Positions 1 through 64,000 of a stretch of DNA of 64,000 bases are shown in pieces; positions within the stretch are counted from its first letter, which is position 1; each line of letters begins with the position of its first letter. The position numbers were made by a program, and so were the translations under genes. The DNA lies in the NCBI GenBank assembly GCA_963809615.1, contig CAWEKR010000011.1:50951-114950 (forward strand), written 5' to 3'. The notes under the pieces were generated by a model, which saw nothing but the letters and a program-made list of their open reading frames with translations, searched no databases and had not been told where the DNA came from. Origin of the DNA: an uncultured Chloroflexia bacterium. Lineage in GTDB: Bacteria > Chloroflexota > Anaerolineae > Anaerolineales > UBA4823.

Positions 1-841
1 CGGCATGGGGACCAATGACTGAACCCTCGACCGAGGCGCTGGGATGGATATAAACCGGAGGCCGGATGACCGCATCCTTATACGCAAGGACGCCTGCCAG
101 GTTGGCATGCCCATGTTCCAGCAGGTAGCGGTTGGTACTCAAAACGTCGTCAGGTGTGCCAGCGTCCAACCAGGTTTCCACGGGCTGCACGCGCATCTTC
201 AAACCACGCTCGAGCATGATGTTAATAGCATCGGCAAAGAAGAATTCACCGTTGAGGGCGATATTACGCTGCATCTGCTCGTCGATGGCTAGCAGCAGAT
301 CTTCCGCGCTGCGCAGGTAATAACAGCCCACGATCGCCAGGTTGTTGTCAGTATCCAGTGGCTTTTCAATCAGGTGGTCCACCCAACCATCTGATCTCAG
401 GCTGGCGACACCAAATCGGCGTGGGTCGGGCACGGCTTTCACCCAGGCAACTCCATCAGCGGTTTCCGTGGAAAGGAAGGAAAAATCAGTCTCGATGAGG
501 GTATCGACATAGACCATAACCATCGGACCAGTCAGGTATTCTTTCGCCAATGAGATGGCGTGAGATTGGCCGCGCATCTCAGGCTGCTGAACATAGGTTA
601 CCTGGAGATCGGGATGAGTCTGGTGCATATAGGCTTCAATTTTTTCCCCCAGGTAACCGACAATGAAGATGAACTCTAAATTTGGCTGATCGGGCAGAGT
701 GCTTAATGAGTCAAGGACATGATCGATCACCGTTTTGTCTGCAAGGCGAAGGAGCGGCTTTGGCCGGCTCCAGGTGTGCGGTCGTAAGCGGGTGCCATAC
801 CCCGCCATGGGGATGACGATTTTCAGGCTTGAGCTAAGCAA
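1..841 (-). CDS. Sugar-phosphate nucleotidyltransferase (RmlA/GlmU-like NTP-transferase fold plus C-terminal left-handed beta-helix); 3' end runs off the window
   Basis: Absent from the ORF track because there is no in-window stop. My minus-strand translation starts at TTG 841, with GGAGGG 6 nt upstream. It reads LLSSSLKIVIPMAGYGTRLRPHTWSRPKPLLRLADKTVIDHVL...QPEMRGQSHAI...WLDAGTPDD...VIRPPVYIHPSASVEGSVIGPH without stops to position 1. GxGTRLxP...KPLL is the nucleotidyltransferase signature. Confidence 0.8.
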   Translation of the reverse strand, partial: MLSSSLKIVIPMAGYGTRLRPHTWSRPKPLLRLADKTVIDHVLDSLSTLPDQPNLEFIFIVGYLGEKIEAYMHQTHPDLQVTYVQQPEMRGQSHAISLAKEYLTGPMVMVYVDTLIETDFSFLSTETADGVAWVKAVPDPRRFGVASLRSDGWVDHLIEKPLDTDNNLAIVGCYYLRSAEDLLLAIDEQMQRNIALNGEFFFADAINIMLERGLKMRVQPVETWLDAGTPDDVLSTNRYLLEHGHANLAGVLAYKDAVIRPPVYIHPSASVEGSVIGPHA

Positions 842-899
842 TGATTTCCCTCCGCTGGTGAGGATCGTGACGAAGACGAGCCACAAAACTTATTATACC

Positions 900-1598
900 T
901 TAGGAGACTCTGACGCACTTGACTTCGAAGATATTTTCAAATTCGGTGATCACCGCTTGCATGACTTGCGGCATGGAGGGAGGGTGAGGAAGGAGTTGGC
1001 CTATGCTGGTGACGGGGAGACCCTCGAGCCCGCAGGGGATGATACCATCCCAATAAGACATATCAGTCGCAACGTTCAGGGCGAATCCATGGCGGGTGAT
1101 GCCGTGTGCATCCACCTTCACACCGATGGCGGCGATCTTTGCGTCTTTGACCCACACACCGGTGAGGTTCTTGAACGTGCAAGCCTGGAGGCCAAACTGA
1201 TGGAGAGCAAGGATAAGCACCTGTTCCAATTTGCGCAGGTAGCCGGTGTAATCTGCCTGGGGAAGAGACGAGGAACCTGCCTGGGTGGGAGCAACCAGAC
1301 CATTATTTTGCAGGGGGATGAGCGGATAACCAACAAGCTGACCGGGTCCGTGATAGGTGATATCACCACCGCGGTCTACCCAAAACACCTCAATGCCGCG
1401 CCGTTTGAGCTCGGCTTCGCTCCACAGCAGGTTGGCAGCTTGACCCCGGCGACCGAAAGTGTAGGTGTGGGGGTGTTCCAGCAGAAGCAAGGTGGGAGGC
1501 AGTATACCTGCGGCGATCTGACCGGCAAGCTCTGCCTGTAAATCCCAGGCTTGCTGGTAGGGCACCAACCCCAGGCAGCGGACATGAGAACCCTGCAT
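900..1598 (-). CDS. lipB: Octanoyltransferase (lipoyl(octanoyl) transferase) LipB
   Basis: 232-aa track ORF. Motifs VDRGGDITYHGPGQLVGYP, KIAAIGVKV (acyl-Lys) and IIPCG are typical of LipB. Confidence 0.9.
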   Translation of the reverse strand: MQGSHVRCLGLVPYQQAWDLQAELAGQIAAGILPPTLLLLEHPHTYTFGRRGQAANLLWSEAELKRRGIEVFWVDRGGDITYHGPGQLVGYPLIPLQNNGLVAPTQAGSSSLPQADYTGYLRKLEQVLILALHQFGLQACTFKNLTGVWVKDAKIAAIGVKVDAHGITRHGFALNVATDMSYWDGIIPCGLEGLPVTSIGQLLPHPPSMPQVMQAVITEFENIFEVKCVRVS

Positions 1599-2144
1599 AG
1601 GGCTAGTATAACATCCGAAAAGATTTCGTTTGCTGAGAATAGGGGGTCGGATAGGATTGAAGGTTCGCTACTTAAATAATAACCTGAGCATAGGCTTGAA
1701 TCGTCCGGCAACTTTAAGGGACGATTTTAGGCGGTTAGTTGGGATTATCCTGTTATTACAGCTCGATCGCGAGAGATCTCGACCACAAGCTCCCAATGAT
1801 ATCAACTAATCGTACCGAGCGTATTGAATAAATAGGCTAATTGTGATAAAATATGTCTGTAATAAAATATACAATTGCGTATAAAGGGTGGTGTTAAACG
1901 CATTGATTCCTTTAATGAAGGTTCGTTTTTTCATAAGAATTACCAAAGGAATCTAAAAAACTATTCAATTAGTCGGATTTACCAATAACTGACCTAAGGC
2001 GAGTTCTTCATGCTGTTAAGGTCTTACTATATTACGATTAGATTTAGGAGAATTTCGATGGATAAAATAGATCAAGCAACAATAATCGGCATCCGCCCGG
2101 TAACCAGTACCACTTCGTACCATTCCACCAAGATAGATAAAGGG

Positions 2145-2831
2145 ATGGTGCGAATGACTGTCAGCGTGTGCATGTTGGTTATAACGGCAGTTCTTTCCGC
2201 ATGCAGCTCCTCAGGCAGTAAAACGCCAGCAGCAACTTCACCAAGTGCAATCATGCCACAGGTTACAGCGGCGCCAACCCAGACAACCGTTTCTCCCACT
2301 GCGACCGCGCCGCAAGATACTGCAACGCCAATCCCGGCAACAAGCGTGCCAGGGCAAGCGACGGTAAAAACCCAACTCGACCCATGCGCGCTGATCAGCA
2401 GCCAGGAAGCATCAACGCTTGCCGGTGCCTCGTTCGGGGCTGGTGTGGAAGGGACCACCCCTGGCGGTTTGAAATCCTGCACCTATGGTTCTCAGGGAAA
2501 GAACGTGTTCACAGTGGATGTCGTTCAGGCACCAGATGTGAACGCAGCGAAGGCGGATAAGGCGCAATTCCTGGCGGACCTCCAGGCATCTTTGCAGCAA
2601 TTGACGGATCAGGGACTCAATGTGACCGAAGAACCCAACTTTGCCGATGGAGCTGTACTAGCCGATGCGAGCGTCAACGGTGGCGGAATCATTATGAATG
2701 GCAGTGCAATTGGCTTTCTTAAGGGTACGGTCTTCTTCGGTTTTAGTGATATTGTTTTGGGCGGCGGCGCAGCACCTAACAGCGCGGCTTTGCACTCAGA
2801 GGCGACGACTGTGATCGGAAAGTTGCCATGA
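2145..2831 (+). CDS. Putative lipoprotein with a Pro/Thr/Ala-rich linker, function unknown
   Basis: Track ORF is 2010..2831. I prefer ATG 2145 (MVRMTVSVCMLVITAVLSAC), which gives a hydrophobic signal and lipobox L-S-A-C. A TPAATSP...PTATAPQDTATPIPAT linker and a globular C-terminal domain follow. Confidence 0.7.
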   Translation: MVRMTVSVCMLVITAVLSACSSSGSKTPAATSPSAIMPQVTAAPTQTTVSPTATAPQDTATPIPATSVPGQATVKTQLDPCALISSQEASTLAGASFGAGVEGTTPGGLKSCTYGSQGKNVFTVDVVQAPDVNAAKADKAQFLADLQASLQQLTDQGLNVTEEPNFADGAVLADASVNGGGIIMNGSAIGFLKGTVFFGFSDIVLGGGAAPNSAALHSEATTVIGKLP

Positions 2832-2906
2832 ATAGGTAATGAGAGCATGATAATTTTACCCAACCATAGGAAACCATAGACTTTACAGTATACAATCACA
2901 TAAAAT

Positions 2907-2931
2907 GGGCTGGCTCATCTCGGGCCAGCCC
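2907..2931. terminator. Stem-loop between convergent genes (likely bidirectional terminator)
   Basis: GGGCTGGC-loop 9 nt-GCCAGCCC. The flanks are T-rich on both strands (ttaactatt on plus, atttta on minus). Confidence 0.6.
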
Positions 2932-2996
2932 TTAACTATTCTCTGCACTTACATGGATTTGGAGGTTTATATTGTAGATATGAACCCCAAAAATTA

Positions 2997-3464
2997 TTAT
3001 TTGGTATTAACTTTACCTTCGATCATTTTCTGATCGATGACCTTGATTGAAATGCGCTTTGGTTTGACTTCTTCTGCCTTGGGCAAGCGCAGGGTCAACA
3101 CACCGTTCTGGTGTGAAGCTTCAATGGCATCAGCTTTTATCCTTGTCGGCAGGCTGATGCTGCGGGCAAATGATCCATAGCGGCGCTCGCGCAGGTGAAC
3201 CTGGTTTTCCTCGACCTCGTTTTCCGATTTGACCTCACCTTTGATGGTGAGGGTGTCGTCAACGTAGGAGACATCAAGGTCATCCGGATTGATGCCGGGG
3301 ACGGAGGCTTTGACGATGAAATCATCCTTGTTCTCAACCACATCCATGGCTAAACCCCACTGCATTGGCTGCCATTCATGGTCTGGATTGGCATTGTCGA
3401 ACCGACGATCGACGGTGCGGCGAAGGTTCAGCATTTCCTGGAAAGGATCCCATCGAGCTAACAT
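2997..3464 (-). CDS. Small heat-shock protein, Hsp20/alpha-crystallin family
   Basis: Alpha-crystallin domain (FIVKASVPGINPDDLDVSYVDDTLTIKGE...RRYGSFARSISLP...GVLTLRLPK). GGAGGT lies 7 nt upstream of the second ATG (3464), so I trim 5 codons from track ORF 2997..3479. Confidence 0.9.
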   Translation of the reverse strand: MLARWDPFQEMLNLRRTVDRRFDNANPDHEWQPMQWGLAMDVVENKDDFIVKASVPGINPDDLDVSYVDDTLTIKGEVKSENEVEENQVHLRERRYGSFARSISLPTRIKADAIEASHQNGVLTLRLPKAEEVKPKRISIKVIDQKMIEGKVNTK

Positions 3465-3679
3465 AGTTTTTACCTCCATCGTTATGAAAAAGTTGTTATT
3501 TTAGATTTCCTAAAACTATCCGTACTATAGAGTAAAATTGTTAAAATCAAAAATGAAAAATATCTGAAATTTATAAGAAACCTTCCCATCACTGTGATTG
3601 TCTTCATGGAGATCAGTGTGGACCCAATGGAAGGTTATTTATTCTAAAGGTAATGTGATGCAACAGCAAATAATATGAC

Positions 3680-4525
3680 ATGACTGAAAAACGAGGACTG
3701 GTCTTAACCCTGGTTATCGGAACAGTGGTCATATTTGTCGGATTGGTTTGGGCAATCTCCACTTACCTGCCGCTGAATTTAAACGCCTCTCCCAGCCCCA
3801 CTTTTACCGTCGATGCTCCACGGGTGGCGATGAACTGTGCTGCGCCGATTGCTTTTTGGCGGGAGCATCCAGAGTTATATCCGGTCCAGCTGGTGATCGC
3901 GGGACAAGTGTACCAATCGGGGGAACTTAAGGTGATCTTTTCTGGTCAAACTGATGACCTGCCAACGAGGTTACAGGCCCAGCTCACGGCAGCATACTTG
4001 AACATTCTATCTGGTGCAGACCAGAGCTACATAGAAACAACCATATTTGAAGCCTATGGGTGGGTAGTGGAGCACCCGGCAGGGAGCCAGATAGATGGTA
4101 GTGTGCAAGAGGAAGGAACAAGGTTATATAACCTGTTGGAGGCGTATAACCTGGGATTAACAGGCGTGGCGCCATGTGAAATCGAATTATTAACTATGAC
4201 CGAACCGGTAAAGATGGCTGATACGGCAACAGTCGTTTTTACACTGACACCCGGCCAAACCGAGACTGCCACACCCAGTGAGACCCCCAGCCCGACGAAC
4301 TTTCAAACCGAACCCATCTACACTGTGGTCGTACCCTCCCGAACGCCGAGCCCAACAAGAAGAAACACCGATCAGCCAGCATCGACACCCACGAATACAA
4401 CTGAACCAACTGCGACCAAAGCGCCAACAAATACACCTGCACCGCCGACGGCTACAACTGAATCCCCACCCACCTGGACGCCGCCTCCAATCGTTCCCAC
4501 CTGGACCCAGCCACCAGTACCTTAA
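3680..4525 (+). CDS. Membrane-anchored hypothetical protein with a Pro/Thr-rich C-terminal tail
   Basis: 281-aa ORF with an N-terminal TM helix (LVLTLVIGTVVIFVGLVWAI) and a globular middle. The C-terminal ~90 aa are TPSPT/TNTPAPPTATT low-complexity sequence. I recognise no family. Confidence 0.6.
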   Translation: MTEKRGLVLTLVIGTVVIFVGLVWAISTYLPLNLNASPSPTFTVDAPRVAMNCAAPIAFWREHPELYPVQLVIAGQVYQSGELKVIFSGQTDDLPTRLQAQLTAAYLNILSGADQSYIETTIFEAYGWVVEHPAGSQIDGSVQEEGTRLYNLLEAYNLGLTGVAPCEIELLTMTEPVKMADTATVVFTLTPGQTETATPSETPSPTNFQTEPIYTVVVPSRTPSPTRRNTDQPASTPTNTTEPTATKAPTNTPAPPTATTESPPTWTPPPIVPTWTQPPVP

Positions 4526-4589
4526 CTTTCTGCCACTCGTCCATTGGCGATGAATGGATATCATGCTTTCGCTTAAATCAAGACTCAAC

Positions 4590-4621
4590 AAAAATTCCCA
4601 TCCGAAGTTGTGGGAATTTTT
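4590..4621 (+). terminator. Rho-independent terminator candidate
   Basis: AAAAATTCCCA-loop 10 nt-TGGGAATTTTT followed by T. It lies 65 nt after the stop at 4525. Confidence 0.55.
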
Positions 4622-4761
4622 ATCTATTGATAAGGAAAGATGAAATCAATGATTAAGTTGGGGTCAGTTTGATTTCGACTAGGAGAACTTGTTATGTGAA
4701 GCAAAAAGAATACCAGCTGGTACGGATTAGCGTATAATCTGGGCAGAGTGAGGTGAGAATT

Positions 4762-6558
4762 ATGAAGAAAATCCTAAGCTTGACTGTTCCGCCTGGGCTA
4801 GTGGTAATTCTATTCATAATCATCCTTTCATATGTACCAGCAAGTGCGTCTACAGGCGGCTCAACCCTGGTGGGGGAAAATAACCGATCTGAACAAGCGG
4901 GTCCGCCATGGTTCGATGAAGCATGGCATTACCGGCGAGCGGTGGTTATCTCCAATGACGGAACAAGCCTTTCTTATTATCAAGTATTGATCAAGCTCGA
5001 CATTAACAACTTTGTTTTCAGCCGGGCGAAACCAGATGGATCGGATGTTCGCTTCACGCACAGTGATGGAACCACAGAACTAAAATTCTGGATCGAATCT
5101 TGGGATAACCTAAACAGGCTAGCATACGTGTGGGTACGTGTTCCTGCCGTGTCACCCGGCGATACGCCGATTTACCTATATTATGGCAACCCCGAGGCAA
5201 GCTCAGCAAGTGATGGTAATAGCACCTTTGACAGTTTTGATGACAATTGGATTTTTAATAGTGAGGGATCAAATCAAAGCGTTGAACCCGCCATTCAACA
5301 AACTACAGAAGAAGTATACAGCCCATTCGAATGGGAGCCCATCAGCGGAACACCCGAGGTAATAGCGGGGATTCTCAACCTGGCTGATGGGACGGGGATT
5401 AAATCTTCGTCAAGTTACCAATTTCGCGCAGTTGGTATGCGGGCGAACTACAGCTTGAATTCGACCGATGAATGGATCGGTTTTATTAATGGTACCAGTG
5501 GTCCGCGGACTTTGATCAGCGACAATAAAGCAGGAAACGTCGATGATATCTACCTGCTTGATACAGTAAATGGTTCTGACTTTGATTACGTCGTTTTACC
5601 AAAAGTAGAGGAAGATAACTGGCATGGTGACATGCATGTGTATGAATTACGCTGGGAACTTGGGCAAAGCCGAGGAGATATCGATCATGGTGCTTCCACA
5701 GCATCATCGAACCTGCCTGGGCTTGTTCCAAACGTCTCCTTACCCGTTTCAATCTATAATGATACAGACTCAGGCGGAACCCTGCTGGTGGATTGGGTGT
5801 ATGTACGCCAATACCGAGACCCAGAACCGATATCTTCCGTGCAAGGCGAGCAAGGGTTGGTTGAGCTGAGTATTGAGGATATAGATTACCCTGACCCGGT
5901 AAGAAAAGATGCAAAACTCACCTACCAGCTTACGATTGCCAACAGCAGCAGCATCAATGCGCCTGGGGTAGTCGTGACCGACACATTGCCCGGGAATATT
6001 CAAATCGGGTCGATAAGCCCTTCGCAAGGAACCTGCGAGCCTGGTAGCGTGGTTCTATGCGATCTTAACATCCTTTCTGCAAACACGACGGCAACAATTA
6101 CGATTGTGGTCACACCTACGGTTGAAGGGATAATTACCAATACTGTGGCGGTAGGTTCGCTGGGTTATGAGCTGGATCTAAGGGATAATTCCAGCGTAGA
6201 ATCAACTGTTGTAGATTCTACGCCCCCGGAAGTAGTTTGGGTAAAACCAGTAACCAATGGAAACGTATTCATCACGTTCGATCGAATAATCACCTTCGAG
6301 ACTACAGCCTCCGACAATGATCAGATCAACCGGGTGGAATTCTGGTGGTATGACGGGGAAAATTATTGGCATATCGACACAGTTATAACTCCACCATACC
6401 ATTCGTCATTCGATACAAGCGTTCTTCAACCAGGAATTCCATATTGGTTTGAAGCCAGGGCGTATGATAGGGCGGGTAATTCAAATTTTCCGTATAACCG
6501 CAGTTATATATACATCATTCGGCATCCTATAAATTATTTACCACTGATGTATAAATAA
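4762..6558 (+). CDS. Exported DUF2341-domain protein with a DUF11-type repeat and a C-terminal Ig-like domain
   Basis: N-terminal signal/anchor. A DUF2341-like block follows (WHYRRAVVISN...DGSDVRFTHSDGT.LKFWIESW...YVWVRVP...IYLYYGNP). A DUF11-like module is LTYQLTIANSS..VVVTDTLP...ATITIVVTP. ATG 4762 is preceded by GAGGTGA; the track ORF starts at 4753. Confidence 0.75.
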   Translation: MKKILSLTVPPGLVVILFIIILSYVPASASTGGSTLVGENNRSEQAGPPWFDEAWHYRRAVVISNDGTSLSYYQVLIKLDINNFVFSRAKPDGSDVRFTHSDGTTELKFWIESWDNLNRLAYVWVRVPAVSPGDTPIYLYYGNPEASSASDGNSTFDSFDDNWIFNSEGSNQSVEPAIQQTTEEVYSPFEWEPISGTPEVIAGILNLADGTGIKSSSSYQFRAVGMRANYSLNSTDEWIGFINGTSGPRTLISDNKAGNVDDIYLLDTVNGSDFDYVVLPKVEEDNWHGDMHVYELRWELGQSRGDIDHGASTASSNLPGLVPNVSLPVSIYNDTDSGGTLLVDWVYVRQYRDPEPISSVQGEQGLVELSIEDIDYPDPVRKDAKLTYQLTIANSSSINAPGVVVTDTLPGNIQIGSISPSQGTCEPGSVVLCDLNILSANTTATITIVVTPTVEGIITNTVAVGSLGYELDLRDNSSVESTVVDSTPPEVVWVKPVTNGNVFITFDRIITFETTASDNDQINRVEFWWYDGENYWHIDTVITPPYHSSFDTSVLQPGIPYWFEARAYDRAGNSNFPYNRSYIYIIRHPINYLPLMYK

Positions 6559-6611
6559 ATCAGATCGGGATCAATTTATTTTTTTGTTGCATCTAACAGG
6601 GGGGAGTATTA

Positions 6612-7739
6612 TTAACGCGCGGCTCGCAGGGCTGGTTGGAGTGATTCCTGGCTGCCGTCAAGGAAACCAGCCGGCAGTGCCAGGGATGCCATTGATGCAC
6701 CTGGCTGGCTTAAGGCGGACGTGGGGGTGTAAAAAAAGGCGACCTCGCCTCCGGGCTCAGGCTGGTAGGTATAAAAAAGGTAGGTACCATCGGGGCTCCA
6801 GTGGGCATCGCGATAGCAGCACGATCCATTGGGAGTAAGCTCTTGGCTTTGGTCCTCATCGAGGTTATAGAGCTGCAAATCGCCAAAGCCTTCATTCACA
6901 TACCCATTCAGTAAGAGTTGGTCATTGCCGTTCCAGGAAAGGCTGGTAATTTCCGGATGGTCATAATAGCCGCGCAGGGTGAAAAGAAAGTGTGTGGGGA
7001 GGATGTCCTTTATCAGCAGAGGGGTGGCTGAGCATTGGTTAAAGTCCAAAATGCTGACCTCATCGCGATAAATCCCATCCACCAGCGTTGAAAGCAGCAT
7101 TGCCAGGCGGTTATTGGCCAGGGACCACACAGCAGCTTTCAAAACTTCGCCGGTATTGTAGGGAGCGAAATATGAACACTTGGCGTTTGAGTGAATATCG
7201 GCGGGCAGGCTCTCCTGGGGTAAGCTGAACAGCTGTGTATAGGGAAGCAGGTACAGGTTTGATCCTTCCAGCCCCAAGGCAACCTGCTGACCATCAGGCG
7301 AAATGTCGAAGGCGCTGATCGTGGGGAGGCCGGTAAAACAGGTCAGGGTCAGCACCTCCCGGGTATGCAGACCGACCAAATTGATGCAGTTGTCGGAAGT
7401 GTAGATTACCGATTGACCTTCGGGAGTCCAGTGCAGATTGGATTTCTTATCCCCATCGGTGGTCAGCTGGACGAGCTCGCTGCCATCCAGGTTGGAGGCC
7501 CAGATATCCGAGGACTTCACGAAAGCAAGCTTATCCGCCTGACCGAGTACCAGGGGGGATTGCGAGGAGGAAGTGACTGTACCTATGGCTTGAGATGGTA
7601 ACGTTTCCTGGATATTCGGAGTGTCTGGTTTTAGCAAAGAGCCCGATTTGGGGGTAAATGGGAACACACCTTGCGTCCATAGGATAATCGCAACGGACAG
7701 GATGACGAGCACGGCGGCGGTTAGCAGCCAACCCCACAC
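6612..7739 (-). CDS. Membrane-anchored PD40/TolB-like beta-propeller protein
   Basis: N-terminal TM helix WGWLLTAAVLVILSVAIILW. Recurrent PD40-type blades (HWTPEGQSVIY, ISPDGQQVAL, HWSPDGTYLFY). The GTG start has no SD; see the finding on possible fusion with the upstream kinase. Confidence 0.7.
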   Translation of the reverse strand: MWGWLLTAAVLVILSVAIILWTQGVFPFTPKSGSLLKPDTPNIQETLPSQAIGTVTSSSQSPLVLGQADKLAFVKSSDIWASNLDGSELVQLTTDGDKKSNLHWTPEGQSVIYTSDNCINLVGLHTREVLTLTCFTGLPTISAFDISPDGQQVALGLEGSNLYLLPYTQLFSLPQESLPADIHSNAKCSYFAPYNTGEVLKAAVWSLANNRLAMLLSTLVDGIYRDEVSILDFNQCSATPLLIKDILPTHFLFTLRGYYDHPEITSLSWNGNDQLLLNGYVNEGFGDLQLYNLDEDQSQELTPNGSCCYRDAHWSPDGTYLFYTYQPEPGGEVAFFYTPTSALSQPGASMASLALPAGFLDGSQESLQPALRAAR

Positions 7740-7770
7740 CGGGATGATGAACCGTTTCTTCAGCAGTGAG

Positions 7771-8802
7771 TCAGAAGGAGGACCTGGCAGAAGGTGGTCG
7801 TGCTTTCGACTTGTTAGAAGGAGAGCTGGCTAACAGGGCTGCGGGTTTTTGTGCTGCAGCAATTGATCCAGGGACGGGGGTCGAAGTGCCATTGGTTGTT
7901 TCAGAGGTGGCAGGTGCTGAGCTCCGGCGTTTGGATGAATCGGTTTTCGTTGGACTGCCCCGCAAGGTGGGCTTCCGGTGCACCCCGGTGGTTACAGCCT
8001 GGATCGCCTTGGCGAATTCTCCAGCTGACTGATAACGGTCATCAGGCTTTTTCGCCATAGCGATATCCAGGATAGCCTGGACACTGGTGGGCAGGGTGCT
8101 GTTTTTCTCAAGGATCTGGGGTACCGGATTGACCAGGTGCATCATCATCACCGATGCTGCGGTGGTTCCATAAAAAGGAACAACTCCACTGAGCATTTGA
8201 TAGAGCACAACCCCCATGGAATAGATATCTGAACGACCGTCGATTTCACGATCGCCCTGGATCTGTTCTGGGCTCATGTAAGCCGGCGTACCCATGATCG
8301 TGCCATCGCTGATGTTGGCAAAGCCGATGGTTTCTCTCAAGCGGGCAAGACCAAAATCGGAGAGGAAGACGTTGTCGTATTTATCGAACAACAGGTTGTC
8401 AGGTTTAACATCGCGATGGGTGACCCCGCGGGCGTGAGCGGTGTCGAGGGCTGGCGCTAACCGCAGGTACATATCCATGCATTCGCGGAGAGATATAGGA
8501 CCCTTTTTCAGCTTGTCGGCCAGCGAACCGCCGGACATGTAACGCATGACGATATAAGGCTGGTCATCATCCTCACCCATGTCATAAACCGGCACGATGG
8601 CGGGATGCTCCAGGAGGGCGATCATATACGCTTCACGGTCGAACCGTTCGCGAAACTTGGTGGAGTGCAAGTAATAGGGAGGCAGGATCTTGACGGCGAC
8701 CTCACGCTGGGCGCGCGGATCATAACCCAGGTAGACGGTGGACATGCCACCCTGTCCTATCATCGATTTGATATCGTATCGGCCGATGTGCTGCAGCTCC
8801 AT
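7771..8802 (-). CDS. Hanks-type Ser/Thr protein kinase
   Basis: GQGGMSTVY (G-loop), VAVKIL, HRDVKPDNLL, DFG and TPAYMSPEQ. The start is set at MELQHIGRYDI (ATG 8802) rather than the track start 8922. The C-terminal tail is Ser/Pro/Ala-rich. Confidence 0.9.
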   Translation of the reverse strand: MELQHIGRYDIKSMIGQGGMSTVYLGYDPRAQREVAVKILPPYYLHSTKFRERFDREAYMIALLEHPAIVPVYDMGEDDDQPYIVMRYMSGGSLADKLKKGPISLRECMDMYLRLAPALDTAHARGVTHRDVKPDNLLFDKYDNVFLSDFGLARLRETIGFANISDGTIMGTPAYMSPEQIQGDREIDGRSDIYSMGVVLYQMLSGVVPFYGTTAASVMMMHLVNPVPQILEKNSTLPTSVQAILDIAMAKKPDDRYQSAGEFAKAIQAVTTGVHRKPTLRGSPTKTDSSKRRSSAPATSETTNGTSTPVPGSIAAAQKPAALLASSPSNKSKARPPSARSSF

Positions 8803-9061
8803 GAGACTTTCTATTTTAGTCAAGTAAGGTGTAAACGACAAGGTTTCAATCGTCCAGCTAACAGGTTTGATAGGAAAGCAGCTGACAAACACCGGACTGC
8901 ACTCACTCGCACCTGATTTCAATTACCTGAATATCCGGGTGGGGACCTGCCCGAATGGACGATGCGAATTAAGGCGATTTTACTTATACTAAAAGAGCTA
9001 TATGCATAAAATCTACAATGCAAGTGAATTGTAGAAATCTGGTAAATATCGGAGGTAGTCT

Positions 9062-9970
9062 ATGGTTACAGGAAGTAATTCTCTAAGTGCATTTTCAGAC
9101 TCGCTGGTTGAGGCAGTGACCAAGGCGGGTGAATCGACAGTAACAGTGAATGGACGGCACCGAATGCCGGCGAGTGGAATAGTATATGCAGCCGATTTGA
9201 TCTTAACAGCAGACCATGTGGTTGAGAGAGATGAGGACATCTCGGTGACACTCGCCAACGGCACGAACATCACAGCAAGTATCGCCGGGCGAGACCCAGG
9301 GAATGACCTGGTGCTTCTGCGCCTGGAAAAAACGAGCCTCATGGCAGCTGAGAAAACGAGCCAGGAGACAAAGGTGGGTCAGGTGGTGATCGCACTCGGA
9401 CGGCCAAGCCAGGAAGGGATCGAGGCCAGCCTGGGGATCGTCAGCGCGATTGGCGGGCCAGTCAGAACCGGGCGAGGTGGACTATTGGAGCGCTACCTGC
9501 GTACAGATGCCGTCCCATTCCCTGGCTTTTCTGGAGGACCACTTATCGATATAGAGGGCAGGGTGGTCGGGTTGAATACATCAGGACTGGCGCACGGGGC
9601 TGCTATCACTATTCCGGCTTTTCTGGCCTGGTCGGATGCGGAAAACCTGGCAAAGTACGGTTATATCAAGCGAGGCTACCTGGGCATCCGCTCTCAGCAG
9701 GTGGAATTGACAGCTGATATACGTAAAGAACTGGGCCGTGAGCAGGAGGCCGGTTTACTGCTGGTTTCAGTGGAAAGCGGCAGTCCAGCAGAAGCCAGCG
9801 GCTTGATGGTTGGAGACATCCTGGTGGGAATTGACGGGAAGGTGATCGCTGACCATGACGAGCTAATGGTACACTTGAGCGGAGATTCGGTGGGGAAATC
9901 CCTTTCAATGCAGATTCTGCGGGGTGGAAAGCCTTTGACCATTTCCGTAACGGTGGGCGAACGCAAATAA
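9062..9970 (+). CDS. Trypsin-like serine protease with C-terminal PDZ domain (HtrA/DegP-like, S1C)
   Basis: Catalytic triad contexts LTADHVV, NDLVLLRL and GFSGGPL. PDZ segment GLLLVSVESGSPAEASGLMVGDILVGIDG. GGAGG SD upstream. No obvious signal peptide. Confidence 0.85.
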   Translation: MVTGSNSLSAFSDSLVEAVTKAGESTVTVNGRHRMPASGIVYAADLILTADHVVERDEDISVTLANGTNITASIAGRDPGNDLVLLRLEKTSLMAAEKTSQETKVGQVVIALGRPSQEGIEASLGIVSAIGGPVRTGRGGLLERYLRTDAVPFPGFSGGPLIDIEGRVVGLNTSGLAHGAAITIPAFLAWSDAENLAKYGYIKRGYLGIRSQQVELTADIRKELGREQEAGLLLVSVESGSPAEASGLMVGDILVGIDGKVIADHDELMVHLSGDSVGKSLSMQILRGGKPLTISVTVGERK

Positions 9971-10056
9971 TCTCGGGGCTAACCCCACGGGCATTATGTG
10001 TATGAGCGGCTTACAGGGTGAATCGTTCGTTATAATAAACAACAAATGAGGTTGAG

Positions 10057-10695
10057 TTGATCCGGATAACCATTATCGCGCCAGCAATTGCTGTCAGAGC
10101 AGGGCTGAGAGCACTATTAAGTGACGACCCAAGCATTAATATCGTCACTGAAGCAGCCAACCTGGTCGAGATGACCGGTACACGAACCGATGCGGATATC
10201 CTGGTATGGTCACCTGGGACTTCCCAAGACCTGGCAGTAGTGGTGGCAGAATTATCAACCCTGAAGGTCGATGGAACACTCGCGCTGCTGTTGGTTCACG
10301 ATGACCCGCAAGTATTAGAACCGATCACCCGGCTGCAGGTTCGAGCTTGGGGAATGATTGATCCAGAATCAACACAGGCTGAACTGATTGCTGCCGTCCA
10401 GGCGTTGAACGAAGGACTGAGCGTGATCAGCCCTGTGTGGATGAACCAGGTGTTTAAATATTCAGCCGGCAGTAAAAATGGAAATGCTACACTGGTTGAG
10501 CCACTCACCAGCCGGGAAATTGAGATCCTGCAGCTGTTAGCCCTGGGACTGACGAACAAACAAATCGCATCGAGACTAAAGATCAGCGCACACACGGTCA
10601 AGTTCCATGTGTCCGCAATTTTCAACAAGCTGGGGACGAATAACCGCATGGAGGCGGTTAACCTGGGATTAAAGAATGGCTTGATTGTGCTGTAA
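10057..10695 (+). CDS. LuxR/NarL-type transcriptional regulator with a degenerate receiver-like N-terminal domain
   Basis: C-terminal HTH LTSREIEILQLLALGLTNKQIASRLKISAHTVKFHVSAIFNKLG. The N-terminal domain has receiver-like length, but ITIIAPA replaces the acidic DD pair and ILVWSPG replaces the phospho-Asp strand. TTG start with GAGG upstream. Confidence 0.8.
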   Translation: MIRITIIAPAIAVRAGLRALLSDDPSINIVTEAANLVEMTGTRTDADILVWSPGTSQDLAVVVAELSTLKVDGTLALLLVHDDPQVLEPITRLQVRAWGMIDPESTQAELIAAVQALNEGLSVISPVWMNQVFKYSAGSKNGNATLVEPLTSREIEILQLLALGLTNKQIASRLKISAHTVKFHVSAIFNKLGTNNRMEAVNLGLKNGLIVL

Positions 10696-10974
10696 ACCGA
10701 GTGGTATTGGTCTATTAGTACATTGTTGACTTGAATAAAGGTGAAAAGGCAGAATCGGCTGGGTTGACCCAAAAGGGTCGCCCAGGTGCCAGAAAACTGC
10801 TTGAAAAGCCGCGTTATACCTGCCAGTCCAATGCAGGCCGGGTTGGGCGGCTAAATTCTTTTTATTACACCCATTGTAGTTCGGCGCATGATGGTGCGCG
10901 GTATCGTCACGCGGGAACGCCTCGTCACGACCGACAACCTGGCTTGGGTCATGGGCCAATGGCGAGACCAATCC

Positions 10975-11475
10975 TCAGCTCACCGCTTTCTTCACAAGCG
11001 CGCTGATCTTTGCCTCTTCGACGGCCGTCAACTCCTTCAGTGCGAAGGCTACCGGCCAAAGAGAGCCTTCATCGAGGTTCGCCGCATCGCTGAAACCTAA
11101 TGACGCGTACCTCGTTTTGAACTTCAGCGCGCTCTGGAAGTGGCAGATGACCTTGCCGTCCTTGGCATATGCGGGCATCCCGTACCAGAGTCTCGGCGTG
11201 AGGCCTGGTGCGCTGGCTTTGATGATTGCATGGAGCCGCTCGGCCATCGAGCGATCCGGTTCCGGCAGCTCGGCGATCTTCGCTAGCAGGGTGCTTTCCT
11301 CATCCGCATTGTCCGCGCTCGAGCCGCGGCGCGCGGCCGCCTTCTGCTCTTTGAGGCGCTCCTTCATTGCGGCTCGTTCCTCATCCGTGAAACCCTTGTC
11401 CGTCTTGCCGTTCGCGGTGGTGCTCTCGGCGGACGATTGTGTTGCCATCTTGGTAGTGCTCTTTTCCTGGTCCAT
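10975..11475 (-). CDS. DUF1801 (YdhG-like) domain protein
   Basis: C-terminal block [37 protein letters not shown] resembles the DUF1801 family. The start is set at MDQEKS (ATG 11475, GGAGA upstream) rather than track start 11541. The region looks GC-richer than its flanks. Confidence 0.65.
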
Positions 11476-11729
11476 TTGAATCTCCTTCCGTATAATTGAA
11501 TTAGTGTGCCGTAAAAACCCCAGAGAAATACCAGTATACACGTTCTAAAATTACAATAGCTTTGACAACAATTTCAAAGCACCTAACAAAACATTTATTG
11601 TACACCTATGTAATAAAGTTATTACCCCGCACACAGACTGCTTCATCCAATCTTAATAAACTTCTCGTCCAAGCAGGTGACGCCACACGCAACAAACACT
11701 GTTCGTATTCCATCGAAAAAACAAATGTC

Positions 11730-12014
11730 CATTGGGCAAATCGCAACATTTAGGCCTGCAAATTGAAGCAGGGCGCCGCTATGGATGCGGATCTCGCCAG
11801 ATTATGCATATATTGAAACCAGCACCTACGCCACTCCCTGGGTAGGTTCGAGTAAGCCCAATAATAGGTAGAGCGTAGTTGTTTTTCCTGCTCCATTGGG
11901 TCTTAGAAACCCAAAGACAATACCCGCGGGCACTGCTTAATGAATGATCGTCGACATTTTTACAGCACCAATTGTGCGAGAAAGATGTGCGGTACGAATA
12001 ACTGGTTCAGACAT
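11730..12014 (-). pseudogene. Decayed N-terminal remnant of an ABC-transporter ATP-binding protein
   Basis: Minus-strand reading from ATG 12014 gives MSEPVIRTAHLSRTIGAVKMSTIIH, then an in-frame TAA at 11937-11939. It continues [36 protein letters not shown] (Walker A) and then hits a stop. A shifted frame continues EIRIHSGALLQFAGL. The left boundary is approximate. Confidence 0.7.
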
Positions 12015-12178
12015 AGGAAGCAACTTATTTCCCCCAGCCGAATATTTTACCACTGTTGGTATCAACTATCAGTAAGTGACATTAGGAAGCGGATGGACGC
12101 CTACGTTTGTGACTGGTTCCGGCGGTATAATGCATTTGAAGCACGCAATCCTGGTTATTCAGTTACTCGCGAGGCGAA

Positions 12179-13528
12179 TTGGCAAGCATAAAAGCTTTAT
12201 CTTCGGTATGGAATAATATAAAAGAGATCGATCTAAAATCGATCCGGGATTCGGCTACTTATCCCCTCAGGATCGCGGTGGTAGGCGCGCCTGGGTCAGG
12301 GAAACACACCCTAGCGGGACAAATGCGCAGCGACCCATCCCGACCGGATGTGCACACCCAAAGCCCGCTGGCTCTGATCACCATTGAGGCAGATACACCT
12401 GCCCCTGTGGCAAACCTGATCATCGTCATGGTAGATGCAACCCGGACCGATTTCAGTGAAGAGCAATACCTGGTAAAAAAGTGGAGCGAAGCGGGGAAAA
12501 ATGTGCTGGCCTTCATCAATAAGATCGACCAGGTGGGTGGAAATCTTCCGACAGACACCAGCCCAGGATGGCTGGCGGCGCGGGTAATCTCCGCTTCAGC
12601 CTGGGACAGTGCATCTTTACAAAAGGAATTTGTCCCGGCAGTACTCGAGCTCCTGCCTCAGCTGCACATCGCACTCGGCAGGCAATTTCCACTTTTCCGG
12701 GTGACGGTTGCGAACCAGCTGATCAATGAAACCTGCTTTTCGAACGCGGCTTATTCTTTCAGCACCGGATTGGCCGAAATTGTACCTGTTTTGGACCTGC
12801 CGCTGAATTTAACCGACCTGGTTGTCTTGACCAAATCGCAAGCGTTTTTGGCATATAAATTGGGCCTGCTGGTGGGATTTTCCATCCATTGGCAAGATTA
12901 TGTGACGGAATTTGGCGGCGTGATTGGGGGCGGGTTCGTGTGGAGGCAAGCCGCACGCAGCCTGATTGGACTTGTACCCGGGTGGGGAATTATTCCCAAG
13001 GCGGCAGTAGCGTATTCGGGAACTTATGTGGTTGGTCACGCCATATTGGGCTGGTACCTGTCGGGGCGACATTTATCCGCCAAACAGATGCGGGATTTAT
13101 CCATTCAAGCATTTACCAGAGGTAAAGAATTTGCGCGTAAGCTAGGGAATAAACTTCCCAAACGTCAACTAAAAACAGGGGATAAGGAAAGCCTGCCTGC
13201 GGGACCGAGAAAGCGACGCCTGCTGCCTGAAATCATCGTAATCAAGAAGAAGGGTGGAACTCCGCAAATGGAAATCCTGGCAGAAAATTCGGACACACCG
13301 CTGTTACCTGCAGATGAAATTTCAGCGTTTTATAGTCAGCCAATCGTCGAGAAACCGGCGAGGAGACCACGCCTATTAAAGCGAAACCATACCCACAGGC
13401 ATGAGGCAGATAATTCGAATGTAATGAGCAAGGAACGAGTGTGTGCAGCCTGTGGAAGATTTTCTTCAAGCGAAGCTCGTTTCTGTCAATACTGTGGAAC
13501 TGCGTTTGAAACCGACCTAAAGGCTTAA
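12179..13528 (+). CDS. P-loop GTPase fused to a DUF697-like membrane-associated region and a C-terminal zinc ribbon
   Basis: GAPGSGKHT (G1), VMVDATR and NKID (G4). Then the hydrophobic segment GLVPGWGIIPKAAVAYSGTYVVGHAILGWY. The C-terminus has CAACGRF...CQYCG. TTG start with GAGG upstream. Confidence 0.7.
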   Translation: MASIKALSSVWNNIKEIDLKSIRDSATYPLRIAVVGAPGSGKHTLAGQMRSDPSRPDVHTQSPLALITIEADTPAPVANLIIVMVDATRTDFSEEQYLVKKWSEAGKNVLAFINKIDQVGGNLPTDTSPGWLAARVISASAWDSASLQKEFVPAVLELLPQLHIALGRQFPLFRVTVANQLINETCFSNAAYSFSTGLAEIVPVLDLPLNLTDLVVLTKSQAFLAYKLGLLVGFSIHWQDYVTEFGGVIGGGFVWRQAARSLIGLVPGWGIIPKAAVAYSGTYVVGHAILGWYLSGRHLSAKQMRDLSIQAFTRGKEFARKLGNKLPKRQLKTGDKESLPAGPRKRRLLPEIIVIKKKGGTPQMEILAENSDTPLLPADEISAFYSQPIVEKPARRPRLLKRNHTHRHEADNSNVMSKERVCAACGRFSSSEARFCQYCGTAFETDLKA

Positions 13529-13533
13529 CTGGT

Positions 13534-13562
13534 TTGACAATATCGAGAAAGTTTATTAGTAT
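13534..13562 (+). promoter_or_regulatory. Sigma70-type promoter for the FHA gene
   Basis: TTGACA (13534-13539), a 17-nt spacer, then TAGTAT (13557-13562). It lies 57 nt upstream of ATG 13619, which has an AGGAGGAG SD. Confidence 0.6.
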
Positions 13563-13618
13563 TAATTTGTTGATCAGGCAGGCACGAATGAAGGCTTGAT
13601 TGTGAGAAGGAGGAGAAT

Positions 13619-14278
13619 ATGGCAGGAGCGCAGTATCGCCTGGTGATGCGGCAGGGACCTAATCCTGGTCAGGTGTTCGAGCTGGACCGAACTGAGGTAT
13701 CCGTCGGGCGGGATATTGCCAATGATATTGTGATCAATGATGCAGAGGTCTCACGGAAACATGCCCGGCTGATCCTGGAGGGGGACCGATATAAAATCGA
13801 GGACCTCAACTCAACCAATGGTACCTACATCGATGGACAGCGGCTGATCGGCCCGCATGTACTTGCCATTGGTGAAGTTATCATGTTCGGAGATAACGTC
13901 GGGGTCGTTTTTGATGGTGAGCCAGTCGACCTGGATGCAACCGTCCCAAGTACAATCGACCTTCAAGTAACACCCGTGGCAGCCATCGCAGCCCCAGTTC
14001 AAAGCCAACCCCAAGCTGCAGCTCCACCAGCAGTAGCGGTGATAAATATCCCCACGCCACAACCAATCTCACCACAGGGTTCCCTCGAAGAAGCACCAGA
14101 GATGGATAAAAAGCCAATCAATTCGTGGCTGCTGGCAGGGTGCGGATGCTTATTGGTGATTGTGGTGCTGGTGATCGCGGTCCTGGTTTTTATTGACCAA
14201 CCATGGAACCCGGGAGGCGGTTTATATTGTGTATCCCCCTTTGATATTATATTCAAATCTTTAGGTTTCTGTCCTTAA
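13619..14278 (+). CDS. FHA-domain protein with a C-terminal transmembrane anchor
   Basis: FHA core VSVGRDIANDIVINDAEVSRKHARLILEGDRYKIEDLNSTNGTYIDGQRL. A Pro/Ala-rich linker follows, then the TM helix WLLAGCGCLLVIVVLVIAVLVF. Confidence 0.9.
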   Translation: MAGAQYRLVMRQGPNPGQVFELDRTEVSVGRDIANDIVINDAEVSRKHARLILEGDRYKIEDLNSTNGTYIDGQRLIGPHVLAIGEVIMFGDNVGVVFDGEPVDLDATVPSTIDLQVTPVAAIAAPVQSQPQAAAPPAVAVINIPTPQPISPQGSLEEAPEMDKKPINSWLLAGCGCLLVIVVLVIAVLVFIDQPWNPGGGLYCVSPFDIIFKSLGFCP

Positions 14279-14287
14279 TTATTTTCA

Positions 14288-14761
14288 ATGAGCACAAATG
14301 GCGAATTAAAACGTTCGTGGGTAGATCTGCTGGCACTGGTGCTGGCTTTTTTTGGGGCAATCGTCTCCTTCTTCGGAGCTGTGGTCACATATTTATCCCA
14401 GGCCCAGATCGCTGAGGCAACCCTCTGGCCGCTACCCGGACTGATCTTAGTTGATTGGTTGTTAATCGGATCGATCAGCTTCGTGGCGGTATTTTTCTGC
14501 CTTCGCAGGAAATCATCAGCCTGGCGTAAACTCGCCTGGTTTATGACGGGAACATTCATCCCCGTGATCATCCTGGGTGCGTTTTCGATCGGACTGCTTG
14601 TGTTAATTGCTTTCTTCTTAGTGGTAATTTCCACGTTTATTATTGCCATCCGCCAAGGATCGAAATGGCTGGAAAGCTTTGGATTTTTAATGCTTGGGTC
14701 CATTTGCAACCTAGGGGTAATTGCAGCAATCATTATTTTGAGCGAGACAGGGAATATTTAA
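14288..14761 (+). CDS. Small integral membrane protein (about 4 TM helices), function unknown
   Basis: 157-aa ORF starting 9 nt after the FHA gene stop. It has four long hydrophobic segments. I recognise no family. Confidence 0.6.
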   Translation: MSTNGELKRSWVDLLALVLAFFGAIVSFFGAVVTYLSQAQIAEATLWPLPGLILVDWLLIGSISFVAVFFCLRRKSSAWRKLAWFMTGTFIPVIILGAFSIGLLVLIAFFLVVISTFIIAIRQGSKWLESFGFLMLGSICNLGVIAAIIILSETGNI

Positions 14762-14793
14762 ACCTACGCCTGAACTCTTATTTTTGATTCCTT

Positions 14794-16530
14794 TTATGGA
14801 ATGATTGACCATTCCCCGCCCGTCCGCTGTAGATTGATGGGAATCAACCCTGGTCCAGTAGCGTCGGTAACAGATGTAGAAGCAGTATCCCCAATGAGGG
14901 AAATATTTTGCACCGCGTACCCCTGATGTTGAAGCGTATCGGAGATGGCGAGATAGTCGGCGGTTAATTGTGAAACGGAGAAGGGGTCGGCCTGACCGCG
15001 GTCAATGCCATCCAGGACTGAGTTGATTGCATCCAGGGTTTGGCTGGACGTGATGAAATCCTGCCCAATCATCTGCTGATGAGCAGTGATGAACAGCGTT
15101 TCCAGTGCCAGGTTGGTTGGGGTGTGTGGGTGGCGCAGGTAATCAGCGACGATGCTTCGCTGACGCATGGTCTTATTATCCAACAACCAGGCGGTGCGGA
15201 AGTAAGCGGAAGGGTCTAAAAGCTGCTGGTAACGTCGCATGGTATCGTAATAAGTCACGGTCAGCCGGACGTCATCCACCCAGGCTGAGGTATCCGGCTC
15301 AGCATTCAGGGCGGAAAGGAAATCCTGTTCCAGCTGGGAGAAAGTGATGGAAAAGTGGACTAGAAGGGCAGAATTAATCGAATCAGATTGCGTTTCATTA
15401 AGGCGGCTGTGAATATCGCGGTAGAAAGCTGAGAACTCCTGCCACCCGTAGGTCTTAACCATATATTCAACCAAAGAGGCACCTTCCAGATAACCAATCT
15501 CGTGCTGAGCGGTGTAAAAATCATCTGAAAGGGTTTGCAAGGGGATGTATTGGTCAAGGTAGGCGGGCAGCAAGGCAGCCGCGCGGGGCATTAGCGGTTC
15601 AAATTTATAATGACCACCGGTTAGATAGACAGCAAGGCCTTCAACAAGGATCGTCGGGCGAAAATCACCCCCGAGATGACCATCAATGGAATGCACCATT
15701 TCGTGATGAACCACCAGCTCCCATGAGTTTGAGGCATAGTTACGGTCGAGGTAGGAGACGCTGATCTCAGAGGTGGTGAACCCACCGTGCCCTAACAGGC
15801 GGGGAAGGATGGTGATGGTAATGGGTTCGGTGAAGCTTGCCCCCATCTTCTCGATGACATCCTCAGCCTGGGTATCCACCAGCGTTGACAATGAAGACAG
15901 ATCGCGTTCAGAAGCTGTGTTAGTAACATAAAAAACCGTGCAGCACTGGGTGTGGGTTTCGGCCCAATGTGCTTCTGCCTGGGCGGGTAGCATGGCAGTG
16001 GAAGGTAGAAGATTGACCTGTTCGCTCCAGGAAATTCCCTGAGGTTGGATTTCAAATGAAAGAGTATGCACCCCGGGCTGAAGGTCTTTTGTATCCCAGG
16101 CCCAAACCATTGCAGCTTCCGATCGTCCTTGAATACCCCATCCGCCGAAGGTGACAGGTGCGAGGTGTGAACCATCCGGAGGATCAACCTGCACCACCAC
16201 GCTGGAACCCTTCATATCCATCGCGGGAGGGTTGATCACTTCGAAGCTGACCTGGTCACCAACATATAGCACATCATCCGGGTGATACAAGACCGAGAAT
16301 GTTTGAGGGACCTGGGTGGGGGAGGAATTGTGTGCAGGTGTGTAAGTTGGAACCTGAGTTGAAGTGACCGAGGGCAAAATAGTGGGTGTCTGCGAGGGCT
16401 TAATGGTGGAGGTAAGCGAGGGGAAGGAAGTAATAGTCGCTGAAGGAATAGGTGGGAACAATGAGACAGGAATGCCAGCACACGAAACAGCCACGAATAG
16501 GATGAATATCATTCCCAAAAGGCGACGCAT
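14794..16530 (-). CDS. Putative exported zinc metallopeptidase (HExxH, peptidase-MA-like)
   Basis: The start is set at MRRLLGMIFILFVAVSCAG (ATG 16530), because the longer track ORF would overlap the divergent gene at 16614. A Pro/Ser/Thr linker follows. VVHHEMVHS (HExxH) is followed about 16 aa later by EGLAVY. Confidence 0.65.
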   Translation of the reverse strand: MRRLLGMIFILFVAVSCAGIPVSLFPPIPSATITSFPSLTSTIKPSQTPTILPSVTSTQVPTYTPAHNSSPTQVPQTFSVLYHPDDVLYVGDQVSFEVINPPAMDMKGSSVVVQVDPPDGSHLAPVTFGGWGIQGRSEAAMVWAWDTKDLQPGVHTLSFEIQPQGISWSEQVNLLPSTAMLPAQAEAHWAETHTQCCTVFYVTNTASERDLSSLSTLVDTQAEDVIEKMGASFTEPITITILPRLLGHGGFTTSEISVSYLDRNYASNSWELVVHHEMVHSIDGHLGGDFRPTILVEGLAVYLTGGHYKFEPLMPRAAALLPAYLDQYIPLQTLSDDFYTAQHEIGYLEGASLVEYMVKTYGWQEFSAFYRDIHSRLNETQSDSINSALLVHFSITFSQLEQDFLSALNAEPDTSAWVDDVRLTVTYYDTMRRYQQLLDPSAYFRTAWLLDNKTMRQRSIVADYLRHPHTPTNLALETLFITAHQQMIGQDFITSSQTLDAINSVLDGIDRGQADPFSVSQLTADYLAISDTLQHQGYAVQNISLIGDTASTSVTDATGPGLIPINLQRTGGEWSIIP

Positions 16531-16613
16531 GGATGTATTATAAAATACATAGGGGTGGTAGAATAAATCCAATTCAATGAGAGATTTCACATTTAAAATC
16601 TGAGGAGGTTCGT

Positions 16614-17684
16614 ATGTCACCGATGTTCGTTCCCGGTCCGGTAGATGTATCACCGGATGTGCTGCAACAACAGACGAGGGCAATGATCCCGCACCGCAGT
16701 AAAGATTTCGAGACGATTTTTCGGCGTTCAGCGGAAAAATTATGCCAGTTCTTTTTTACCCAATACCGCATTTTCATCATGACCAATTCGGGCAGTGGGG
16801 CGCAAGAATCTGCCGTGCGCAACCTGGCTAAAGAGCGGGTACTAAACTGCGTCAACGGGTCTTTTGCAAAACGCTGGTACGATGTGGCGATTGCCAATGG
16901 CAAGCTAGCTGACAAGGTAGAGGTTCCCATGGGGCAGGCGATCCTACCAGAAATGGTCGAAGAAGCTCTCAAGAAGCAGAAATACGAGCTGATCACCCTG
17001 GTGCATAATGAGACTTCCACGGGAGTTCAAAACCCGGTGAAGGAAATTGCTGAGGTGGTGCACCGGGTGAGCCCGGACACATTAATAGCGGTGGATGCTG
17101 TCTCTTCCTTGGGCGGAGTGAAGATCGAAATGGATGCATGGGGATTGGATGTGCTGTTCACTTCGTCACAAAAATGCCTGGCACTGCCGCCGGGGATTGC
17201 ATTAATTGGGGTGAATGACCGGGCGATGGCACGGGCAGCCGAGGTACCGTACCGTGGGTGGTATTTTGATTACCTGCTGTTAGAAAAACACCGGGTGAAA
17301 GATTCCACACCCATGACCCCGGCGATGTCGTTGATCTATGCGCTGGATTACCAGATTGACCGCATGCTGGCAGAGGGGATCGAGAACCGGTTCGCACGTC
17401 ACAGTGCGATGGCAAAGTACTCGCAGGACTGGGCAACCAAAAAAGGCTGGCCACTATTCGCTCCCGAGGGATACCGGTCTCAGACCATCACTGTGGTGGT
17501 CAATCCGCCCACCTTCGACTGTGGCGAGTTCAACAAGTTTGTTGGACCGCGCAACCTCAGATTGGCAAATGGGTATGGGGATTTGAAGGGCAAGACATTC
17601 CGCATCGCACACATGGCAGAGATCCAAATGAATGATCTGGAGAACCTGCTGTGCGGTATCGATGAATTTATGCAGGGCAGATAA
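16614..17684 (+). CDS. Class V pyridoxal-phosphate aminotransferase (serine-glyoxylate / alanine-glyoxylate type)
   Basis: The N-terminus FVPGPVDVSPDVL and the FTSSQKCLALPPG segment (PLP-Lys context) are typical of AGXT-like class V enzymes. Strong GAGGAGG SD. Confidence 0.85.
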   Translation: MSPMFVPGPVDVSPDVLQQQTRAMIPHRSKDFETIFRRSAEKLCQFFFTQYRIFIMTNSGSGAQESAVRNLAKERVLNCVNGSFAKRWYDVAIANGKLADKVEVPMGQAILPEMVEEALKKQKYELITLVHNETSTGVQNPVKEIAEVVHRVSPDTLIAVDAVSSLGGVKIEMDAWGLDVLFTSSQKCLALPPGIALIGVNDRAMARAAEVPYRGWYFDYLLLEKHRVKDSTPMTPAMSLIYALDYQIDRMLAEGIENRFARHSAMAKYSQDWATKKGWPLFAPEGYRSQTITVVVNPPTFDCGEFNKFVGPRNLRLANGYGDLKGKTFRIAHMAEIQMNDLENLLCGIDEFMQGR

Positions 17685-17699
17685 TACAAGCACACATCC

Positions 17700-17728
17700 C
17701 AGAGACGTCCCCGCGTGGGACGTCTCTG
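17700..17728 (+). terminator. Strong stem-loop after the aminotransferase gene
   Basis: CAGAGACGTCCC-CGCGT-GGGACGTCTCTG, a 12-bp perfect stem. There is no clear U-tract (tggttaacc follows), so it may be an attenuating or stabilising hairpin rather than a canonical terminator. Confidence 0.5.
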
Positions 17729-17755
17729 TGGTTAACCGAAATATCAGGGAAAATT

Positions 17756-18988
17756 ATGGCAAGCACATTTGACGTCAGGATTGACAGGCTGGTTTACGGT
17801 GGGGACGCCTTGGGAAAGCTGCCAGATGGCAGGGTGGTTTTTGTTCCCTATGCCATCCCTGGAGAGCTGGTGAGGCTGAGGCTGCTGGAGGATAAACCCC
17901 AGCGCGCAACCGCGACCCTGGTGGAGGTGTTGGAACCATCGCCCGACCGGATAACCCCAAGGTGTGTGCATTTTTCAACCTGCGGCGGCTGCCATTACCA
18001 ACAAATGAGTTATCCGGCTCAGCTCAAAGCAAAATCTGACATCGTGAGGGAGCAGCTGGAGCGGATAGGGGGCTTGCGGGGAATCGCTGATATCGAGAAC
18101 CATGCCTCACCAGAACCCTGGTACTACCGCAATACTATCCAATTCCACATCACCCCCAATGGCAAGTTGGGATTTCAAATAGGCCATACCAACCAGCCTT
18201 TTGCCATCAGTGAATGTCACCTGCCGGAGGAGGCGGTGAACAGGTTATGGCCGCAGATCGAGGTCGAGCCAATCCTCGGTCTGGAACGAGTGAGCTTGAG
18301 GATGGGAAGTGGTGAGGAGATGATGCTCATTTTGAAGAGCTCTGACCCACAAGCGATGGAGTTCAGTGTAGAGAACCTGCCGGTATCGGTTGTGCAGGTG
18401 GGTCCGTATGGGAGCATTGTATTAGCTGGCAGTGAATACGTTATGATGGAGGTGCTGGGGAGGCAGTTCAGGGTATCCGCCAGCTCATTTTTTCAAGTGA
18501 ATACGCTCCAGGCTGAAGCCGTGGTCAGGTATTTAATGGATCATCTCCTCATCAGCAGCGAGATGTCCGTTGTGGATGCTTATTGCGGGGTGGGATTGTT
18601 CAGCGCCTTCCTGGCTCCAAAAGTGAAGCGTTTGACGGGGATCGAAGTATCACCGATAGCATGCGAAGACTTCTCCGCCAACCTGGATGAATTCGAGCAG
18701 GTGGAATTATATGAAGCCCCGGTGGCAGACGTCCTGCTGAACGTCGACTTCCATGCGGATCTGATCATCATGGACCCACCAAGGGCTGGATTAGGCGCAA
18801 AAGCAGTGAAAGGGATCATTTCCCAGGGGGCAACCCACCTGGCGTACGTCTCCTGCGACCCGGCGACGCTGGCTCGAGACGGTAAGCAATTAACCGAAGG
18901 GGGATATTCACTATCAAGTATATCGGTCTTCGATATGTTTCCCCAAACCTATCACATCGAGAGCATCAGCCTGTGGGAGAAGAAGTAA
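17756..18988 (+). CDS. TRAM-domain 23S rRNA (uracil-C5)-methyltransferase, RlmD/RumA family
   Basis: N-terminal TRAM-like domain, Fe-S cysteine cluster CVHFSTCGGCHYQQ, SAM-MTase motifs VDAYCGVGLFS and IIMDPPRAG, and catalytic YVSCDP. Confidence 0.85.
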   Translation: MASTFDVRIDRLVYGGDALGKLPDGRVVFVPYAIPGELVRLRLLEDKPQRATATLVEVLEPSPDRITPRCVHFSTCGGCHYQQMSYPAQLKAKSDIVREQLERIGGLRGIADIENHASPEPWYYRNTIQFHITPNGKLGFQIGHTNQPFAISECHLPEEAVNRLWPQIEVEPILGLERVSLRMGSGEEMMLILKSSDPQAMEFSVENLPVSVVQVGPYGSIVLAGSEYVMMEVLGRQFRVSASSFFQVNTLQAEAVVRYLMDHLLISSEMSVVDAYCGVGLFSAFLAPKVKRLTGIEVSPIACEDFSANLDEFEQVELYEAPVADVLLNVDFHADLIIMDPPRAGLGAKAVKGIISQGATHLAYVSCDPATLARDGKQLTEGGYSLSSISVFDMFPQTYHIESISLWEKK

Positions 18989-18994
18989 TCGAAT

Positions 18995-19033
18995 AAAAAA
19001 AAGGGGATGGCTTATTCGAGATTAAGCCATCCC
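18995..19033 (-). terminator. Rho-independent terminator (minus strand; the hairpin also follows the plus-strand methyltransferase gene)
   Basis: GGGATGGCTTA-loop 8 nt-TAAGCCATCCC. On the minus strand it is followed by eight T (A-run 18995-19002 on the plus strand). Confidence 0.8.
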
Positions 19034-19049
19034 TTGTAAACGGTGAGGA

Positions 19050-21617
19050 TTACTGTCGAGCGGTTAATGGGAGGAAGATAAACTGTCCTACAGGTACGAC
19101 AGTCTCAAAAGTAGAGATTCCACATGGACCATTCACTGTCAAATGAACCTTAAACCTACCAAGAGAAGCGTACAAATGAGTTGGAGACTGATCGGTACTC
19201 GAAGAGCCATCCCCAAAGTCCCACGAATAAGTGAGCGGTAGGGTACCGGTACTGAGATTGGTGAATGTTACCGAAAGTGTATCCTTTTGCCAGGTAAACA
19301 ATGCCGTTGGAGCTGTGCAGGTGGTGGTGACCTGGTCGGTAAAACTACCTGTACCGCACAAGTCGGTGGTATTTAACCTGACTGCAAAGGTAGAAGGAAA
19401 ATTGTACTCGTGTACAGGGGAGGTGAGCGTGCTGGTCATGCCATCACCAAAATCCCATAAGAAGTTGAGTGGGAACCGACCTGTACTTTGATTGGTGAAT
19501 GTGACGGTTAATTCCTCGTCCAACCAGCTAAAACCAGCCTGTGGGGCGGAGCATACAGCTGTGACCGGATGGCTGACGTCAACTGAACCGCACAAGTTAG
19601 CTGCGTGCAGGGTGACAACATAGTCACCTGGAAGAGCATACTCATGCACGGGTGAAAGCTCGGTGGTGGTGATGCCATCCCCGAAATCCCAGACGAAATC
19701 AAGGGGGGTGGGACCAGAAGTCTCATTGGTAAAGGTGAACACAAGCTCCGAGCTTATCCAGGAGAACTCAGGTGAGGGGGGAGGACCGGTAATAATACTG
19801 GTAGCCGATAAAGAAATGTTAACACCCTGACCGGTGGTGAGAAGGGCAGTGTTGGTGATTGGCAAGCAGGATACAGCGGTGGGAGTGACAGCGAAGGTGA
19901 TCGTGATGGGTGCGGCGGTCGAAAGATCACCATTCCAGGTGACTGCGCCATCGGTGAAACCAACCAAACCGGAGGAAGCCCATGCTGAGTCAGGAACGTA
20001 GCTGGTTTCCGATGGGATGGGATCGTTGACCTGGTTGCCGGGGACATTATCGAAACTGTTGAGAACGATCGAGTAAGTGAACGGCTCGAATTGATTTACC
20101 CAGGCGGGGGCTGTCTTTTCACCATGGATATCATATACACGCTGGGTATAAATATCTTCCTGGTTGCGGCGGGTGTCCACCCAGGCGGGGTAGACGAAAT
20201 CATTGGTAGCCGCTAAACCACTGTAATCACCGATAAAGGGAGTAGCAAAGCCACCGATGCTAGAGTCGGCCGTAACTTCACTCATGCGATGGTTGGGTCT
20301 GAAGGTTAGACCTCCATCGGTGGAAACGGTGACGAACTCATCATACAGCAGGGGCTGGGTAAAGGGTGTTGGGTCGAGGCGGGAATCAAACCAGCCCACG
20401 AATAATTTACCATTTGGGGCGACGTCCATCCAGGGGAAGAATTGGTGGGCATCGTTGGATAAAGGGTCGTCGTTGATGCGAACCGGTTCGCTCCAGTTAG
20501 CGCCGCTATTGGTTGAACGCGTGAAGTAAACATCGGCATCCGCATTGCGGTAATCACTCCAGGCGACGTAGATATCGCCAGTGTTCAGGTCGACCGCCGC
20601 AGTGGGGAAGGAATTATCGCGGAAACCAGCGCCAGGCAGGGGACTGGGGATTTCGTCCACCGAGGCGACCGGGAAAGGCGTCCCGAAAGATTCCCCTCCA
20701 TTGGTCGATTTTGCCATGCGGATACCACCAGTGTCATAATTAAACCAGGCGACGTAGATGACACCATCCGGTCCGACGATGGGAATAGATCCCTGGTTGG
20801 AAGAATAGCTCGTGTCGCTGATACGGTACGGAACGGAAAAAGATGCGCCTCCGTCAGTGGAGCGAGAAAAGTAAATCGGTGCAGAAAAGTCGAAGTGCGT
20901 CCAGGTGACATAAACGTTGCCATCATAGGCGCTCCCGGTTGCGTCCACGGTCAGGTATTCTTTGTCTTGGAATTCTGAAGCCGAATTCCAGTCCACCACT
21001 ACTGGATCGAGCCAGGTCAGACCCCCATCGGTAGATTTCGAGACTGCCACTCCACCATCATCGGTGGAGCGGTTAAAGGCAATGTATGAATAGTAGACGT
21101 TATGGATATCGTGGATGGCGATGGCAGGGTCACCGGCGGCGAAGGTGTTGGGGATGGTGGAGATATCGATAATGCCATCACCTGGCCAGGTATTGCCGCC
21201 ATCGAAGCTGACGTAAAAACCAGCACGGACATCGTGTTCGGGAGGGGGCTCGACGCGCAAGCGGTAGTCGTTGGAAGTGGCGATAATATGGTTGGGATCG
21301 GATGGGTTGACAGCGATACTGGGCTCATTCTGAGCCTGGGTGGTCTGGTCTTGATTACATAAGACGTTTGGACCTATGGGAACATCTTCCAGGACATTAA
21401 GTAAGGCGCCAGATGACTCCAGCAGAGAGAATGGCTGGAAAAGAAAAGGGCTGGACCAGGAAGGATCGCTCACGACCACACCGGAGAGCATATCCCGAAA
21501 TTCAGGATTATCTCGGGGTGAAGGAGAAGCACTGAGCGCTGGGTGCCAGGCAGAAAAGATCAAGGCAAAACCAATTACAACTAAAACAGTTAAGGTATTG
21601 CGGAAGTGGCGGGACAT
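19050..21617 (-). CDS. Large exported BNR/Asp-box (sialidase-like beta-propeller) protein with three C-terminal PKD domains
   Basis: The start is set at MSRHFRNTLTVLVVIGFALIF (ATG 21617, GGAGG upstream). Six Asp-box-like motifs: SFDGGNTW, STDGGLTW, STDGGASF, STNGGESF, STNSGANW, STDGGLTF. Three WDFGDG..SPxHxY PKD modules at the C-terminus. Confidence 0.8.
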   Translation of the reverse strand: MSRHFRNTLTVLVVIGFALIFSAWHPALSASPSPRDNPEFRDMLSGVVVSDPSWSSPFLFQPFSLLESSGALLNVLEDVPIGPNVLCNQDQTTQAQNEPSIAVNPSDPNHIIATSNDYRLRVEPPPEHDVRAGFYVSFDGGNTWPGDGIIDISTIPNTFAAGDPAIAIHDIHNVYYSYIAFNRSTDDGGVAVSKSTDGGLTWLDPVVVDWNSASEFQDKEYLTVDATGSAYDGNVYVTWTHFDFSAPIYFSRSTDGGASFSVPYRISDTSYSSNQGSIPIVGPDGVIYVAWFNYDTGGIRMAKSTNGGESFGTPFPVASVDEIPSPLPGAGFRDNSFPTAAVDLNTGDIYVAWSDYRNADADVYFTRSTNSGANWSEPVRINDDPLSNDAHQFFPWMDVAPNGKLFVGWFDSRLDPTPFTQPLLYDEFVTVSTDGGLTFRPNHRMSEVTADSSIGGFATPFIGDYSGLAATNDFVYPAWVDTRRNQEDIYTQRVYDIHGEKTAPAWVNQFEPFTYSIVLNSFDNVPGNQVNDPIPSETSYVPDSAWASSGLVGFTDGAVTWNGDLSTAAPITITFAVTPTAVSCLPITNTALLTTGQGVNISLSATSIITGPPPSPEFSWISSELVFTFTNETSGPTPLDFVWDFGDGITTTELSPVHEYALPGDYVVTLHAANLCGSVDVSHPVTAVCSAPQAGFSWLDEELTVTFTNQSTGRFPLNFLWDFGDGMTSTLTSPVHEYNFPSTFAVRLNTTDLCGTGSFTDQVTTTCTAPTALFTWQKDTLSVTFTNLSTGTLPLTYSWDFGDGSSSTDQSPTHLYASLGRFKVHLTVNGPCGISTFETVVPVGQFIFLPLTARQ
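19122..19772 (-). repeat. Three tandem PKD-domain coding repeats (~80 aa each) inside the BNR protein gene
   Basis: Repeated blocks F(S/T)W...TFTN.S.G..PL.F.WDFGDG.....SPVHEY....F.V.L....CG occur three times in the last 240 codons. Confidence 0.8.
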
Positions 21618-21742
21618 GAGGGGAGCCTCCAGAGGGGTTGAACGGATTCCTTTATTGTAACTGTGAATTGAGCCATAAATGGTTAATAAATGCTGGTATG
21701 TATCCTGCACAATAGGGGGAGAAAATCCCTTGATGAATCCTC

Positions 21743-21771
21743 TTGACCTAGAACAAATGTTCTGTTATACT
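21743..21771 (+). promoter_or_regulatory. Near-consensus sigma70 promoter upstream of the 81-aa ORF
   Basis: TTGACC (21743-21748), a 17-nt spacer, then TATACT (21766-21771). It lies 82 nt upstream of ATG 21853. Confidence 0.7.
21750..21763. promoter_or_regulatory. LexA-type SOS box candidate (GAAC-N4-GTTC) inside the promoter spacer
   Basis: AGAACAAATGTTCT has 6+6 nt perfect inverted arms (AGAACA/TGTTCT). It matches the Gram-positive/Cheo-box core GAAC-N4-GTTC. Confidence 0.6.
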
Positions 21772-21852
21772 ATAAAGCGTGGCAATTATGCAATAATATC
21801 GAGAAGATCACTCGATATCCAGTAATAAGATAACGTTGGCGGAGGTTTTGAA

Positions 21853-22098
21853 ATGAACATCGGAATGCTGTGGTATGACAATGATAACAAGGCTGACCTG
21901 GCGACTAAAATCCAGAAAGCAGTGAATTATTACCATTTGAAGTATGGGAAGGAACCCAACCTATGCCTGGTGCATCCAAGGACGTTGGGCACAACATCGT
22001 GGAAAAGTGTAGGTCTTGAGGTAAGAACCACACGCTCGGTACTACCGAACCATTTTTGGTTGGGGGTTAATAATAATGGAAACCCGGTTAAATCGTGA
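21853..22098 (+). CDS. Small hypothetical protein (81 aa), candidate SOS-regulated
   Basis: GGAGG SD 7 nt upstream. The sequence is MNIGMLWYDNDNKADLATKIQKAVNYYHLKYGKEPNLCLVHP.... It has no TM helix and no family I can name with certainty. Confidence 0.65.
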   Translation: MNIGMLWYDNDNKADLATKIQKAVNYYHLKYGKEPNLCLVHPRTLGTTSWKSVGLEVRTTRSVLPNHFWLGVNNNGNPVKS

Positions 22099-23092
22099 GC
22101 TCGGTCACCAGCAGCTCAAGGGCCAGCTCTGCCTCCATTTGACCAGTCTTAATCGCTTCATCAAGGTCCAGCAACCGGTGATAGATCATATCAAGGGATT
22201 TACCAGGAAAGTGTGGAGCGCTCTCCATTGCCAGTTTAGCGGGGTAGTAGGCAATTTTTAATGACCTCGGAATGTCATTGATAGATCCACGGTCGTCGAT
22301 CAATTCTTTGGCAATAATTAGCACCCGAATTTGATAAACGATACTCTGAAAGATCCTCCCCGGATCGTCCTCCTGCAGGCTCCTATGGAGCAGTGCTTGG
22401 GCTTTGCCTGGGTTGCGATCACGCAGGGCATTCACCAGCTCGAAATCACCGATTTTCGCAGTCAAGGGAGTGAGGTGCTCAACGTCATCGACATCCACCG
22501 GGCGTGAGAAGTTTACATATGTCAACAACTTGGTAACCTCCTGTGAAGCCAGGCGGGTATCATTACCAATTTGGTTGGAAAGTGAGACAGCTGCCTGGGG
22601 TGTGATTTGCCCACCAACCGATTTCACATACTCCTGGATCCACTTGACCATTTGTGCACCGCCCGGCTGGGGATGGTGGCGCAGGTAGACACGTTTCGAT
22701 TGCTCAGCCGATACAGCCCATTTTTCCAGCCAATTCAGCCTGCCATCTTTCCGTTCTTTTTCGCTGGTGAGGAACTCGTATTCGACCAAAATCAATTTTG
22801 AGCTTGGTTTATCTGCTGCCAGATAGGTTAAGAATTCCTGCTGATCTTTTTTGTCTTTCAGGCGGAAAGTTGGGTGGCTGAGAATGACCAGCCTTTTGGC
22901 AGCCAGGAAAGGTACCGTAGCAACTGCATCTTTGAGCTGGGATAAGGAGAAAGACCTGCCATCCAGGCGGGTGGTATTCATGCCGGCGATGCTGGCATCG
23001 CCGAGTCGGCTGGTTACCTTTTCAATGGATTCGTTGATTGCAAACTCATCGTCGCCATCAAATAGATAAATTTCGGGGGTCTCCTCTGCCAC
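22088..23092 (-). CDS. holA: DNA polymerase III delta subunit
   Basis: 334 aa with a typical HolA layout (YLFDGDDEF..., LSQLKDAVATVPFLAAKRLVIL, C-terminal helical domain). The GTG start immediately follows the TAG of the upstream ORF. Confidence 0.8.
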   Translation of the reverse strand: MAEETPEIYLFDGDDEFAINESIEKVTSRLGDASIAGMNTTRLDGRSFSLSQLKDAVATVPFLAAKRLVILSHPTFRLKDKKDQQEFLTYLAADKPSSKLILVEYEFLTSEKERKDGRLNWLEKWAVSAEQSKRVYLRHHPQPGGAQMVKWIQEYVKSVGGQITPQAAVSLSNQIGNDTRLASQEVTKLLTYVNFSRPVDVDDVEHLTPLTAKIGDFELVNALRDRNPGKAQALLHRSLQEDDPGRIFQSIVYQIRVLIIAKELIDDRGSINDIPRSLKIAYYPAKLAMESAPHFPGKSLDMIYHRLLDLDEAIKTGQMEAELALELLVTELTI

Positions 23093-23094
23093 AC

Positions 23095-23634
23095 CTAGCC
23101 TCGAGTTTGGATGCGGTGGAAAGTGAGGTGACCTTGTTCACGGTGGGTGATAGAGATGACTTCCAGTGAGCCAGGATCACCGGAAGTGGTCACACGCCGT
23201 TGAATTTCCAACCCCAAAGGCTGCGAGAAGATTAAAGCGATGGTTGCCAGGGCGGCAGCGAAGGGTAAGCGGCCAAGTTTATCCTGCCAGCGCCTACCGC
23301 TGCCCAGCATGGAGGCAGCACCTGCCAAACCGGCGAGCGCCCCGGCAGTGGCATAGTTCGTCCCGCAGTTGGGATGAACTGCCAGCTGGCGCTCTCCCGC
23401 TCGCAACCGGGCGATGGCTTCCTGGACTGCGGAATGGAGCAGCTCGGCAGGAACATCACCGATGATCCAGAATCCACCGATGTCGGAATGACCCATCAGC
23501 ATGGTGTGGGGGAGATAGTTCGCTAGAACATGTAAGGTGGCATGCTCCAGACCGTGATTACGGCGGACGTGCGAAATCACCGGGAGCTCCAAAATTGTGG
23601 ACAAACTGTATGCTTCAGGCTGCGCCATGGACAC
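23095..23634 (-). CDS. Conserved-looking hypothetical protein (RRNHGLEHAT / HPNCGTN motifs, hydrophobic C-terminal half)
   Basis: 179-aa ORF that directly abuts holA (stop TAG then GTG). His/Cys-containing motifs suggest a metal site. I cannot name the family with confidence. Confidence 0.6.
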   Translation of the reverse strand: MSMAQPEAYSLSTILELPVISHVRRNHGLEHATLHVLANYLPHTMLMGHSDIGGFWIIGDVPAELLHSAVQEAIARLRAGERQLAVHPNCGTNYATAGALAGLAGAASMLGSGRRWQDKLGRLPFAAALATIALIFSQPLGLEIQRRVTTSGDPGSLEVISITHREQGHLTFHRIQTRG

Positions 23635-23920
23635 CTCCGATCCAAAAGGATTATACCAGTGTGCAATGTTTCATTGTTTGAAGCAGAGGTGTACTGATTA
23701 GGACTTGAAAATCCGATTGATCTGGTTTTTCGTTACTATTATTGAAGTGAAACCTGATCTGGGTAATTGAGAAATTACGAGATTCCCAACGATCCCATAA
23801 AAACGAGTCAGATAATAAACCTGGTGGAATTATTGGATAACATACTGGATGAAAAGGGGAATTTCCGGTTGAAAAATTCGTTTCCGAAACCGGAGGCAGC
23901 AGGAATGTGTGTGACCTGAG

Positions 23921-25222
23921 CTATTGGGTGTTGTCTTGCATCAACCTGGCAGCTTTACGCCCGATTTCTACAGCGAAGTTGGTGCCCCGATCCCACGGAT
24001 AAACCTGGCTCATACTGGCAAAGTACAGCCCAGGGACTGGTGTTTGAATGGCTGGTATGTTAAGCGAATGGTTAAGCAGTGGGACAGGCTGGGCATAATT
24101 GGTCCGATACAGCCAGGTTTTATTGATCCAGCCGGGCTCGAACTTTGGATTGAAGCGGCTTATGGATGGCAGGAAACGCTGCAACAGCTCTTCCTGGCTT
24201 AAAGTGAAGTACTCATGACCTGTTTCAAGGTAGTCACCACAGTAAATAATATGGTCACCACCGAAATGTTCGGGTGAAACGAAGTTGGTATGTTCCACTA
24301 AAGCCAAAAAGGGGAAGCCAGCAGCCTTGGGGAGGTTATACCAGTAATAGCCCTGCTCGGAGAGCTGGTGTTTGAGGGAAAGCGTCATAACCACGGCTCC
24401 CATCGATTTAAGCTCGAGCAGCCCCTTGAGATAACCTGACGGAATGGAGGGGGCAAGCCGGGCAAGCAGGTTTGGAGAAGTAGTGACCAAGCATTGGTCA
24501 TAATGCGCCTGACCTTCGGGAGTGATAAGGTCTATCCCGCCCGAAGGTGAAGAGAGAATTTGTGTTATAGGGGAAGACCGTCTGATCGAGACGCCCAATT
24601 CCAGCAAGGCGGTGGCAAAGCGGTCAGCGAAGGCTTGAAAGCCACCTTGAAACGTGCCCAGGCGAGTAGTGCGGGCTTTCAGACGCGCCCACATCCAGGC
24701 CATATTGACCTGCCTGGCATACCCCTGGCCGAATTTACCCACCATCAGGGGTTCCCACATCAGCTCGTAGACGCGGTCCCCCGCCCACCTGCGCATCCAG
24801 GTGTCTACGGTATATTGTTCGAGGGTTTTCCAGTTATTCGTGAGACGCAGGAACAACCCAACCAAACCGAAACGTGCTTTATTGATACCCCAACCCAAGC
24901 CCGGGAAGAGAATGGCTTTTAGGATCGAATCGAACGGATAGAAACGCCCCTGGTAATACATGACTGTATAGGGGCGGGGGAAGATGACTTGATCGCGCCA
25001 GCCCAGCTCATCAATCAACCCCAGGATATGGCGGTCTGAGGCAAACCAGTGGTGGTAGTACTGTTCCACCGACCAATCCCAATGCGACTCTTTGAAACCG
25101 CCTGCCAATCCACCGACCTGGGAAGAGGCCTCATAGATTGTAACCTGGTGCCCCTGCCGGATAAGATCGTAAGCGGCAGACATGCCTCCGAAACCTGCCC
25201 CTAGAATCGCTATCTGCCTCAT
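23921..25222 (-). CDS. FAD/NAD(P)-dependent oxidoreductase, phytoene-desaturase/amine-oxidase-like
   Basis: N-terminal dinucleotide fold MRQIAILGAGFGGMSAAYDL...VTIYEASSQVGGL. Its length (433 aa) and C-terminal YFAS...G motif are typical of the CrtI/amine oxidase superfamily. Confidence 0.75.
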   Translation of the reverse strand: MRQIAILGAGFGGMSAAYDLIRQGHQVTIYEASSQVGGLAGGFKESHWDWSVEQYYHHWFASDRHILGLIDELGWRDQVIFPRPYTVMYYQGRFYPFDSILKAILFPGLGWGINKARFGLVGLFLRLTNNWKTLEQYTVDTWMRRWAGDRVYELMWEPLMVGKFGQGYARQVNMAWMWARLKARTTRLGTFQGGFQAFADRFATALLELGVSIRRSSPITQILSSPSGGIDLITPEGQAHYDQCLVTTSPNLLARLAPSIPSGYLKGLLELKSMGAVVMTLSLKHQLSEQGYYWYNLPKAAGFPFLALVEHTNFVSPEHFGGDHIIYCGDYLETGHEYFTLSQEELLQRFLPSISRFNPKFEPGWINKTWLYRTNYAQPVPLLNHSLNIPAIQTPVPGLYFASMSQVYPWDRGTNFAVEIGRKAARLMQDNTQ

Positions 25223-26262
25223 TGGGAATTAATCCCTTCCGGTTGAACTGGCTCATCCTTCGCCCGCATTGCTTCCGACCATGATATCCCCTCGCGGACC
25301 ATGTAGTAAAGACCCAGCGCGGTGACGGGGAACCATAAAGCAAAATGCAGCACGAAGGTGTAGCTTGCGGCTATCTCGCGGGGAATATTATAGGCCTGCA
25401 GCACGGCGATCCCGGGGAGGTCAAAAGTGCCGAGATAACCAGGGGCAGAGGGGATGGTGGTGGCTAGATTGACGACTCCGTTCATCAGCATTAAGGCAAA
25501 GAAACTGATCGAGAAGCTGAAGGCATGCATCACAAACCAATATTTGACCGTCTCAAGCAGCCATATCAAGACCGAGGTAAAAAAGACCATCAGCACGTCG
25601 AAGGGGGACCTGAGCGATTTGAGTCCTTCGAGGAAACGGCGGATAACCCCTAGGGTTTTTTCGCGTATCCGCACCGGCGCCAGGTGGATGACAAGCCAGG
25701 TTACGAGTCGGTCGGTGGGGGCGGGGAACATGGCAGCAACCAGGAAAAGCGCAAGAGCACCAAAAAAAGCGATGCTGCCCCAAATGGCAACCTCTCGAAT
25801 CCCGAATTTTATCCCTGCCACGTCGATGGCAACGCTGGTGAGCCGTGTGAGCTCGGCCAGGTTGACGAAGACAAAGCCGAGCATTACGATGCCATCAAAC
25901 ATGCGCTCGATAATGATCGTTGCCAGGGAAGCCGGGATAGCTACTCCTTCCTGACGTTTGAGCACCACTGCGCGCAGCACCTCTCCAGCGCGGGCGGGGA
26001 AGATGTTATTGGCGGCATATCCCATGGTGACAATAGGAAACATGGTGCGGGTGGGAATAGATTTAAGTGGACGAACGAGGTAATGCCAGCGCCAGGAGCG
26101 GACCCATAAAGCGATGAAATAAACTGCCACTCCAGGGATGAGCCACCAATAATTAGCTTCGATCAACACCAACCACAGCTGGGAGAAGTCAATTTTTCTT
26201 AAAACCAGGTATAGAAATAAGGCGCTGATTGCCAAACCAAACCAGAACTGCCAGCGTTTCAT
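25219..26262 (-). CDS. Polytopic membrane protein, UPF0104 / flippase-like (LPG-synthase TM-region) family
   Basis: MKRWQFWFGLAISALFLYLVLRKIDF...ALWVRSWRWHYLVRPL matches the characteristic N-terminus of this family, with about 8 TM helices. The start is set at ATG 26262 (alternative 26271). The stop overlaps the downstream ATG (ATGA). Confidence 0.7.
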   Translation of the reverse strand: MKRWQFWFGLAISALFLYLVLRKIDFSQLWLVLIEANYWWLIPGVAVYFIALWVRSWRWHYLVRPLKSIPTRTMFPIVTMGYAANNIFPARAGEVLRAVVLKRQEGVAIPASLATIIIERMFDGIVMLGFVFVNLAELTRLTSVAIDVAGIKFGIREVAIWGSIAFFGALALFLVAAMFPAPTDRLVTWLVIHLAPVRIREKTLGVIRRFLEGLKSLRSPFDVLMVFFTSVLIWLLETVKYWFVMHAFSFSISFFALMLMNGVVNLATTIPSAPGYLGTFDLPGIAVLQAYNIPREIAASYTFVLHFALWFPVTALGLYYMVREGISWSEAMRAKDEPVQPEGINSQ

Positions 26263-26396
26263 GGTTCTCATTCTACCATACCGGTTATTTCTGTCATGTT
26301 GATGAAAATGCCCTCGAATGTTGAAGTGATTAATCATGGAAACGAAGATCATAAATAAATATGACAATATATGCTATCCCCAAGGGTAAGGAAAAA

Positions 26397-27809
26397 ATGC
26401 CAGCAGGGTGGATTATAATTTTCAGTATGAAGACAAAGATCGCAGTAGGAGGGATCGTGTTGTTAGTGCTTGTCGGCGCGGGGATGGTGATTTTCGCCTG
26501 GAGCTCGAAGCCGCGACTGGTTGAGATCTATCCTCAGGCAGGGGCAACCAATGTTCCTGAAACGACTGCTATCCGGCTGGTCTTTTCAGGCAGTGTAAAT
26601 GCGGAGACGTTATATGAACGTCTGAAAATTGAACCTGCGATGGTTGGGAATTTCACCTGGGATCAGAATACCCTCATTTTTACTCCCACCCAGGCCTGGC
26701 CCGCCGGGCAGGAAATCAAGCTGTACCTGGCAGCGGGAGTACGGGCTGCAAGCGCGATTTCATTCCCCATGGGCGGGCAGTCCTGGTCATTTCAAACCAA
26801 TGCCGCCATGCTTGCCTATCTGTGGCCCTCAGATGGTCCAGCTGATCTATATGCCCTGAGGCCAGATAGCGGCGAAATTCTACGCTACACGCGTGGGATG
26901 AGGGTGCTCGATTTCTCGGTGAGCAGCAATGGGATCATGATCTATTTCAGTGCAGCTAATTCACGCGGAGGGGCGAACCTTTACCGGATCGACCGGACCC
27001 AGATTGGAGCATCATCCGACAGTAACTACCAGGCGCAGGAGCTGCTTGATTGCGGTTCAGCACAATGCAGGAATCCTGTGATCTCTGCTGACGACCATTA
27101 TTTAGCCTATGAATATCTGCCTATTAACGCGGCTGGAGGAGCGGATGCCGCGCAAATCTGGCTGATGGATATGGTATCTATGGAGGCAAAGCAGGTGAGC
27201 CCTACTGCCCATGAAACCGTGCAACCCGCCTGGTCGTCAAAAGGCTTGCTGCTATTTTATGATCGAACCAGCAGCGCTTATGAAATTGTTAATCTCCTCA
27301 CCCAAGGCAACACCCTTTTGGTAAACCAAACCGGTCAACCCGGAGATTGGAGCCCAGATGGGGAATACTACCTGGCACCAGAAATTACATATTACCGGGC
27401 ACCTGGAGATACTGAACGGGGAACAAGCCAACTGATGCGATACAACTCACAGAACGCAAATGCAGAAAACATATCCAAATCGTTGGATGTTGAAGATGCC
27501 GAAGGAACATATTCGCCAGATGGAGGCTTCATCGCATTTGCGCGAAAATTCCTGGATGCAGCCCATTGGTCGCTTGGCAGGCAGCTGTGGAGCATGAATT
27601 CAGATGGGTCAGGCGCCCATCCCATCACAAATGAAGCGGATTACAACCATTATGACCTGGCATGGAGCCGGGATGGGTTGAAGATTGCCTATGTACGCTT
27701 TGACGAATCCAAATTATCGAACCCCCCTGAGCTGTGGATGGTCAATTCAGATGGAAGCAATGCAGTGCAGCTGGTGATTGGAGGCTATTCGCCGGTATGG
27801 ATACCATAA
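26397..27809 (+). CDS. Membrane-anchored Ig-like plus PD40 beta-propeller protein
   Basis: ATG 26397 has an AAGGA SD. TM helix IAVGGIVLLVLVGAGMVIFAW. The N-terminal block PQAGATNVPETTAIRLVFSG is SbsA-Ig-like. PD40-type motifs follow (WSPDGEYY, YSPDGGFIAF, WSRDGLKIAY). Confidence 0.7.
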   Translation: MPAGWIIIFSMKTKIAVGGIVLLVLVGAGMVIFAWSSKPRLVEIYPQAGATNVPETTAIRLVFSGSVNAETLYERLKIEPAMVGNFTWDQNTLIFTPTQAWPAGQEIKLYLAAGVRAASAISFPMGGQSWSFQTNAAMLAYLWPSDGPADLYALRPDSGEILRYTRGMRVLDFSVSSNGIMIYFSAANSRGGANLYRIDRTQIGASSDSNYQAQELLDCGSAQCRNPVISADDHYLAYEYLPINAAGGADAAQIWLMDMVSMEAKQVSPTAHETVQPAWSSKGLLLFYDRTSSAYEIVNLLTQGNTLLVNQTGQPGDWSPDGEYYLAPEITYYRAPGDTERGTSQLMRYNSQNANAENISKSLDVEDAEGTYSPDGGFIAFARKFLDAAHWSLGRQLWSMNSDGSGAHPITNEADYNHYDLAWSRDGLKIAYVRFDESKLSNPPELWMVNSDGSNAVQLVIGGYSPVWIP

Positions 27810-28315
27810 TTAAAATTGGAGAGCTGGCGCCTCGTTTCCGTCTCTATGATTTGAATGGGGAAGCACACACCCTGGAGGACTTCCTGGGCTGGATCGTGGT
27901 GTTGAATTATTGGTCCGCGGAATGTGACTGGTGTAAACGTGTGGATATTGAATTGGTTAACCTTGTGGGTCCTTGGAAGGACCGGGTGAAGGTTTTTTGG
28001 ATCGCATCGAACGAGAATGAAAGCCGAGAATTGATTGAGAAAACAGCTACCGAAAGAAAACTACCCGATGTGCTGCTCGATTCTGATCACCAGGTGGCAG
28101 ACCTGTATGGCGCACAGACGACCCCACATTTTTTCGTCTTGGATGTGGGAGGTACACTTCGTTATCAAGGGGCATGGGATGACATCACTTTTAGAAACCG
28201 GACAGCAACACAGGTTTACATGCCCGTGGTCATCAATGCCCTAATATGCGGTCAGGCACCTGCAGTGACATCCACACCGGCGTACGGATGTACGCTGGTC
28301 AGATTTGCGGGTTAA
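27797..28315 (+). CDS. Thioredoxin-fold redoxin (AhpC/TSA / TlpA-like)
   Basis: APRFRLYDLNGEAHTLEDFLGWIVVLNYWSAECDWCKR has a CxxC motif in the canonical redoxin context. ATG 27797 overlaps the upstream gene by 13 nt. Confidence 0.75.
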   Translation: MDTIIKIGELAPRFRLYDLNGEAHTLEDFLGWIVVLNYWSAECDWCKRVDIELVNLVGPWKDRVKVFWIASNENESRELIEKTATERKLPDVLLDSDHQVADLYGAQTTPHFFVLDVGGTLRYQGAWDDITFRNRTATQVYMPVVINALICGQAPAVTSTPAYGCTLVRFAG

Positions 28316-28317
28316 GT

Positions 28318-29253
28318 TTATAGTTTCGATTTCCCGCGGGCAACCAATTCCTGGGGTATGAGACTGTCATACATAAATCCATACACCGGTGTGGGGATGT
28401 TTAACTTTTTCCCCATACGCACAACTACCCCGATTTGGGCTTCCAATTCGGACGGGCGACCCGTGATGATATCCCGTTGCAGGGAAGAAATTTCACCCGG
28501 AGGGTATTTATCTATAGCAGCGAGGATAAGTTTAACACTGTCAGATGGAAGGGTAATACCCTGAGCCACTGCTATGGAGTAACACTCGTGCAATGCATCT
28601 TCGAGCATTTGACGGGTAGGTTCCTGGGAACGGAACCCGCCCACCGGAACCCGGGTGATTGCCCCGATGCCGCTGAAAGCTGAGACAAACAAGAATTTTC
28701 GCCACATTACCAGGCTAATATCAGCAGGGATTTCTGCTTCGACACCGGCGTGCTCAAACGCTCGCAGAAGGCTTTTAGCTCGGGCACTCGAGTGATTATC
28801 CAGCTCTCCGAATGAAACCCAGGGTTTTGCCCCGGTGTGTTGGATATGACCAGGTGCGGCGAGGTGGCTAAAAATGCCACATACTCCACCCAGTACATGC
28901 TCTCTACCGAGAATTTCGGCCAATTGTGAAGGAGCTTCGAGTCCGTTTTCCAACGGGACAATGAAAGTGTCGGATCCAAGCAGTGGGGTGATCGCCTTGG
29001 CAGCTGACGGGACTTGCCATGCCTTCACACACATGATCACAACATCGGCATCAACAATTTGGGCCGGATCATCCGTTGCGACTACTGGTCGGACGGTAAA
29101 ATCCCCCTTGAGGGATTCGACAACGAGACCGTGGGTAAGCATGGCATTCAAATGTTCCCCACGAGCGACGAAAGTGACCTTTTCACCAGCCAGTGCCAGG
29201 CGACCCCCAAAATAGCCTCCTACACCACCGGCACCAAAAACCACAATGTGCAT
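28318..29253 (-). CDS. panE: 2-dehydropantoate 2-reductase (ketopantoate reductase)
   Basis: MHIVVFGAGGVGGYFGGRLALAGEKVTFVARG Rossmann N-terminus and an ApbA/PanE-like C-terminal domain (SSLQRDIITGRPSELE). GGAGG SD upstream of ATG 29253. Confidence 0.8.
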   Translation of the reverse strand: MHIVVFGAGGVGGYFGGRLALAGEKVTFVARGEHLNAMLTHGLVVESLKGDFTVRPVVATDDPAQIVDADVVIMCVKAWQVPSAAKAITPLLGSDTFIVPLENGLEAPSQLAEILGREHVLGGVCGIFSHLAAPGHIQHTGAKPWVSFGELDNHSSARAKSLLRAFEHAGVEAEIPADISLVMWRKFLFVSAFSGIGAITRVPVGGFRSQEPTRQMLEDALHECYSIAVAQGITLPSDSVKLILAAIDKYPPGEISSLQRDIITGRPSELEAQIGVVVRMGKKLNIPTPVYGFMYDSLIPQELVARGKSKL

Positions 29254-29445
29254 TTTATCCTCCAGAGACCCGGCTTTCTGATTGTACATTATCATCATGA
29301 TAACAGGATGAATCGTGGGAATGTGCCACAACTGGTATAAAATCGGGTAGAATCATTTGGAACAATCCTTTAAGGAAAAACGTCTATTATCTTTGATGAT
29401 ATCGGATCAAGGAAACTTGGTTCCAGCTTTCGTGAGGAGAAGCAC

Positions 29446-30210
29446 ATGAGTGAAAAAGAATCACCCCAAAAGGTAATCGAGGCACACCGCAAGCGACAAC
29501 AAATGCGGCAGGGCACTCCGGTGGCCGTGATGATAGGGGCAGCAATTCTTCTGATTGCAGGAGCAGCAGCGCTGATCTTCTGGTTGTTGGGGGAAAATTC
29601 TCCACTAAAAGGGGCAACACCGACTCCTACAGTAACTTCGACACCAACAGCGACCAATACTGCCACCCCCTTACCCCCAACCAACACACCTACGATAACA
29701 CCGACGTCTCCGCCGACCGAAACTGCTACACCGACCATTACTCCCACACCATCAGGTCCATTTGAGTACACCGTACAGCAAGGAGATAAAGGGTTGGACG
29801 ATATAGCCACCCGATTCGGAACAGATATACCAACCTTGCTGGCGCTCAACCCATCGATTGATCCAGTGACATTGATCATTTATGTGGGGCAGAAGATCTT
29901 AGTACCACCACCCAACATGCAGCTGCCCACAGCGACAGCTGTATCGACCCTGGTACCACCGGGAACCATCATCCTCTACACTGTCTTGCCGGGAGATAAT
30001 GTAGGTATCATCGCGATACGGTTCAATAGTACGATCGCAGCAATTGTAAAGGAAAATAAGCTGGCAAATGCGAACGATATTAATGCCGGTGACATCCTGA
30101 AAATACCGGTAAATATCGCCACACCGGTTCCGTCTGCAACAGTGGGGACGGTCTATCCAACTGTGGTTTTTTCGACGAATACGCCCCTCCCGCCCACAAA
30201 GACACCTTAA
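29446..30210 (+). CDS. Membrane-anchored protein with two LysM domains
   Basis: TM helix VAVMIGAAILLIAGAAALIFWLL, then a PTPT linker. LysM 1 is YTVQQGDKGLDDIATRFGTDIPTLLALNP...GQKILVP. LysM 2 is YTVLPGDNVGIIAIRFNSTIAAIVKENKL...GDILKIP. Confidence 0.85.
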   Translation: MSEKESPQKVIEAHRKRQQMRQGTPVAVMIGAAILLIAGAAALIFWLLGENSPLKGATPTPTVTSTPTATNTATPLPPTNTPTITPTSPPTETATPTITPTPSGPFEYTVQQGDKGLDDIATRFGTDIPTLLALNPSIDPVTLIIYVGQKILVPPPNMQLPTATAVSTLVPPGTIILYTVLPGDNVGIIAIRFNSTIAAIVKENKLANANDINAGDILKIPVNIATPVPSATVGTVYPTVVFSTNTPLPPTKTP

Positions 30211-30232
30211 TCATCGCAACCTAGTCAGAGTT

Positions 30233-30265
30233 AAAAGCCACAGCGAATCTTTCGCTGTGGCTTTT
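30233..30265. terminator. Bidirectional Rho-independent terminator between convergent genes
   Basis: AAAAGCCACAGCGAA-TCT-TTCGCTGTGGCTTTT, a 15-bp stem with an A-run on the 5' side and a T-run on the 3' side. Confidence 0.8.
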
Positions 30266-30284
30266 ATATTATCTTTTATATTAT
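30261..30284. repeat. Tandem 12-mer (CTTTTATATTAT x2, plus partial third copy CTT)
   Basis: Read directly from the sequence: cttttatattat cttttatattat ctt. The first copy overlaps the terminator U-tract. Confidence 0.8.
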
Positions 30285-30364
30285 CTTGACAAGAAAGATA
30301 AAGTATATTTCAGACCACTAGCAATAAGCTATTTTATAAACGAGTCTTTTGAGACGATCCCCTG

Positions 30365-31588
30365 TTAGTAAGCGATCCATTCGATAATCGTCGCTTCACC
30401 CTGCCCGACACCCACACATAGGGCAGCCAGACCAAAGTATGGTCGATGTTCACCAGGTGCCCTGCGGCGCATTTCGTGAAGCAGGGTAGTGAAGATGCGG
30501 GCACCTGAACAGCCCAATGGGTGACCCAGGGCGACGGCTCCACCATTGACATTGGTGAGTTCGGGAGGCAGACCAAGCTCCTTGATCACTGCCAGAGATT
30601 GGACAGCGAAAGCTTCGTTGAGCTCGACCAGGCGGATAGCTGATAGGCTTATCCCTGCCCGTTCGAGCGCTTTGCGGACTGCACCGACTGGTCCAAGCCC
30701 CATGATACGGGGAGGCACACCTGCGGCAGCAGAAGAAACGAGGCGCGCCAACGGCTTGAGACCGAGCTCAGCTGCTCTTTCTGCGCTCATCAATAAAACC
30801 GCAGCAGCTCCGTCATTCAAGCCAGATGAATTCCCGGCTGTGACGGTGCCATCCTTGCGAAATGCAGGACGCAGGCGGGAAAGGGATTCGATGGTGGTAT
30901 CGCGGCGTGGACGTTCATCGGTAGAAACGACGATTGGATCACCTTTCTTTTGAGGTATGCTGACCGGTACGATTTCTTCAGCGAATTTACCTGAATCGAT
31001 GGCGGCGATAGCATGCTGGTGACTTGCCACAGCAAAGGCATCCTGCTGCTGGCGGGTTATATCCGGCATCATCTGAGCGATATTTTCAGCGGTTTCACCC
31101 ATCGAATCGGTACCATATAGCTCCTGCATCCTGGGATTTGGGTAGCGCCATCCCAGGGCAGTATCCCAGGCAGTCTGATTCCCGAATGAGAAGGGCTGCT
31201 CGGCTTTAGGGAGCGAGTATGGTGCCCGCGACATACTTTCTACACCCCCGGCAATGAAGACATCTCCTTCGCCAGCTCGAATAGCCCGGGCTGCCTGGTT
31301 GATGGCATTTAACCCGGAGGCACATAGGCGGTTGAAGGTGACGGCTGCAACTTCAACCGGAAAACCTGCCAGGAGAGCAGCCATCCGGGCGACGTTACGA
31401 TTATCTTCGCCTGCCTGGTTGGCACAACCTAGAAATACTTCCTCGATCAGGGCAGGATCTAGCTTATTGCGCGTGATGATGGCTTTTAATACATGTGCGG
31501 CAAGGTCATCAGGGCGGACGGTAGCAAGAGCACCACCCAATACACCTATGGGAGTTCGGATTGCATCAATGATCACAGGGGTAGGCAT
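30365..31588 (-). CDS. Acetyl-CoA C-acetyltransferase (thiolase II)
   Basis: [15 protein letters not shown], the active-site context [16 protein letters not shown], and [20 protein letters not shown] 31588 has an AGGAGAA SD. Confidence 0.9.
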
Positions 31589-31783
31589 GAAGGTTCTCCT
31601 ATAACAGTATACTCTGGCAAGGAATGGATATGATGATTTTACCATTCGGAGGGATTATTTTTCTTGTGAAACGGAAATGGAAGGGTCTGATTGTGGACTT
31701 TTTTATTTTGAGGCTTGCATATTGCGAGGTTTTCCGGTATCCTTATGTATTATCGGGTGATTAGAATTGGTGAGGAGAGGACA

Positions 31784-32128
31784 ATGCAAGAGAGAAGAAA
31801 ATACCCACGAAAAGACCTGCTCTTGTTTGCCAATGTTTATGATTCAAAAAGCGGAAAGATCATCGGGACATTATTAAACATCACCCTTGAGGGCGCCATG
31901 GTATTGAGTGAAAACCGTATCGATGCGAACAACACCATGGAGCTGCACATAAAATTACCTGATAACTTCGTCCAGAAAAATGAGCTGATTTTTACCGCCA
32001 ACAGTAGATGGTGTGGACCTGACATCAACCCTGAGTTTTTTGATGTAGGGTACCAATTTGCGAATGTTACTGACGAGGATAGCCAGATCATCCAGGCAAT
32101 TATTGAGAAGTATGGTTTTAAAGAATAG
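31784..32128 (+). CDS. Stand-alone PilZ-domain protein (putative c-di-GMP receptor)
   Basis: The RRxxxR motif (ERRKYPR) is followed by N-I-T-L-E-G, a D/NxSxxG-like motif with S to T. The start is set at MQERRKYPRK (ATG 31784). Confidence 0.7.
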   Translation: MQERRKYPRKDLLLFANVYDSKSGKIIGTLLNITLEGAMVLSENRIDANNTMELHIKLPDNFVQKNELIFTANSRWCGPDINPEFFDVGYQFANVTDEDSQIIQAIIEKYGFKE

Positions 32129-32146
32129 GAATTAGGGGATTTACTG

Positions 32147-32174
32147 CCTGCGAGTATGTTGCTCGCAGGTTTTT
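32147..32174 (+). terminator. Rho-independent terminator after the PilZ gene
   Basis: CCTGCGAG-loop 7 nt-CTCGCAGG followed by TTTTT. Confidence 0.75.
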
Positions 32175-32201
32175 ATTTAAAGTAATTGCTATAAGAGGTG
32201 C

Positions 32202-32759
32202 TTAGGCAGCTTGCTGTTCCAGGCTCAAGAGCCAGGCTTTTAATTTAATCCCACCCGGACCACCATAACCATGCAGAGAACCATCCGAACCGAGAACTCG
32301 ATGGCAGGGTATCACCAGGGGAATGGGATTGGTGGCTTCGACACGGCCTACGGCACGTGCGGCATTCATATTGCCGACCTGGATAGCGATATCCTTGTAA
32401 GTTGAAGTACTGCCATAGGGAATCTCAGAGGTTAGGCTCAGCACCTGCTGTTGAAACCTGGTCCGTGTAGATAAATCCAGGGGTAGATTAAATTGGCGCC
32501 GGATACCGGCTAGGTATTCGCCCATCTGCCGGACCGGCTCGGAGGTGCGCGATTCATCATAGACTGCAGCAGCATGAAAACGCGCCTTAACCTGCTTTAT
32601 GAAATCAGTCTGCGACATGCTCCATTCGACTGTCACGAGCCCACAGTCGGTAACCGCCACCCACAACGGACCAATCGGGCTGGATCGGAGCAGACCTATA
32701 TAAACCGGCGAGGCTATCAGATGAGTAGATTTTGGATGATACGCAGCGGATGGTTTCAT
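32202..32759 (-). CDS. ogt: Methylated-DNA--protein-cysteine methyltransferase (O6-alkylguanine DNA alkyltransferase)
   Basis: The C-terminal domain has YKDIAIQVGNMNAARAVGRVEATNPIPLVIPCHRVLGSDGSLHGYGGG..K.WLL. The catalytic PCHR motif is present. Confidence 0.9.
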   Translation of the reverse strand: MKPSAAYHPKSTHLIASPVYIGLLRSSPIGPLWVAVTDCGLVTVEWSMSQTDFIKQVKARFHAAAVYDESRTSEPVRQMGEYLAGIRRQFNLPLDLSTRTRFQQQVLSLTSEIPYGSTSTYKDIAIQVGNMNAARAVGRVEATNPIPLVIPCHRVLGSDGSLHGYGGPGGIKLKAWLLSLEQQAA

Positions 32760-32780
32760 TTTTCTTGAAAGGGGGATATT

Positions 32781-33665
32781 TTAGTAATTCGTAACCATAT
32801 CGAGCAAGCCCCTCTCCCTTGCGATGTGCTCACAATAGCGAAAGAGATAATAAGCGATAACACCAAATACAATGGATAACGCAATCAGGATGCCGACAAT
32901 CTGCTGATTACTTAAGTTCTCAAAGGTGGGAAAAGCGGCGGCAACTTCACCAACCAATGCACGCCGAAGAATTTCCAGCCAATAGGTGACGGGATTAAGA
33001 TAACCTACCCAACGAATCCAGACCGGCAGGACTTCTAATGGAAAGATTGCCCCACTGAAAAGGAAAAGCGCGCCGGCGACCGCATCACCGATGAACCAGA
33101 CATGGTTTACGATCATCAAGCTGATCCCTGCGAGGATTAGCCCCATCATAGCGAGCATGACGATGCCAATGCCAAGGGATCCAATGAAGAGCGGCCAATT
33201 GATAGCTGCTGGGTTAATACTCACGTGCAAAAAGAGCACACCGAAGATGATGGTGATAAAGACCGAGATTGAGCCGACCAGGAACTTGGCGACACCCCGC
33301 CCGATGAGGTAGGCCGGGATATTAATAGGCGCAATATACATAAATTTTAGCGTCTTGTAGTGCTCGCGGTCATCGATCACTGCCCAGGATATCCCGGTCA
33401 TCACAGAACCCACGTAGATATAAAATGCATTTCCCAGGTAGATGTAGGTGAATATTGGCGAGGTGAAATCACCGCTGGTGATGACACTATACATGACGAC
33501 CAGGATGGCAGCCCCTGCCAGTGGCTTGATGATGGAATAAATCGCAAAAAGGAAGGGGTCAGTCCAGTTGGATTCTATCTGCCAGCCCAACCAGGCAGCG
33601 ACGCGAAAAGAGCGCGTATAGGTGGGCAAGCGAGTTGTTGGTGTGGGGAGTTCGGTTGATTGCAT
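32781..33665 (-). CDS. ABC-2 type transporter permease
   Basis: 294 aa with 6 predicted TM segments. It lies directly downstream of a second permease and a DrrA-like ATPase on the same strand. Confidence 0.7.
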   Translation of the reverse strand: MQSTELPTPTTRLPTYTRSFRVAAWLGWQIESNWTDPFLFAIYSIIKPLAGAAILVVMYSVITSGDFTSPIFTYIYLGNAFYIYVGSVMTGISWAVIDDREHYKTLKFMYIAPINIPAYLIGRGVAKFLVGSISVFITIIFGVLFLHVSINPAAINWPLFIGSLGIGIVMLAMMGLILAGISLMIVNHVWFIGDAVAGALFLFSGAIFPLEVLPVWIRWVGYLNPVTYWLEILRRALVGEVAAAFPTFENLSNQQIVGILIALSIVFGVIAYYLFRYCEHIARERGLLDMVTNY

Positions 33666-33683
33666 AGCAAGCCTCGAGGCCTA

Positions 33684-34583
33684 TTAGCGGCGGTTTTCAG
33701 TAAGACGCCCTTCACGGATAGCCAGCTTTTCCATGTGGGCGAGCATTAACCTGGCGGCGAAGAGAAATACGACACTCAATACCAATAAGATGATGATCTC
33801 AACGCGCACAGATAAAAAGCCCAAGGAAGGACCGGTGGGGAATACGAGCTGGCGCATGGCATCCATACCCAAGGTGAGGGGGATAAATGAAGCGGCAGCA
33901 GAAATCCAGAAACCAAAGTTGCGAATGGGGAAATAAAAGCCGGAGAACAAGTATACCGGCTCCTGGGCAAGGTTGGAGATATGCCAGGCTTCCCGGCTGA
34001 GCAGGAGGTAAAGTGAAGCTGCCATCATCCCGAGACCATACAGGGCGATCATGGTGAGGAAAAAGACGGCAAAAAGCTGGGCGAAGCTGGACACAGCATA
34101 ATTGACTTTGAATAGCAGGCTGCCGATGACGATAATCACCACGGCACGCAGTGTGGTGGCTAACAAACCACCCAACGCCATTCCCAACAAGATCGCCATC
34201 ATTGAAGATGGGCTGATGATATACAGCGCGAGGTTGCCCTGTTCCTTCTCCCAATACAGCTGACTGGACATGCTCCAAAGCACATTCATCCAAAAAGCGA
34301 TCATCGCCCCACCGACGACGACGAAACCGATGTAGTCCTCAGGCGCATTGATCGCACGGTATACAAACACATAAGCGAATACAGAAAGAAGCGGCATCAG
34401 GATGTCGAAAAAAAGCCAGGATTTTTCACGCTGCTGACCAATGAGGCGAGGGTAGGCTCGGGCGAACACACATTGAAGGTACAGCCTCCAGCCGGTGTTC
34501 TTATGCAAGCGTTCCTCAGTAGACGGCTTCAATCCGTCCTGCTGAGCAAGAATGATGGGAGCGGTGGAAGGATTATCACTCAT
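33684..34583 (-). CDS. ABC-2 type transporter permease
   Basis: Polytopic membrane protein. The start is set at MSDNPSTAP (ATG 34583), which overlaps the ATPase stop by 8 nt (ATGAGTGA). Confidence 0.7.
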   Translation of the reverse strand: MSDNPSTAPIILAQQDGLKPSTEERLHKNTGWRLYLQCVFARAYPRLIGQQREKSWLFFDILMPLLSVFAYVFVYRAINAPEDYIGFVVVGGAMIAFWMNVLWSMSSQLYWEKEQGNLALYIISPSSMMAILLGMALGGLLATTLRAVVIIVIGSLLFKVNYAVSSFAQLFAVFFLTMIALYGLGMMAASLYLLLSREAWHISNLAQEPVYLFSGFYFPIRNFGFWISAAASFIPLTLGMDAMRQLVFPTGPSLGFLSVRVEIIILLVLSVVFLFAARLMLAHMEKLAIREGRLTENRR

Positions 34584-35592
34584 CCTCCACCTCCTTCTGC
34601 TCAACCTCTTCCATACTCTGCCCGACGAGCTTGACGAACACATCCTCCAGTGAGGGTTCGTTCTTTTTTAAGTTTAACAGGCGGATATTGGCAGAGTTTA
34701 AGGTGTTAATCACCCCCGCCAAGGCCTGCTCTTCTTCAAGGATCAAGTCGAGGGCCTCGAACCCTTCCTGAGGACGGTGAACGACGTTGCAAACGCCGGG
34801 AATCGTTTCGAACTGCGACGCATTCAAGCTGCCATTAAAAGGACTGACTTCCAGGTGAAAAATTGCTTCCTGCTGCAGGTGGCGTTTGAGGTTGGCGGGA
34901 GTATCGCATGCCAATACTCGCCCCAGGTTAATGATGGCGACCCGGTCACACAGCTCATCGGCCTCTACCATGTAGTGAGTGGTGAGCATCAATGTGCGTG
35001 TGGGATTTTTATCCACCCAGGAGCGGATGAACGCACGCACTTCACGTGAGGCACCTACATCCAGACCGAGGGTGGGCTCATCCAGGAAGAGCACATCCGG
35101 ATCAGTCATAAATCCTCGGACAATGTTCATCTTCTGACGCAAACCGGTGGATAAATCGGAAGACTTGGCATTGATGCGGTCTGACAGACCAACCACTTCA
35201 AGCAGGTATTTGATGTTACGGTTGGCAACATCTGAGGAAAGCCCGTAGAACTGGGAGAACATCCATAGGTTCTCACGCACGGTAAGCAAGCCATAGCCGG
35301 AGGTCTCACCACCAGATACCATGTTGATGCGCGGGCGCACTTTATCAGGGTCTGCAGCGACATCGAAACCAGACACCCAGGCATGACCGGTTGTGGGAGC
35401 GAGCAAGGTGGTGAGGATCTTGATCAAAGTGGTCTTGCCGGCGCCATTCGGACCGAGCAAGCCGAACAGCTCACCAGGATGGATTTCGAGATTAACATCG
35501 GTGAGTGCTACCAGCGAACGGGGCTCTGATTTTTTTCCGCCGCGGATCTTGTAAGTACGTCCCAGGTTTTCAGTGTGAATTGCAAAATCCAT
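34576..35592 (-). CDS. ABC transporter ATP-binding protein (DrrA/ABC-2 exporter type)
   Basis: Walker [10 protein letters not shown], signature LSTGLRQKM, Walker B VLFLDEPTLGLD and H-loop TTHYM. An extra C-terminal domain is present. Confidence 0.9.
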   Translation of the reverse strand: MDFAIHTENLGRTYKIRGGKKSEPRSLVALTDVNLEIHPGELFGLLGPNGAGKTTLIKILTTLLAPTTGHAWVSGFDVAADPDKVRPRINMVSGGETSGYGLLTVRENLWMFSQFYGLSSDVANRNIKYLLEVVGLSDRINAKSSDLSTGLRQKMNIVRGFMTDPDVLFLDEPTLGLDVGASREVRAFIRSWVDKNPTRTLMLTTHYMVEADELCDRVAIINLGRVLACDTPANLKRHLQQEAIFHLEVSPFNGSLNASQFETIPGVCNVVHRPQEGFEALDLILEEEQALAGVINTLNSANIRLLNLKKNEPSLEDVFVKLVGQSMEEVEQKEVEDE

Positions 35593-35623
35593 AGAATCTT
35601 TCTACCCATTTCTCAATATTGTT

Positions 35624-35652
35624 GGTAATTCGTAGGGTAATCGTAGGTTACC
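35624..35652. promoter_or_regulatory. Direct-repeat element (GGTAATTCGTAGG / GGTAATCGTAGG) next to a TTGACG -35-like hexamer upstream of the ABC-2 operon
   Basis: The plus strand reads ggtaattcgtagg gtaatcgtagg ttacc. On the minus strand TTGACG (35658-35653) immediately precedes it. This is a possible operator overlapping the promoter, but the -10 is weak (TACGAA/CTACGA). Confidence 0.3.
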
Positions 35653-35726
35653 CGTCAAGTACGAATTCTTGGTATCTGCTATGATGTTAGCTGTAGGGCG
35701 ATTTCTCTTCTTCTCCTCCTTTTAAA

Positions 35727-35755
35727 GAGAGCCGGTAGTGGCGTACCCGGCTCTC
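35727..35755 (-). terminator. Stem-loop downstream of the tandem-GNAT gene
   Basis: GAGAGCCGG-loop 11 nt-CCGGCTCTC. On the minus strand it is followed by TTTAAAAGG, a short U-tract. Confidence 0.4.
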
Positions 35756-35775
35756 GTTTGTTGTGGAGACACCGG

Positions 35776-36744
35776 TTAACCAGCCTGAACATCCATAGCT
35801 AAATCGATCTGATAACACACCAGCTGGCGTATCTCTTCAAACCCCAGCTCGCGGTACATTTTTAATACCTCCAGCTTATCTCCCCACGATTCCAGCTCCA
35901 CTATGGTCTGTCTCTGTTGATGAAGCCATCGGATGCCGGTCAGCACAAGGGCGCGGTATAGGTCTAAGCGGCGATGCTGGGGGACAACCCCTGGGGCGTC
36001 AATATAGCCGGTGGGAGTCCCGTTTTTCATGGTCCGCCCAGGTGAAGGTTCCGCCCGGCAGATCCCGACTCCCCTGCCTTTTTCGGAAAAAACCAGGAAA
36101 AGACCCTGTTGATCAAAGCCCGGCAACCGGGTGGATAGCTCTGCTTCACCAACCTGGTGGTGACCCCATAGAGGGATATAGCCCAGGCTCATTATCTGAC
36201 TCAGGATGGATACATTCTGGACCTCCGAATATGGCCGCATGGTATATCCAAAGGGCCAAATAACAGGGGGCAGACGGACATCCTGGGTGAGGCGCAGCTC
36301 TGTGTAAGCTCCCTGAGCAATGAAACCTCGTTTTTGTAGGAACCCAGGTGCATCAGGTTGGCTGGCGCTGGTATAGATTTGCATGGCGGTGGAATCAAGC
36401 TGGTGCGCCCGATCCATTACACTGGATAGCATGGTACTGCCAAGTCCATGGTGACGCCAATCGGGATGAATTACGATATTCGCCTCAGCCATTGTTGCTC
36501 CTGGGATGGCTTTCAGTAACGCTACACCAATCATAGTGGAAGGATTGTCTGGGTCATCCACAACCCAACGGTCCTTGAGCGGGTCGTGCCCAGGTAAACG
36601 CAATTCGTCCAGCAAATCCATCTCACTGAGCGCAGTCCCAGCATGGTCAACGGCTTCTACGACTGAGTAAAGCGATAAAAGTCGGGGGATATCCTGGTCT
36701 GGAAAGAATGAACGGATAAGCAACTGGTTCTGGTTCATGGTCAT
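35776..36744 (-). CDS. GNAT family N-acetyltransferase with two tandem GNAT domains (MshD-like architecture)
   Basis: 322 aa. The first domain has IVIHPDWRHHGLGSTMLSSV (acetyl-CoA P-loop-like R-x-x-G-x-G). The second domain has VVPQHRRLDLYRALVLTG. Confidence 0.7.
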   Translation of the reverse strand: MTMNQNQLLIRSFFPDQDIPRLLSLYSVVEAVDHAGTALSEMDLLDELRLPGHDPLKDRWVVDDPDNPSTMIGVALLKAIPGATMAEANIVIHPDWRHHGLGSTMLSSVMDRAHQLDSTAMQIYTSASQPDAPGFLQKRGFIAQGAYTELRLTQDVRLPPVIWPFGYTMRPYSEVQNVSILSQIMSLGYIPLWGHHQVGEAELSTRLPGFDQQGLFLVFSEKGRGVGICRAEPSPGRTMKNGTPTGYIDAPGVVPQHRRLDLYRALVLTGIRWLHQQRQTIVELESWGDKLEVLKMYRELGFEEIRQLVCYQIDLAMDVQAG

Positions 36745-36931
36745 GATAAAGCGAGCTTGCCTTATTAATAATAAAAATTCTGAACCTTGTGTTCCACACT
36801 ATATGCGAGGTGGTCAGTGACACGCTGCAGGAAAGCTAATAATTTTCCCTTGCTGATAAAGGCTAATTATTGTACCACCTTCCACAATCAGGCGATTTTA
36901 TCTACCCCATCACAAAAATTGGAAGGGAGGA

Positions 36932-37513
36932 CTACGATTCCGTTAGGGTAAGAATTTCCTGGTAGCGAAAACAATCTCTCGTATGATCGTTAACCATGCC
37001 CACCGCCTGCATGTGGGCATAACATATAGTAGGACCGACGAACTGAAAACCACGCTGAATAAGGTCTTTGCTAAATTGGCGCGAAATTTCCGTCTCCGCG
37101 GGGATCTCATGATCCGCGGTCCAGCAGTTAACGATGGGCTTGCCCCCTACGAACTGCCACATGTAGGCATCAAAGCTGCCGAACTGCTGCTGGATTTTTA
37201 AGAAGGACTGGGCATTACGGATGGCGGCGTTGATCTTAAGGCGGTTGCGGATAATGCCCGGGTTTGCCAGCAGCTCTGACAGCTTAAGCTCATCGTAAGC
37301 GGCGATTTTCTGGGGGTCAAATCCATCAAAGGCTGAACGATAATTGGGACGCTTTTTCAAAATCGTATACCAGCTTAAACCGGCTTGTGCGCCTTCTAAA
37401 ATGAGGAATTCGAATAGCAAGTGGTCATCGTGGACAGGAACCCCCCATTCCTGGTCGTGATACGCCTGGTAAAGCGGGTCATCCGTATTGGCCCAAAAGC
37501 AGCGGGTTGGCAT
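36932..37513 (-). CDS. tag: DNA-3-methyladenine glycosylase I
   Basis: RCFWANTDDPLYQAYHDQEWGVPVHDDHLLFEFLILEGAQAGLSW is the canonical Tag N-terminus. C-terminal Zn-site residues (CYAHMQAVGMVNDH) are present. Confidence 0.9.
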   Translation of the reverse strand: MPTRCFWANTDDPLYQAYHDQEWGVPVHDDHLLFEFLILEGAQAGLSWYTILKKRPNYRSAFDGFDPQKIAAYDELKLSELLANPGIIRNRLKINAAIRNAQSFLKIQQQFGSFDAYMWQFVGGKPIVNCWTADHEIPAETEISRQFSKDLIQRGFQFVGPTICYAHMQAVGMVNDHTRDCFRYQEILTLTES

Positions 37514-38195
37514 TAAGTTGTCTCCTTGCCATAGCGTTGTTCACTATTGATTGGCAGCGCGATGCGTAGCGATCATTCGACCAATTCTGCCCCGATAGCC
37601 GCTCGAGAAGAGGCCCAGCATACTGGAGCTCATGGGCGGCAAATGGATCATCAGACTCGGATAGCATTAGGATGGTGTAGTAAAACGGGAAGCCGTGCCA
37701 TTTCCCTTTTCCATCGCGGTGGCCCGCCAGCGCAGTCAAAAATTGGCTCAAATGCACTGCAGAGTCTTCATTATCGAGGGCAGCCAAATAGCGCATATAT
37801 GCCACCGTCAGTGATCTGCATTCTCCCTTGGAGCAAAACGTACTATAACACATCAAATTCATGCGCCGGTCGGATAATTGGATGGACCTGGCGGCAGCTG
37901 GATTATCCGGCGCAAGGAGGGCAAGCACTCTGGTAGTCTCGATGAGTGGCATGTGGCGGCAAGCAAACTCAGTACGAAGCATTTCGCCAGTGAAGAGCCT
38001 GGTTTGGCTGCGCGGTTCAGAGGCGTACGGGATGAAGAACCCGGAATTCGATCCTGTAAGTATCTGCCGTTTAATGAATAAGTGGGCAAGCTCATCCCGA
38101 AGCGCAGGCGCGATGGCCCTTTGAAAAAATAATACCTCCGTTGCAGAGTCAAGACTGGCGGTTAAACTGGTTGGATGGAAGATGATCATTTTCAC
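37479..38195 (-). CDS. Hypothetical protein
   Basis: 238-aa ORF between a GNAT gene and tag, overlapping the tag start by 35 nt. It appears helical and Cys-containing (CYSTFCSKGEC). I recognise no family. Confidence 0.5.
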   Translation of the reverse strand: MKMIIFHPTSLTASLDSATEVLFFQRAIAPALRDELAHLFIKRQILTGSNSGFFIPYASEPRSQTRLFTGEMLRTEFACRHMPLIETTRVLALLAPDNPAAARSIQLSDRRMNLMCYSTFCSKGECRSLTVAYMRYLAALDNEDSAVHLSQFLTALAGHRDGKGKWHGFPFYYTILMLSESDDPFAAHELQYAGPLLERLSGQNWSNDRYASRCQSIVNNAMARRQLNANPLLLGQYG

Positions 38196-38213
38196 CCCTC
38201 TCTCATTCCATGA

Positions 38214-38771
38214 TCAAAGAATATATCTCATGATTGGACGGGTCTCGGACCGCCTGGCGACTTCGCTAAATCCGGCTTGCTTGAATGCGGAATATAACCC
38301 GGTGTATAAGAAGACATCCGGGGCTTTACCGCCTTTTGGCTCAACAGGATACCCTTCAACGATACAAGCGCCTTTCGTCCTGGCATATTCTATGGAAGCC
38401 TGTAATAGCTTCACGGTTAATCCCGTCCGTCTCTGGCGGCGAGCGGTAAAGAAGCAGACCACTGACCAGACCGGCTGATTGTCCACGGGTTTAAGGATGC
38501 GCGAGCGCGCCAGGGTGGGGAACTCTTCACGCGGGGCGATGGAACACCAGCCGACAGGCTCATCCGCTTCATACGCCAGGATGCCCGGAATATTGCCCGA
38601 ATCCACCAGCGCTTTGATATTCCGCCTGTTTGGCTCACCATGCTGCTCGTTATATTGGGTAGGAGAAAGGCGCCAATACATGCACCAGCAGCCTCCACAG
38701 GCGCCACGCGGGCCAAATAATTTTTCAAAATCCGTCCAACGTTGTGGGGTAAGAGGGTGGAAAGTGATCAT
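38214..38771 (-). CDS. GNAT family N-acetyltransferase
   Basis: The N-terminal CGGCWCMYWR motif and the core VVCFFTARRQRRTGLTVKLLQASIEYA (Q/RxxGxG/A-like) are typical of a widespread single-domain GNAT subfamily. Confidence 0.75.
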   Translation of the reverse strand: MITFHPLTPQRWTDFEKLFGPRGACGGCWCMYWRLSPTQYNEQHGEPNRRNIKALVDSGNIPGILAYEADEPVGWCSIAPREEFPTLARSRILKPVDNQPVWSVVCFFTARRQRRTGLTVKLLQASIEYARTKGACIVEGYPVEPKGGKAPDVFLYTGLYSAFKQAGFSEVARRSETRPIMRYIL

Positions 38772-38785
38772 TAATAGTGTTCCTC

Positions 38786-38809
38786 AAAAAAACGAATCGG
38801 TTCGATTCA
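38786..38809 (-). terminator. Small Rho-independent terminator candidate right after the acidic-protein gene
   Basis: The minus strand reads TGAATCG-AAC-CGATTCG followed by seven T. It starts 3 nt after stop codon 38813-38815. The stem is short (6-7 bp). Confidence 0.45.
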
Positions 38810-38812
38810 AAC

Positions 38813-39706
38813 TCAGGTGAGGTCGAATTCGAGGTATCCCCGACCCTGTTCAGCCTGGTATGCCGTAGTATTGGATGGCGAGGTAGACTGGATCTCCGAG
38901 GGCAAAGTCCGAGAATCAGGAGTGGAGTCAACGGGAGAATAAGAATTTAGACCCTTGAGATCCTCGTCATCCCCAAAGTCATCCTCGTCATCATCATCAT
39001 CTTCATCCCAATCGGATTCGTAATCGTCCTCGTCGTCATCATCCTCGTCATCGTTGTCATCATCCTCTTCTTTATCCGGCTCTGGAATAGCTTCTTCTCC
39101 TTCGAAATCCTCATCGCTCCCAAGATCATCATCATTTTCATCGACCTCAACAGCGGGCACGTCATTCTTATCCTCATCATCAAGGTCGTCTTCATCGTCA
39201 GGCTCATCGCCGTTACTGCCGTCTTCTTCAACCAGGTCTTCATCCTCATCTAAATCGTCTTCATCATCATCAGGATCACCCCCGTTCACCGCGTTAAAGG
39301 TGTTATTGGTTGGAACCAGAGCTACACGTTGGGATGGAAGGAGGTCAAATTTTTCACATTGCCCGATAGAATCACCTTGTGGGATGCGGTAAGAACTGAT
39401 GAACTGAGATGACCCGGTTTGAAGCGGTCGTGCGCTGCGGTCATCGTAAGTACCAGTCTGCACCAGGGCTAGCGCAGTGAGGGTAGTTATTTTTACCACT
39501 AACTGAGAAAACAGGTCACCTGCCGGAGTGGAGCACTCGTTTTGCGGAGTTGGGACGATTGAGGAGAATAAATCCGCTTGGGTGAGTGTGAACATTGTAG
39601 AAGCAGGGTCGGGAGTATTGTTGGAGAGACCAAATAATCCGGCGAAATTGAGGCGTGCCTTGCCAAGGATGCGAAGATGAGGGTTTAAGCGATAATTTGT
39701 CACCAT
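38813..39706 (-). CDS. Hyper-acidic hypothetical protein (central Asp/Glu tract)
   Basis: 297-aa ORF with a non-acidic N-terminal ~140 aa. A ~111-aa tract follows in which I count 72 D/E (GGDPDDDEDDLDEDEDLVEEDG...DWDEDDDDDEDDFGDDEDLKG). The tail is Ser/Thr/Pro-rich. I recognise no family. Confidence 0.6.
   Translation of the reverse strand: MVTNYRLNPHLRILGKARLNFAGLFGLSNNTPDPASTMFTLTQADLFSSIVPTPQNECSTPAGDLFSQLVVKITTLTALALVQTGTYDDRSARPLQTGSSQFISSYRIPQGDSIGQCEKFDLLPSQRVALVPTNNTFNAVNGGDPDDDEDDLDEDEDLVEEDGSNGDEPDDEDDLDDEDKNDVPAVEVDENDDDLGSDEDFEGEEAIPEPDKEEDDDNDDEDDDDEDDYESDWDEDDDDDEDDFGDDEDLKGLNSYSPVDSTPDSRTLPSEIQSTSPSNTTAYQAEQGRGYLEFDLT
38951..39283 (-). repeat. Low-complexity GAT/GAC/GAA/GAG codon tract encoding the poly-acidic region
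   Basis: Read directly: a long run of gat/gac/gag/gaa codons on the minus strand. It generates the Ser-rich shadow ORF 39054..39392 on the plus strand. Confidence 0.85.
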
Positions 39707-39807
39707 TGCCTAACTTTCGTTTTCACATGCGGAAGGTCTTCCCAGATCAATGTAGTATAGCCAGGTAAAATCACACATACAGTCGATCGAAATATTTTCG
39801 TAATCGA

Positions 39808-40203
39808 TCAAACCTGTGTGGATGGACCTTCCCATGAATATATTATTAAGTCGATCCGATCGCGGTCATCAAAAACCACTCCCTCAGATTCGAGCAGCTC
39901 GCGTTGTTGAGAACCACCTACCCCAGGGCGAAGGCTGACTTTACCTTGAGAGTTGATGACGCGCTGCCATGGGACGTCCTGTGGGCAATTTGCCATAGCA
40001 CCACCAACCCAGCGAGCGCCGAATGACAGGTACGATTTTGGATCCATCCCCGGAGGTGGAGGTAGAAAAGCAGCAATTCGACCATAGGTGGAGACCTTAC
40101 CAGCAGGAATCTGGCGAACAAGCGCCCACACGCTGTGATTGAATTCATCCCGTCTGGGTGGTGAAATGTAACGTTGAGCTGCATGAATGGCTGCAGGAGC
40201 CAT
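39808..40203 (-). CDS. atl: Alkyltransferase-like (ATL) protein: MGMT fold lacking the catalytic cysteine
   Basis: MGMT DNA-binding domain (VWALVRQIPAGKVSTYGRIA...ARWVGGAMANCP). PWQRV (DVPWQRVIN) replaces the catalytic PCHRV. The start is set at ATG 40203 (AAGGA 9 nt upstream); the track start is 40212. Confidence 0.8.
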   Translation of the reverse strand: MAPAAIHAAQRYISPPRRDEFNHSVWALVRQIPAGKVSTYGRIAAFLPPPPGMDPKSYLSFGARWVGGAMANCPQDVPWQRVINSQGKVSLRPGVGGSQQRELLESEGVVFDDRDRIDLIIYSWEGPSTQV

Positions 40204-40231
40204 AATTCCCATCCTTTTTTACGTAGTAACA

Positions 40232-40260
40232 AATATACCAGAACGCATGTTCTAGGTCAA
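40232..40260 (-). promoter_or_regulatory. Near-consensus sigma70 promoter upstream of the ATL gene
   Basis: The minus strand reads TTGACC (40260-40255), a 17-nt spacer, then TATATT (40237-40232). It matches the promoter at 21743..21771 at 24 of 29 positions. Confidence 0.7.
40240..40253. promoter_or_regulatory. LexA-type SOS box candidate (GAAC-N4-GTTC) inside the promoter spacer
   Basis: AGAACGCATGTTCT on the plus strand, with 5+5 nt perfect inverted arms AGAAC/GTTCT. Its position within the spacer is the same as the box at 21750..21763. Confidence 0.6.
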
Positions 40261-40490
40261 GTGGTTAATTGCTTTTCTAATCTTAGTAATATGGATTGAG
40301 GTAAATGATCACCTTAATCCAGGCTAAACCATTAGATGTCTCAAGTATAGAATGGATGCACCTGTTATTATATGAATAATGTACGTTGAAATACATAATA
40401 ATGTTCACCCCTGTCTGGGTGACCGACCATGCTATATCGATTACAATATGGTTTGTCCGACAACATTGACAGAGCTCAGAGATCAACAAC

Positions 40491-41837
40491 ATGGCGATTG
40501 ACACACCGTCCAACTACCGCAACCTTGTGATTTACGAAATATATGTGCGTAACCATGGAATAAGCGGCACATTTTTAGATGTGGAGAGGGATTTGCCCCG
40601 CCTGCACACGCTAGGGGTGGACATACTTTGGTTCATGCCGATCCACCCGATCGGAATGGTGAATAAAAAGGGGAGTATGGGATGCCCGTATTCGGTCAGA
40701 GATTACCGGGAGGTGAACCCGGAATACGGCACGATAGAAGACTTCAGGCGGTTGGTCAGGCTGGTGCATGAGATGGGAATGAAGGTGATAATCGATGTGG
40801 TATATAACCACAGCTCCCATGATTCGGTGCTGGTGAAGGAGCACCCGGATTACTTTCACCAGGATGAGCAGGGCAACCCGGTGACAACGGTATCCGAATG
40901 GACTGACGTCATCGATTTGAACTACTCAAATGCAGCGCTAAGCGATTACCTGATCGACACGCTGAAAATCTGGGTGGAGCTCGGTGTGGATGGATTCCGC
41001 TGTGACGTGGCATCACTGGTGCCCCAGGAATTTTGGCTGCGAGCGCGAAAGGAAGTAGCAAAGGCGGGACCAGGGGTGGTCTGGTTGGCAGAGTCGGTAC
41101 ATGCCAGTTTTGTGGGCTCCAGGAGGTCTAATGGACTGACCGGGCTATCAGATGGCGAGCTATATGCCGCGTTCGACTTTACTTATGATTATGATATTTG
41201 GCCCATCTGGCAGCTTGCAGTGCAGGGAAAAGTACCGGTACGAAGGTATATCGAGATGCTGCGTTACCAGGAATGCATCTATCCGGAGACGTATGTGAAG
41301 ATGCGATGCGTGGAAAACCATGACCAGGCACGCATCATGCGGCTGGCTCCCAGCCGATCGCAGGCAATGGCATGGACAGCATTTGAGGCATTTAATAAAG
41401 GACCTTTCCTGATCTATGGCGGGCAGGAGTCGGGCACAAAGCACACGCCTTCGCTATTCGAGATAGACAAGGTGGAATGGGGGGATTACTCCCTTCAGCC
41501 GTTCATCACCAGGCTGGCGAAGCTTAAAAAAGACCCGGCTCAGGTTGAAGGCAAGTTTGGGGTGATCCAGGCGGATCCAGCTATCCAGGCGGTGTGGGAA
41601 TACCCGGAAAAGAACTTATATGGGATATTTAATACAAGTGGGAAGTCTGGCTACATCATGGTCAGCCTGCCGGACGGGACTTACCGTGATCTCCTGAACG
41701 ATGGGCAAGTGACGGTGAGAGGGGGTAAGATGCTGCTTCCGGAAGCTGCAGCGATCGTACGATACCCACAAAAAGTCGTCCTCCGCCCGGCGTATAGCGA
41801 GCTGCTGGATTACACTGTCAGTGGGATCAACGCCTGA
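40491..41837 (+). CDS. GH13 alpha-amylase-family glycoside hydrolase
   Basis: Conserved GH13 regions: DVVYNHS, GFRCDVASLVP (nucleophile Asp), WLAESVH (acid/base Glu) and VENHDQ. No signal peptide. Confidence 0.85.
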   Translation: MAIDTPSNYRNLVIYEIYVRNHGISGTFLDVERDLPRLHTLGVDILWFMPIHPIGMVNKKGSMGCPYSVRDYREVNPEYGTIEDFRRLVRLVHEMGMKVIIDVVYNHSSHDSVLVKEHPDYFHQDEQGNPVTTVSEWTDVIDLNYSNAALSDYLIDTLKIWVELGVDGFRCDVASLVPQEFWLRARKEVAKAGPGVVWLAESVHASFVGSRRSNGLTGLSDGELYAAFDFTYDYDIWPIWQLAVQGKVPVRRYIEMLRYQECIYPETYVKMRCVENHDQARIMRLAPSRSQAMAWTAFEAFNKGPFLIYGGQESGTKHTPSLFEIDKVEWGDYSLQPFITRLAKLKKDPAQVEGKFGVIQADPAIQAVWEYPEKNLYGIFNTSGKSGYIMVSLPDGTYRDLLNDGQVTVRGGKMLLPEAAAIVRYPQKVVLRPAYSELLDYTVSGINA

Positions 41838-41838
41838 C

Positions 41839-42420
41839 TTATTCTTTGCCACCATGCAGACGTAGGATTTCGATCAACCCGGTTTGATTTTTCTCAATTG
41901 CCATAGCCAGGGGTGTCTTACCATCAAATTTTGGATTTGGGTCGACACCTCGATCAAGAAGCCACACAGCCATTTTGGGCTGGTTGAACATGACTGCAGC
42001 GTGAAGCGGTGTTATCCCGGTAGGAGAGGTCGCATTGGGGTCAGCTCCGTGTTGGAATAGATATTCTGCCACCTCAACCCTGGCATGGATGACGGGGAAA
42101 TATAACAAGGGGATGCCATGAGCGCCGCGGGCGTTTATCAGGTTGGGATCTTCCAAAAGAAAATCATTCATGCAGTCCAAATTCCCTAGCATGGCAGCGG
42201 TACAGATATCGTAATCGGCACCATGATCGATCAAGTAATTAACGATCTCCACCTGCCCAGTCTGGGCGGCAGCCTGAACTGCAGTTTCATCCCAGATGGC
42301 GGCCGAGCTTATCATTGATGGGTATTTTCCGAGCAGATCCCTGACCAATGAGAGGTTGCCATGGGCGTTACCGACAAACTGGTCAATGGTCTCTTGTGTT
42401 GGGGTTATGGTTACAGCCAT
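41839..42420 (-). CDS. Ankyrin-repeat protein
   Basis: Several 33-aa ANK repeats (GITPLHAAVMFNQPKMAVWLLDRGVDPN, GKTPLAMAIEKNQTGLIEILRLHG). Confidence 0.85.
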   Translation of the reverse strand: MAVTITPTQETIDQFVGNAHGNLSLVRDLLGKYPSMISSAAIWDETAVQAAAQTGQVEIVNYLIDHGADYDICTAAMLGNLDCMNDFLLEDPNLINARGAHGIPLLYFPVIHARVEVAEYLFQHGADPNATSPTGITPLHAAVMFNQPKMAVWLLDRGVDPNPKFDGKTPLAMAIEKNQTGLIEILRLHGGKE

Positions 42421-42805
42421 AGAATTGCTCCTAATTAAATGCTTATGTACCCAGATAATTTAACGAACTTTACCGCAGATAAACGCTGATAATCGGATGA
42501 ATCCGATAAAACAAGCATGATGACCAGAAAATAACGAAAATTTATCGGGATGGTAAAGGGCAAGATGAATAAACAAGGCTATATTAGACCATAATAGTCT
42601 GGATTTACAAGAGAAAGTTATATGTTTTTTAATCTGCAGGAGATTGACTACCTATGAAATTAGTTGAAACTGGCATTTTTAATCGAGGGTAAGCTGCCAG
42701 GTGAGGTAGTATCGGAGAGATTTTAGGATTGGGAAGATAGGTGAGGACGAGGTCGATCCTGTGAATGCCTTACTGAAATTGATGTGGCATTTGGAAATGG
42801 TAGCG

Positions 42806-42814
42806 TGCTAAAAT
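42806..42814 (+). promoter_or_regulatory. Extended -10 promoter candidate for the S9 peptidase gene
   Basis: TGcTAAAAT lies about 42 nt upstream of ATG 42856. There is no convincing -35. Confidence 0.3.
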
Positions 42815-42855
42815 AGAGCCAAACACGGACACAAAATATTCACATGGAGATATTT

Positions 42856-44864
42856 ATGGCAAATAGAAAATTGAGGACGATCACAGCCGAAGACCTGTAC
42901 GAGTTCAACACAGTGGCGGAAGTACGCATCTCACCAGATGGACAAAATGTGGTTTACACAGTTCAGAGAGTGGATCGAAAAACAGAAAAGAAATATACCA
43001 ACCTGTGGGTCGTTTCAACAAAGGAAGGTGACCCGCGCCAGTTTACAATAGGTGACCAGCACGATGGGAGCGGTCGCTTTTCGCCGGATGGTAAAGCGAT
43101 CGCTTTCTTATCGGACAGACGTGACAGGGAAAAACCTGCTCAAATCTACCTGATCCCTTTCACGGGGGGGAAGCCAGCCGACTTACCCAGATCGCTGGTG
43201 AGATTGGAGAAATTAGCTGGTCACCTGACGGGAAGCAAATCTTGTGTACTGTGCGAAAAAAGGATGTAGAAGTACTGGAACGCGAGAAAGATGAGCAGAA
43301 AAAGAAACTGGGAGTAGTGTCTAGGCATTATGAGCGTCTGTTTTATAAGCTGGATGGATATGGCTACCTGCCTCACGAGCGCACGCACGTCTGGACAGTA
43401 GATGCCAGGACAGGCAGAGCGAAACAACTGACTGAGGATGCAGTATATGATGAGCACCATCCCAGCTGGTCGCCAGATGGGAAATGGATCGCCTTCGTGT
43501 CCAACCGGAGTGAGAACCCAGACCTGACCCCTGAGCGGACTGACTTATTTATACTGCCGAGGGAAGGTGGAAAATTCCGCAAGATCGAGACGCCAGTAGG
43601 AGATAAGTATCTGCCTTCCTACTCACCGGATGGGAAGTGGATCGCTTACATCGGTGTGGAAGGGGAGGGATTATCGTATAAAAATGCCAGCCTGTGGTTG
43701 GTGCGAGCAGATGGCAATAAACCTGCCCGCAACCTGACTGAGAAGTTCGATGTGCACGTCGATTCCAGCACGATTAACGATATAGGAAGCCCGGAGACCA
43801 TGCCACCTACCTGGTCGAAAGACGGAAAACGAGTATATTTCAACACAGTGTTGCACGGGAGCACCAAGCTCGCCTCCATCGCGGTGAAAGGAGATGACCT
43901 GCGGGATGAAATCGGTGAAGGCGGTGTGGTGGGTTCATTCTCGCTGGATAAAGCACAGGAAAAACTGGCTTACTTCTATGGGAGAATAAATGACCCGGTG
44001 CAAATCTACGTGCGAGATATGGCAACAAGCAATGAACGCCAGCTCACCAGGCTGAATAAACTATTGGATTGGATCGATTTAGGGAAAATGGAGGAAGTGT
44101 GGTTCAAGGGACCAGCCGGGAATGACCTGCAGGGATGGATCCTGAAACCACCAGGTTTCGATGCGTCAAAAAAATATCCATCTATCATGGAAATCCACGG
44201 CGGACCGCTGACCCAATATGGAAAGTTCTTCATGCATGAGTTTTACTACCTGGCAGCACACGGCTACGTGGTCTACTTCACCAACCCACGCGGTGGTCGC
44301 GGGTATGGGGAGGAACATGCCAAGGGTATTTATGGGGATTGGGGAAATGTGGATTATGCCGACCTGATGGCGTGGGCCGACTATATGGCGAAGCGACCTT
44401 ACATTGACTCTGAGAGAATGGGTGTGACAGGAGGAAGCTACGGTGGATATATGACGGTGTGGATCATTGGGCATACCCAGCGGTTCAAGGCAGCCGTCAC
44501 CCAACGCTGTGTAAGCAACTTCGTCTCGATGTGGGGCTCGAGTGATTTCAACTGGACATTCCAGATGGAGCTGGGTAACAAACCGCCTTATGAGGACCTG
44601 CAGAATTTCTGGGCACATTCACCCATCGCGTATATCGGGAAGGCGCGCACACCTACATTGGTACTGCATAACGAATTTGACCTGCGCTGCCCGATCGAGC
44701 AAGGCGAGCAGGTGTTCGTTGCATTGAAAAAGCTGGGTGTGGACAGCGAGATGGTGCGTTTCCCGGATGAGTTCCACGGGTTATCCCGCACGGGGCGGAC
44801 CGATCGCAGGATCGCGCGGTTAAACCACATCCTGCGGTGGTTTGATACCTACTTGAAGGATTAA
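42856..44864 (+). pseudogene. S9 family prolyl oligopeptidase / acylaminoacyl-peptidase, interrupted by a frameshift at a G7 run
   Basis: Track ORFs 42844..43269 and 43242..44864 are the N- and C-terminal parts of one protein. The N-terminal part has PD40 propeller repeats (ISPDGQNVVY, FSPDGKAIAF, WSPDGKQIL, WSPDGKWIAF). The C-terminal part has a GGSYGG nucleophile elbow and an alpha/beta hydrolase fold. The frames switch at GGGGGGG 43164-43170. Confidence 0.85.
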
Positions 44865-44870
44865 AAATCA

Positions 44871-44909
44871 GACGCCTCGCAGTAAAAACAGCGAGGCGTC
44901 ATTCTTTTT
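44871..44909 (+). terminator. Rho-independent terminator after the S9 peptidase gene
   Basis: GACGCCTCGC-loop 10 nt-GCGAGGCGTC followed by ATTCTTTTT. Confidence 0.8.
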
Positions 44910-44926
44910 AATTTACCAAAAAAACT

Positions 44927-45919
44927 CTAGGGGGAGAATGCCGGAATCCCGGCGACGGGTTTGGCAGCCCGGACAGCACGCAGAATTGCCTGGGCAAACA
45001 CTTCGGCGGCGAAAGCACCGACGATATTGACATCTGCGGAATGCTTGCCGGTGGCGAGGCTGAAGATTGTGTCTCCGTCCAGCATGGTGTGAGCAGGACG
45101 AATGGTGCGGGCCAGACCATCGTGAGCCATCTGGGCGACTTTATTCACATTTTCCTTATCCAATTTCGCATTGGTGGCGACTACGCCAATCACGGTATTG
45201 TCGCGGCTGCCAAAACCAAGGGCAGTCCGCCCGATCAGCGTCTGCATCACCTGCAGCGTATCGGCAAAGTAGCCGGGAGCGCCGATATGCAATGGACCGA
45301 CGTCCATACAACGGGCACCGGCGATGATCTGCCCGGTGGCAGGGTCGGTGACATCTCCGAAGGCATTAACGGCGGCAATGGCAGCGACGATCACACCGGC
45401 ACCAATTTCCATACTGGCAGTTCCGATCCCCGATTTCATGCACTGTGACGAACCAAGGATTTTACCCACTGTGGCACCGGTTCCAGCGCCAACGTTGCCC
45501 TCCGCAGGGGGCTCGGAGGAAGCATTCTGGCAGGCAAGGTAACCCATCGCAGCATCCGGGCGGACGTCGGGATTCCCGATACCGAGGTCAAATAGAATCG
45601 CCGAGGGGACGATGGGAACCCTGGCGATGTGGGTATCGAAACCAACGCCGCGCTCTTCGAGGTAGCGCATGGCACCCGTGGCAGCGTCCAGGCCGAAGGC
45701 TGAGCCCCCGGCAAGGACAATACCGTGGACTTTACTTACCAGGTGCATCGGATGCAGGGCATCGATCTCCCGGGTGCCGGGGGCTCCACCACGCTGATCC
45801 ACTCCCCCGACAGCACCTTTCTCATACAGGATAACCGTGCAGCCCGTTAGGGCTGCGTCGTTTTGAGCGTGCCCGACCAGGATGCCGGGAATATCGGTGA
45901 TGGCATTGCGCAGTATCAT
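44927..45919 (-). CDS. P1/S58 family peptidase (DmpA/BapA-like aminopeptidase)
   Basis: NAITDIPGILVGHAQNDAALTGCTVIL...GGAPGTRE and the later GxxxAT..G segments are typical of DmpA-type Ntn hydrolases. ATG 45919 has a GGAG SD. Confidence 0.8.
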   Translation of the reverse strand: MILRNAITDIPGILVGHAQNDAALTGCTVILYEKGAVGGVDQRGGAPGTREIDALHPMHLVSKVHGIVLAGGSAFGLDAATGAMRYLEERGVGFDTHIARVPIVPSAILFDLGIGNPDVRPDAAMGYLACQNASSEPPAEGNVGAGTGATVGKILGSSQCMKSGIGTASMEIGAGVIVAAIAAVNAFGDVTDPATGQIIAGARCMDVGPLHIGAPGYFADTLQVMQTLIGRTALGFGSRDNTVIGVVATNAKLDKENVNKVAQMAHDGLARTIRPAHTMLDGDTIFSLATGKHSADVNIVGAFAAEVFAQAILRAVRAAKPVAGIPAFSP

Positions 45920-45963
45920 TTTCAGTCTCCAGTTTGGGATATTCGCATAACACCCCAACTGGT

Positions 45964-47199
45964 CTATTTAGCCAGTAATTTTACGATCTCAGCCAAGACC
46001 TTATCGGCAACTTCGGATTTGGTCAGTAATGGCAGGGGCTCAGTCTGCCCATCCGGGAACAACAGGGTTACTTCGTTGGTGTCCACCTCGAAACCAGAAT
46101 CGGGACTGGAGACATTATTTGCCACGATAAGGTCGAGGTGTTTGGAGTTAAGCTTGGAACGGGCATTGCTGATCAATTCCTGGGTTTCAGCGGCAAACCC
46201 GACGACAACCCTGGGACAGCCGGTTTGCTGGCGCTGCTGCCGCACTGCCTGGAGAATATCTGGGGTTGGTTCGAGCTCAAGGTTAGGCAATCCCGAATCC
46301 TTTTTGATTTTTTGGGAGGCTTTCCAGGTTGGACGGTAGTCAGCCACCGCGGCTGCCATAATCAAAACGTCTGCCTGGGGACATGCCTTAAGCACGGCGG
46401 ATTCCAGGTCACTGGCGCTGGCTGCCTTGACCAATTCTGAACCATGGGGAGCTTCGAGGGAGACCGGCGTGGTAATCAAGGTGACCTGTGCCCCGGCATC
46501 GAGAGCTGCCTGGGCGAGGGCATAACCCTGCTTCCCGGAGGAGCGGTTGGTGATCAGGCGGACGGGGTCAATGGCCTCCTGGGTGCCACCGGCGGTGACT
46601 ACCACCCGGAGACCTTTCAACGGCCCGCTTCGAGTCAGCAAGTAGCGGATGTACCCGAGCAGCACAGCCGGCTCGGTCATCCGTCCACGTGCTTCCAAGC
46701 CTGAAGCGAGATGCCCAACCTCCGGACCGATGATGATCGCCCCTCGGCGGCGTAAACATTCCAGGTTCTCCTGGGTGGCGGTATGGTCGAGCATGCCCCC
46801 ATCCATGGCAGGGGCAATCAAGAGGGGATGGTCGGCGGTGCCAGGACCGAAGGAGAGCCCGGTTAGGACGAGCAGGTTATCCGCGATGCCGTGAGCCAAC
46901 CTGGCTATGGTATTAGCAGTGGCAGGTGCAATGGCGAACAGGTCGGCAGTATGACCCAACCCGACGTGCAAGACGTGAGCCTGTGCACCCCACAAGGCTT
47001 CATCGGTGAAAGCCGGCCGACCGGTGACTGATTGGAAGGTGAGGGGTGAGATGAATTCGAGTGCAGCCGGGGTGAGGATGACATCTACCAGCGCACCTGC
47101 CTGGGTTAGCTTACTGGCGAGGTCGGCAGCTTTATAAGCAGCAATTGAGCCAGTCACACCCAGGATGATATTCTTTTGAGCGAGATATTTTTCTGCCAT
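45964..47199 (-). CDS. coaBC: Bifunctional phosphopantothenoylcysteine decarboxylase / phosphopantothenate-cysteine ligase
   Basis: Flavoprotein N-terminus NIILGVTGSIAAYKAADLASKL and the CoaB half (VTAGGTQEAIDPVRLITNRSSGKQG). The start was chosen at MAEKYLAQKN (47199); 47232 is also possible. Confidence 0.9.
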   Translation of the reverse strand: MAEKYLAQKNIILGVTGSIAAYKAADLASKLTQAGALVDVILTPAALEFISPLTFQSVTGRPAFTDEALWGAQAHVLHVGLGHTADLFAIAPATANTIARLAHGIADNLLVLTGLSFGPGTADHPLLIAPAMDGGMLDHTATQENLECLRRRGAIIIGPEVGHLASGLEARGRMTEPAVLLGYIRYLLTRSGPLKGLRVVVTAGGTQEAIDPVRLITNRSSGKQGYALAQAALDAGAQVTLITTPVSLEAPHGSELVKAASASDLESAVLKACPQADVLIMAAAVADYRPTWKASQKIKKDSGLPNLELEPTPDILQAVRQQRQQTGCPRVVVGFAAETQELISNARSKLNSKHLDLIVANNVSSPDSGFEVDTNEVTLLFPDGQTEPLPLLTKSEVADKVLAEIVKLLAK

Positions 47200-47303
47200 A
47201 GTTTTTCGAAACAAGCCTCCCGAATATGTCATCCGGGAGGCAGCGAACTTTTTTCCAAGGTTCCACTCCCGAAGAAGGACTTACCAGGGAACCGAATTAC
47301 CCA

Positions 47304-48344
47304 TTATTTACCCAGGCGCTTGCGGAAGGCCTCAGTGAGAGCAGGGATGATTGCAAAAAGATCGCCAACCACACCGTAGCGCGCCAGTTTAAAAATGGGA
47401 GCCTCAGGATCGCGATTGATGGCAACAATGACCTTGCTGGTGCGCATGCCGGCCTGGTGCTGGATGGCACCGGAGATTCCACATGCGATGTACAGGTCGG
47501 GTGAAACGACTTTACCAGTCTGACCGACCTGATGGGCATAGGGGATATAGCCGGCATCCACGGCGGCACGGCTGGCACCGACTGCAGCGTGAAGCACCAG
47601 GGCAAGCTCTTCGAGCAGCTTAAATCCTTGCCGGGCTTTCCAGATCTCGGCTTGTTTTTCGTCCAGACCCGGAGGTGGGGTAAGACCGGGGTTATTGGAG
47701 ACTCCCCGACCCCCCGAAATGATCACGTTTGCATCCGTCAGGCTGACACCGGCTTCACCCGCGGCATACGATTCCACTCGCGAGGGAATATCTGCCTCGC
47801 TCATCACAGGACTCACCCTGGTGATGGTCCCCGTGCGCGATGTATCGAGGGGGAGCTTGTTGAACACGCGCCCGCGCAAGGTGACAAGCTGGGGGCGGGT
47901 TAGGCAAACAACTTTACACAGCAGCTTGCCAGCATAAATGGGACGTGTGGCGAGCAAAGAGCCATCTTTTACTTCGAGGGCGATTACATCGGGCAAGACG
48001 CCGGTGTTCAAATCGATGGCAGTCATGCCAGCCAGCTCGCGCCCGCGGGTGGTGGTGGGGAACAGGATTACCTCCGGTGACGATTCACCTGCCAGCTTAG
48101 CCAACAAGGCAGTAAACGGCTCCGAGCGATAATCATCCAGAGTAGGGTCATCCGCCAGCAATACTTCATCAGCACCATATTGGAAAGCCTGGGAGGCGAT
48201 GGGTTCAACACCCTTACCGAATATCAGGGCGGTGACACCCCCTCCAAGCTGCCCTGCCAGAATTTTGGCGGCCCCGATACCTTCCCAGGAGGTGGGCAGA
48301 GCCTGACCTTTGAATTGATCAATGTACACCCAGATCTTGTTCAT
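47304..48344 (-). CDS. etfA: Electron transfer flavoprotein subunit alpha
   Basis: The C-terminal FAD-binding block ([39 protein letters not shown]) is the canonical ETF-alpha signature. The start overlaps the etfB stop. Confidence 0.9.
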
Positions 48345-49120
48345 AGGATCTTCTCCGCCATGATTTTATCTGCCAGCGTATCGGCAATCTCCAGAGGGCT
48401 GGCGCCGGTGATCATTTCGGTAGTGACCTGGCGCTGAGGAGGATTCATGAGCTCAGGCCAGCTTATATTGGCTTTGAGTCCGGTCAATCCTAAATCGGCG
48501 AGGGACCACACAGGGATGACGGCACGCGAAGCCTTACGGATACCCATGAACGAAGGGTAGCGCGGCTCGCCGAAATCCTTGACAATGCTGAGCACGGCTG
48601 GCAGCCTGGCGCTCACGGTGAGCCGGCCTTCTTCGGCACTGCGCTCGACACTGATGGTATGGGCGGCTGGATCAACAGCCGAGATGACTGCCACCAGCGT
48701 CAATGCAGGCCAGCCAAGGAGGCGGGCAGTTTGAGCGGCGGTGAGACCGGAATCGGTGTCTATGGCTTGCCGTCCGAGGAATGCCAGGTCGACTTCACCC
48801 ATTTTGTTGACCGCAGCAGCGAGGACACGCGAAGTTGCCTGGCTATCCAATTGCACCAGGGCATCATCCGATATCAGGATTGCATCCGAACAGCCCATCG
48901 CCAGTGCATGCTTGAGAGCTTCCTTGGAGTTTTCCCCGCCGATGCTCACAGCGATGACAGTGCCATTGTGTGCCTCAGCCTGCTGCAGAGCAGCTTCCAC
49001 GGCGTACTCATCCCAGGGATTAATGATCAGGGAAGAATCACCCCAATTGGCTTTACCGTCCACCGCAACCAGCCTGGCAGCTGAGTCAGGGACTTGTTTG
49101 ACACAAACTACGATTTTCAA
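48341..49120 (-). CDS. etfB: Electron transfer flavoprotein subunit beta
   Basis: MKIVVCVKQVPD...INPWDEYAVEAAL is the canonical ETF-beta N-terminus. TTG start with a GGAGG SD. Confidence 0.9.
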   Translation of the reverse strand: MKIVVCVKQVPDSAARLVAVDGKANWGDSSLIINPWDEYAVEAALQQAEAHNGTVIAVSIGGENSKEALKHALAMGCSDAILISDDALVQLDSQATSRVLAAAVNKMGEVDLAFLGRQAIDTDSGLTAAQTARLLGWPALTLVAVISAVDPAAHTISVERSAEEGRLTVSARLPAVLSIVKDFGEPRYPSFMGIRKASRAVIPVWSLADLGLTGLKANISWPELMNPPQRQVTTEMITGASPLEIADTLADKIMAEKIL

Positions 49121-49322
49121 GACTGACCTCCTTTCGATGTTTGCGTTTGAATTTTAGATGATAATTCTAGATGATCAGCTATCGATCAACAATCCACATT
49201 GTAGACGATTCATTATACAGTGAAATGAATGAAAGAGTGATTTGCCCATTTGATCCATTAAGCTACACGACCTATATTATAATATGAGCACGTATCTGTG
49301 AAAACTTGATAAGGAGGTCAAC

Positions 49323-49547
49323 ATGAACAAGATATTTAGTTTTCTTACGGGTGTGCTTGTTGGAGGATTGGTAGGCGGGACTATTGCCATCCTCATGGCG
49401 CCGAGCTCGGGTGTGGAGTTGAGGGGACAAATCCAGGATAGATCAATCCAATTACGGGACGATATCAAGGCAGTTGCCGATGAACGGAGGGCAGAACTGG
49501 AACGAGAACTTGAAACATTGAGGGCACCTCACCGCAAGAGTGAATAA
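49323..49547 (+). CDS. YtxH-domain protein
   Basis: 74 aa. A Gly-rich membrane-associating N-terminus (FLTGVLVGGLVGGTIAILMAPSSG.ELR) is followed by a charged helix. AAGGAGG SD. Confidence 0.75.
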   Translation: MNKIFSFLTGVLVGGLVGGTIAILMAPSSGVELRGQIQDRSIQLRDDIKAVADERRAELERELETLRAPHRKSE

Positions 49548-49677
49548 TAAGGCGGATCCCTTCCAGGCTGGATTGGGATGGGATTCAATCAACCAGAAAA
49601 AAAATAGCAGTTCGTTGCCGGATGCTGAGAATTCTATTTAAGTTTATAGACTGATGGTGAGCAACCGGGTAAGACCG

Positions 49678-49716
49678 ATGGGGCTGGGATTAATGTCCAG
49701 CCCCATTTTATTTATT
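49678..49716 (+). terminator. Rho-independent terminator
   Basis: ATGGGGCTGG-loop 9 nt-CCAGCCCCAT followed by TTTATTTATT. Confidence 0.7.
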
Positions 49717-49724
49717 CTTAGGAA

Positions 49725-51842
49725 TCAAGGTTGATCTACGCTAAAACGATAGGGGGCTAGCTGACGAGTAAAACGCGTCGTCCCTGACACGACCAGGACG
49801 ACATTGTAGACACCATTCCCAATGGTGAAGGGGATATCTGCGGTAATATTGGGGCTCAGGGTGATGTTTTGGACACTGGTCGTATCACCGACAGAAATGA
49901 GTGCCAGACCATAGGTTTGAGGGAGCACATTCTGGATGCGAGCCCAACCCTCTGGCTGCCAACCGCCAGTATCCGTTTCAAAGTCGGTGCTGTAACCGAT
50001 TTCAGGGATGGACACGTCATCCAGCAAAAAACCTTCACCGGTAACATTTGAATCGGTGACATATTCAAAACGCAAGCGCAAGTTCTGACCGGCAAAACGG
50101 GACAGGTCCACCGTCTCCTGAATCCAAACGGAAGAAGACCCACCTCCACTGGCACCGGTGTATCCCCAACCAAAACTGTTCCCCTGTGGATCGGTGGACG
50201 TACCCGAAGGCGTATCGAGGATTTGCCAGGTTACACCATCCGTCGAAGCTTCCAGGTAGACGTAATCCCACCCATTTTCAATGTCGTACCAGGTCCAGAA
50301 GGAGAATGACAGGGGACCGGATGTGTTGGTTAGGTCGAAGGTTTTAGTGAGGGTTGTGTCTGACTCGTCATTTTTATTGGACCAAAAAGCAAACCCACCA
50401 GAATGGGGGTCCTGCGGTAGGAGTGGGGTCTGGATAGAACCCTCAAAGTGAATAGTGTAGCTTCCAGCGCATTTGAAGCGAATATAATCCACTCCAAACT
50501 GGTGAACATCACGGGTGAGGTTCTCAATGGGGCATGAATTTATGGTTTCGGTGGCTTCTGCACGGGGGGCTCCCCGGTAGCTGGTGTAGCTGTAACGACC
50601 ATCACCAACTTTCGGGTCCATTATATAGTTCGTGACGGCCCAATCGAGGAAGAAACTATCGGCGGTAATCGCCTTGCCCGTCTGGGGGTCTGTGGCATTA
50701 ATCTGGCGTAAGGTGGAATCAACACTGTTCAGGTCGTTATCCTGGTTGGCAACCAGTGTCTTGGTGGCAGATTCACCGAAGCGGTCCAAGAAATAGGTGA
50801 AAAATAAAAAGCCTGCTCCATAATGCGGGGTGGTATCTTCCTGGGATTCATCCGGCCAGTTGTTCAGCTGTAAATCAGGCTGGCTGGTGTACAGACCGTC
50901 AAACCCACCGGAATAGTAATCATTCAGCAAAACTGCCAGCTCGGAAAAACCTTCGCTGACCCAACTCGATTCATTGCGGTCCTGGTACCAATGGATCATG
51001 TGCTGAAATTCATGGGCAAGGATCCCGTAGGTATACGCAGCATCGAGTGGCGAATTATCGGCATTGACGATGAACATTTCGTGACGATTGGAGAAACGGT
51101 TCACCTCGAGAGGGTACTCATCTGCGGACGAAAAGTAGCCGGCGTTTTCATCACCGATGCCACGTGCATACAGGATATAGATATGGGGATCGGCATCAAC
51201 ACCCGGAGTCCATTCGCTGTCGAAAAACGAGCGGTTGGTGGGGTAGATTTGGTATTCAAAGGCATCTGCCAGGTCACGCAGATCGCGGTTATTGAAGCGC
51301 ACACCATCTTCGATCCAGAAATAGGCATGATCGGTCACGTATTGCAGGGTTGCGTCGACACGAAAATTATCCACTTCGCCATTACCAACCCAAAAGGCTT
51401 GCTGGGATCCCACGGTAAAGAAGGAAGCCGGAGCCGGCTCGGTGGGGGATAAGTCACTCAACCCGAGCAAGCGATGTGCCAAATCGATGGGATCGTTGAT
51501 GGGTATAAATGTGTTTTCCAGGGTCTGAATGGTATCGGTTAGCACCAGCAGCGGAACTGAGGTGATGCCTGGCACAGGGGTGATCGCAACCTCTTGAATT
51601 GCTGTCGGATCCAATGGTGATGCTGGGGTTGAAACGACTTGCTGGGGAGAAGGACGAATTACATATGGGGTTGTGGTCGGTGCGCCGGATTCCACCGGCA
51701 GGATGGGTATATTTGAAGAGAGGGTAGGTGAGACAGCGCGATAAGTGGCAATACCAATCAGACTTACCATTAAACAAAAAACACAGGCACAGGAAATTAC
51801 GATCAAACCAATAATGCAGGCATACCAGCCATTTTTCGACAT
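49725..51842 (-). CDS. Membrane-anchored putative zinc metallopeptidase (HExxH) with C-terminal beta-sandwich domains
   Basis: N-terminal TM helix. AHEFQHMIH (HExxH) is followed about 15 aa later by SEGFSE. The C-terminal region (WDYVYLEASTDGVTWQIL...LRLRFEYVTD) resembles the accessory domain of InhA/M6-like proteases. Confidence 0.6.
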   Translation of the reverse strand: MSKNGWYACIIGLIVISCACVFCLMVSLIGIATYRAVSPTLSSNIPILPVESGAPTTTPYVIRPSPQQVVSTPASPLDPTAIQEVAITPVPGITSVPLLVLTDTIQTLENTFIPINDPIDLAHRLLGLSDLSPTEPAPASFFTVGSQQAFWVGNGEVDNFRVDATLQYVTDHAYFWIEDGVRFNNRDLRDLADAFEYQIYPTNRSFFDSEWTPGVDADPHIYILYARGIGDENAGYFSSADEYPLEVNRFSNRHEMFIVNADNSPLDAAYTYGILAHEFQHMIHWYQDRNESSWVSEGFSELAVLLNDYYSGGFDGLYTSQPDLQLNNWPDESQEDTTPHYGAGFLFFTYFLDRFGESATKTLVANQDNDLNSVDSTLRQINATDPQTGKAITADSFFLDWAVTNYIMDPKVGDGRYSYTSYRGAPRAEATETINSCPIENLTRDVHQFGVDYIRFKCAGSYTIHFEGSIQTPLLPQDPHSGGFAFWSNKNDESDTTLTKTFDLTNTSGPLSFSFWTWYDIENGWDYVYLEASTDGVTWQILDTPSGTSTDPQGNSFGWGYTGASGGGSSSVWIQETVDLSRFAGQNLRLRFEYVTDSNVTGEGFLLDDVSIPEIGYSTDFETDTGGWQPEGWARIQNVLPQTYGLALISVGDTTSVQNITLSPNITADIPFTIGNGVYNVVLVVSGTTRFTRQLAPYRFSVDQP

Positions 51843-51971
51843 ATATTATCCTATGAGAAATTTCCGAGGATGGCGGGATTATAATTCATAACAAAGCATT
51901 ACCACAGGGTTGATATACGCAGGTGCAGTAGGAGTAGAACAGGTTAGCTCTCATACGTTTTTAAAATGAAT

Positions 51972-52000
51972 GAGCGGGTGATGTGAGTCATCACCCGCTC
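51972..52000 (-). terminator. Stem-loop downstream of the 52030..53076 gene
   Basis: GAGCGGGTGATG-5 nt-CATCACCCGCTC, a 12-bp stem. On the minus strand it is followed by ATTCATTTTA. Confidence 0.6.
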
Positions 52001-52029
52001 TATGCTTTCCTGTTAGGACCAAGAGAGTT

Positions 52030-53076
52030 TTATGGGCTGAACGAGATATCGGAGGGTTGAGTGTAAAGCACGACGACGTAATTTCCCTGCGATTTTTTTA
52101 CCGCGACCCGCCACCAGTAGTTTCCAGCTGTGATGTGCGTCCCATCGGTAAGGGTGCCGTCCCACATATAGCTGGTCGATGCCAGCTGGTTAGAAACCCA
52201 GGTCGGTTGATCACTGCCGGCTGGACCGAGTGCAACAGAATACGAGCCTCCCTGGTTATAAAGCGACCAGCTGAATTGAATCGGATTGGAGGCATTGATG
52301 GCACCAGCCGAATAAGCGGCTCCATCTTCTGGGGCAATCAGTGCAAAGAGCATCCCACTGAGGTTAAGGCTGATCTCCAGGTCAGGCAGATCGATTGGAT
52401 TCACATCGGCGGGAAGAGTACCTTCGATCCATCCAATGGAGACAATCTCGGCAGCAGGTGTCAGACCGGGATTATTGGATTGCTTGAAAGTCAAGATGAA
52501 ATCGGAACCAGGTGCAAGGGTGATAAAGGAGTAATGACCGCCAGCAATGGTGGTGGACGAGCGTGCAGCCGTATCATCGGCAAAACTGACGACTACATTG
52601 GGCACGGGTGTGCCATTTTGGACTACACGACCCGTGACACGAACGTAACCCGCGGCGAGGGTACTGGTGGCAGTGGGGGAGGTGCTCGATGTGGCACTTG
52701 ATGTGGCAGAGGGGGGTGTTCCTGTAAACGGCTGAGTCCCGCCTGGCGTAGGTTGAACTGTGGTGGATGGTACGGGAGTAGGAGCAACCGTGCCGGGTGT
52801 GGTGACCTGAGAAGGTGACCCTGAAGGGGTACCGAGTCTGGGGGTTTGAAAGGCAAATAACGGGGTATAAGAGATACGGTGGGTGGGTGTGGGGGTAATG
52901 GGAACGGCAGTCTCGATTAAAACGATGGGAGTGGAGCTGCTGGTTGCAGGTGGAGGAACAAAGGGAAGGGGACCGTTGGGGTTCTGCAGCAGATAGAAAG
53001 AGAAAGCTGCCACGAGCAGCAATACGGCTGCTAGCGCAATTAACAGCAATTGATTGGTAGTTAGATTCTTGATCAT
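52030..53076 (-). CDS. Membrane-anchored hypothetical exoprotein with Pro/Thr/Ser-rich linker
   Basis: TM helix LLLIALAAVLLLVAAFSFYLL. The long PTPT/SSAT linker is followed by the segment VTGRVVQNGTPVPNVVVSF, which resembles a carboxypeptidase-regulatory-like fold. I recognise no family. Confidence 0.55.
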   Translation of the reverse strand: MIKNLTTNQLLLIALAAVLLLVAAFSFYLLQNPNGPLPFVPPPATSSSTPIVLIETAVPITPTPTHRISYTPLFAFQTPRLGTPSGSPSQVTTPGTVAPTPVPSTTVQPTPGGTQPFTGTPPSATSSATSSTSPTATSTLAAGYVRVTGRVVQNGTPVPNVVVSFADDTAARSSTTIAGGHYSFITLAPGSDFILTFKQSNNPGLTPAAEIVSIGWIEGTLPADVNPIDLPDLEISLNLSGMLFALIAPEDGAAYSAGAINASNPIQFSWSLYNQGGSYSVALGPAGSDQPTWVSNQLASTSYMWDGTLTDGTHITAGNYWWRVAVKKSQGNYVVVLYTQPSDISFSP

Positions 53077-53098
53077 TGTCCTGAAGCTGAGATGTGAA

Positions 53099-54049
53099 TC
53101 ATGACCGGCGGGGTCCGGCGAATTTATTGGCTCTCAAGGCGTTGGCAGTCAAGGCGATTACCAGCTTGAGACCCATCAGGAAATAATAAAACCAATTAAA
53201 CAGGAAGAAATAATCCCTGGCCAGGTTTTTACGGTAATACAGGAAATAAGAACGGTGCCACTCATAGATTGACCGGTACGGTTGGACGCGCGACCCGCCC
53301 TGACCCCCAAAATGAATGATTTGGGCTGCGGGAAGGTAGACTACCTTCCAACCACTTTTTTTTGCCTGAAAGCAGTAATCCGCGTCCTCCTGATAAGCAA
53401 AAAAACGCTCATCCAGATAACCAATTTGCTCGCTCACCTGCCGGCGGATGAGCATACATGAGCCAGAGATTCCGTCCACCTCATGGGTCTCATCCTCAGC
53501 AAGATAATTCAGCAGGTAACCGCCGAAGAATTTACTATGTGGGAACATGGTAGAGAGACCGGAGAAATAGCTAAAAGCAGCCCAGGGACGTGATACCCCC
53601 CTCCGGCAGGCTTTCTGCAGGCTGCCATCCCGGTTCAAAACCTTCGGTCCACAAATACCCACCTCGGGGTTAGATTCCACGTAGTCAACCAGCTCGTTGA
53701 TAGCGCCCGGTAGGACGATCGTATCGGGGTTGAGCAAGAGCATATATTTACCCAGGCTGGCTTTAAGCGCCTGATTGATGGGACGGGCAAAGCCGAGGTT
53801 GGCGTCGTTTTGGATCAGTTTCGCTGCGGGAAATTCAGACCGGAGCATATCTATGGTGCCGTCGGTGGAGCCGTTATCGACTACGATCAGCTCAATGTTC
53901 AATATTGACCGCCCAACCGGTTGGTCAGCAGCGATCGGTTGAGCAGCGATAATATTTAACTGGGAGGACTGCTCGAAGATCGAACGCAGGCAATTCTTTA
54001 GATAATCGCAGGCATTAAGAGTGGCGATACAGATGGAGACTTCTATCAT
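53099..54049 (-). CDS. Family 2 glycosyltransferase
   Basis: VSICIATLNACDYLKNCLRSI...LIVVDNGSTDGT...LLLNPDT: GT-A fold with the DxD-like NPD motif. Its length is typical of rhamnosyl/GT2 enzymes. Confidence 0.8.
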   Translation of the reverse strand: MIEVSICIATLNACDYLKNCLRSIFEQSSQLNIIAAQPIAADQPVGRSILNIELIVVDNGSTDGTIDMLRSEFPAAKLIQNDANLGFARPINQALKASLGKYMLLLNPDTIVLPGAINELVDYVESNPEVGICGPKVLNRDGSLQKACRRGVSRPWAAFSYFSGLSTMFPHSKFFGGYLLNYLAEDETHEVDGISGSCMLIRRQVSEQIGYLDERFFAYQEDADYCFQAKKSGWKVVYLPAAQIIHFGGQGGSRVQPYRSIYEWHRSYFLYYRKNLARDYFFLFNWFYYFLMGLKLVIALTANALRANKFAGPRRS

Positions 54050-54132
54050 GATGAGCGACTATGTTGGCAATAGGAAAAATGAGTGTCGATTGGGAAGGTA
54101 TCCGAATACTTATCAGGATTTCACTCGAATTA

Positions 54133-55290
54133 TCAGGCACCTGCGTGCAGGATGGCATTGGCGATGCGGGGGGCGGCTTGACCATCGCCATAGGGGTTAA
54201 CCGCATGCGCCATCTGTGCATATGCCTGGGGGTCATCCAAAAGCCGGCGTGCCTGTGAGATGATCTCTAGCGTATCTGTGCCCACAAGGCGGACAGTGCC
54301 TGCCTGGACGCCTTCAGGACGTTCGGTGACCTGCCGCAAGACCAATACCGGGACACCGAATGCTGGTGCTTCCTCCTGAAGACCGCCAGAATCGGTTAAA
54401 ACGAGACTGGCATGCTTCATTAGCTGGACCATGGGGAGATAATCGAGCGGCTCCAGCAGGCGGATGTTGGAGATACCGCCTAATATCCGATGGACCGGCT
54501 CCTGGACATTCGGATTCAGGTGTACCGGATATACAATGCAAACCGAGTCGCGGTAGATTTCAGCGAGCTGTTTCAGGCTGGAGCATATACGCTCCAAGGG
54601 TGCACCGAAGTTTTCGCGCCGGTGGGCGGTGACCAAAACTAAACGCGGGCTGCCGGCAGCTTTCACTGAAGTTTCAGGCAGTTGGAACGGCAAATCGATG
54701 CGCTTGAATAAATCGAGCACCGCAGGGGTAGGTGGCATCTTGACGACTACCTGTAGGGCATCGATAACCGGGTTGCCAGTAACAAGGATCTGATGAGACG
54801 GTACATTCTCACGCAGGAGATTTTGCCGGGCCCAATCGGTGGGGGCAAAATGCAAATCAGCCGACACGCTGGCAAGGCGGCGGTTCATCTCCTCCGGGAA
54901 TGGCTGCCATTTATCATGGGTACGCAGACCAGCTTCCACGTGCCCAATGTGGATATGGCGGTAAAAGGCAGCAATTGATGAAGCCATTACTGTGGTAGTG
55001 TCTCCCTGGACCAGGATCCAATCCGGTTTAAGGCGGGCAAGTACAGGGTCGAGGTGGGTAAATATCTCGGCGGTCAGCGAGGCCAGGTCTTGATCTGGCT
55101 GCATCAGGTTGAGATCCACATCCGGATGAATATCGAACAAGCCCAGCACCTGGTCGAGCATCTGGCGATGTTGGGCGGTGACACAAACGTGTGAAGTGAT
55201 CCCGGCAGTACCTGCCAGTGCCTTGATAACGGGTGCCATTTTCACAGCTTCGGGTCGAGTTCCGAAGATTGACAGTACCCGCAGGGTCAT
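54133..55290 (-). CDS. wecB: UDP-N-acetylglucosamine 2-epimerase (non-hydrolysing)
   Basis: RVLSIFGTRPEAVKMAPV, HVEAGLRT and DSGGLQEEAP are canonical WecB/MnaA motifs. ATG 55290 overlaps the rmlD stop (ATGA). Confidence 0.9.
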   Translation of the reverse strand: MTLRVLSIFGTRPEAVKMAPVIKALAGTAGITSHVCVTAQHRQMLDQVLGLFDIHPDVDLNLMQPDQDLASLTAEIFTHLDPVLARLKPDWILVQGDTTTVMASSIAAFYRHIHIGHVEAGLRTHDKWQPFPEEMNRRLASVSADLHFAPTDWARQNLLRENVPSHQILVTGNPVIDALQVVVKMPPTPAVLDLFKRIDLPFQLPETSVKAAGSPRLVLVTAHRRENFGAPLERICSSLKQLAEIYRDSVCIVYPVHLNPNVQEPVHRILGGISNIRLLEPLDYLPMVQLMKHASLVLTDSGGLQEEAPAFGVPVLVLRQVTERPEGVQAGTVRLVGTDTLEIISQARRLLDDPQAYAQMAHAVNPYGDGQAAPRIANAILHAGA

Positions 55291-56168
55291 TTGGTCTCCA
55301 AGGCGAGCTTCAATGCTATTTTCCAATCTGGCAGCTGCAAACCAAAGGTGTGGCTGAAGAGGTCACAATTTAGCGCCGAGAATAGGGGTCGCCTGGCGGG
55401 GGTGGGGAATGCGGCTGATTCGACAGGTAGCAGCTCATGGACAACCTGCTGCTCCTTGTGGGGGTCCAGCCTAATCACTTGCTGCCCCCATTCAAAACGG
55501 CTGCAATGACCAAAACCTGCCAGGTGATAGAGACCATGATGTTCGATAAACCATCCTTGCAGGTCAACCCTGCCCAGGGTGAGCAGAAGGGTGGTGACTT
55601 CGGCGAGCATGCGTGCCCAGGTGGGACCGCTGACCTGGTCGGTAACCAGTTTTAGCGCTGCCTGAGTGCGCGCCCAGTGGAGGACTTTGGTGACAAAACT
55701 ATCCCGGCGCATACTGTAGACCCAACTGGTACGCAGAAGGAGATAGGCGCCTGCAACCTGACAGACAGCCTGCTCACCCGCCAGCTTGGTGCGACCATAG
55801 ACGCTCAATGGATTGGGCTGATCGCTTTCCAGATAGGGTGACCCCTTTAGTCCATCAAAGACATAATCGGTGGAGAAATGGATGAAGGCAGATCCCACGC
55901 GAGCAGCTTCCTCCGCCATGACCGCAGGTGCAATAGCATTGACCTTTTCGGCCAGGTCTGGCTCCGCTTCAGCTCGATCTACGGCGGTGTAGGCAGCGGC
56001 ATTGATGAGCACATCAGGCTGGCAATCGCGGATTAACCGGCGCAGGCTGGATACATTCGCAAGATCGACCACGGGGTAGTCACAGGCGTTAACCTCACCC
56101 AAAGGTGCCAGGGTACGTTCCAGTTCCCAGCCGAGCTGACCGGTATTACCGAGAAGAAGTAAGCGCAT
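55287..56168 (-). CDS. rmlD: dTDP-4-dehydrorhamnose reductase
   Basis: MRLLLLGNTGQLG...INAAAYTAVDRAE...STDYVFDG...Y.SDQPNPLSVYGRTKL is the RmlD pattern, in an rml gene context. Confidence 0.9.
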   Translation of the reverse strand: MRLLLLGNTGQLGWELERTLAPLGEVNACDYPVVDLANVSSLRRLIRDCQPDVLINAAAYTAVDRAEAEPDLAEKVNAIAPAVMAEEAARVGSAFIHFSTDYVFDGLKGSPYLESDQPNPLSVYGRTKLAGEQAVCQVAGAYLLLRTSWVYSMRRDSFVTKVLHWARTQAALKLVTDQVSGPTWARMLAEVTTLLLTLGRVDLQGWFIEHHGLYHLAGFGHCSRFEWGQQVIRLDPHKEQQVVHELLPVESAAFPTPARRPLFSALNCDLFSHTFGLQLPDWKIALKLALETK

Positions 56169-56214
56169 AGGCGTCGTATAATTTAGGGGTGAACATTAAT
56201 ATATATCGATTCTA

Positions 56215-57099
56215 TTATCCATGGAACGGCAGCTGATCATCGAGTAGTTGTAATAAATATTGCCCATACTGGTTGCTGTCCATGGTCTGCGCCTGATAAC
56301 GCAGTATGCCTGCGTCGATAAAACCGAGACGGTACGCAATTTCCTCCGGGCATGAAATCATCATCCCCTGGCGGTCCTGAACCGTCTGGACAAAGTTGCT
56401 GGCTTGCAGGAGGGCTTCATGGGTGCCGGCATCCAGCCAGGCGACCCCACGACCGAGAACTTCCACTCGCAACTGCCCACGTGACAGGTAGATCATATTC
56501 AAATCGGTGATCTCGATCTCACCGCGGGCAGACGGTTTTAGACTGGCAGCCAGCCGAGAGACCTGGGAATCATAGAAATAAATCCCGGGCACGGCGTAAT
56601 GGGAGCGGGGTGTGGCAGGTTTTTCTTCGATGCTGAGCGCCAAACCACCGCCATCGAACTCTACTACACCATAACGCTCGGGGTCACGCACCGGGTAGGC
56701 ATAAATCAGGGCACCATCGGTGAGCTGGGCAGAGGTGCGCAGCTGGGCGGGCAGTCCATGCCCAAAGAAAATATTATCTCCCAGGATCAAACACACCGGC
56801 TCACCGGCGATGAATTCCCGCCCGACCAAAAAAGCATCCGCCAAGCCGCGCGGTTCTGCTTGTTCGGCATAGGAAAATTTCAACCCAAGGTGGGAACCAT
56901 CCTTTAGCAAGCTGCGGAAGGATGGAAGGGCATCCGGCGAGCTGATGACCAGGATATCACGGATCCCCGCCAACATCAGCATGGAAAGGGGATAATAAAC
57001 CATCGGTTTATCGTATACAGGCAGGAGTTGTTTGCTGACCCCAATGGTCAGGGGATAAAGGCGGGTGCCTTTACCACCTGAAAGGATAATACCCTTCAT
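56215..57099 (-). CDS. rmlA: Glucose-1-phosphate thymidylyltransferase
   Basis: [36 protein letters not shown] is the canonical RmlA N-terminus. Confidence 0.95.
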
Positions 57100-57114
57100 A
57101 ACCGCCTCCTCAAC

Positions 57115-58191
57115 TCATTGTCGTTTATCATAATTTCGCTCCAGCCACTCCTGGTAATCCTGCTGATGGCGTATTGCGGATACCCACTCGGGATGGGTGA
57201 GGTACCAGCGGATGGTTTTTAGCAGGCCGCTGCCCAGAGTATCCTTGGGCTGCCACCCTAATAGGGTATGGATCTTGGTAATATCCAGGGCATAGCGGCG
57301 GTCATGACCCGGACGATCGGGGACGAAACGCACCAGGGATGAATGCGGCACGGAGGGAGAAGTGGGCAATAACTTGTCAAGGGCTGCACACAGGTGGTGA
57401 ACAACTTCCAAATTGGTGGGTTGTGAACCGGCGGCGATGTTATACGTCTGACCAGGACAGCCTTTACGTAGGACCATCCAGATGGCTTCGCAGTGGTCTT
57501 CCACGTACAGCCAGTCGCGGATTTGTGCGCCATCACCATAAATGGGAAGGGGCTTTCCGTCCATCGCGTTCAAAATCATCAGCGGTATCAGCTTCTCGGG
57601 GAACTGGTAAGCGCCGTAGTTGTTGGTGCAGTGAGTGATAGAGTAGGGTAAACCGTAGGTATGCCCATATGAACGCACATAATGGTCAGCGGCTGCCTTG
57701 GAGGTGGAGTAGGGAGAGCTGGGTGCGTAGTTGGTGTCTTCGACCCAGGCGGGCTCGCTGGGTTTCAGGGTGCCAAATACTTCATCGGTGGAGATATGAT
57801 GGAAGCGAAGCTGGTCAAGGGGAAGTGCCTTCTCATTCAGCCAAAACGCTCGGGCGGCTTCCAGCAAGGTGAAAGTGCCGATCACGTTTGTGCGCAGGAA
57901 ATGCTCGGGATAAACGATCGACCGGTCGACGTGCGTTTCAGCGGCGAAGTTAACCACCGTATCGACCTGGTAAAAATGGAACAGGTGGTCAACCAGCGGA
58001 CGGTCACAGATATCACCCCGGACGAATGTGTGGCGCTCTGGAAAAGGTAAATCCTTGAGGTTCTCCTGGCTGCCGGCGTAGGACAGAAGATCTAAATTTA
58101 TCACGTGAACGTCCGGCTCAGCCTGAAGCAGGTAGCGGACGAAGTTGGAACCGATAAAACCTGCCCCACCCGTGACGAGGATGTTTTTCAT
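57115..58191 (-). CDS. rmlB: dTDP-glucose 4,6-dehydratase
   Basis: ILVTGGAGFIGSNF, HISTDEVFG and YSTSKAAADH (YxxxK) are canonical RmlB motifs. Confidence 0.95.
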   Translation of the reverse strand: MKNILVTGGAGFIGSNFVRYLLQAEPDVHVINLDLLSYAGSQENLKDLPFPERHTFVRGDICDRPLVDHLFHFYQVDTVVNFAAETHVDRSIVYPEHFLRTNVIGTFTLLEAARAFWLNEKALPLDQLRFHHISTDEVFGTLKPSEPAWVEDTNYAPSSPYSTSKAAADHYVRSYGHTYGLPYSITHCTNNYGAYQFPEKLIPLMILNAMDGKPLPIYGDGAQIRDWLYVEDHCEAIWMVLRKGCPGQTYNIAAGSQPTNLEVVHHLCAALDKLLPTSPSVPHSSLVRFVPDRPGHDRRYALDITKIHTLLGWQPKDTLGSGLLKTIRWYLTHPEWVSAIRHQQDYQEWLERNYDKRQ

Positions 58192-58748
58192 CGGATCACC
58201 TGCTCGTATACTTCCGCTTTAGAAAGGAGCTTGCCTTGTTTATCCCTGGCTGAAAGAATGGGCTCTTCACCGGATGGGATAGGCCAGGTTATGCTCAAAG
58301 CGGGGTCATTCCAAACGAGGGTGCGTTCCCATTCGGGGGCATAATAGTCAGTGGCTTTGTAAACCACCTCCGCCCAATCACTGACCACATAAAACCCATG
58401 AGCAAAGCCGGGCGGGACCCACAATTGGGTTTTATTCTCGGCAGACAAATTGATCCCTACCCACTGACCAAAGCTAAGCGACCATCGGCGGAGGTCGACC
58501 GCCACATCATATACCTCACCTGCAATGACGCGCACGATCTTGCCTTGGGCCTGGTGAACCTGATAATGCAAGCCACGCAAGGTACCATGCTGTGACCCGG
58601 AGTGATTATCCTGGACGAAGATGTAAGGCAAGCCAGCCGCGCCAAAACGCTGCGCCTGGTAGGTCTCCAGGAAAAAGCCGCGTTCATCACCAAACACCTG
58701 GGGAGTGATCAAGACGATATCGGGAATCTGCGTGGGTTCAAACAGCAT
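58188..58748 (-). CDS. rmlC: dTDP-4-dehydrorhamnose 3,5-epimerase
   Basis: FGDERGFF.E...Q.N.S.S..GTLRGLHYQ...KIVRV..GEVYDVAVDLR is canonical RmlC. The stop overlaps the rmlB start. Confidence 0.95.
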   Translation of the reverse strand: MLFEPTQIPDIVLITPQVFGDERGFFLETYQAQRFGAAGLPYIFVQDNHSGSQHGTLRGLHYQVHQAQGKIVRVIAGEVYDVAVDLRRWSLSFGQWVGINLSAENKTQLWVPPGFAHGFYVVSDWAEVVYKATDYYAPEWERTLVWNDPALSITWPIPSGEEPILSARDKQGKLLSKAEVYEQVIR

Positions 58749-58812
58749 GGGGAAGGGTCTCCAAATAGGACATATCCAATTGAATTAGTAAAGAAGATTA
58801 TACCAATTCGAA

Positions 58813-59625
58813 TCAGGGGTTGATGATTTGGCGTAGCCTTAGTCGCAGCTTTAATGGCAGCCAGGCATAGGTCAGGCGGCGCAAGTACCAACGGAATTTG
58901 AGCAGGGAAAGGCGAGAACCGCGTTCACGCTGGTAAACCCGGATCATTTCGGGGTAGCAACGCTCATCCATAGCGACAGATTTTCCCCCACCATGAAGGC
59001 GGAAATTCGCCCATAAAGCAGGTATGTAAACGAACGGTGCCAGCTTTACCAGGCGTACCCATAAGTCGTAATCCATGGCAAACTGAAAGGTCGGGTCGAG
59101 GGGTGCTACCTGATTCCAGGCACTTGCCCGGAAGAAAGCCGTCTGCTGAGGGATGTGAACTGAACCGCGCAGCAGCCTATTTAAGTCCGTTTGGCGGGAG
59201 GGGAAGCGACCGATGATGTGCCCGGCTTCATCGACCAGGTTGGCACCGGCATAAACCAGGGCAGCTTCAGGGTGGGCTTGCAGGCAGCTCACCGCAGCTG
59301 AAACAGCCCCGGGCATGTATGTATCGTCGGAGTTAAGCCAGGCGAAAACCTCACCGGTTGCGTGAGCGAAACCCTTGTTGAGCGCATCCGTCTGACCCTG
59401 GTCGGGTTCTGAGACCCACCATGACAAACGTGGTGCGAAACGCTGGATGATTTCCACCGAGCCATCGGTGGAACCGCCATCGACGATGAGGTATTCCACG
59501 TTGGGATAATCCTGTGAAAGGACTGATTGGATGGTCTCTTCAAGGAAATGCGCCTGGTTATAGGACGGGGTGAGGATTGAAACAAGCGGTTGTGGGCTCA
59601 CGATGTTAGGCAGGGATCCAAACAA
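58813..59625 (-). CDS. Family 2 glycosyltransferase (paralog of the next gene)
   Basis: PLVSILTPSYNQAHFLEETIQSVLSQDYPNVEYLIVDGGSTDGS...WLNSDD. TTG start 6 nt after the upstream stop. By hand alignment, 69 of the first 91 aligned residues are identical to the 59632..60627 product. Confidence 0.8.
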   Translation of the reverse strand: MFGSLPNIVSPQPLVSILTPSYNQAHFLEETIQSVLSQDYPNVEYLIVDGGSTDGSVEIIQRFAPRLSWWVSEPDQGQTDALNKGFAHATGEVFAWLNSDDTYMPGAVSAAVSCLQAHPEAALVYAGANLVDEAGHIIGRFPSRQTDLNRLLRGSVHIPQQTAFFRASAWNQVAPLDPTFQFAMDYDLWVRLVKLAPFVYIPALWANFRLHGGGKSVAMDERCYPEMIRVYQRERGSRLSLLKFRWYLRRLTYAWLPLKLRLRLRQIINP

Positions 59626-59631
59626 AACAGA

Positions 59632-60627
59632 TCAAATCTCGATCAGGTGGACACCCTGATCATCCAGGCGCAGTCCTTGACCATGGTGTTGGAAGCGGCG
59701 GCGGGTATTGCGATAGGCGAGGAACAGTTTTTCGAGGCCCAGGGTATTCCCAGCAGCTTGAACGACCTTGAACCAGTTGTGCAAGACAACCCCGGGAGAT
59801 AACCCTGCAGCTATTCGGAAATGATCCAGCGCCAGGCGGGGCTGACCGGCATCGATCAGCCGCTTTCCGGCGAAGACATGTAAGCCTGCATATATCTCCG
59901 CTCTCCGATGGCTGAATAAAAGCTGAAAAAGGGGGTCATCCTCCCGTGAGCGGACGAACTGGAAAGCCTCGTAAACGAACTTGGCTGCCTGAGCGATCGT
60001 CTTGGCATCGGCGTGGGTCCGCTCAACGGCCCAAAATTCACCCAAATGGAGAATTGGGCTGCGTGCAGCGATTTGTACCCATAAGGTATGGTCCAGGATC
60101 AGGTTAAACCCGGTGGGTAGAAACCCGGCTTGTTGGAGCGCATCCCTACGCATGAAAACTGTCGGCTGCAATAAGACGTTGAAGGAAAGCAAGTCCAGCA
60201 GGGAATACTGCCGGTAGGTATGCCAGTCCAATACCCTCAAGTCAGCATCGACCATGACTCCGTCGGCATACACCATGGCAGTATCCGGATGAGATTGTAA
60301 AGCCCGCACAGCCTGACTGACCGTGTCGGTGCGGAAATACAGGTCGTCTGAGTTCAGCCAGGCGATGATCTGCCCGCGGGCGTGCCCAAAACCCTTATTG
60401 ATCGCATCGGCCTGACCGTGATCAGGCTCGGAAACCCACCAGCTAAAACGGTCAGCAAAGCGCTGGATGATCTGCAAGCTGCCATCTTGAGAGCCACCGT
60501 CCACAAGCAGGTATTCCAGATTGGGATAATCCTGGCATAGGACCGAGCGGATGGTTTGTTCAAGATACTGCGCCTGGTTGTAGGAGGGCGTGATGATGGA
60601 GACCAGGGGGAGATCTGAGTCAGCCAT
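59632..60627 (-). CDS. Family 2 glycosyltransferase with extra C-terminal domain
   Basis: [44 protein letters not shown]...WLNSDD. It is about 60 aa longer than its downstream paralog. Confidence 0.8.
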
Positions 60628-62156
60628 TATGGAGCAGATTCCAAGGGTTGGGTCAGGTCGAAAATAAGGTAGCCATCCCCCTCCCCGTAAATGGGATAAT
60701 GTTCATACAAATAGCTCTTCAGCATGGGTAGAGCGTTGAAATCGTTGAACATGGTCACAATAAAATATTCCTGACCTTGCGTCGCTTTGTCGAACGCGGC
60801 TTTGAATGCTGCCTGTGGATCCACTGCACTGCTCAAAGCTTGCTCATCTCCAGCAGTTAAAAGCCAGGGAATGACCTGACGCCAGCCATAATAGGCTATT
60901 CGGTAGCCCTGTTCGTGGGTGAGACCGATCATATTTCCGTCTTTTGGCAAGTGCCCACCCATTTGTGTCCAGGCTACGGCTTCAATCCGGTAATTCTTCC
61001 CTAACATGATGGAGCGTGCCATCCAACCAGAGTAAGCAATTGAAAAGACCAGGATACCAACCACAGCCCAACGAGCCAGGTGACCCCGATCGGTGAGGCG
61101 GTCAAAAATCAAGCCGGCAATCGGGGCAAGCGAAAGGGCAACGGCGGGGATCAAGGGAATGGAATAATACTCGTGGGTGGTGATGTGGTACGAAAATGCC
61201 AGACCATACAGGATATAACCCACCCACAAGGCCAGCGGAATGATACGCGCTTTTTTGGGCAGCAGCCATACACCTACAAAGCTGATGAAGGCAACTCCCA
61301 AATCCACCAGACCACCAGCGAAGATGATCCAGCGGATGTAAAATGACGGTGATACCAGATTTTTGAGCAACCCGAGGCTAAAACTTAACCATCCGCTGGA
61401 TTGGCCGGGGATGACAAACAAGTAGTATACAGCTGGAAAAATGATAAGCAGTCCTGCCATCGCCCATACCTGAGGGTGTTTAACCGCCTTTTTAATCCCG
61501 AGAGTGGACAGCACGACCCCAGCCAGCATCAAGACGATCGGGAAGACCGCGGGCAGCTTGACGTAGGCAGCCAGACCTGCCAGCAGTCCGGTTAGAATTG
61601 CCCACTTCCAGGCAGGGCTCTCTCCCCAGCGATAGAGGGTATATGCCACCCACAGGGTTAACATTACCATGATCAGGTCTGGCTGGAAGATGCGGCTGAA
61701 GATCACGCTCCAGGGGAGGAAGAAATAGTAGATGAGTGGAGCAATCGCAGCGAGAGGAGAAGTCATGCGGCGGGCAAGGGCATACAGGGCGATGCCACCG
61801 AGCAGCCAGAACAGGATTGAGTACACACGTGCCACCCAGAGATGTTCGCCCCCGGTGACCAGGTAGGTAACCGCCACCAACCCCTCAAATACGGACGGCT
61901 CGCGCGGGTCCATTGTATTTGCCAAAAAGACCGCCTGTTCACGGGTGGCAGGGTCGGCAGAGGGCAGCAGCTGGTAATAGAGCGCCCGGGCGATGATGGC
62001 GCCGCGTAGCTGGCGCTGGGGGAAGTAATCCAGGGGAGGGTCGGTTAGGTCCACCAGGCGCAAACCCGTCCCCAGGATGAATACGGCGATAACGCAGATC
62101 ATAATCCAGATGGGGGTGCGTTTCGCCGTTACGGTAGGGATTTCCAGCTCAGCCAT
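60627..62156 (-). CDS. Polytopic GT-C type glycosyltransferase (ArnT/PMT-like, family 39-like)
   Basis: 509 aa with more than 10 TM helices. An early loop contains an acidic motif ([10 protein letters not shown]), and there is a soluble C-terminal domain of about 130 aa. This is the ArnT/PMT_2 enzyme architecture. The assignment rests on topology and context only. Confidence 0.55.
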
Positions 62157-62255
62157 TTGTTGTAACCCTTATTTTTTGTACTCGTAGTTAACAATATATA
62201 TATAGAAGCTCAAATTAATCCTGGGGTGAAGTTGTTCAATTAATGGCAGGTAAGG

Positions 62256-63101
62256 TCATCCCGTTCGGAACAGGGACAGGTAATCGACCTTCGGAAATAT
62301 CGTCAGCTTGCCACCGACGGTCGCATCAACAATACGCCGACCCGCCTGTGCGTAGGCATCGCGCGCCCTGGCGTAGCCGCGTTCTGAACCAGCCAGGTCG
62401 GGCAGCTGCCATTTGAAGCCTTTGCCGAAATAATTGGCGGCAAAGTGGTTGGGGTCATCACCTTGAGAAATGACTGCCTGATTGGCATTCCCTTGGGTAA
62501 CATAGTTATGGTCCACACCCACGAGAATGATCTCGGTGAACCCCATATAGTATGCAAGCTGGAGGGCTACATTGGTAACTGTGAAGCCTTCGAAAATTCG
62601 ACCAGTCGAATTTGACGAGAAACCCTCCTCCCCGGTGAAGTCGGTATCCAGATAGGTGATATTTGGGTCCGGGTGAAACCAGTAACGCGACCGCCAGGTG
62701 ACGAACCTGGGCAGGGTGAGGTTTTGTATCTCGGCGGCGCATTGTTCAATCACCATATCGTTCACCGCGACCAGGCACGAGGTGGAAAAACCGAGCTCCG
62801 TGAAGAGCAAGTAGATGCGGTTTAGACCAAAGGTGTACTCTGCCCGGAGGTGGCTCAGGTCGGTCTGGCGCAGACTGGGGCCATTGCCGATGATGAAACA
62901 GCGCTGGTTTGCGTTTGCATTTTCAAGTGTCTTAAGCCTGTGGACACTCTCTGACCAGCGCTGGTCATACGTATGTGCCAGGCAGTGCCGTCCTCGGTTG
63001 TGCCACCACCAATACGCGTCTGAGCCCATTCCCCAGATTGGTTTTGGAGTGATTTTTTTTAACGATTGGCGGACGGTCATAGGGTTATACCCGGGCTCCA
63101 T
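62256..63101 (-). CDS. DUF115 (MptE-like / Maf-type) domain protein, putative sugar transferase
   Basis: CFIIGNGPSL...FGLNRIY...GFTVTNVALQLAYYMGFTEIILVGVDHNY matches the DUF115 pattern. The start is set at MEPGYNPM (ATG 63101), 10 nt after the SDR stop; 63080 is also possible. Confidence 0.55.
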   Translation of the reverse strand: MEPGYNPMTVRQSLKKITPKPIWGMGSDAYWWWHNRGRHCLAHTYDQRWSESVHRLKTLENANANQRCFIIGNGPSLRQTDLSHLRAEYTFGLNRIYLLFTELGFSTSCLVAVNDMVIEQCAAEIQNLTLPRFVTWRSRYWFHPDPNITYLDTDFTGEEGFSSNSTGRIFEGFTVTNVALQLAYYMGFTEIILVGVDHNYVTQGNANQAVISQGDDPNHFAANYFGKGFKWQLPDLAGSERGYARARDAYAQAGRRIVDATVGGKLTIFPKVDYLSLFRTG

Positions 63102-63111
63102 CGAAATTAAT

Positions 63112-63906
63112 TCACTCGGTGCTGAGGCGGGCGGTGGCACCGCCATCCACGATCATCGCCTGACCGGTCATGAATGAAGACTGTGTGCCATCGGCGAGGA
63201 AGTAAATGGCGTGGGCAATCTCCTCCGGTGTGCCAATGCGCCCGTTGACTGTTTTACGGGCCAGGTTATCCAGGCGGGTCTGGATATCACCCCCTTGGAC
63301 GTGATCACGCACCAGACCAGCACGCAGCATGGGAGTGTCTACAGCACCAGGCAGGATGGCATTGACGCGGATATTGTTGGGAGCAAATTCAATCGCCATG
63401 GCACGGGTGAGAGCTAGCAAGCCCCCCTTGCTGGCAGCATAGGCAGCAATGTTAGCAGACGTAGCCACGGCATGGACGGAGGAGACATTCACGATGGCGC
63501 CTCCACTGGCAGCGATGAAGAGTGGGAACGCAAGCTTGGCACTCAAAAAGACGGAGCGTAAATTGGAGGCCATGACTGCATCCCATTCTTCCACGCTGGT
63601 CTGGATGATGGGCTTGGCAATCTGCACGGCGGCATTATTGACTAGCGCGTTCAGATAGCCCGTATGGGCAGTAGCCTGGCTGAAGATCGATTCCAGGTTA
63701 CCACCGACCGAGATATCTGATTGGATGAAAAAACCATCCTTGGGGAAGGGTTCGCCGAACGGAGAGCGGTCCACACCGATGACGCGCCAACCCAACGAGG
63801 CAAAGTGGTGGACTGTGGCGCGGCCGATCCCTCCGGCAGCCCCGGTGATCAGCACGGTGCGCGGCATGGATGAATTTGGACGATCAGAGACTATGTTTTG
63901 CGACAT
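63112..63906 (-). CDS. Short-chain dehydrogenase/reductase (SDR)
   Basis: VLITGAAGGIGRAT (TGxxxGxG), NNAA, and catalytic S...YAASKGG (YxxxK). Confidence 0.9.
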   Translation of the reverse strand: MSQNIVSDRPNSSMPRTVLITGAAGGIGRATVHHFASLGWRVIGVDRSPFGEPFPKDGFFIQSDISVGGNLESIFSQATAHTGYLNALVNNAAVQIAKPIIQTSVEEWDAVMASNLRSVFLSAKLAFPLFIAASGGAIVNVSSVHAVATSANIAAYAASKGGLLALTRAMAIEFAPNNIRVNAILPGAVDTPMLRAGLVRDHVQGGDIQTRLDNLARKTVNGRIGTPEEIAHAIYFLADGTQSSFMTGQAMIVDGGATARLSTE

Positions 63907-64000
63907 CAGGTTTCCTTCGATAAGGTGATGTTCAAGCCTGCCAACAAATTTTCGACCGTATTCTGGTGCACTCTTTCCCAGGCTTTAGGGCTGGAATTGG
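63906..64000 (-). CDS. C-terminal end of an upstream gene (partial, unidentified)
   Basis: The minus-strand frame is open from the window edge to TGA 63906-63908 (..NSSPKAWERVHQNTVENLLAGLNITLSKET*). The stop overlaps the SDR ATG (TGATG), suggesting translational coupling. The fragment is too short to identify. Confidence 0.4.
   Translation of the reverse strand, partial: NSSPKAWERVHQNTVENLLAGLNITLSKET

Follow-up and report, generated by a model that had tools for sequence, protein, structure and literature searches.

The locus considered here lies in a 64-kb stretch of DNA, referred to in its entirety as the window, and consists of a compact promoter-operator module, the gene for a small protein of 81 aa that follows it, and a convergent holA gene with a DUF6391 gene upstream of it (Table 1). 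The whole module at 21743-21771 (+) reads TTGACC-T-AGAACAAATGTTCT-GT-TATACT, and the 17 nt between TTGACC and TATACT are filled by a perfect 14-bp palindrome. In a consensus promoter scan this stretch ranks top of the region, with 10 of 12 hexamer positions matching and the TG present, as expected of a near-consensus sigma-70 promoter with a TG extended -10 element. The operator occupies the spacer between -35 and -10, a position that would occlude the promoter.

Occurrences of the operator in the window far exceed chance. AGAAC-N4-GTTCT was observed twice against 0.07 expected, and the 27-nt degenerate module was likewise observed twice against 0.00 expected, even at two mismatches. Core boxes with a single mismatch are about as frequent as chance predicts (23 found, 22.2 expected); thus, the two exact sites are the sole credible LexA sites of the window. 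The second of these, on the opposite strand, has the form TTGACC-T-AGAACATGCGTTCT-GG-TATATT and precedes a gene whose 134-aa product carries the MGMT/ATL DNA-binding domain (PF01035; Pfam, E=3e-19). Counted position by position, the two copies agree in 24 of their 29 bases, among them the unbroken run TTGACCTAGAACA that makes up the first 13. The initial annotation had described a promoter with an operator in its spacer at 21743-21771, a strong GGAGG Shine-Dalgarno sequence ahead of the 81-aa reading frame, and a 24-of-29 match, with 13 consecutive bases, to a module 18.5 kb away on the opposite strand; direct reading, the promoter scan, the chance estimates and the recount bear out this description in full.

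Table 1. Features of the small-gene locus and of the second module copy; positions are those of the window.
Feature	Position	Strand	Basis or remark
-35 hexamer TTGACC	21743-21748	+	direct reading, consensus promoter scan
T between -35 and operator	21749	+	direct reading
LexA-type operator AGAACAAATGTTCT, inside the 17-nt promoter spacer	21750-21763	.	direct reading, motif search
Operator core GAAC-N4-GTTC	21751-21762		within AGAACAAATGTTCT
GT between operator and -10	21764-21765	+	direct reading
Extended -10 TG-T-TATACT	21763-21771	+	hexamer TATACT at 21766-21771
Inferred 5' UTR, ~75 nt	21778-21852	+	start site inferred from -10 position
8-bp hairpin in leader	21796-21818	+	folding
GGAGG ribosome-binding site	21841-21845	+	7 nt before ATG at 21853
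CDS, 81-aa basic soluble protein	21853-22098	+	ORF reading
holA (DNA polymerase III delta), convergent	22088-23092	-	PF06144 + PF21694
DUF6391 protein gene, upstream of holA, conserved syntenic neighbour	23095-23634	-	PF19928, E=1.4e-36
Second promoter-operator copy, TTGACC-T-AGAACATGCGTTCT-GG-TATATT	40260-40232	-	motif search
Operator of second copy, AGAACATGCGTTCT	40240-40253	-
ATL/MGMT-DNA-binding-domain gene, controlled by second module	39808-40212	-	PF01035

The 3' ends of the small coding sequence and holA overlap by 11 nt, and a terminator check of the region found no credible terminator between them. A structured RNA element in the leader was considered and rejected: its fold is unremarkable (z=0.23), an Rfam search returned no match, and the hairpin is not conserved among 22 aligned upstream regions, in which the length and sequence of the untranslated region are also unconserved save for the Shine-Dalgarno sequence. 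Searches of the window by tblastn found neither lexA nor an FtsK-like ATPase.

A conserved protein family of the Chloroflexota

The encoded protein has a mass of 9.2 kDa, a pI of 9.6 and a GRAVY of -0.54, and no transmembrane segment is detected in it (maximum 19-residue Kyte-Doolittle value 0.39). Comparison with 19 close orthologs gave dN/dS values of 0.03-0.10 at dS of at least 0.9, the differences falling mostly at third codon positions. This pattern of substitution marks the reading frame as a real protein-coding gene under strong purifying selection. Among ~5.8 billion proteins searched, 206 relatives turned up, with identities of 59-99% and, in nearly every case, a length of ~81 aa; every named relative in this set comes from the Chloroflexota (Anaerolineales) and is annotated "hypothetical". 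An alignment of 29 sequences contains 26 invariant columns. No record matched the exact sequence of the window protein.

The family proved to be extensive. With each species represented by a single genome, 541 genomes were found to encode a relative. When a profile of the family was run exhaustively against 1.84 billion cluster representatives, 2116 clusters, defined at 50% identity, matched at E<=1e-3, and 951 of them also passed E<=1e-10. A second profile search combined with a cluster lookup yielded Chloroflexota names only; one locus, L027, belongs to the class Limnocylindria. No model in Pfam (to E<=1), NCBIfam, PHROG or PADLOC matches the protein, and our literature search found no publication on the family. 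The description of the gene as an orphan in the initial annotation is thus not sustained, since relatives occur in at least 541 species genomes and in 2116 clusters. Its other statements on the protein fared better: the product is small, hydrophilic and lacks a transmembrane segment, as expected of a soluble protein, no motif could be assigned by the profile libraries either, and the synonymous/nonsynonymous pattern, proposed there as a means of exposing a noncoding sequence, is that of a coding one. The profile search and check of phyletic distribution that it recommended delivered a wide Chloroflexota family; they did not deliver a named one.

AlphaFold models built on a 105-sequence alignment (pLDDT 83.7, pTM 0.71) predict, in five of five cases, the succession beta(4-8)-alpha(16-31)-beta(37-40)-short helix-beta(55-59)-beta(67-71) followed by a disordered tail, and an earlier model with a pLDDT of 78 has the same topology. 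Throughout the wide family, the near-invariant residues are M1, G4, M5, L6, W7, D9, A23, Y27, K30, Y31, G32, P35, C38, P42, P65, H67, W69 and G71. Foldseek comparison of the models, run twice against the PDB, gave no match at E<=0.001, and comparison with BFVD gave none that was significant; a sequence-profile search of the PDB reached E=0.11 at best, with antibody light chains. As the fold is without a significant PDB or BFVD match, structure gives no functional clue. Non-significant partial Foldseek matches involved HK97-type capsid proteins and uncharacterised phage proteins, and were left uninterpreted.

The operator and its targets in related genomes

Whether orthologs carry GAAC-N4-GTTC had been raised as a check in the initial annotation, and at 64 of the 80 orthologous loci an exact box heads the transcription unit. 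In 42 the distance from the box to the small gene downstream is at most 300 nt, and in a further 22 the box is situated 600-1100 nt upstream, before a co-directional gene that directly precedes the small gene. Fourteen loci with full upstream sequence lack an exact box, a few of them having one-mismatch boxes only, and for the remaining two the upstream sequence is incomplete. The 584 kb of orthologous loci contain 77 exact boxes, nearly all of them at operon heads. Additional boxes seen in L013, L017 and L055 lack a surrounding promoter and were treated as chance occurrences.

When 22 upstream regions, taken from close and from intermediate relatives, were aligned, mean column identity was 37%. 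The sole invariant columns are those of the -35 element (CTT-AC), the operator (AGAAC..ATGTTCT), the -10 element (TAT..T) and the start codon. Invariance of promoter and operator columns between sequences whose synonymous sites are saturated (dS at least 0.9) is a textbook phylogenetic footprint.

To define the genes that stand behind the module, metagenome contigs were scanned with the generic form TTGACN-T-AGAAC-N4-GTTCT-NN-TATA, which occurs at no fewer than 120 loci. The first substantial downstream reading frame was taken (112 of the matches listed had one), the products were clustered and cluster representatives were named by Pfam. Among the matches listed, the commonest target is lexA itself, encoding LexA_DNA_bind and Peptidase_S24 domains (at least 23 loci), followed by genes for small LuxR/GerE helix-turn-helix proteins (at least 19), ATL (at least 13), the 81-aa family (at least 7), a Cys-rich protein without a Pfam family (at least 7), an FtsK_alpha + FtsK_SpoIIIE ATPase (at least 5), DUF6504 (at least 3), a transmembrane protein (at least 3) and RecA (at least 2); the remainder are other pairs and singletons. 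These lexA and recA genes were seen in related contigs, and the window itself has no lexA.

SOS operators are recognised by their presence at an autoregulated lexA and at recA and repair genes. Because lexA, recA and repair genes of related contigs stand behind the same module, we interpret the module as an SOS operator. The boxes at orthologous loci and, in related contigs, the module ahead of lexA and recA strongly support the LexA-type control that the initial annotation had proposed, and the small gene is very probably under LexA/SOS control. Comparative genomics shows regulon membership, from which LexA binding and damage induction of the small gene are inferred. In Firmicutes and Actinobacteria the LexA motif is GAAC-N4-GTTC, and for Chloroflexi a variant is reported (PMC4951493, citing Fernandez de Henestrosa 2002).

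In kind, the regulatory device is a standard one, an SOS operator of Gram-positive type placed within a promoter. It shares with the known operators of this type (Cheo box, GAAC-N4-GTTC) an identical palindrome located within the core promoter, and also its occurrence, within the same clade, at lexA, as autoregulation, and at recA and repair genes (PMC4951493). It differs from them in the striking uniformity of the 27-29-nt module TTGACa-T-AGAAC-N4-GTTCT-NN-TATAnT and in the flanking A/T, which here extends the dyad to 14 bp; in Anaerolineae, the LexA site is a predicted one. From the comparison of sequences, the 81-aa protein would represent both a new gene of the LexA regulon and a new family in the Chloroflexota.

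By this arrangement, a LexA dimer bound between the -35 and -10 hexamers would block RNA polymerase. Following DNA damage, RecA-stimulated self-cleavage of LexA, as in the established SOS mechanism, would free the promoter to produce a monocistronic mRNA with a ~75-nt leader, and the strong GGAGG site would then direct translation of the 81-aa basic alpha/beta protein.

The SOS regulon of the Chloroflexota is essentially uncharted, and our literature search found no description of an SOS regulon for Anaerolineae. The module now defines a candidate SOS promoter-operator of the clade with a first target list, comprising lexA, recA, ATL, a LuxR-type regulator, an FtsK-like ATPase, the Cys-rich protein and DUF6504, and places a large, strongly conserved family that lacked annotation in the context of the damage response. 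Even with no function assigned to the protein, the 27-nt module can serve as a practical probe for SOS regulons in Chloroflexota metagenomes.

An FtsK-linked cassette and the possible role of the small protein

Close relatives of the window locus (L001-L019, 74-90% identity) share its layout, in which the module leads directly into the small gene and the latter converges with holA and the DUF6391 gene. At 27 loci from more distant Anaerolineae and from Limnocylindria, the module instead precedes a gene for an FtsK/SpoIIIE-family protein of ~300 aa, which lies directly upstream of the small gene and ends ~15-50 nt before it. More elaborate arrangements occur on metagenome contigs, the fullest being L133, which reads module, lexA, Cys-rich protein, FtsK alpha/beta ATPase, transmembrane protein and small protein, with holA and DUF6391 converging upon the last. 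In L178 the cassette is the same except that a DUF6504-like gene takes the final position, L196 has the module followed by ATPase and small protein against a convergent holA, and several other lexA loci run on into an FtsK-like gene. A relationship between the small protein and DUF6504, which takes the same slot beside holA in L178, was rejected (hhalign probability 0.1%, E=0.41). No other recurrent partner gene was found among the orthologous loci. In more distant relatives, the small gene is the last gene of a Chloroflexota SOS cassette.

The ATPases of this cassette are of two kinds. Those linked to lexA match PF01580 (E=2e-30) and FtsK_alpha and possess canonical GxTGSGKT and hhhhDEL motifs, whereas those adjoining the small gene in Anaerolineae match PF01580 weakly (E=4e-11 to 8e-6), have DDL, DGL or DNL in place of the Walker B DE and, in ~12 of 27 cases, no Walker A. 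Judged by their motifs, the latter would be catalytically degenerate. Within 4 kb on either side of the small gene, no ATPase was found in the window's clade. Because the Walker motifs differ between the two kinds and the window's clade has no ATPase, the loci can be ordered along an apparent trajectory from an active motor through a degenerate motor to none. Along this trajectory the small gene remains highly conserved and gains the SOS promoter directly.

There is precedent for an FtsK-family DNA translocase under LexA control, as E. coli ftsK is expressed from the SOS promoter dinH (PMC4080785). The Chloroflexota arrangement resembles it in placing an FtsK alpha/beta-domain ATPase behind an SOS module, here linked to the small gene. 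It departs from it in several respects: the Chloroflexota protein has ~340-380 aa and lacks both the N-terminal membrane domain and the gamma domain, its gene shares an operon with lexA and the genes for the Cys-rich, transmembrane and small proteins, the Anaerolineae copy beside the small gene is degenerate, and the window has no such ATPase. A second parallel is SmeA-SffA of Streptomyces (cited in PMC9380542), in which a small membrane protein targets a SpoIIIE/FtsK-like ATPase to septa. Here too, a small accessory protein and an FtsK-like ATPase share one operon, and L133 and L178 likewise have a transmembrane protein beside the ATPase. The likeness is one of arrangement only, with no sequence relationship claimed, and the 81-aa protein is soluble. 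SmeA-SffA is itself developmental and was down-regulated after mitomycin C in the Streptomyces study (PMC9380542).

In its fullest form the cassette runs from SOS box through lexA, Cys-rich protein, FtsK alpha/beta-domain ATPase and small transmembrane protein to the small protein. In many Anaerolineae it is cut down to box, degenerate FtsK-like protein and small protein, and in the window's clade further still, to box and small protein. Of the roles considered, gene linkage most favours that of a damage-induced partner or effector of an FtsK-linked chromosome-handling module, and the small protein may have kept a function of its own after loss of the motor from the locus. We regard this explanation as a whole, a LexA-controlled promoter driving a partner or effector of an FtsK module, as reasonably probable, and put forward the functional link between small protein and FtsK-like module, taken by itself, as a tentative proposal. 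A simple role as motor cofactor is argued against by the adjacent Anaerolineae ATPases, which lack the Walker B Glu and in ~12 of 27 cases also Walker A; since the window's clade has no nearby ATPase, the small protein could be a partner there only of an ATPase encoded elsewhere, or else would have to act independently.

It is tempting to extend this reading. Small protein, FtsK-like ATPase, transmembrane protein and Cys-rich protein could together form an undescribed SOS-induced system of the often filamentous Chloroflexota that couples chromosome clearing or segregation to septation after damage, with the small protein as its indispensable effector. If so, this would explain why the small gene alone was retained, with its own LexA-controlled promoter, after loss of the motor. 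In this full form we hold the proposal to be speculative and rather unlikely; that the cassette constitutes a new SOS effector system is credible but unproven. Should an FtsK-linked module for checkpoint control or repair indeed have the small protein as its effector, the gap of a "missing SOS effector" would be filled for a major, mostly uncultured phylum.

Another possibility, which takes up the effector hypothesis of the initial annotation, is that the small protein is an SOS division checkpoint effector that blocks the divisome during repair, in the manner of SulA, YneA, SidA, ChiZ, SosA and DivS. Small size and predicted LexA control are features that it shares with these proteins and with DidA and DinI, and in some relatives its gene belongs to or adjoins the lexA operon (L133). 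SOS division inhibitors are often encoded beside lexA, as with yneA, chiZ, sosA and the sulA of Pseudomonas, and we know of none in Chloroflexota. An effector is likewise missing in filamentous Actinomycetota, according to a Streptomyces LexA study (PMC9380542). Yet the 81-aa protein resembles none of the proteins named above, DidA and DinI included, in sequence or fold, and Pfam (at E<=1) and NCBIfam searches gave no homology to SulA (PF03846) or to the LysM domain. All known SOS division inhibitors except SulA are, to our knowledge, membrane proteins, whereas the 81-aa protein is basic and soluble and has no transmembrane segment. Known inhibitors are also lineage-restricted, unlike this far more strongly conserved protein with its dN/dS of ~0.06 and 26 invariant columns. 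Furthermore, the small transmembrane protein of the same cassette fits the YneA/SosA pattern better, and the conserved FtsK-like partner points to a different, possibly related role. A checkpoint-inhibitor function is thus possible, without specific support, and we consider it unlikely.

The small protein may alternatively be an SOS-induced accessory factor directed at DNA or RecA, akin to DinI or RecX or binding lesions or the nucleoid, in which case the FtsK linkage would be historical. Such a factor would suit a basic, LexA-controlled protein in the size class of DinI (81 aa), and would suit the persistence of the small gene, with its own SOS promoter, where the locus has lost the ATPase. 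A Chloroflexota subfamily (the P0184 cluster, 28 members) carries an additional Lys/Ala-rich tail resembling histone H1, and among the long family members scanned for fusion domains (P0215, P0223 and others) the sole match was a sub-threshold GIY-YIG-like nuclease domain in P0201. This fusion is weak (E=0.006, below the Pfam threshold), stems from one short metagenomic contig and may be a gene-calling artefact. Two long members have an apparent degenerate second copy, as judged by eye. Pfam, however, gave no match of the 81-aa protein to DinI, YebG, RecX or any DNA-binding family, and Foldseek against the PDB no DinI-like or DNA-binding fold. The pI, the H1-like tail, the GIY-YIG-like fusion and the second copies are weak hints of a DNA-associated role, and as an account of the protein we find the accessory factor improbable.

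Two further alternatives concern the promoter and its transcript. The palindrome might be bound by a repressor other than LexA, and the module define a different regulon; a small LuxR/GerE helix-turn-helix protein would be a candidate, being encoded behind the module in 19 of the 112 genes among the matches listed. The predominance of lexA in that same set is, however, the classic pattern of autoregulation, and the module also precedes recA and DNA-repair genes. Moreover, the motif equals the experimentally established LexA box of Gram-positive bacteria and Chloroflexi, as described in PMC4951493, and we judge a non-LexA repressor very unlikely. Finally, RNA might be the main output, with SOS transcription into the convergent holA lowering the clamp-loader delta subunit by antisense pairing or collision, as the 11-nt overlap, the terminator-free junction and the convergence of holA-DUF6391 with the small gene in 52 of the 80 loci, across deep divergence, would allow, but strong purifying selection acts on the encoded protein, so that interference with holA is excluded as the primary role, and the small gene occurs without holA at many loci. 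As the main output we find RNA scarcely credible; interference would be at most a hypothetical additional effect.

Gene order around holA and the leader of the small gene

Within the window the small gene, which encodes an 81-aa member of an unannotated Chloroflexota family, and holA (DNA polymerase III delta) are convergent, with 3' ends that overlap by 11 nt and no terminator found between them. The arrangement RumA-like methyltransferase -> [box -> (ATPase) -> small] <- holA <- DUF6391 is retained in many of the 80 ortholog loci (L001-L080), and in the more distant of these holA identity is only 35-50%. The inferred leader contains a perfect hairpin; folded as a whole it is unremarkable (z=0.23), and neither its length nor its sequence is conserved among orthologs.

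Positions of features (L-numbers, small-gene ortholog loci to L080 and SOS-module scan loci from L081)
Feature	Locus	Coordinates	Strand	Remarks
3' overlap, small gene/holA	window	22088-22098		
Perfect 8-bp hairpin	window	21796-21818	+	ATATCGAG-N7-CTCGATAT; inferred 5' UTR of small gene
Acidic ORF	window	38813-39706	-	297 aa; pI 4.05; 87 D+E
FtsK/SpoIIIE-like genes	L020-L078	e.g. L048 3030-3986, L027 3044-3976		directly 5' of small gene
lexA paralog pair	L133	5539-7147	-	SOS modules 6235-6254, 6989-7008
Cys-rich family	L087, L099, L104, L136, L140, L178, L183; L133	L178 3312-3869; L133 5125-5517		
LuxR/GerE HTH genes	L083, L092, L105, L106, L111, L119, L124, L141, L144, L150, L158, L167, L168, L172, L181, L182, L185, L187, L193			
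DUF6504 gene	L178	1303-1629		adjoins holA

The FtsK-like neighbour and longer family members

In Anaerolineae the FtsK/SpoIIIE-like protein encoded beside the small gene looks like a degenerating pseudo-ATPase. These proteins have lost the Walker B glutamate, the motif reading DDL, DGL or DNL, and Walker A is also missing in about 12 of 27; lexA-linked FtsK-like proteins retain both GxTGSGKT and hhhhDEL.

Several longer family members extend the small domain. The 28 members of the P0184 cluster, conserved in Chloroflexota MAGs, add a histone-H1-like Lys/Ala-rich tail, P0201 joins a GIY-YIG-like domain (a sub-threshold match) to the small domain, and the C-terminal part of P0215 and P0223, both of about 400 aa, resembles a degenerate second copy as judged by eye.

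Further genes behind the SOS module

LuxR/GerE HTH protein genes rank second by frequency behind the SOS module (a sigma-70-type promoter with a predicted LexA operator in its spacer), at no fewer than 19 loci among the matches listed. The product, of about 142 aa with a C-terminal HTH (PF00196, E=1.5e-15), could act as a second-tier transcription factor induced in the SOS response.

Genes for a Cys-rich family without a Pfam match (motif DGRIxCSKIxEGDNEVSPNLCRxCPA) lie directly after the module or between lexA and an FtsK-like ATPase. At L133 two lexA paralogs, 29% identical, stand in tandem, each preceded by its own SOS module, and the second heads a Cys-rich/FtsK-like/TM/small-protein cassette. 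The module also precedes DUF6504 genes (L081, L117, L162), and at L178 such a gene fills the slot adjoining holA; DUF6504 was ruled out as a relative of the small protein (hhalign probability 0.1%), and a search for mention of it in the literature found none.

An acidic protein encoded behind ATL

The SOS-controlled ATL gene (MGMT DNA-binding domain) is followed on the same strand, 101 nt to its 3' side, by the start of an ORF for an extremely acidic protein. Of 15 ATL loci, at least 10 encode the N-terminal 110 or so residues of this protein in conserved form directly 3' of the ATL gene, and the two genes look like a conserved SOS-controlled pair. It is tempting to speculate that the acidic protein acts as a DNA mimic.

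Follow-up and report, generated by a model that had tools for sequence, protein, structure and literature searches.

The hyper-acidic open reading frame at 38813..39706 on the minus strand of the window (the whole 64,000-nucleotide stretch of DNA analysed here) is a genuine gene encoding a protein of 297 aa. As judged by homology search, it belongs to a large, uncharacterised family of Chloroflexota proteins in which a VOC (glyoxalase/bleomycin-resistance) domain is followed by an acidic tail, and it is a degenerate member of that family, linked to a gene for an alkyltransferase-like (ATL) protein. Family membership, ATL linkage, an operator-bearing promoter, decay of the VOC domain and constraint on the tail are established by the comparisons presented below. 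In the model that we tentatively prefer, while granting it somewhat less than an even chance, the gene is the second cistron of an SOS-type ATL operon, its VOC domain has decayed and its constrained tail is a free polyanion that competes with nucleic acid.

With a pI of ~4.05 and a net charge of ~-72 calculated from its composition, the 297-aa protein is as acidic as an earlier sequence-only reading had claimed. The N-terminal stretch of ~140 residues and the Ser/Thr/Pro-rich tail described in that reading were likewise recovered: residues 1-143 are of ordinary composition (9 D/E, 10 K/R, pI 7.8), and Ser, Thr or Pro account for 18 of the 47 residues in the C-tail (residues 251-297; 38816..38956, minus strand). 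Between them lies the D/E tract, residues 144-250 (DPDDDEDD...GDDEDL; 38957..39277, minus strand), which was said to contain 72 D/E in ~111 residues; the count of 72 is correct, accompanied by 2 K/R, but the length is 107 residues. The N-terminal part holds the remnants of a terminal extension (residues 1-23) and of the VOC domain (residues 24 to ~122; together 39341..39706, minus strand), both evolving neutrally; the D/E tract, which is predicted to be disordered, is the only segment under purifying selection. Its C-terminus, GYLEFDLT (38816-38839), is a divergent version of the family motif EY[IV]D[IL]D[IL]T. An antisense Ser-rich ORF (39054-39392, plus strand) was rejected as a real gene because, in the window as in most relatives, a stop interrupts the antisense frame sharing the wobble positions within the tract, and because the sense frame runs on from the VOC domain in hundreds of relatives. 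A possible internal start is present at codon 140 (GTG in the window, ATG in the sister genome L010), where the constraint begins; no Shine-Dalgarno sequence precedes it in either genome. No signal-peptide-like N-terminus, which would bear on a reading of the product as a secreted calcium-binding exoprotein, was seen by eye on the acidic protein.

The family is recovered only by an exhaustive phmmer search. A word-indexed homolog search with residues 1-143 returned no matches, the acidic protein itself included, and neither this protein nor the ATL protein had a match by exact look-up. Exhaustive phmmer with residues 1-143 yielded 16 relatives, the intact members of the family among them (E = 4.6e-10 to 9e-4), and a profile of the intact core collected at least 535 proteins. 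The N-terminal 140 residues, assigned to no recognised family in the earlier reading, are thus a degraded VOC domain, and the ORF has relatives and so is conserved. The family plan consists of a basic helical N-terminal extension of ~50 aa, conserved in intact members, the VOC domain, a D/E-rich disordered tail and a C-terminal motif of the EY[IV]D[IL]D type. Tails are universal, with a median of 106 aa, 37.5% D/E and a net charge of about -31 (-31.5); the motif is nearly universal, and the ends include ...EYVDIDAA and ...EYVYEDDL. Intact orthologs pass the Pfam PF00903 cutoff of 20.6 bits (L008, 32.1 bits, E = 1.7e-7; L003, 23.2 bits; P0009, 26.1 bits). In the AF2 model of the intact member P0071, the core assumes a VOC fold (pLDDT ~90, tail ~50) for which Foldseek returned TnmS1, MRD, FosA and GloA (5umq, 1kll/2a4w, 1npb, 1f9z) as matches. 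The window protein had no match in Pfam even at E <= 0.1. Its alignment with the family is colinear, with a single 47-aa gap, and it evidently shares common descent with VOC-domain proteins.

The gap, 47 columns wide in the comparison with L008, is an in-frame deletion (junction 39638/39637) that removed strand 1 and at least the start of helix 1. Only 15 of the 44 family-invariant core positions survive in the window copy. Structure prediction, which had been proposed earlier for the N-terminal domain, gave an AF2 model with a mean pLDDT of 58, a pTM of 0.28 and no residue at or above 90. Given the deletion, the surviving positions and the model, no complete paired beta-alpha-beta-beta-beta fold was found in the window protein; without strand 1, helix 1 and most of the invariant residues, it is probably unable to adopt the VOC fold. 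The VOC domain of intact orthologs has a dN/dS of 0.07. Between the window and L010, the N-terminal part has a dN/dS of 0.81, codon-position differences of 34/44/44 and a nucleotide divergence of 28%, as compared with 24% at neutral 4-fold sites. In both the window genome and its sister, the VOC domain has been inactivated by the deletion and the loss of most invariant residues, and the N-terminal part is drifting neutrally. That this part has stayed open could be chance, the probability of which was put at 5% by simulation.

Decay of the core is what would be expected if pseudogenisation were in progress, that is, if the family function required the VOC domain, the remaining ORF were functionless and the tract were merely undecayed so far. 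In addition to the neutral core and its few remaining invariant positions, several properties of the gene and its clade favor this explanation. The C-tail evolves neutrally between the window and L010 (codon-position differences 10/9/13), and L010 has lost the C-terminal motif to two in-frame stops; L006 carries a frameshift, and the acidic gene is missing from L009. The Shine-Dalgarno sequence of the acidic gene is GAAAG in the window as compared with GGAGA or GGAAG in intact relatives, and the terminator hairpin described below is unconserved. The VOC-deleted variant is found only in the window and the one sister genome, and it appears to be rare, since none of the 600 pattern matches obtained when metagenome contigs were scanned with the entire window protein was confirmed. 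Arguing against pseudogenisation is the behavior of the tract. Between the window and L010, the tract has a dN/dS of 0.25, 80% amino-acid identity and codon-position differences of 2/8/26, hence 10 changes at positions 1 and 2 and 26 at position 3, with no indel and no change of length in 107 codons (321 nt), whereas the N-terminal part, over the same divergence, has 78 changes at positions 1 and 2 and 44 at position 3. Comparable values of dN/dS are 0.33 for the tail of intact orthologs and 0.03-0.34 for neighbouring genes. A dead low-complexity GAN tract should slip or drift no slower than its flanks. Moreover, independent losses of the VOC domain, each with the tail kept, are seen in L001/L002, L007 and P0006, and the tail persists without the VOC domain in at least four independent lineages. 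Pseudogenisation in progress is therefore held to be rather unlikely. A free-running microsatellite, raised as a possibility by the sequence-only reading, was also rejected: Tandem Repeats Finder detected only weak, imperfect arrays in the tract (scores 30-74, within 38960-39067), and the selection and constant length just described do not fit unconstrained repeat variation.

Repeated loss of the VOC domain, together with selection on a tail of ~110 residues, suggests that the tail is active in its own right, and the substitution data make the free polyanionic tail seem to be what selection keeps in the window lineage. D-to-E swaps occur in the tract at an approximately neutral rate as compared with L010, which means that charge alone is conserved and not sequence. 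AF2 assigns the tract a pLDDT of ~50-57 and no secondary structure. Charge-only conservation fits several polyanion functions equally well, and it was for this reason counted against the competitor reading. Also counted against it were the signs of ongoing gene loss in the clade (the premature stops in L010, the frameshift in L006 and the absence of the gene from L009) and, further, the weakened Shine-Dalgarno sequence, the simulated chance of an open N-terminal part and the spread of ATL isoelectric points.

The tail might instead regulate the VOC domain in cis as a tether, with its EY[IV]D[IL]D motif docking on the core or on a partner; it would then have no independent activity, and its retention would reflect a contribution to solubility or the action of an entropic bristle. 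The near-universality of the motif agrees with a role of this kind, as do the dN/dS of 0.32 in the C-tail of intact orthologs and the rise of the last 8 residues of intact P0071 to a pLDDT of 77 at the end of a poorly predicted tail. However, the tract has stayed constrained even though the motif region evolves neutrally in the window lineage and is lost to premature stops in the sister genome. Since constraint on the tract persists without constraint on the motif or the core, it is independent of both, and a tether function is considered very doubtful.

The gene directly upstream (39808..40212, minus strand; 134 aa; Pfam PF01035, E = 3e-19) is an ATL gene by its domain content: it encodes the Ogt-type DNA-binding domain (PF01035) alone, without the N-terminal methyltransferase domain, and Trp occupies the position of the active-site Cys: the window ATL and all ten of the related ATLs checked have VPWQRV instead of PCHR. 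ATLs bind O6-alkylguanine without being able to repair it, and how these bacterial proteins are regulated and passed to nucleotide excision repair is still unclear (PMC7835731). In loci fetched by the family VOC protein, the gene directly preceding it in the same orientation is ATL in 8 of 8 cases, with gaps of 1-106 nt, and in loci fetched by ATL the acidic ORF lies downstream in 8 of 9; in distant relatives the ATL and partner genes nearly overlap. A sigma-70-type promoter is predicted in front of the pair (40232..40260, minus strand; scan score 10/12), in which TTGACC and TATATT, the latter with TG, are separated by a 17-nt spacer and flank GAACATGCGTTC (40260-40232). Inside the spacer, between the -35 and -10 hexamers, is a LexA-type operator, AGAACATGCGTTCT (40240-40253, minus strand). 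The arrangement TTGAC-N-AGAAC-N4-GTTCT-N-TATAnT occurs upstream of ATL in 15 of the 17 related loci in addition to the window. In Firmicutes and Actinobacteria the LexA motif is GAAC-N4-GTTC, of which variants occur in Chloroflexi (PMC4951493). The palindromic operator thus overlaps the promoter and is conserved in the orthologous promoters, as is characteristic of a GAAC-N4-GTTC LexA regulon, to which the pair is predicted to belong. The proposal that the acidic gene forms a two-gene unit with ATL is well supported by the synteny, which the suggested survey of gene neighbourhoods found in 16 of the 17 related loci, and by the operator.

The details of the predicted transcription unit agree in part with those given earlier. 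The spacer between ATL and the acidic gene (39707..39807, minus strand; 101 nt), which includes the weakened Shine-Dalgarno sequence, had been described as having no convincing terminator, and no terminator-like site was found in it by the scan. A TATACT element was placed 12 nt off, at 39766-39771, and lies at 39754-39759; its proposed use as a promoter of the acidic gene alone was rejected, as the promoter scan made no call there and the hexamer is conserved only in L010. The small hairpin with a T7 run exists directly after the stop codon of the acidic gene (38786..38809, minus strand; 7 pairs, 3-nt loop; hairpin and T7 run at 38809-38793), and its conservation appears weak, its 3' arm being absent in L010.

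Further repair genes lie near the pair, Tag at 36932-37513 and Ogt, with its PCHR motif, at ~32202-32780, so that the placement of atl, tag and ogt within 8 kb was accurate. The next gene of the conserved island encodes a GNAT acetyltransferase (38214..38771, minus strand; Pfam PF00583) and shows synteny in L001-L011 and L017. The ATL/acidic pair is usually followed by genes for Tag, Ogt, GNATs and a DrrA-like exporter, and the island also carries hydrolases and SRPBCC/AHSA1 proteins, the DrrA-like ABC exporter being located near Tag and Ogt. This neighbourhood suits small-molecule detoxification as well as protein-DNA regulation. In a detoxification scenario, the VOC domain would bind or convert an alkylating or DNA-cleaving compound and the tail would capture cationic DNA-seeking drugs or metal ions, the window protein having kept the cation-sponge part. 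VOC proteins that bind bleomycin, mitomycin or enediynes, as well as FosA and glyoxalase, bind or convert such compounds. The fold matches to TnmS1, MRD, FosA and GloA, the company of the exporter and the modifying enzymes, and the conservation of charge and not of D-versus-E identity are all in accord with this scenario. Against it, intact members score 13-15 bits with the glyoxalase I equivalog (NCBIfam TIGR00068), the cutoff of which is 120, and the window protein does not match it; with Ble-like_N (PF22677), intact orthologs reach 12.8-17 bits (E = 0.005-0.1) and stay below the cutoff of 24.5. The strict pairing and near-overlap with ATL, and not with the exporter, suggest a protein partner, and a tail without a binding domain would be a weak sequestration device. 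Detoxification is accordingly judged unlikely as the function of the gene. Intact orthologs share the paired beta-alpha-beta-beta-beta fold with TnmS1-3, BLMA / Sh ble, MRD, FosA and glyoxalase I, and like VOC resistance proteins they are found among genotoxin-defence genes. Unlike those resistance and binding proteins, they possess the ~50-aa basic N-extension, a ~100-aa D/E tail and an EYxDxD end, and are strictly paired with ATL behind a LexA box. In the literature searched, no VOC protein bearing an acidic tail was found, nor any paper pairing 'alkyltransferase-like' with 'glyoxalase'.

In the competitor model, the product made after DNA damage would in effect be a free disordered polyanion of ~110 residues with a net charge of ~-70. 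Through its charge it would compete with nucleic acid for the basic DNA-binding surfaces of repair proteins expressed along with it. Foremost among the candidate partners is ATL, as the two genes are predicted to be co-transcribed and nearly overlap in distant relatives, although the ATL pI varies across loci from 5.8 to 9.6, which argues against simple charge complementarity with the acidic tail. By this means, the tail might limit non-specific DNA binding or help in turnover and hand-off. Charge, disorder, operon context and retention of the tail make such a role toward ATL or other DNA-binding proteins plausible; a tail that outlasts the VOC domain fits the model without proving it. Close counterparts are the acidic disordered regions of HMGB1 (its tail), DSS1, prothymosin-alpha and histone chaperones, with Npm2/Nap1 as further examples, which like the window tract contain a long disordered D/E segment with conserved net charge; as predicted by AF2, the window tract is such a segment, with charge and not sequence conserved. 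DSS1 and HMGB1 are acidic disordered 'electrostatic DNA mimics'. Acidic disordered regions compete with DNA for basic protein surfaces, those of histones included (PMC10987829). These counterparts are eukaryotic, whereas the window tract comes from a bacterium, where it originated as a VOC protein's tail and is encoded in an ATL operon predicted to be under LexA control.

The sequence-only reading had likened the protein to Ocr, ArdA, Ugi and DMP-type proteins. They share with the acidic ORF a large negative charge and the proposed targeting of DNA-binding proteins, and the DNA-repair neighbourhood would suit a structured mimic of this kind. Ocr, ArdA, Ugi and DMP19/DMP12 are rigid folds that display carboxylates in a DNA-like geometry. 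By contrast, the acidic part of the window protein is predicted to be disordered and offers no rigid DNA-shaped scaffold, the folded part is VOC-homologous and decayed, and no match was obtained in Pfam or NCBIfam and no meaningful one in PADLOC or PHROGs. A structured DNA mimic is thus extremely improbable.

A bolder version of the competitor model would make the whole family a dedicated, stoichiometric partner of ATL, a damage-induced polyanionic 'DNA-mimic chaperone' that either prevents ATL from binding undamaged DNA or removes it from lesions so that UvrA and nucleotide excision repair can follow; the window lineage would then be reduced to a stand-alone prothymosin-like polyanion. We regard this version as distinctly unlikely, but if true it would represent the first free acidic disordered protein of bacteria acting in DNA repair. 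Whatever its function, a conserved, unnamed partner gene of ATL behind a LexA-type operator across a Chloroflexota lineage is a concrete candidate for the regulation of ATL. The window provides a natural experiment in which the folded VOC domain is lost and the polyanionic tail is still selected. To our knowledge, D/E tracts of such length are uncommon among bacteria. If a free acidic disordered protein proved to be functional in a bacterial SOS operon, 'electrostatic DNA mimicry' would no longer be confined to the chromatin proteins of eukaryotes; with an inert tail, the locus would still be a clean, dated example of domain-by-domain gene decay.

A looser resemblance links the family tail to the acidic C-terminal tips of single-stranded DNA-binding proteins such as E. 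coli SSB (DDDIPF) and T7 gp2.5. Both are acidic and disordered and terminate in a short acidic-hydrophobic end that may be a docking peptide. As compared with the SSB tips, the family tail is much longer, follows a VOC domain instead of an OB fold and carries a different motif.

The acidic ORF (38813-39706, minus strand, 297 aa) encodes a protein with a net charge of about -72 and a pI of about 4.05, as calculated from its composition. Residues 1-143 are of ordinary composition (pI 7.8), residues 144-250 carry Asp or Glu at 72 of 107 positions and only two Lys/Arg, and Ser, Thr and Pro make up 38% of residues 251-297. The hyper-acidic character and the 72 Asp/Glu noted in the sequence-only reading are therefore borne out; a repeat scan rejected the tract as a clean microsatellite. 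The gene begins 101 nt after the end of the ATL gene (39808-40212, minus strand), a gap in which a scan revealed no terminator-like site, and its stop codon is followed by a 7-pair hairpin and a T7 run. The TATACT element proposed as its own promoter is situated at 39754-39759, not at 39766-39771, and is not conserved. Tag (36932-37513) and Ogt with its PCHR motif (about 32202-32780) are encoded nearby.

The protein has no match in Pfam or NCBIfam, and a word-indexed search with its N-terminal part yielded none. The initial reading had recognised no family; exhaustive phmmer with residues 1-143 found one, returning the window protein itself and 16 relatives. Scanning genomes with the adjacent ATL identified nine loci in synteny, in MAGs of Anaerolineae-like Chloroflexota, and eight of these loci hold an acidic ORF in the same slot. 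The intact orthologs L003, L004 and L008 (320-344 aa) clear the threshold of Pfam model PF00903 (Glyoxalase/Bleomycin-resistance; L008: E = 1.7e-7, aa 54-163), and a search with a profile built from the intact core brings up at least 535 proteins of 200-310 aa, named in their sources only as 'hypothetical' or 'catechol 2,3-dioxygenase-like lactoylglutathione lyase family enzyme'. Members combine an N-extension that is basic and helical and spans about 50 aa (NYPINPRVRAYGKARIDIAQRA..DWEKLW..FPF.WGE.WK), one VOC domain, a D/E-rich tail (median 106 aa, 37.5% D/E, net charge -31.5) and, in nearly all of them, a motif at the C-terminus (PEY[IV]D[IL]D.., EYVYEDDL or ..IWKVRYS). The window protein is a member by descent of this uncharacterised, ATL-coupled and LexA-box-controlled VOC-plus-acidic-tail family.

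Comparison with L008 shows an in-frame loss of 47 residues from the window protein, which takes in the latter half of the N-extension, strand 1 and the beginning of helix 1. At the 44 core positions invariant among 12 intact members it retains 15; 12 are deleted and 17 substituted. The same deletion is present in the sister genome (L010, protein P0002), where synteny holds throughout; its neighbouring proteins are 84-97% identical to those of the window, but the acidic ORF only 60%. Independent decay of the VOC core that left the tail in place is also seen elsewhere: L001/L002 (L001 685-1428) and L007 (7673-8362) carry different deletions, and the family protein P0006 carries substitutions, 19 of them at invariant sites. 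The acidic gene is frameshifted in L006 (10569-11096) and lost altogether from L009.

Between the window and L010 the N-terminal part (aa 1-143) has a dN/dS of 0.81, with 34, 44 and 44 differences at codon positions 1, 2 and 3, and its nucleotide divergence is 28% compared with 24% at the fourfold sites of neighbouring genes. The acidic tract (aa 144-250) has a dN/dS of 0.25, with 2, 8 and 26 differences and no indels, and the C-tail (aa 251-297) one of 0.56, with 10, 9 and 13 differences and two in-frame stops in L010; neighbouring genes range from 0.03 to 0.34. In the intact pair L008/L003 the corresponding values are 0.15 for the N-extension, 0.07 for VOC, 0.81 for the linker, 0.33 for the acidic tract and 0.32 for the C-tail. 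From this comparison it follows that the core of the window copy has been released from constraint whereas the tract keeps the constraint seen in intact genes. At third positions the tract changes at the neutral rate, and roughly half of these changes exchange D for E or the reverse; therefore selection preserves acidity, not residue identity. An antisense frame sharing the wobble positions was rejected as the cause of this pattern because neither the window nor the majority of relatives keep it uninterrupted. The acidic ORF is a real gene whose core is dead and whose tail is live; that it is simply dying is unlikely.

AF2 modelling of the intact protein P0071 (L011 7001-7927) predicts a pair of helices at the N-terminus, a VOC core with a pLDDT of about 90, and a structureless tail with a pLDDT of about 50. 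Within the C-terminal PEYIDLDLP, the last eight residues (301-308) reach a pLDDT of 77, a hint that this motif may dock on the N-extension or on the folded core. The window protein, modelled with the family alignment, attained a mean pLDDT of only 58 and a pTM of 0.28. A structured mimic of the Ocr type, as first suggested, is very improbable, since the acidic part is predicted to be disordered and the protein has no profile match in Pfam, NCBIfam, PADLOC or PHROGs. Foldseek neighbours of the P0071 core are VOC proteins with diverse roles, namely glyoxalase I, FosA, TnmS1, which binds enediynes, and MRD, which binds mitomycin; sequence-profile matches are to 3b59, 5uhj and 5umq. The family does not qualify as a glyoxalase I equivalog, since intact members score 13-15 bits where the cutoff is 120. 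That the tail is what remains of a VOC protein for sequestration or detoxification, and serves as a sponge for cations or genotoxins, is a little less probable than a dying gene.

In all eight loci fetched via family proteins of different subclades, an ATL-only gene lies immediately upstream on the same strand, at distances from 1-2 nt (L012, L014) to about 105 nt, and all ATLs checked contain VPWQRV, in which Trp replaces the catalytic Cys. The ATL promoter of the window, TTGACC-tAGAACATGCGTTCTgg-TATATT (40260-40232), and its embedded operator recur in 15 of 17 loci. In Firmicutes and Actinobacteria the LexA motif is GAAC-N4-GTTC, and variants of it have been reported from Chloroflexi (PMC4951493). 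This recurrent pairing behind an operator-bearing promoter lends good comparative support to the earlier prediction that ATL and the acidic gene form a damage-inducible unit. A cis-regulatory tether devoid of trans activity is improbable.

The selected product is perhaps a disordered polyanion of about 110 residues that would be synthesized together with ATL after DNA damage, a reading we hold tentatively. Most economically, it would compete electrostatically with nucleic acid on basic DNA-binding surfaces, as acidic disordered regions do on histones (PMC10987829), ATL being the first candidate target. Such a mechanism is relevant because the hand-over of ATL to UvrA/NER is poorly understood (PMC7835731). 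A DNA-mimic function of the tail is an unproven candidate, and the window copy is partly decayed. Neither the VOC fold nor an acidic disordered tail is new in itself; their combination in one protein, the strict coupling to ATL downstream of a LexA-type operator, and repeated core loss with tail retention were not found in the searchable literature. The family is a lead on a candidate ATL partner that is worth testing.

Downstream of the pair, in varying order, are Tag, Ogt, GNATs, hydrolases, SRPBCC proteins and a DrrA-like ABC exporter. They belong to a conserved 'alkylation/genotoxin island' (window about 32200-40260, minus strand; L010-L017), whose order, largely kept among Anaerolineae-like MAGs, is LexA-box promoter, ATL, VOC-acidic gene, (alpha/beta hydrolase), GNAT, a 238-aa protein without family, Tag, second GNAT, DrrA-like ABC ATPase with two ABC-2 permeases, Ogt and PilZ. 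The GNAT following the acidic gene (38214-38771, minus strand) has a Cys-rich motif near its N-terminus (GACGGCWCMYWR) that, judged by eye, is conserved across all syntenic loci. The 238-aa protein (37479-38195, minus strand), whose gene runs 35 nt into the start of Tag, matches nothing in Pfam or NCBIfam; it is kept in L003, L006, L008, L009 and L010, with 85% identity and a dN/dS of 0.23 relative to the last. A second promoter with the LexA-box architecture of the ATL promoter (21735-21775, plus strand; cTTGACCtAGAACAAATGTTCTgtTATACT) precedes an 81-aa ORF without Pfam family (21853-22098, plus strand), which has a good Shine-Dalgarno sequence, may encode a small SOS-induced protein and is convergent with holA (DNA polymerase III delta; 22088-23092, minus strand).

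Follow-up and report, generated by a model that had tools for sequence, protein, structure and literature searches.

In the Escherichia coli paradigm, alkylation repair is controlled by Ada and is separate from the SOS response governed by LexA. In other bacteria, alkylation-repair genes can be under SOS control; the LexA regulon of Bacillus subtilis includes yhaZ. The LexA boxes of B. subtilis and Mycobacterium occupy varied positions, and the LexA of Synechocystis has been put to another use or is non-cleavable. Alkyltransferase-like (ATL) proteins such as S. pombe Atl1, E. coli eATL/YbaZ and Thermus thermophilus TTHA1564 bind O6-alkylguanine and hand the lesion to nucleotide excision repair; to our knowledge, the regulation of bacterial ATL proteins has been little studied. 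PMC4951493 describes GAAC-N4-GTTC as the LexA motif of Firmicutes and Actinobacteria and notes variations of it in Chloroflexi, for which it cites work on Dehalococcoides. A preliminary description of the DNA considered here had likewise noted that this operator type has been reported for the LexA of Dehalococcoides, within Chloroflexi.

The DNA analysed was a stretch of 64,000 nucleotides from an uncultured Chloroflexia bacterium of the Anaerolineae (Chloroflexota), referred to below as the window. An ATL gene on its minus strand lies behind a near-consensus promoter, and a predicted LexA operator fills the spacer of that promoter.

The ATL promoter and its gene

Direct reading of the minus strand from 40260 to 40232 gave TTGACC-TAGAACATGCGTTCTGG-TATATT, comprising a -35 hexamer (TTGACC, 40255–40260), a spacer of 17 nt (TAGAACATGCGTTCTGG, 40238–40254) and a -10 hexamer. 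The predicted LexA operator AGAACATGCGTTCT (40240–40253), a perfect dyad of the form AGAAC-N4-GTTCT, occupied the whole of this spacer together with its flanks (TAGAAC...GTTCTGG), and the perfect inverted repeat GAAC-N4-GTTC that it contains places it in the LexA class of that motif. The right arm of the operator, GTTCTG, ends in the TG (40240–40239) of an extended -10 element (40232–40240), where it is followed by one base and then TATATT (40237–40232). The promoter scan returned this as the top site between 36500 and 41000, with 10 of 12 matches plus the TG. The locus therefore has the -35 element, 17-nt spacer and TG-extended -10 of a sigma-70-type promoter, in a block that is also kept in orthologues. 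The promoter with its operator lies 28 nt upstream of the ATL start codon, and both orientation and distance fit promoter overlap. The preliminary description had placed exactly this promoter on the minus strand, with AGAAC-N4-GTTCT in its spacer, and direct reading and the promoter scan confirmed it.

The open reading frame encoding PWQRV extends from 39808 to 40212 on the minus strand, with candidate start codons at 40212 and 40203. A Shine-Dalgarno sequence, AAGGATGG (40209–40216, minus strand), ends 5 nt before the second of these; across 10 aligned upstream regions its AAGG was invariant and the longer AAGGAnGG nearly so. Because this conserved AAGGAnGG (40216–40209) precedes the ATG at 40203 in all orthologues, while the ATG at 40212 sits within the Shine-Dalgarno sequence and is not conserved, the true start is almost certainly at 40203, which would give a gene of 39808–40203 and a protein of 131 amino acids.

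PF01035 was the sole Pfam domain in this protein (residues 20–109, E = 2.8e-19), which thus consists of the MGMT C-terminal domain alone, without the N-terminal AGT domain. Comparison with the PDB produced matches below E = 0.001 only to 2kif/2kim and 3gva. The first of these, deposited under the title O6-methylguanine-DNA methyltransferase, is what we take to be the Vibrio parahaemolyticus ATL (vpAtl), and was matched by 2kif at 7e-16; the other, S. pombe Atl1 (3gva), was matched at 8e-13. The Trp of PWQRV aligned with the Trp of both proteins. NCBIfam Ogt models scored 18–28 bits against cut-offs of 46–192. STYG aligned with the STYG of Atl1 and vpAtl, and GARWVG with their YARQVG/YARHVG segments, so that both lesion-binding residues, the (S/T)TYG tyrosine and the Arg finger, are kept. 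There were 3310 homologues, the closest being 72–85% identical, and the source names of some were Anaerolineales bacterium or Chloroflexi bacterium. In ATL proteins, Trp or Ala typically stands in place of the acceptor Cys of PCHR, and PWQRV was present in all seven ATLs found behind LexA boxes among the metagenome matches listed. Judged by domain content, structural relatives and the replacement of PCHRV by PWQRV, the gene at 39808–40203 encodes an ATL and not an Ogt or Ada protein, as had been proposed from PWQRV at the outset.

Conservation and chance expectation of the element

Thirteen ATL loci were gathered by protein similarity, comprising the window, nine genome loci that came from a single-protein query of genome contigs, and three further independent loci. 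As is expected of a LexA operator, the site was conserved upstream of orthologues of its target gene, the block of promoter and operator being kept at 11 of the 13 loci, window included. The element TTGACnTAGAAC-N4-GTTC lay within a 17-nt spacer at seven of the nine genome loci and at all three further loci. In six of the nine genome orthologues the 17-mer was identical to that of the window; a seventh had a single-base change that leaves GAAC/GTTC untouched. TTGAC was unchanged in all but one of the 10 upstream regions aligned, while the DNA flanking the block was not alignable between loci (mean column identity 56% over the 10 upstream regions). The two loci without an intact box were L001, which had none, and L002, where the box bore a 1-nt deletion; either control is dispensable in some strains, or the assemblies are imperfect. 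Divergent ATLs (L017, L090 and L113, approximately 62–64% identity) kept the operator arms but differed in the centre, and the same was observed at L019, L062, L094, L100, L141 and L142. The centres seen in these divergent operators were ATTC, ATCC, ATTA, AAAT, ATAC and AAAC. Constant arms around a variable centre would be expected if the arms were protein contacts.

The dyad AGAAC-N4-GTTCT occurred twice in the window against an expectation of 0.07, and none of 100 shuffles reached two. The full 29-nt composite also occurred twice, where 0.00 were expected even with three mismatches permitted. These two perfect boxes were the sole matches with up to two mismatches in an intergenic promoter context; at the same tolerance, the window otherwise contained just genic matches, which are likely to be due to chance, and one half-site at 11533. 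A chance origin of the element is excluded. It might still be argued that the ATL promoter is constitutive and its spacer palindromic by accident, given that the looser core GAAC-N4-GTTC, with two occurrences against 0.81 expected, was not significantly enriched by itself. However, the 14-mer and 29-mer far exceed chance, the footprint across the orthologous loci is sharp, and the element is common to the promoters of lexA and recA (see below). Footprint, statistics and the sharing with lexA together refute such a coincidence for practical purposes, and the probability left to it is negligible.

One of the genes inspected for a box in the window was the ankyrin gene at 41839–42420, which had none upstream; the ankyrin homologue in L086 does have a box upstream.

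A palindrome may also function as an RNA or DNA hairpin, for instance as a terminator of upstream transcription, rather than as a protein site. The terminator scan did list CTAGAACATGCGTTCTGG followed by TATATTTGTT, a stem of seven pairs, three of them G-C. Against this, the stem is weak, and its position upstream of the predicted start site would leave it absent from the ATL mRNA. Nor does any same-strand gene end just upstream, where the neighbour is a divergent amylase gene, and the element was located exactly between a -35 and a -10 in every case. The hairpin reading was rejected on account of the weak stem, the lack of an upstream gene end and the fixed placement, and is considered very improbable; a protein site remains the preferred reading of the dyad.

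The second perfect box belonged to a promoter on the plus strand, TTGACC-TAGAACAAATGTTCTGT-TATACT (21743–21771, operator 21750–21763), which follows the same 29-nt design. The preliminary description had pointed to a box at 21750, and this proved to be a genuine twin, conserved upstream of protein-collected orthologues of the gene that follows. That gene, predicted to be a second LexA target in the window, is an open reading frame of 81 amino acids (21853–22098, plus strand; the MNIGMLWYDNDNK... family), the 3' end of which overlaps the convergent holA (22088–23092, minus strand) in an arrangement that is itself conserved. The 81-aa protein had no match in Pfam or NCBIfam; its 206 homologues were all unnamed or 'hypothetical', and some came from sources labelled Chloroflexi or Anaerolineales.

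The same design before lexA and core SOS genes

Since the window holds neither lexA nor recA, the link between the ATL box and LexA rests on related Chloroflexi contigs. Searches by tblastn with LexA, RecA, UvrB and Y-family polymerase found no match in the window, the ATL loci or the loci of the 81-aa ORF, and the same was true of the FtsK-like, Cys-rich, GyrI-like and DUF6504-like proteins. Metagenomes were scanned with the pattern TTGACNTAGAACNNHNGTTCTG, from which the ATL centre was excluded, and in which the -35 junction was required and the -10 left unspecified. At least 120 loci carried this pattern. Among the 120 matches listed, lexA (PF01726 plus PF00717) stood behind the design 21 times; there were also three RecA genes, UvrB, an IMS-family (Y-family) polymerase, 16 FtsK/SpoIIIE-like and three GyrI-like genes, as well as more ATL genes, the 81-aa family (14 times), a Cys-rich family and a DUF6504-like family. 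TATAAT was present at 17-nt spacing in 51 of the 120 matches listed, and most of the others had a sequence close to it. Because the scan demanded the promoter design, the gene list is blind to SOS genes with other designs and does not represent a complete regulon.

In related Chloroflexi/Anaerolineae contigs, therefore, the design TTGACnTAGAAC-N4-GTTCTGnTATAAT precedes lexA, recA, uvrB and a Y-family polymerase; the LexA homologues of these contigs had source names such as Chloroflexi bacterium and Anaerolineae bacterium. This occurrence at lexA, recA and uvrB of relatives, together with the motif class given in PMC4951493, bears out the initial assignment of GAAC-N4-GTTC here as a LexA-type box.

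The lexA genes that were collected by protein similarity had two to three boxes each, the first (TTGACATAGAACGCATGTTCTGGTATAAT) lying within the spacer and the second directly behind the -10; in L130, this second box was the 18-mer of the ATL operator, CTAGAACATGCGTTCTGG. All four distinct loci of this kind encoded two tandem LexA paralogues, and a tandem lexA paralogue carried a third box. The proteins possess the LexA DNA-binding domain and the S24 self-cleavage dyad, with Ser (GDSM) and Lys (TLKRF) kept in all copies. A cleavage site, AAGEP, was found in at least one paralogue of every tandem-lexA locus inspected, and the LexA of these relatives is therefore potentially cleavable, to judge from its residues. 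In part of a group of 203-aa LexA paralogues, AASAEP replaced the canonical Ala-Gly site, and the cleavability of these copies is uncertain.

These paralogues bring into consideration a regulator that does not respond to damage, which might be a second, repurposed or non-cleavable LexA-like protein, or an unrelated dimeric helix-turn-helix protein; control of the ATL gene would in that case be independent of DNA damage. The tandem arrangement and the AASAEP variants would suit this explanation, as would the many genes behind the design without a recognised function in repair (the 81-aa, Cys-rich and DUF6504-like families). However, the design is shared with the core SOS set of lexA, recA, uvrB and Y-family polymerase, the Ser/Lys dyad is intact in every LexA copy and each tandem locus inspected has an AAGEP copy. 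The motif, moreover, fits the LexA class of Firmicutes and Actinobacteria, with Chloroflexi variations (PMC4951493). On balance, a regulator of this kind is unlikely, and control by a damage-responsive LexA is the explanation followed below.

Proposed regulation and comparison with known systems

Downstream of the ATL gene, same-strand genes identified as open reading frames or by Pfam formed a candidate co-transcribed set between 36932 and 39706 (minus strand). These were an acidic ORF of 297 amino acids (38813–39706), a GNAT gene (38214–38771), an ORF of 238 amino acids with no assigned function (37479–38195) and Tag, encoding 3-methyladenine DNA glycosylase I (36932–37513). The order ATL...GNAT...Tag was kept in relatives with contigs long enough, including L141 and L142, where every gap was 104 nt or less. 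Neither the terminator scan nor folding produced a convincing terminator between ATL and Tag; a weak hairpin followed by U7 after the acidic ORF (38793–38809) had folding z-scores of -1.3 and +0.8. The ATL gene is possibly co-transcribed with the downstream genes as far as Tag.

Taken together, it is very probable that LexA represses the ATL promoter by occlusion and that ATL is freed from repression upon DNA damage, as may be a downstream operon of which Tag is the last gene. In an undamaged cell, a LexA dimer would be bound to the operator at 40240–40253. RNA polymerase would thus be denied access to the promoter, since the site separates the -35 from the -10 and the TG of the extended -10 belongs to its right arm. 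Upon DNA damage, RecA filaments would bring about LexA self-cleavage, and the freed promoter, which is expected to be strong, would start transcription at approximately 40224–40227. Derepression would yield the ATL protein and possibly the products of the same-strand genes down to Tag. The ATL has no active-site cysteine and, like Atl1, eATL and TTHA1564, would be expected to bind O6-alkylguanine and direct the lesion into nucleotide excision repair. The uvrB gene, which belongs to nucleotide excision repair, bears the same operator in a relative.

A broader proposal can be offered tentatively, with somewhat less than even confidence: that the Anaerolineae LexA regulon has absorbed a whole alkylation-damage operon, in which one SOS promoter serves ATL, variable genes, GNAT and Tag. 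Under this proposal it is the general damage signal, in place of an Ada-type adaptive response, that would turn on alkylation sensing and repair, and these would be coupled to nucleotide excision repair through uvrB, induced at the same time. Several conserved SOS genes that are not known to have been studied would carry this design as well, among them the 81-aa family convergent with holA, the Cys-rich family, the FtsK-like ATPase next to lexA and the tandem LexA paralogues.

No description of an ATL under LexA control came up in literature searches that paired ATL, ybaZ, alkyltransferase or methylguanine with LexA or SOS, in keeping with the suggestion that such control would be a new link; pairing LexA with Anaerolineae, Chloroflexi or Chloroflexota brought up no study of a regulon. 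The sequence comparisons suggest that ATL belongs to the DNA-damage regulon of this group, a membership that had not been reported but is unsurprising. It is unsurprising in kind because LexA regulons vary between phyla and the motif class had already been reported for Chloroflexi. If LexA control is true, DNA damage should induce ATL in common with nucleotide excision repair, which ATL probably feeds. The 29-nt signature TTGACnTAGAAC-N4-GTTCTGnTATAAT is searchable, and lets part of the SOS regulon be read from metagenomes in a largely uncultured phylum, including several conserved genes of unassigned function.

As a protein, the window ATL resembles Atl1, eATL/YbaZ, TTHA1564 and vpAtl in having a single MGMT C-terminal domain, and has in common with known ATLs the substitution of Trp for the acceptor Cys, although in the context PWQRV rather than PWHRV or PWFRV. 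It keeps the STYG tyrosine and the Arg that lines up with SYARQVG of Atl1; unlike both vpAtl and Atl1, it has an extra insert of approximately 10 residues (PPPPGMDPKSYLSF) before this Arg. It further differs from known ATLs in the placement of its gene, behind a predicted LexA operator and upstream of Tag. The operator shares its dyad, spacing and promoter overlap with the Cheo box of B. subtilis (CGAAC-N4-GTTCG), that of Mycobacterium and the LexA site of Dehalococcoides ethenogenes, and the relatives of the window share the same core regulon with these systems, namely lexA autoregulation, recA, uvrB and a translesion polymerase. The flanks, however, are A...T (AGAAC/GTTCT, usually TAGAAC/GTTCTG) where Cheo-type boxes have C...G. 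Placement was also uniform among the promoters captured here, including those from the scan that required the -35 junction, the operator exactly filling the 17-nt spacer and its right arm providing the TG. In its predicted extension of the LexA regulon to the handling of alkylation damage, this locus resembles B. subtilis yhaZ, but a different family is involved: yhaZ is an AlkD-like glycosylase, whereas the gene predicted to be under LexA control here is an ATL sensor, possibly accompanied by Tag.

An ATL gene behind a promoter with an embedded predicted operator

The reading frame behind the promoter ended at 39808 on the minus strand, and its longest version started at 40212. That ATG falls within the Shine-Dalgarno sequence and was not conserved in the alignment of upstream regions, while the Shine-Dalgarno sequence itself (AAGGAnGG) was kept in orthologues and is followed by ATG 40203; therefore, the protein was taken to be 131 aa. 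Its sole Pfam domain was the MGMT DNA-binding domain (PF01035, E = 2.8e-19), and it scored far under the cut-offs of the NCBIfam Ogt models. The only solved structures with E < 0.001 were S. pombe Atl1 (3gva, 8e-13) and 2kif/2kim (7e-16), deposited as 'O6-methylguanine-DNA methyltransferase' and presumably the Vibrio parahaemolyticus ATL. The structure-match comparison aligned VPWQRVINSQGKVS to LPWFRVINSQGKIS and VPWHRVINSRGTIS; relative to 2kif/2kim and Atl1, the STYG tyrosine and the GARWVG arginine were retained, with an insert of approximately 10 residues ahead of that arginine. The best 120 homologues showed 72–85% identity, and their named sources were 'Anaerolineales bacterium' or 'Chloroflexi bacterium'; exact-protein look-ups with the window's own products returned no entry. 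Judged by its sequence, the gene at 39808–40203 encodes an alkyltransferase-like (ATL) protein, as the preliminary description had claimed.

The promoter in that description, TTGACC and TATATT around a 17-nt spacer holding an inverted repeat, was read likewise at 40260->40232 on the minus strand: TTGACC-TAGAACATGCGTTCTGG-TATATT, with a TG one base ahead of TATATT (extended -10) and the dyad AGAAC-ATGC-GTTCT at 40240–40253. A simple promoter scan ranked it the top site of 36.5–41 kb (10/12 matches). The loose core GAAC-N4-GTTC alone occurred twice in the window against 0.81 expected, which was not significant; the 14-mer AGAAC-N4-GTTCT occurred twice against 0.07 expected, a count reached by none of 100 shuffles, and the full 29-nt design, TTGACCTAGAAC-N4-GTTCTGnTATAnT, twice against 0.00 expected with up to three mismatches allowed. 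Weaker box matches in the window (≤2 mismatches) were all intragenic or half-sites.

The predicted operator covers the entire spacer and its right arm, GTTCTG, provides the TG of the extended -10, such that bound LexA would overlap RNA polymerase contacts on both sides and repress by occlusion. Going by this anatomy and established knowledge of LexA, derepression would follow from RecA-stimulated LexA self-cleavage. Transcription is predicted to start at approximately 40224–40227, giving a leader of about 21–24 nt. A separate short conserved block, CTTGAGACATCTAA (minus strand, 40332–40345), in the window's divergent ATL/amylase intergenic region was shared with L002, L003, L006 and L008 (genome ATL loci) and is possibly an element of the divergent alpha-amylase gene (40491–41837, plus strand).

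Conservation of the predicted operator and of the genes downstream

Orthologues for footprinting were gathered by protein similarity, not by motif, and included nine genome loci, whose MAGs carried the labels Anaerolineae, Anaerolineales, Anaerolineaceae or 'uncultured Chloroflexia'. In seven of the nine, TTGACnTAGAACATGCGTTC lay in a 17-nt spacer about 45 nt ahead of the ATG, and in six of these seven the 17-mer was identical to that of the window. L006 carried a single substitution immediately outside the box core, L002 had lost 1 nt of the left arm, and L001 lacked the promoter/operator block. Across the aligned upstream regions, mean column identity was 56%, and only that block and the Shine-Dalgarno sequence formed conserved columns. 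The box was also present in all three further independent orthologues obtained by exact-protein look-up, its centre being ATGC in L143/L144 and ATTA in L141 and L142. Thirteen ATL loci, window included, therefore comprised 11 with an intact box and two without. Seven more ATLs, derived from a metagenome scan (see below), all had PWQRV (~62–76% identity to the window protein), and their operators kept the arms around centres of ATTC, ATCC, ATTA, AAAT, ATAC and AAAC. Fixed arms and a free centre fit the prediction for a dimer recognising the dyad.

In L009, the 56-nt ATL promoter/operator segment was exactly duplicated (9654–9975), the copies lying 205 bp apart and bordered by copies of the palindrome GAGTAATTACTC. 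L001 has GGTGAGTAATTAC where the block would begin in L009, which suggests that its block was lost by deletion or recombination at short repeats.

Downstream of ATL on the minus strand were an acidic, low-complexity 297-aa ORF (38813–39706), a GNAT gene, a 238-aa unknown overlapping Tag by 35 nt, and Tag itself (PF03352, E = 3.5e-83). The order ATL, GNAT, Tag was kept in relatives whose contigs reach that far, and ATL-to-Tag gaps in L141 and L142 were at most 104 nt. No convincing terminator was found between ATL and Tag; the sole candidate was a 6-bp hairpin followed by U7, past the acidic ORF (folding z-scores -1.3 and +0.8). A single SOS operon from ATL to Tag is plausible on this arrangement. 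The C-terminal half of the 297-aa product was extremely acidic (Asp/Glu-rich), and its N-terminal part alone was weakly conserved, in some relatives (26–34% identity); L141 and L142 had an alpha/beta hydrolase and other genes in its place.

Genes sharing the promoter design

A metagenome collection was scanned for TTGACNTAGAACNNHNGTTCTG, in which H bars the centre ATGC because ATL promoters would otherwise have swamped the result; at least 120 loci were returned. The -10 was left out of the pattern, and yet, at the 17-nt spacing, at least 51 of these listed loci had TATAAT and most others had a TAnnnT variant, so that the matches were considered real promoters. Downstream genes were clustered and representatives compared with Pfam. 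Among the matches listed, the design preceded LexA (PF01726 and PF00717) in at least 21 loci, an FtsK/SpoIIIE-like ATPase (PF01580, PF17854) in at least 16, an 81-aa family without Pfam match in at least 14, ATL in at least seven, a Cys-rich family, also without Pfam match, in at least six (L016, L026, L034, L067, L074, L120), a DUF6504-like small protein (PF20114) in at least four (L011, L048, L070, L089), RecA (PF00154) and a GyrI-like protein (PF06445; L029, L042, L076) in at least three each, and UvrB (PF17757, PF12344) and a Y-family polymerase (PF00817) in at least one each. Since the search was biased to the exact design, this is a partial regulon. PMC4951493 gives GAAC-N4-GTTC as the motif of LexA in Firmicutes and Actinobacteria and, citing Fernandez de Henestrosa 2002, mentions variations in Cyanobacteria and Chloroflexi.

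Wherever a source named homologues of the scan's LexA set, the name was 'LexA [Chloroflexi bacterium]' or '[Anaerolineae bacterium]'. In lexA loci gathered by protein identity, the lexA promoter held one box, TTGACATAGAACGCATGTTCTGGTATAAT, within the spacer and a second directly past the -10; a third stood at a tandem upstream lexA paralogue. In L130, the second box, CTAGAACATGCGTTCTGG, was exactly the 18-mer of the window's ATL operator. The first box had the same 14-nt core on the opposite strand. The relatives' LexA proteins retained both catalytic residues, Ser in GDSM and Lys in TLKRF. At the loci examined, some 203-aa paralogues had AASAEP in place of AAGEP, thereby lacking the Ala-Gly cleavage site, while the adjoining paralogue kept AAGEP; the E. 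coli and B. subtilis LexA sequences in this alignment served as guides only. The three boxes belong to an SOS cluster conserved in related Chloroflexi contigs (L130–L136, L145–L152), comprising a lexA paralogue (213–249 aa), lexA (203–208 aa), the FtsK/SpoIIIE-like ATPase, a ~116–121-aa protein and, at most loci, a ~148-aa protein.

The second promoter copy in the window, TTGACC-TAGAACAAATGTTCTGT-TATACT (21743–21771, plus strand), lay 81 nt 5' of a member of the 81-aa family (21853–22098, plus strand; MNIGMLW(F/Y)DNDNK...), which had 206 homologues and no Pfam or NCBIfam match. Every copy examined (four independent loci, six contigs, plus 14 from the scan; relatives L012, L027 and L137–L140) sat behind a LexA-box promoter, its centre nearly always AAAT, and the family is therefore a candidate new SOS effector. 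In every locus examined, including L137, L138, L139 and L140, the gene was convergent with holA (DNA polymerase III delta), the 3' ends overlapping by ~11–35 nt (22088–22098 in the window); speculatively, transcripts reading through after SOS induction would run antisense to holA. No box was found upstream of the window's ankyrin-repeat gene (41839–42420, minus strand), two genes upstream of ATL; its homologue in the metagenome contig L086 lay behind a LexA-box promoter.

Proposed LexA control of ATL and known SOS regulons

Neither the window nor the ATL loci contained lexA or recA, and the link to LexA is drawn from related Chloroflexi and Anaerolineae contigs. The proposal that a LexA-type box controls ATL gained support from the orthologue footprint and from the design shared with lexA, recA and uvrB, and the proposed membership of ATL in the LexA regulon is well supported in silico. 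Literature searches on ATL with LexA or SOS returned no report of such control, and those on LexA in Anaerolineae or Chloroflexota no regulon study; the operator class, its occurrence in Chloroflexi and the ATL family were already known. SOS regulons differ widely in content. The scan's GyrI-like family recalls sbmC/gyrI, an SOS gene of E. coli, and in B. subtilis LexA controls the alkylation-repair gene yhaZ.
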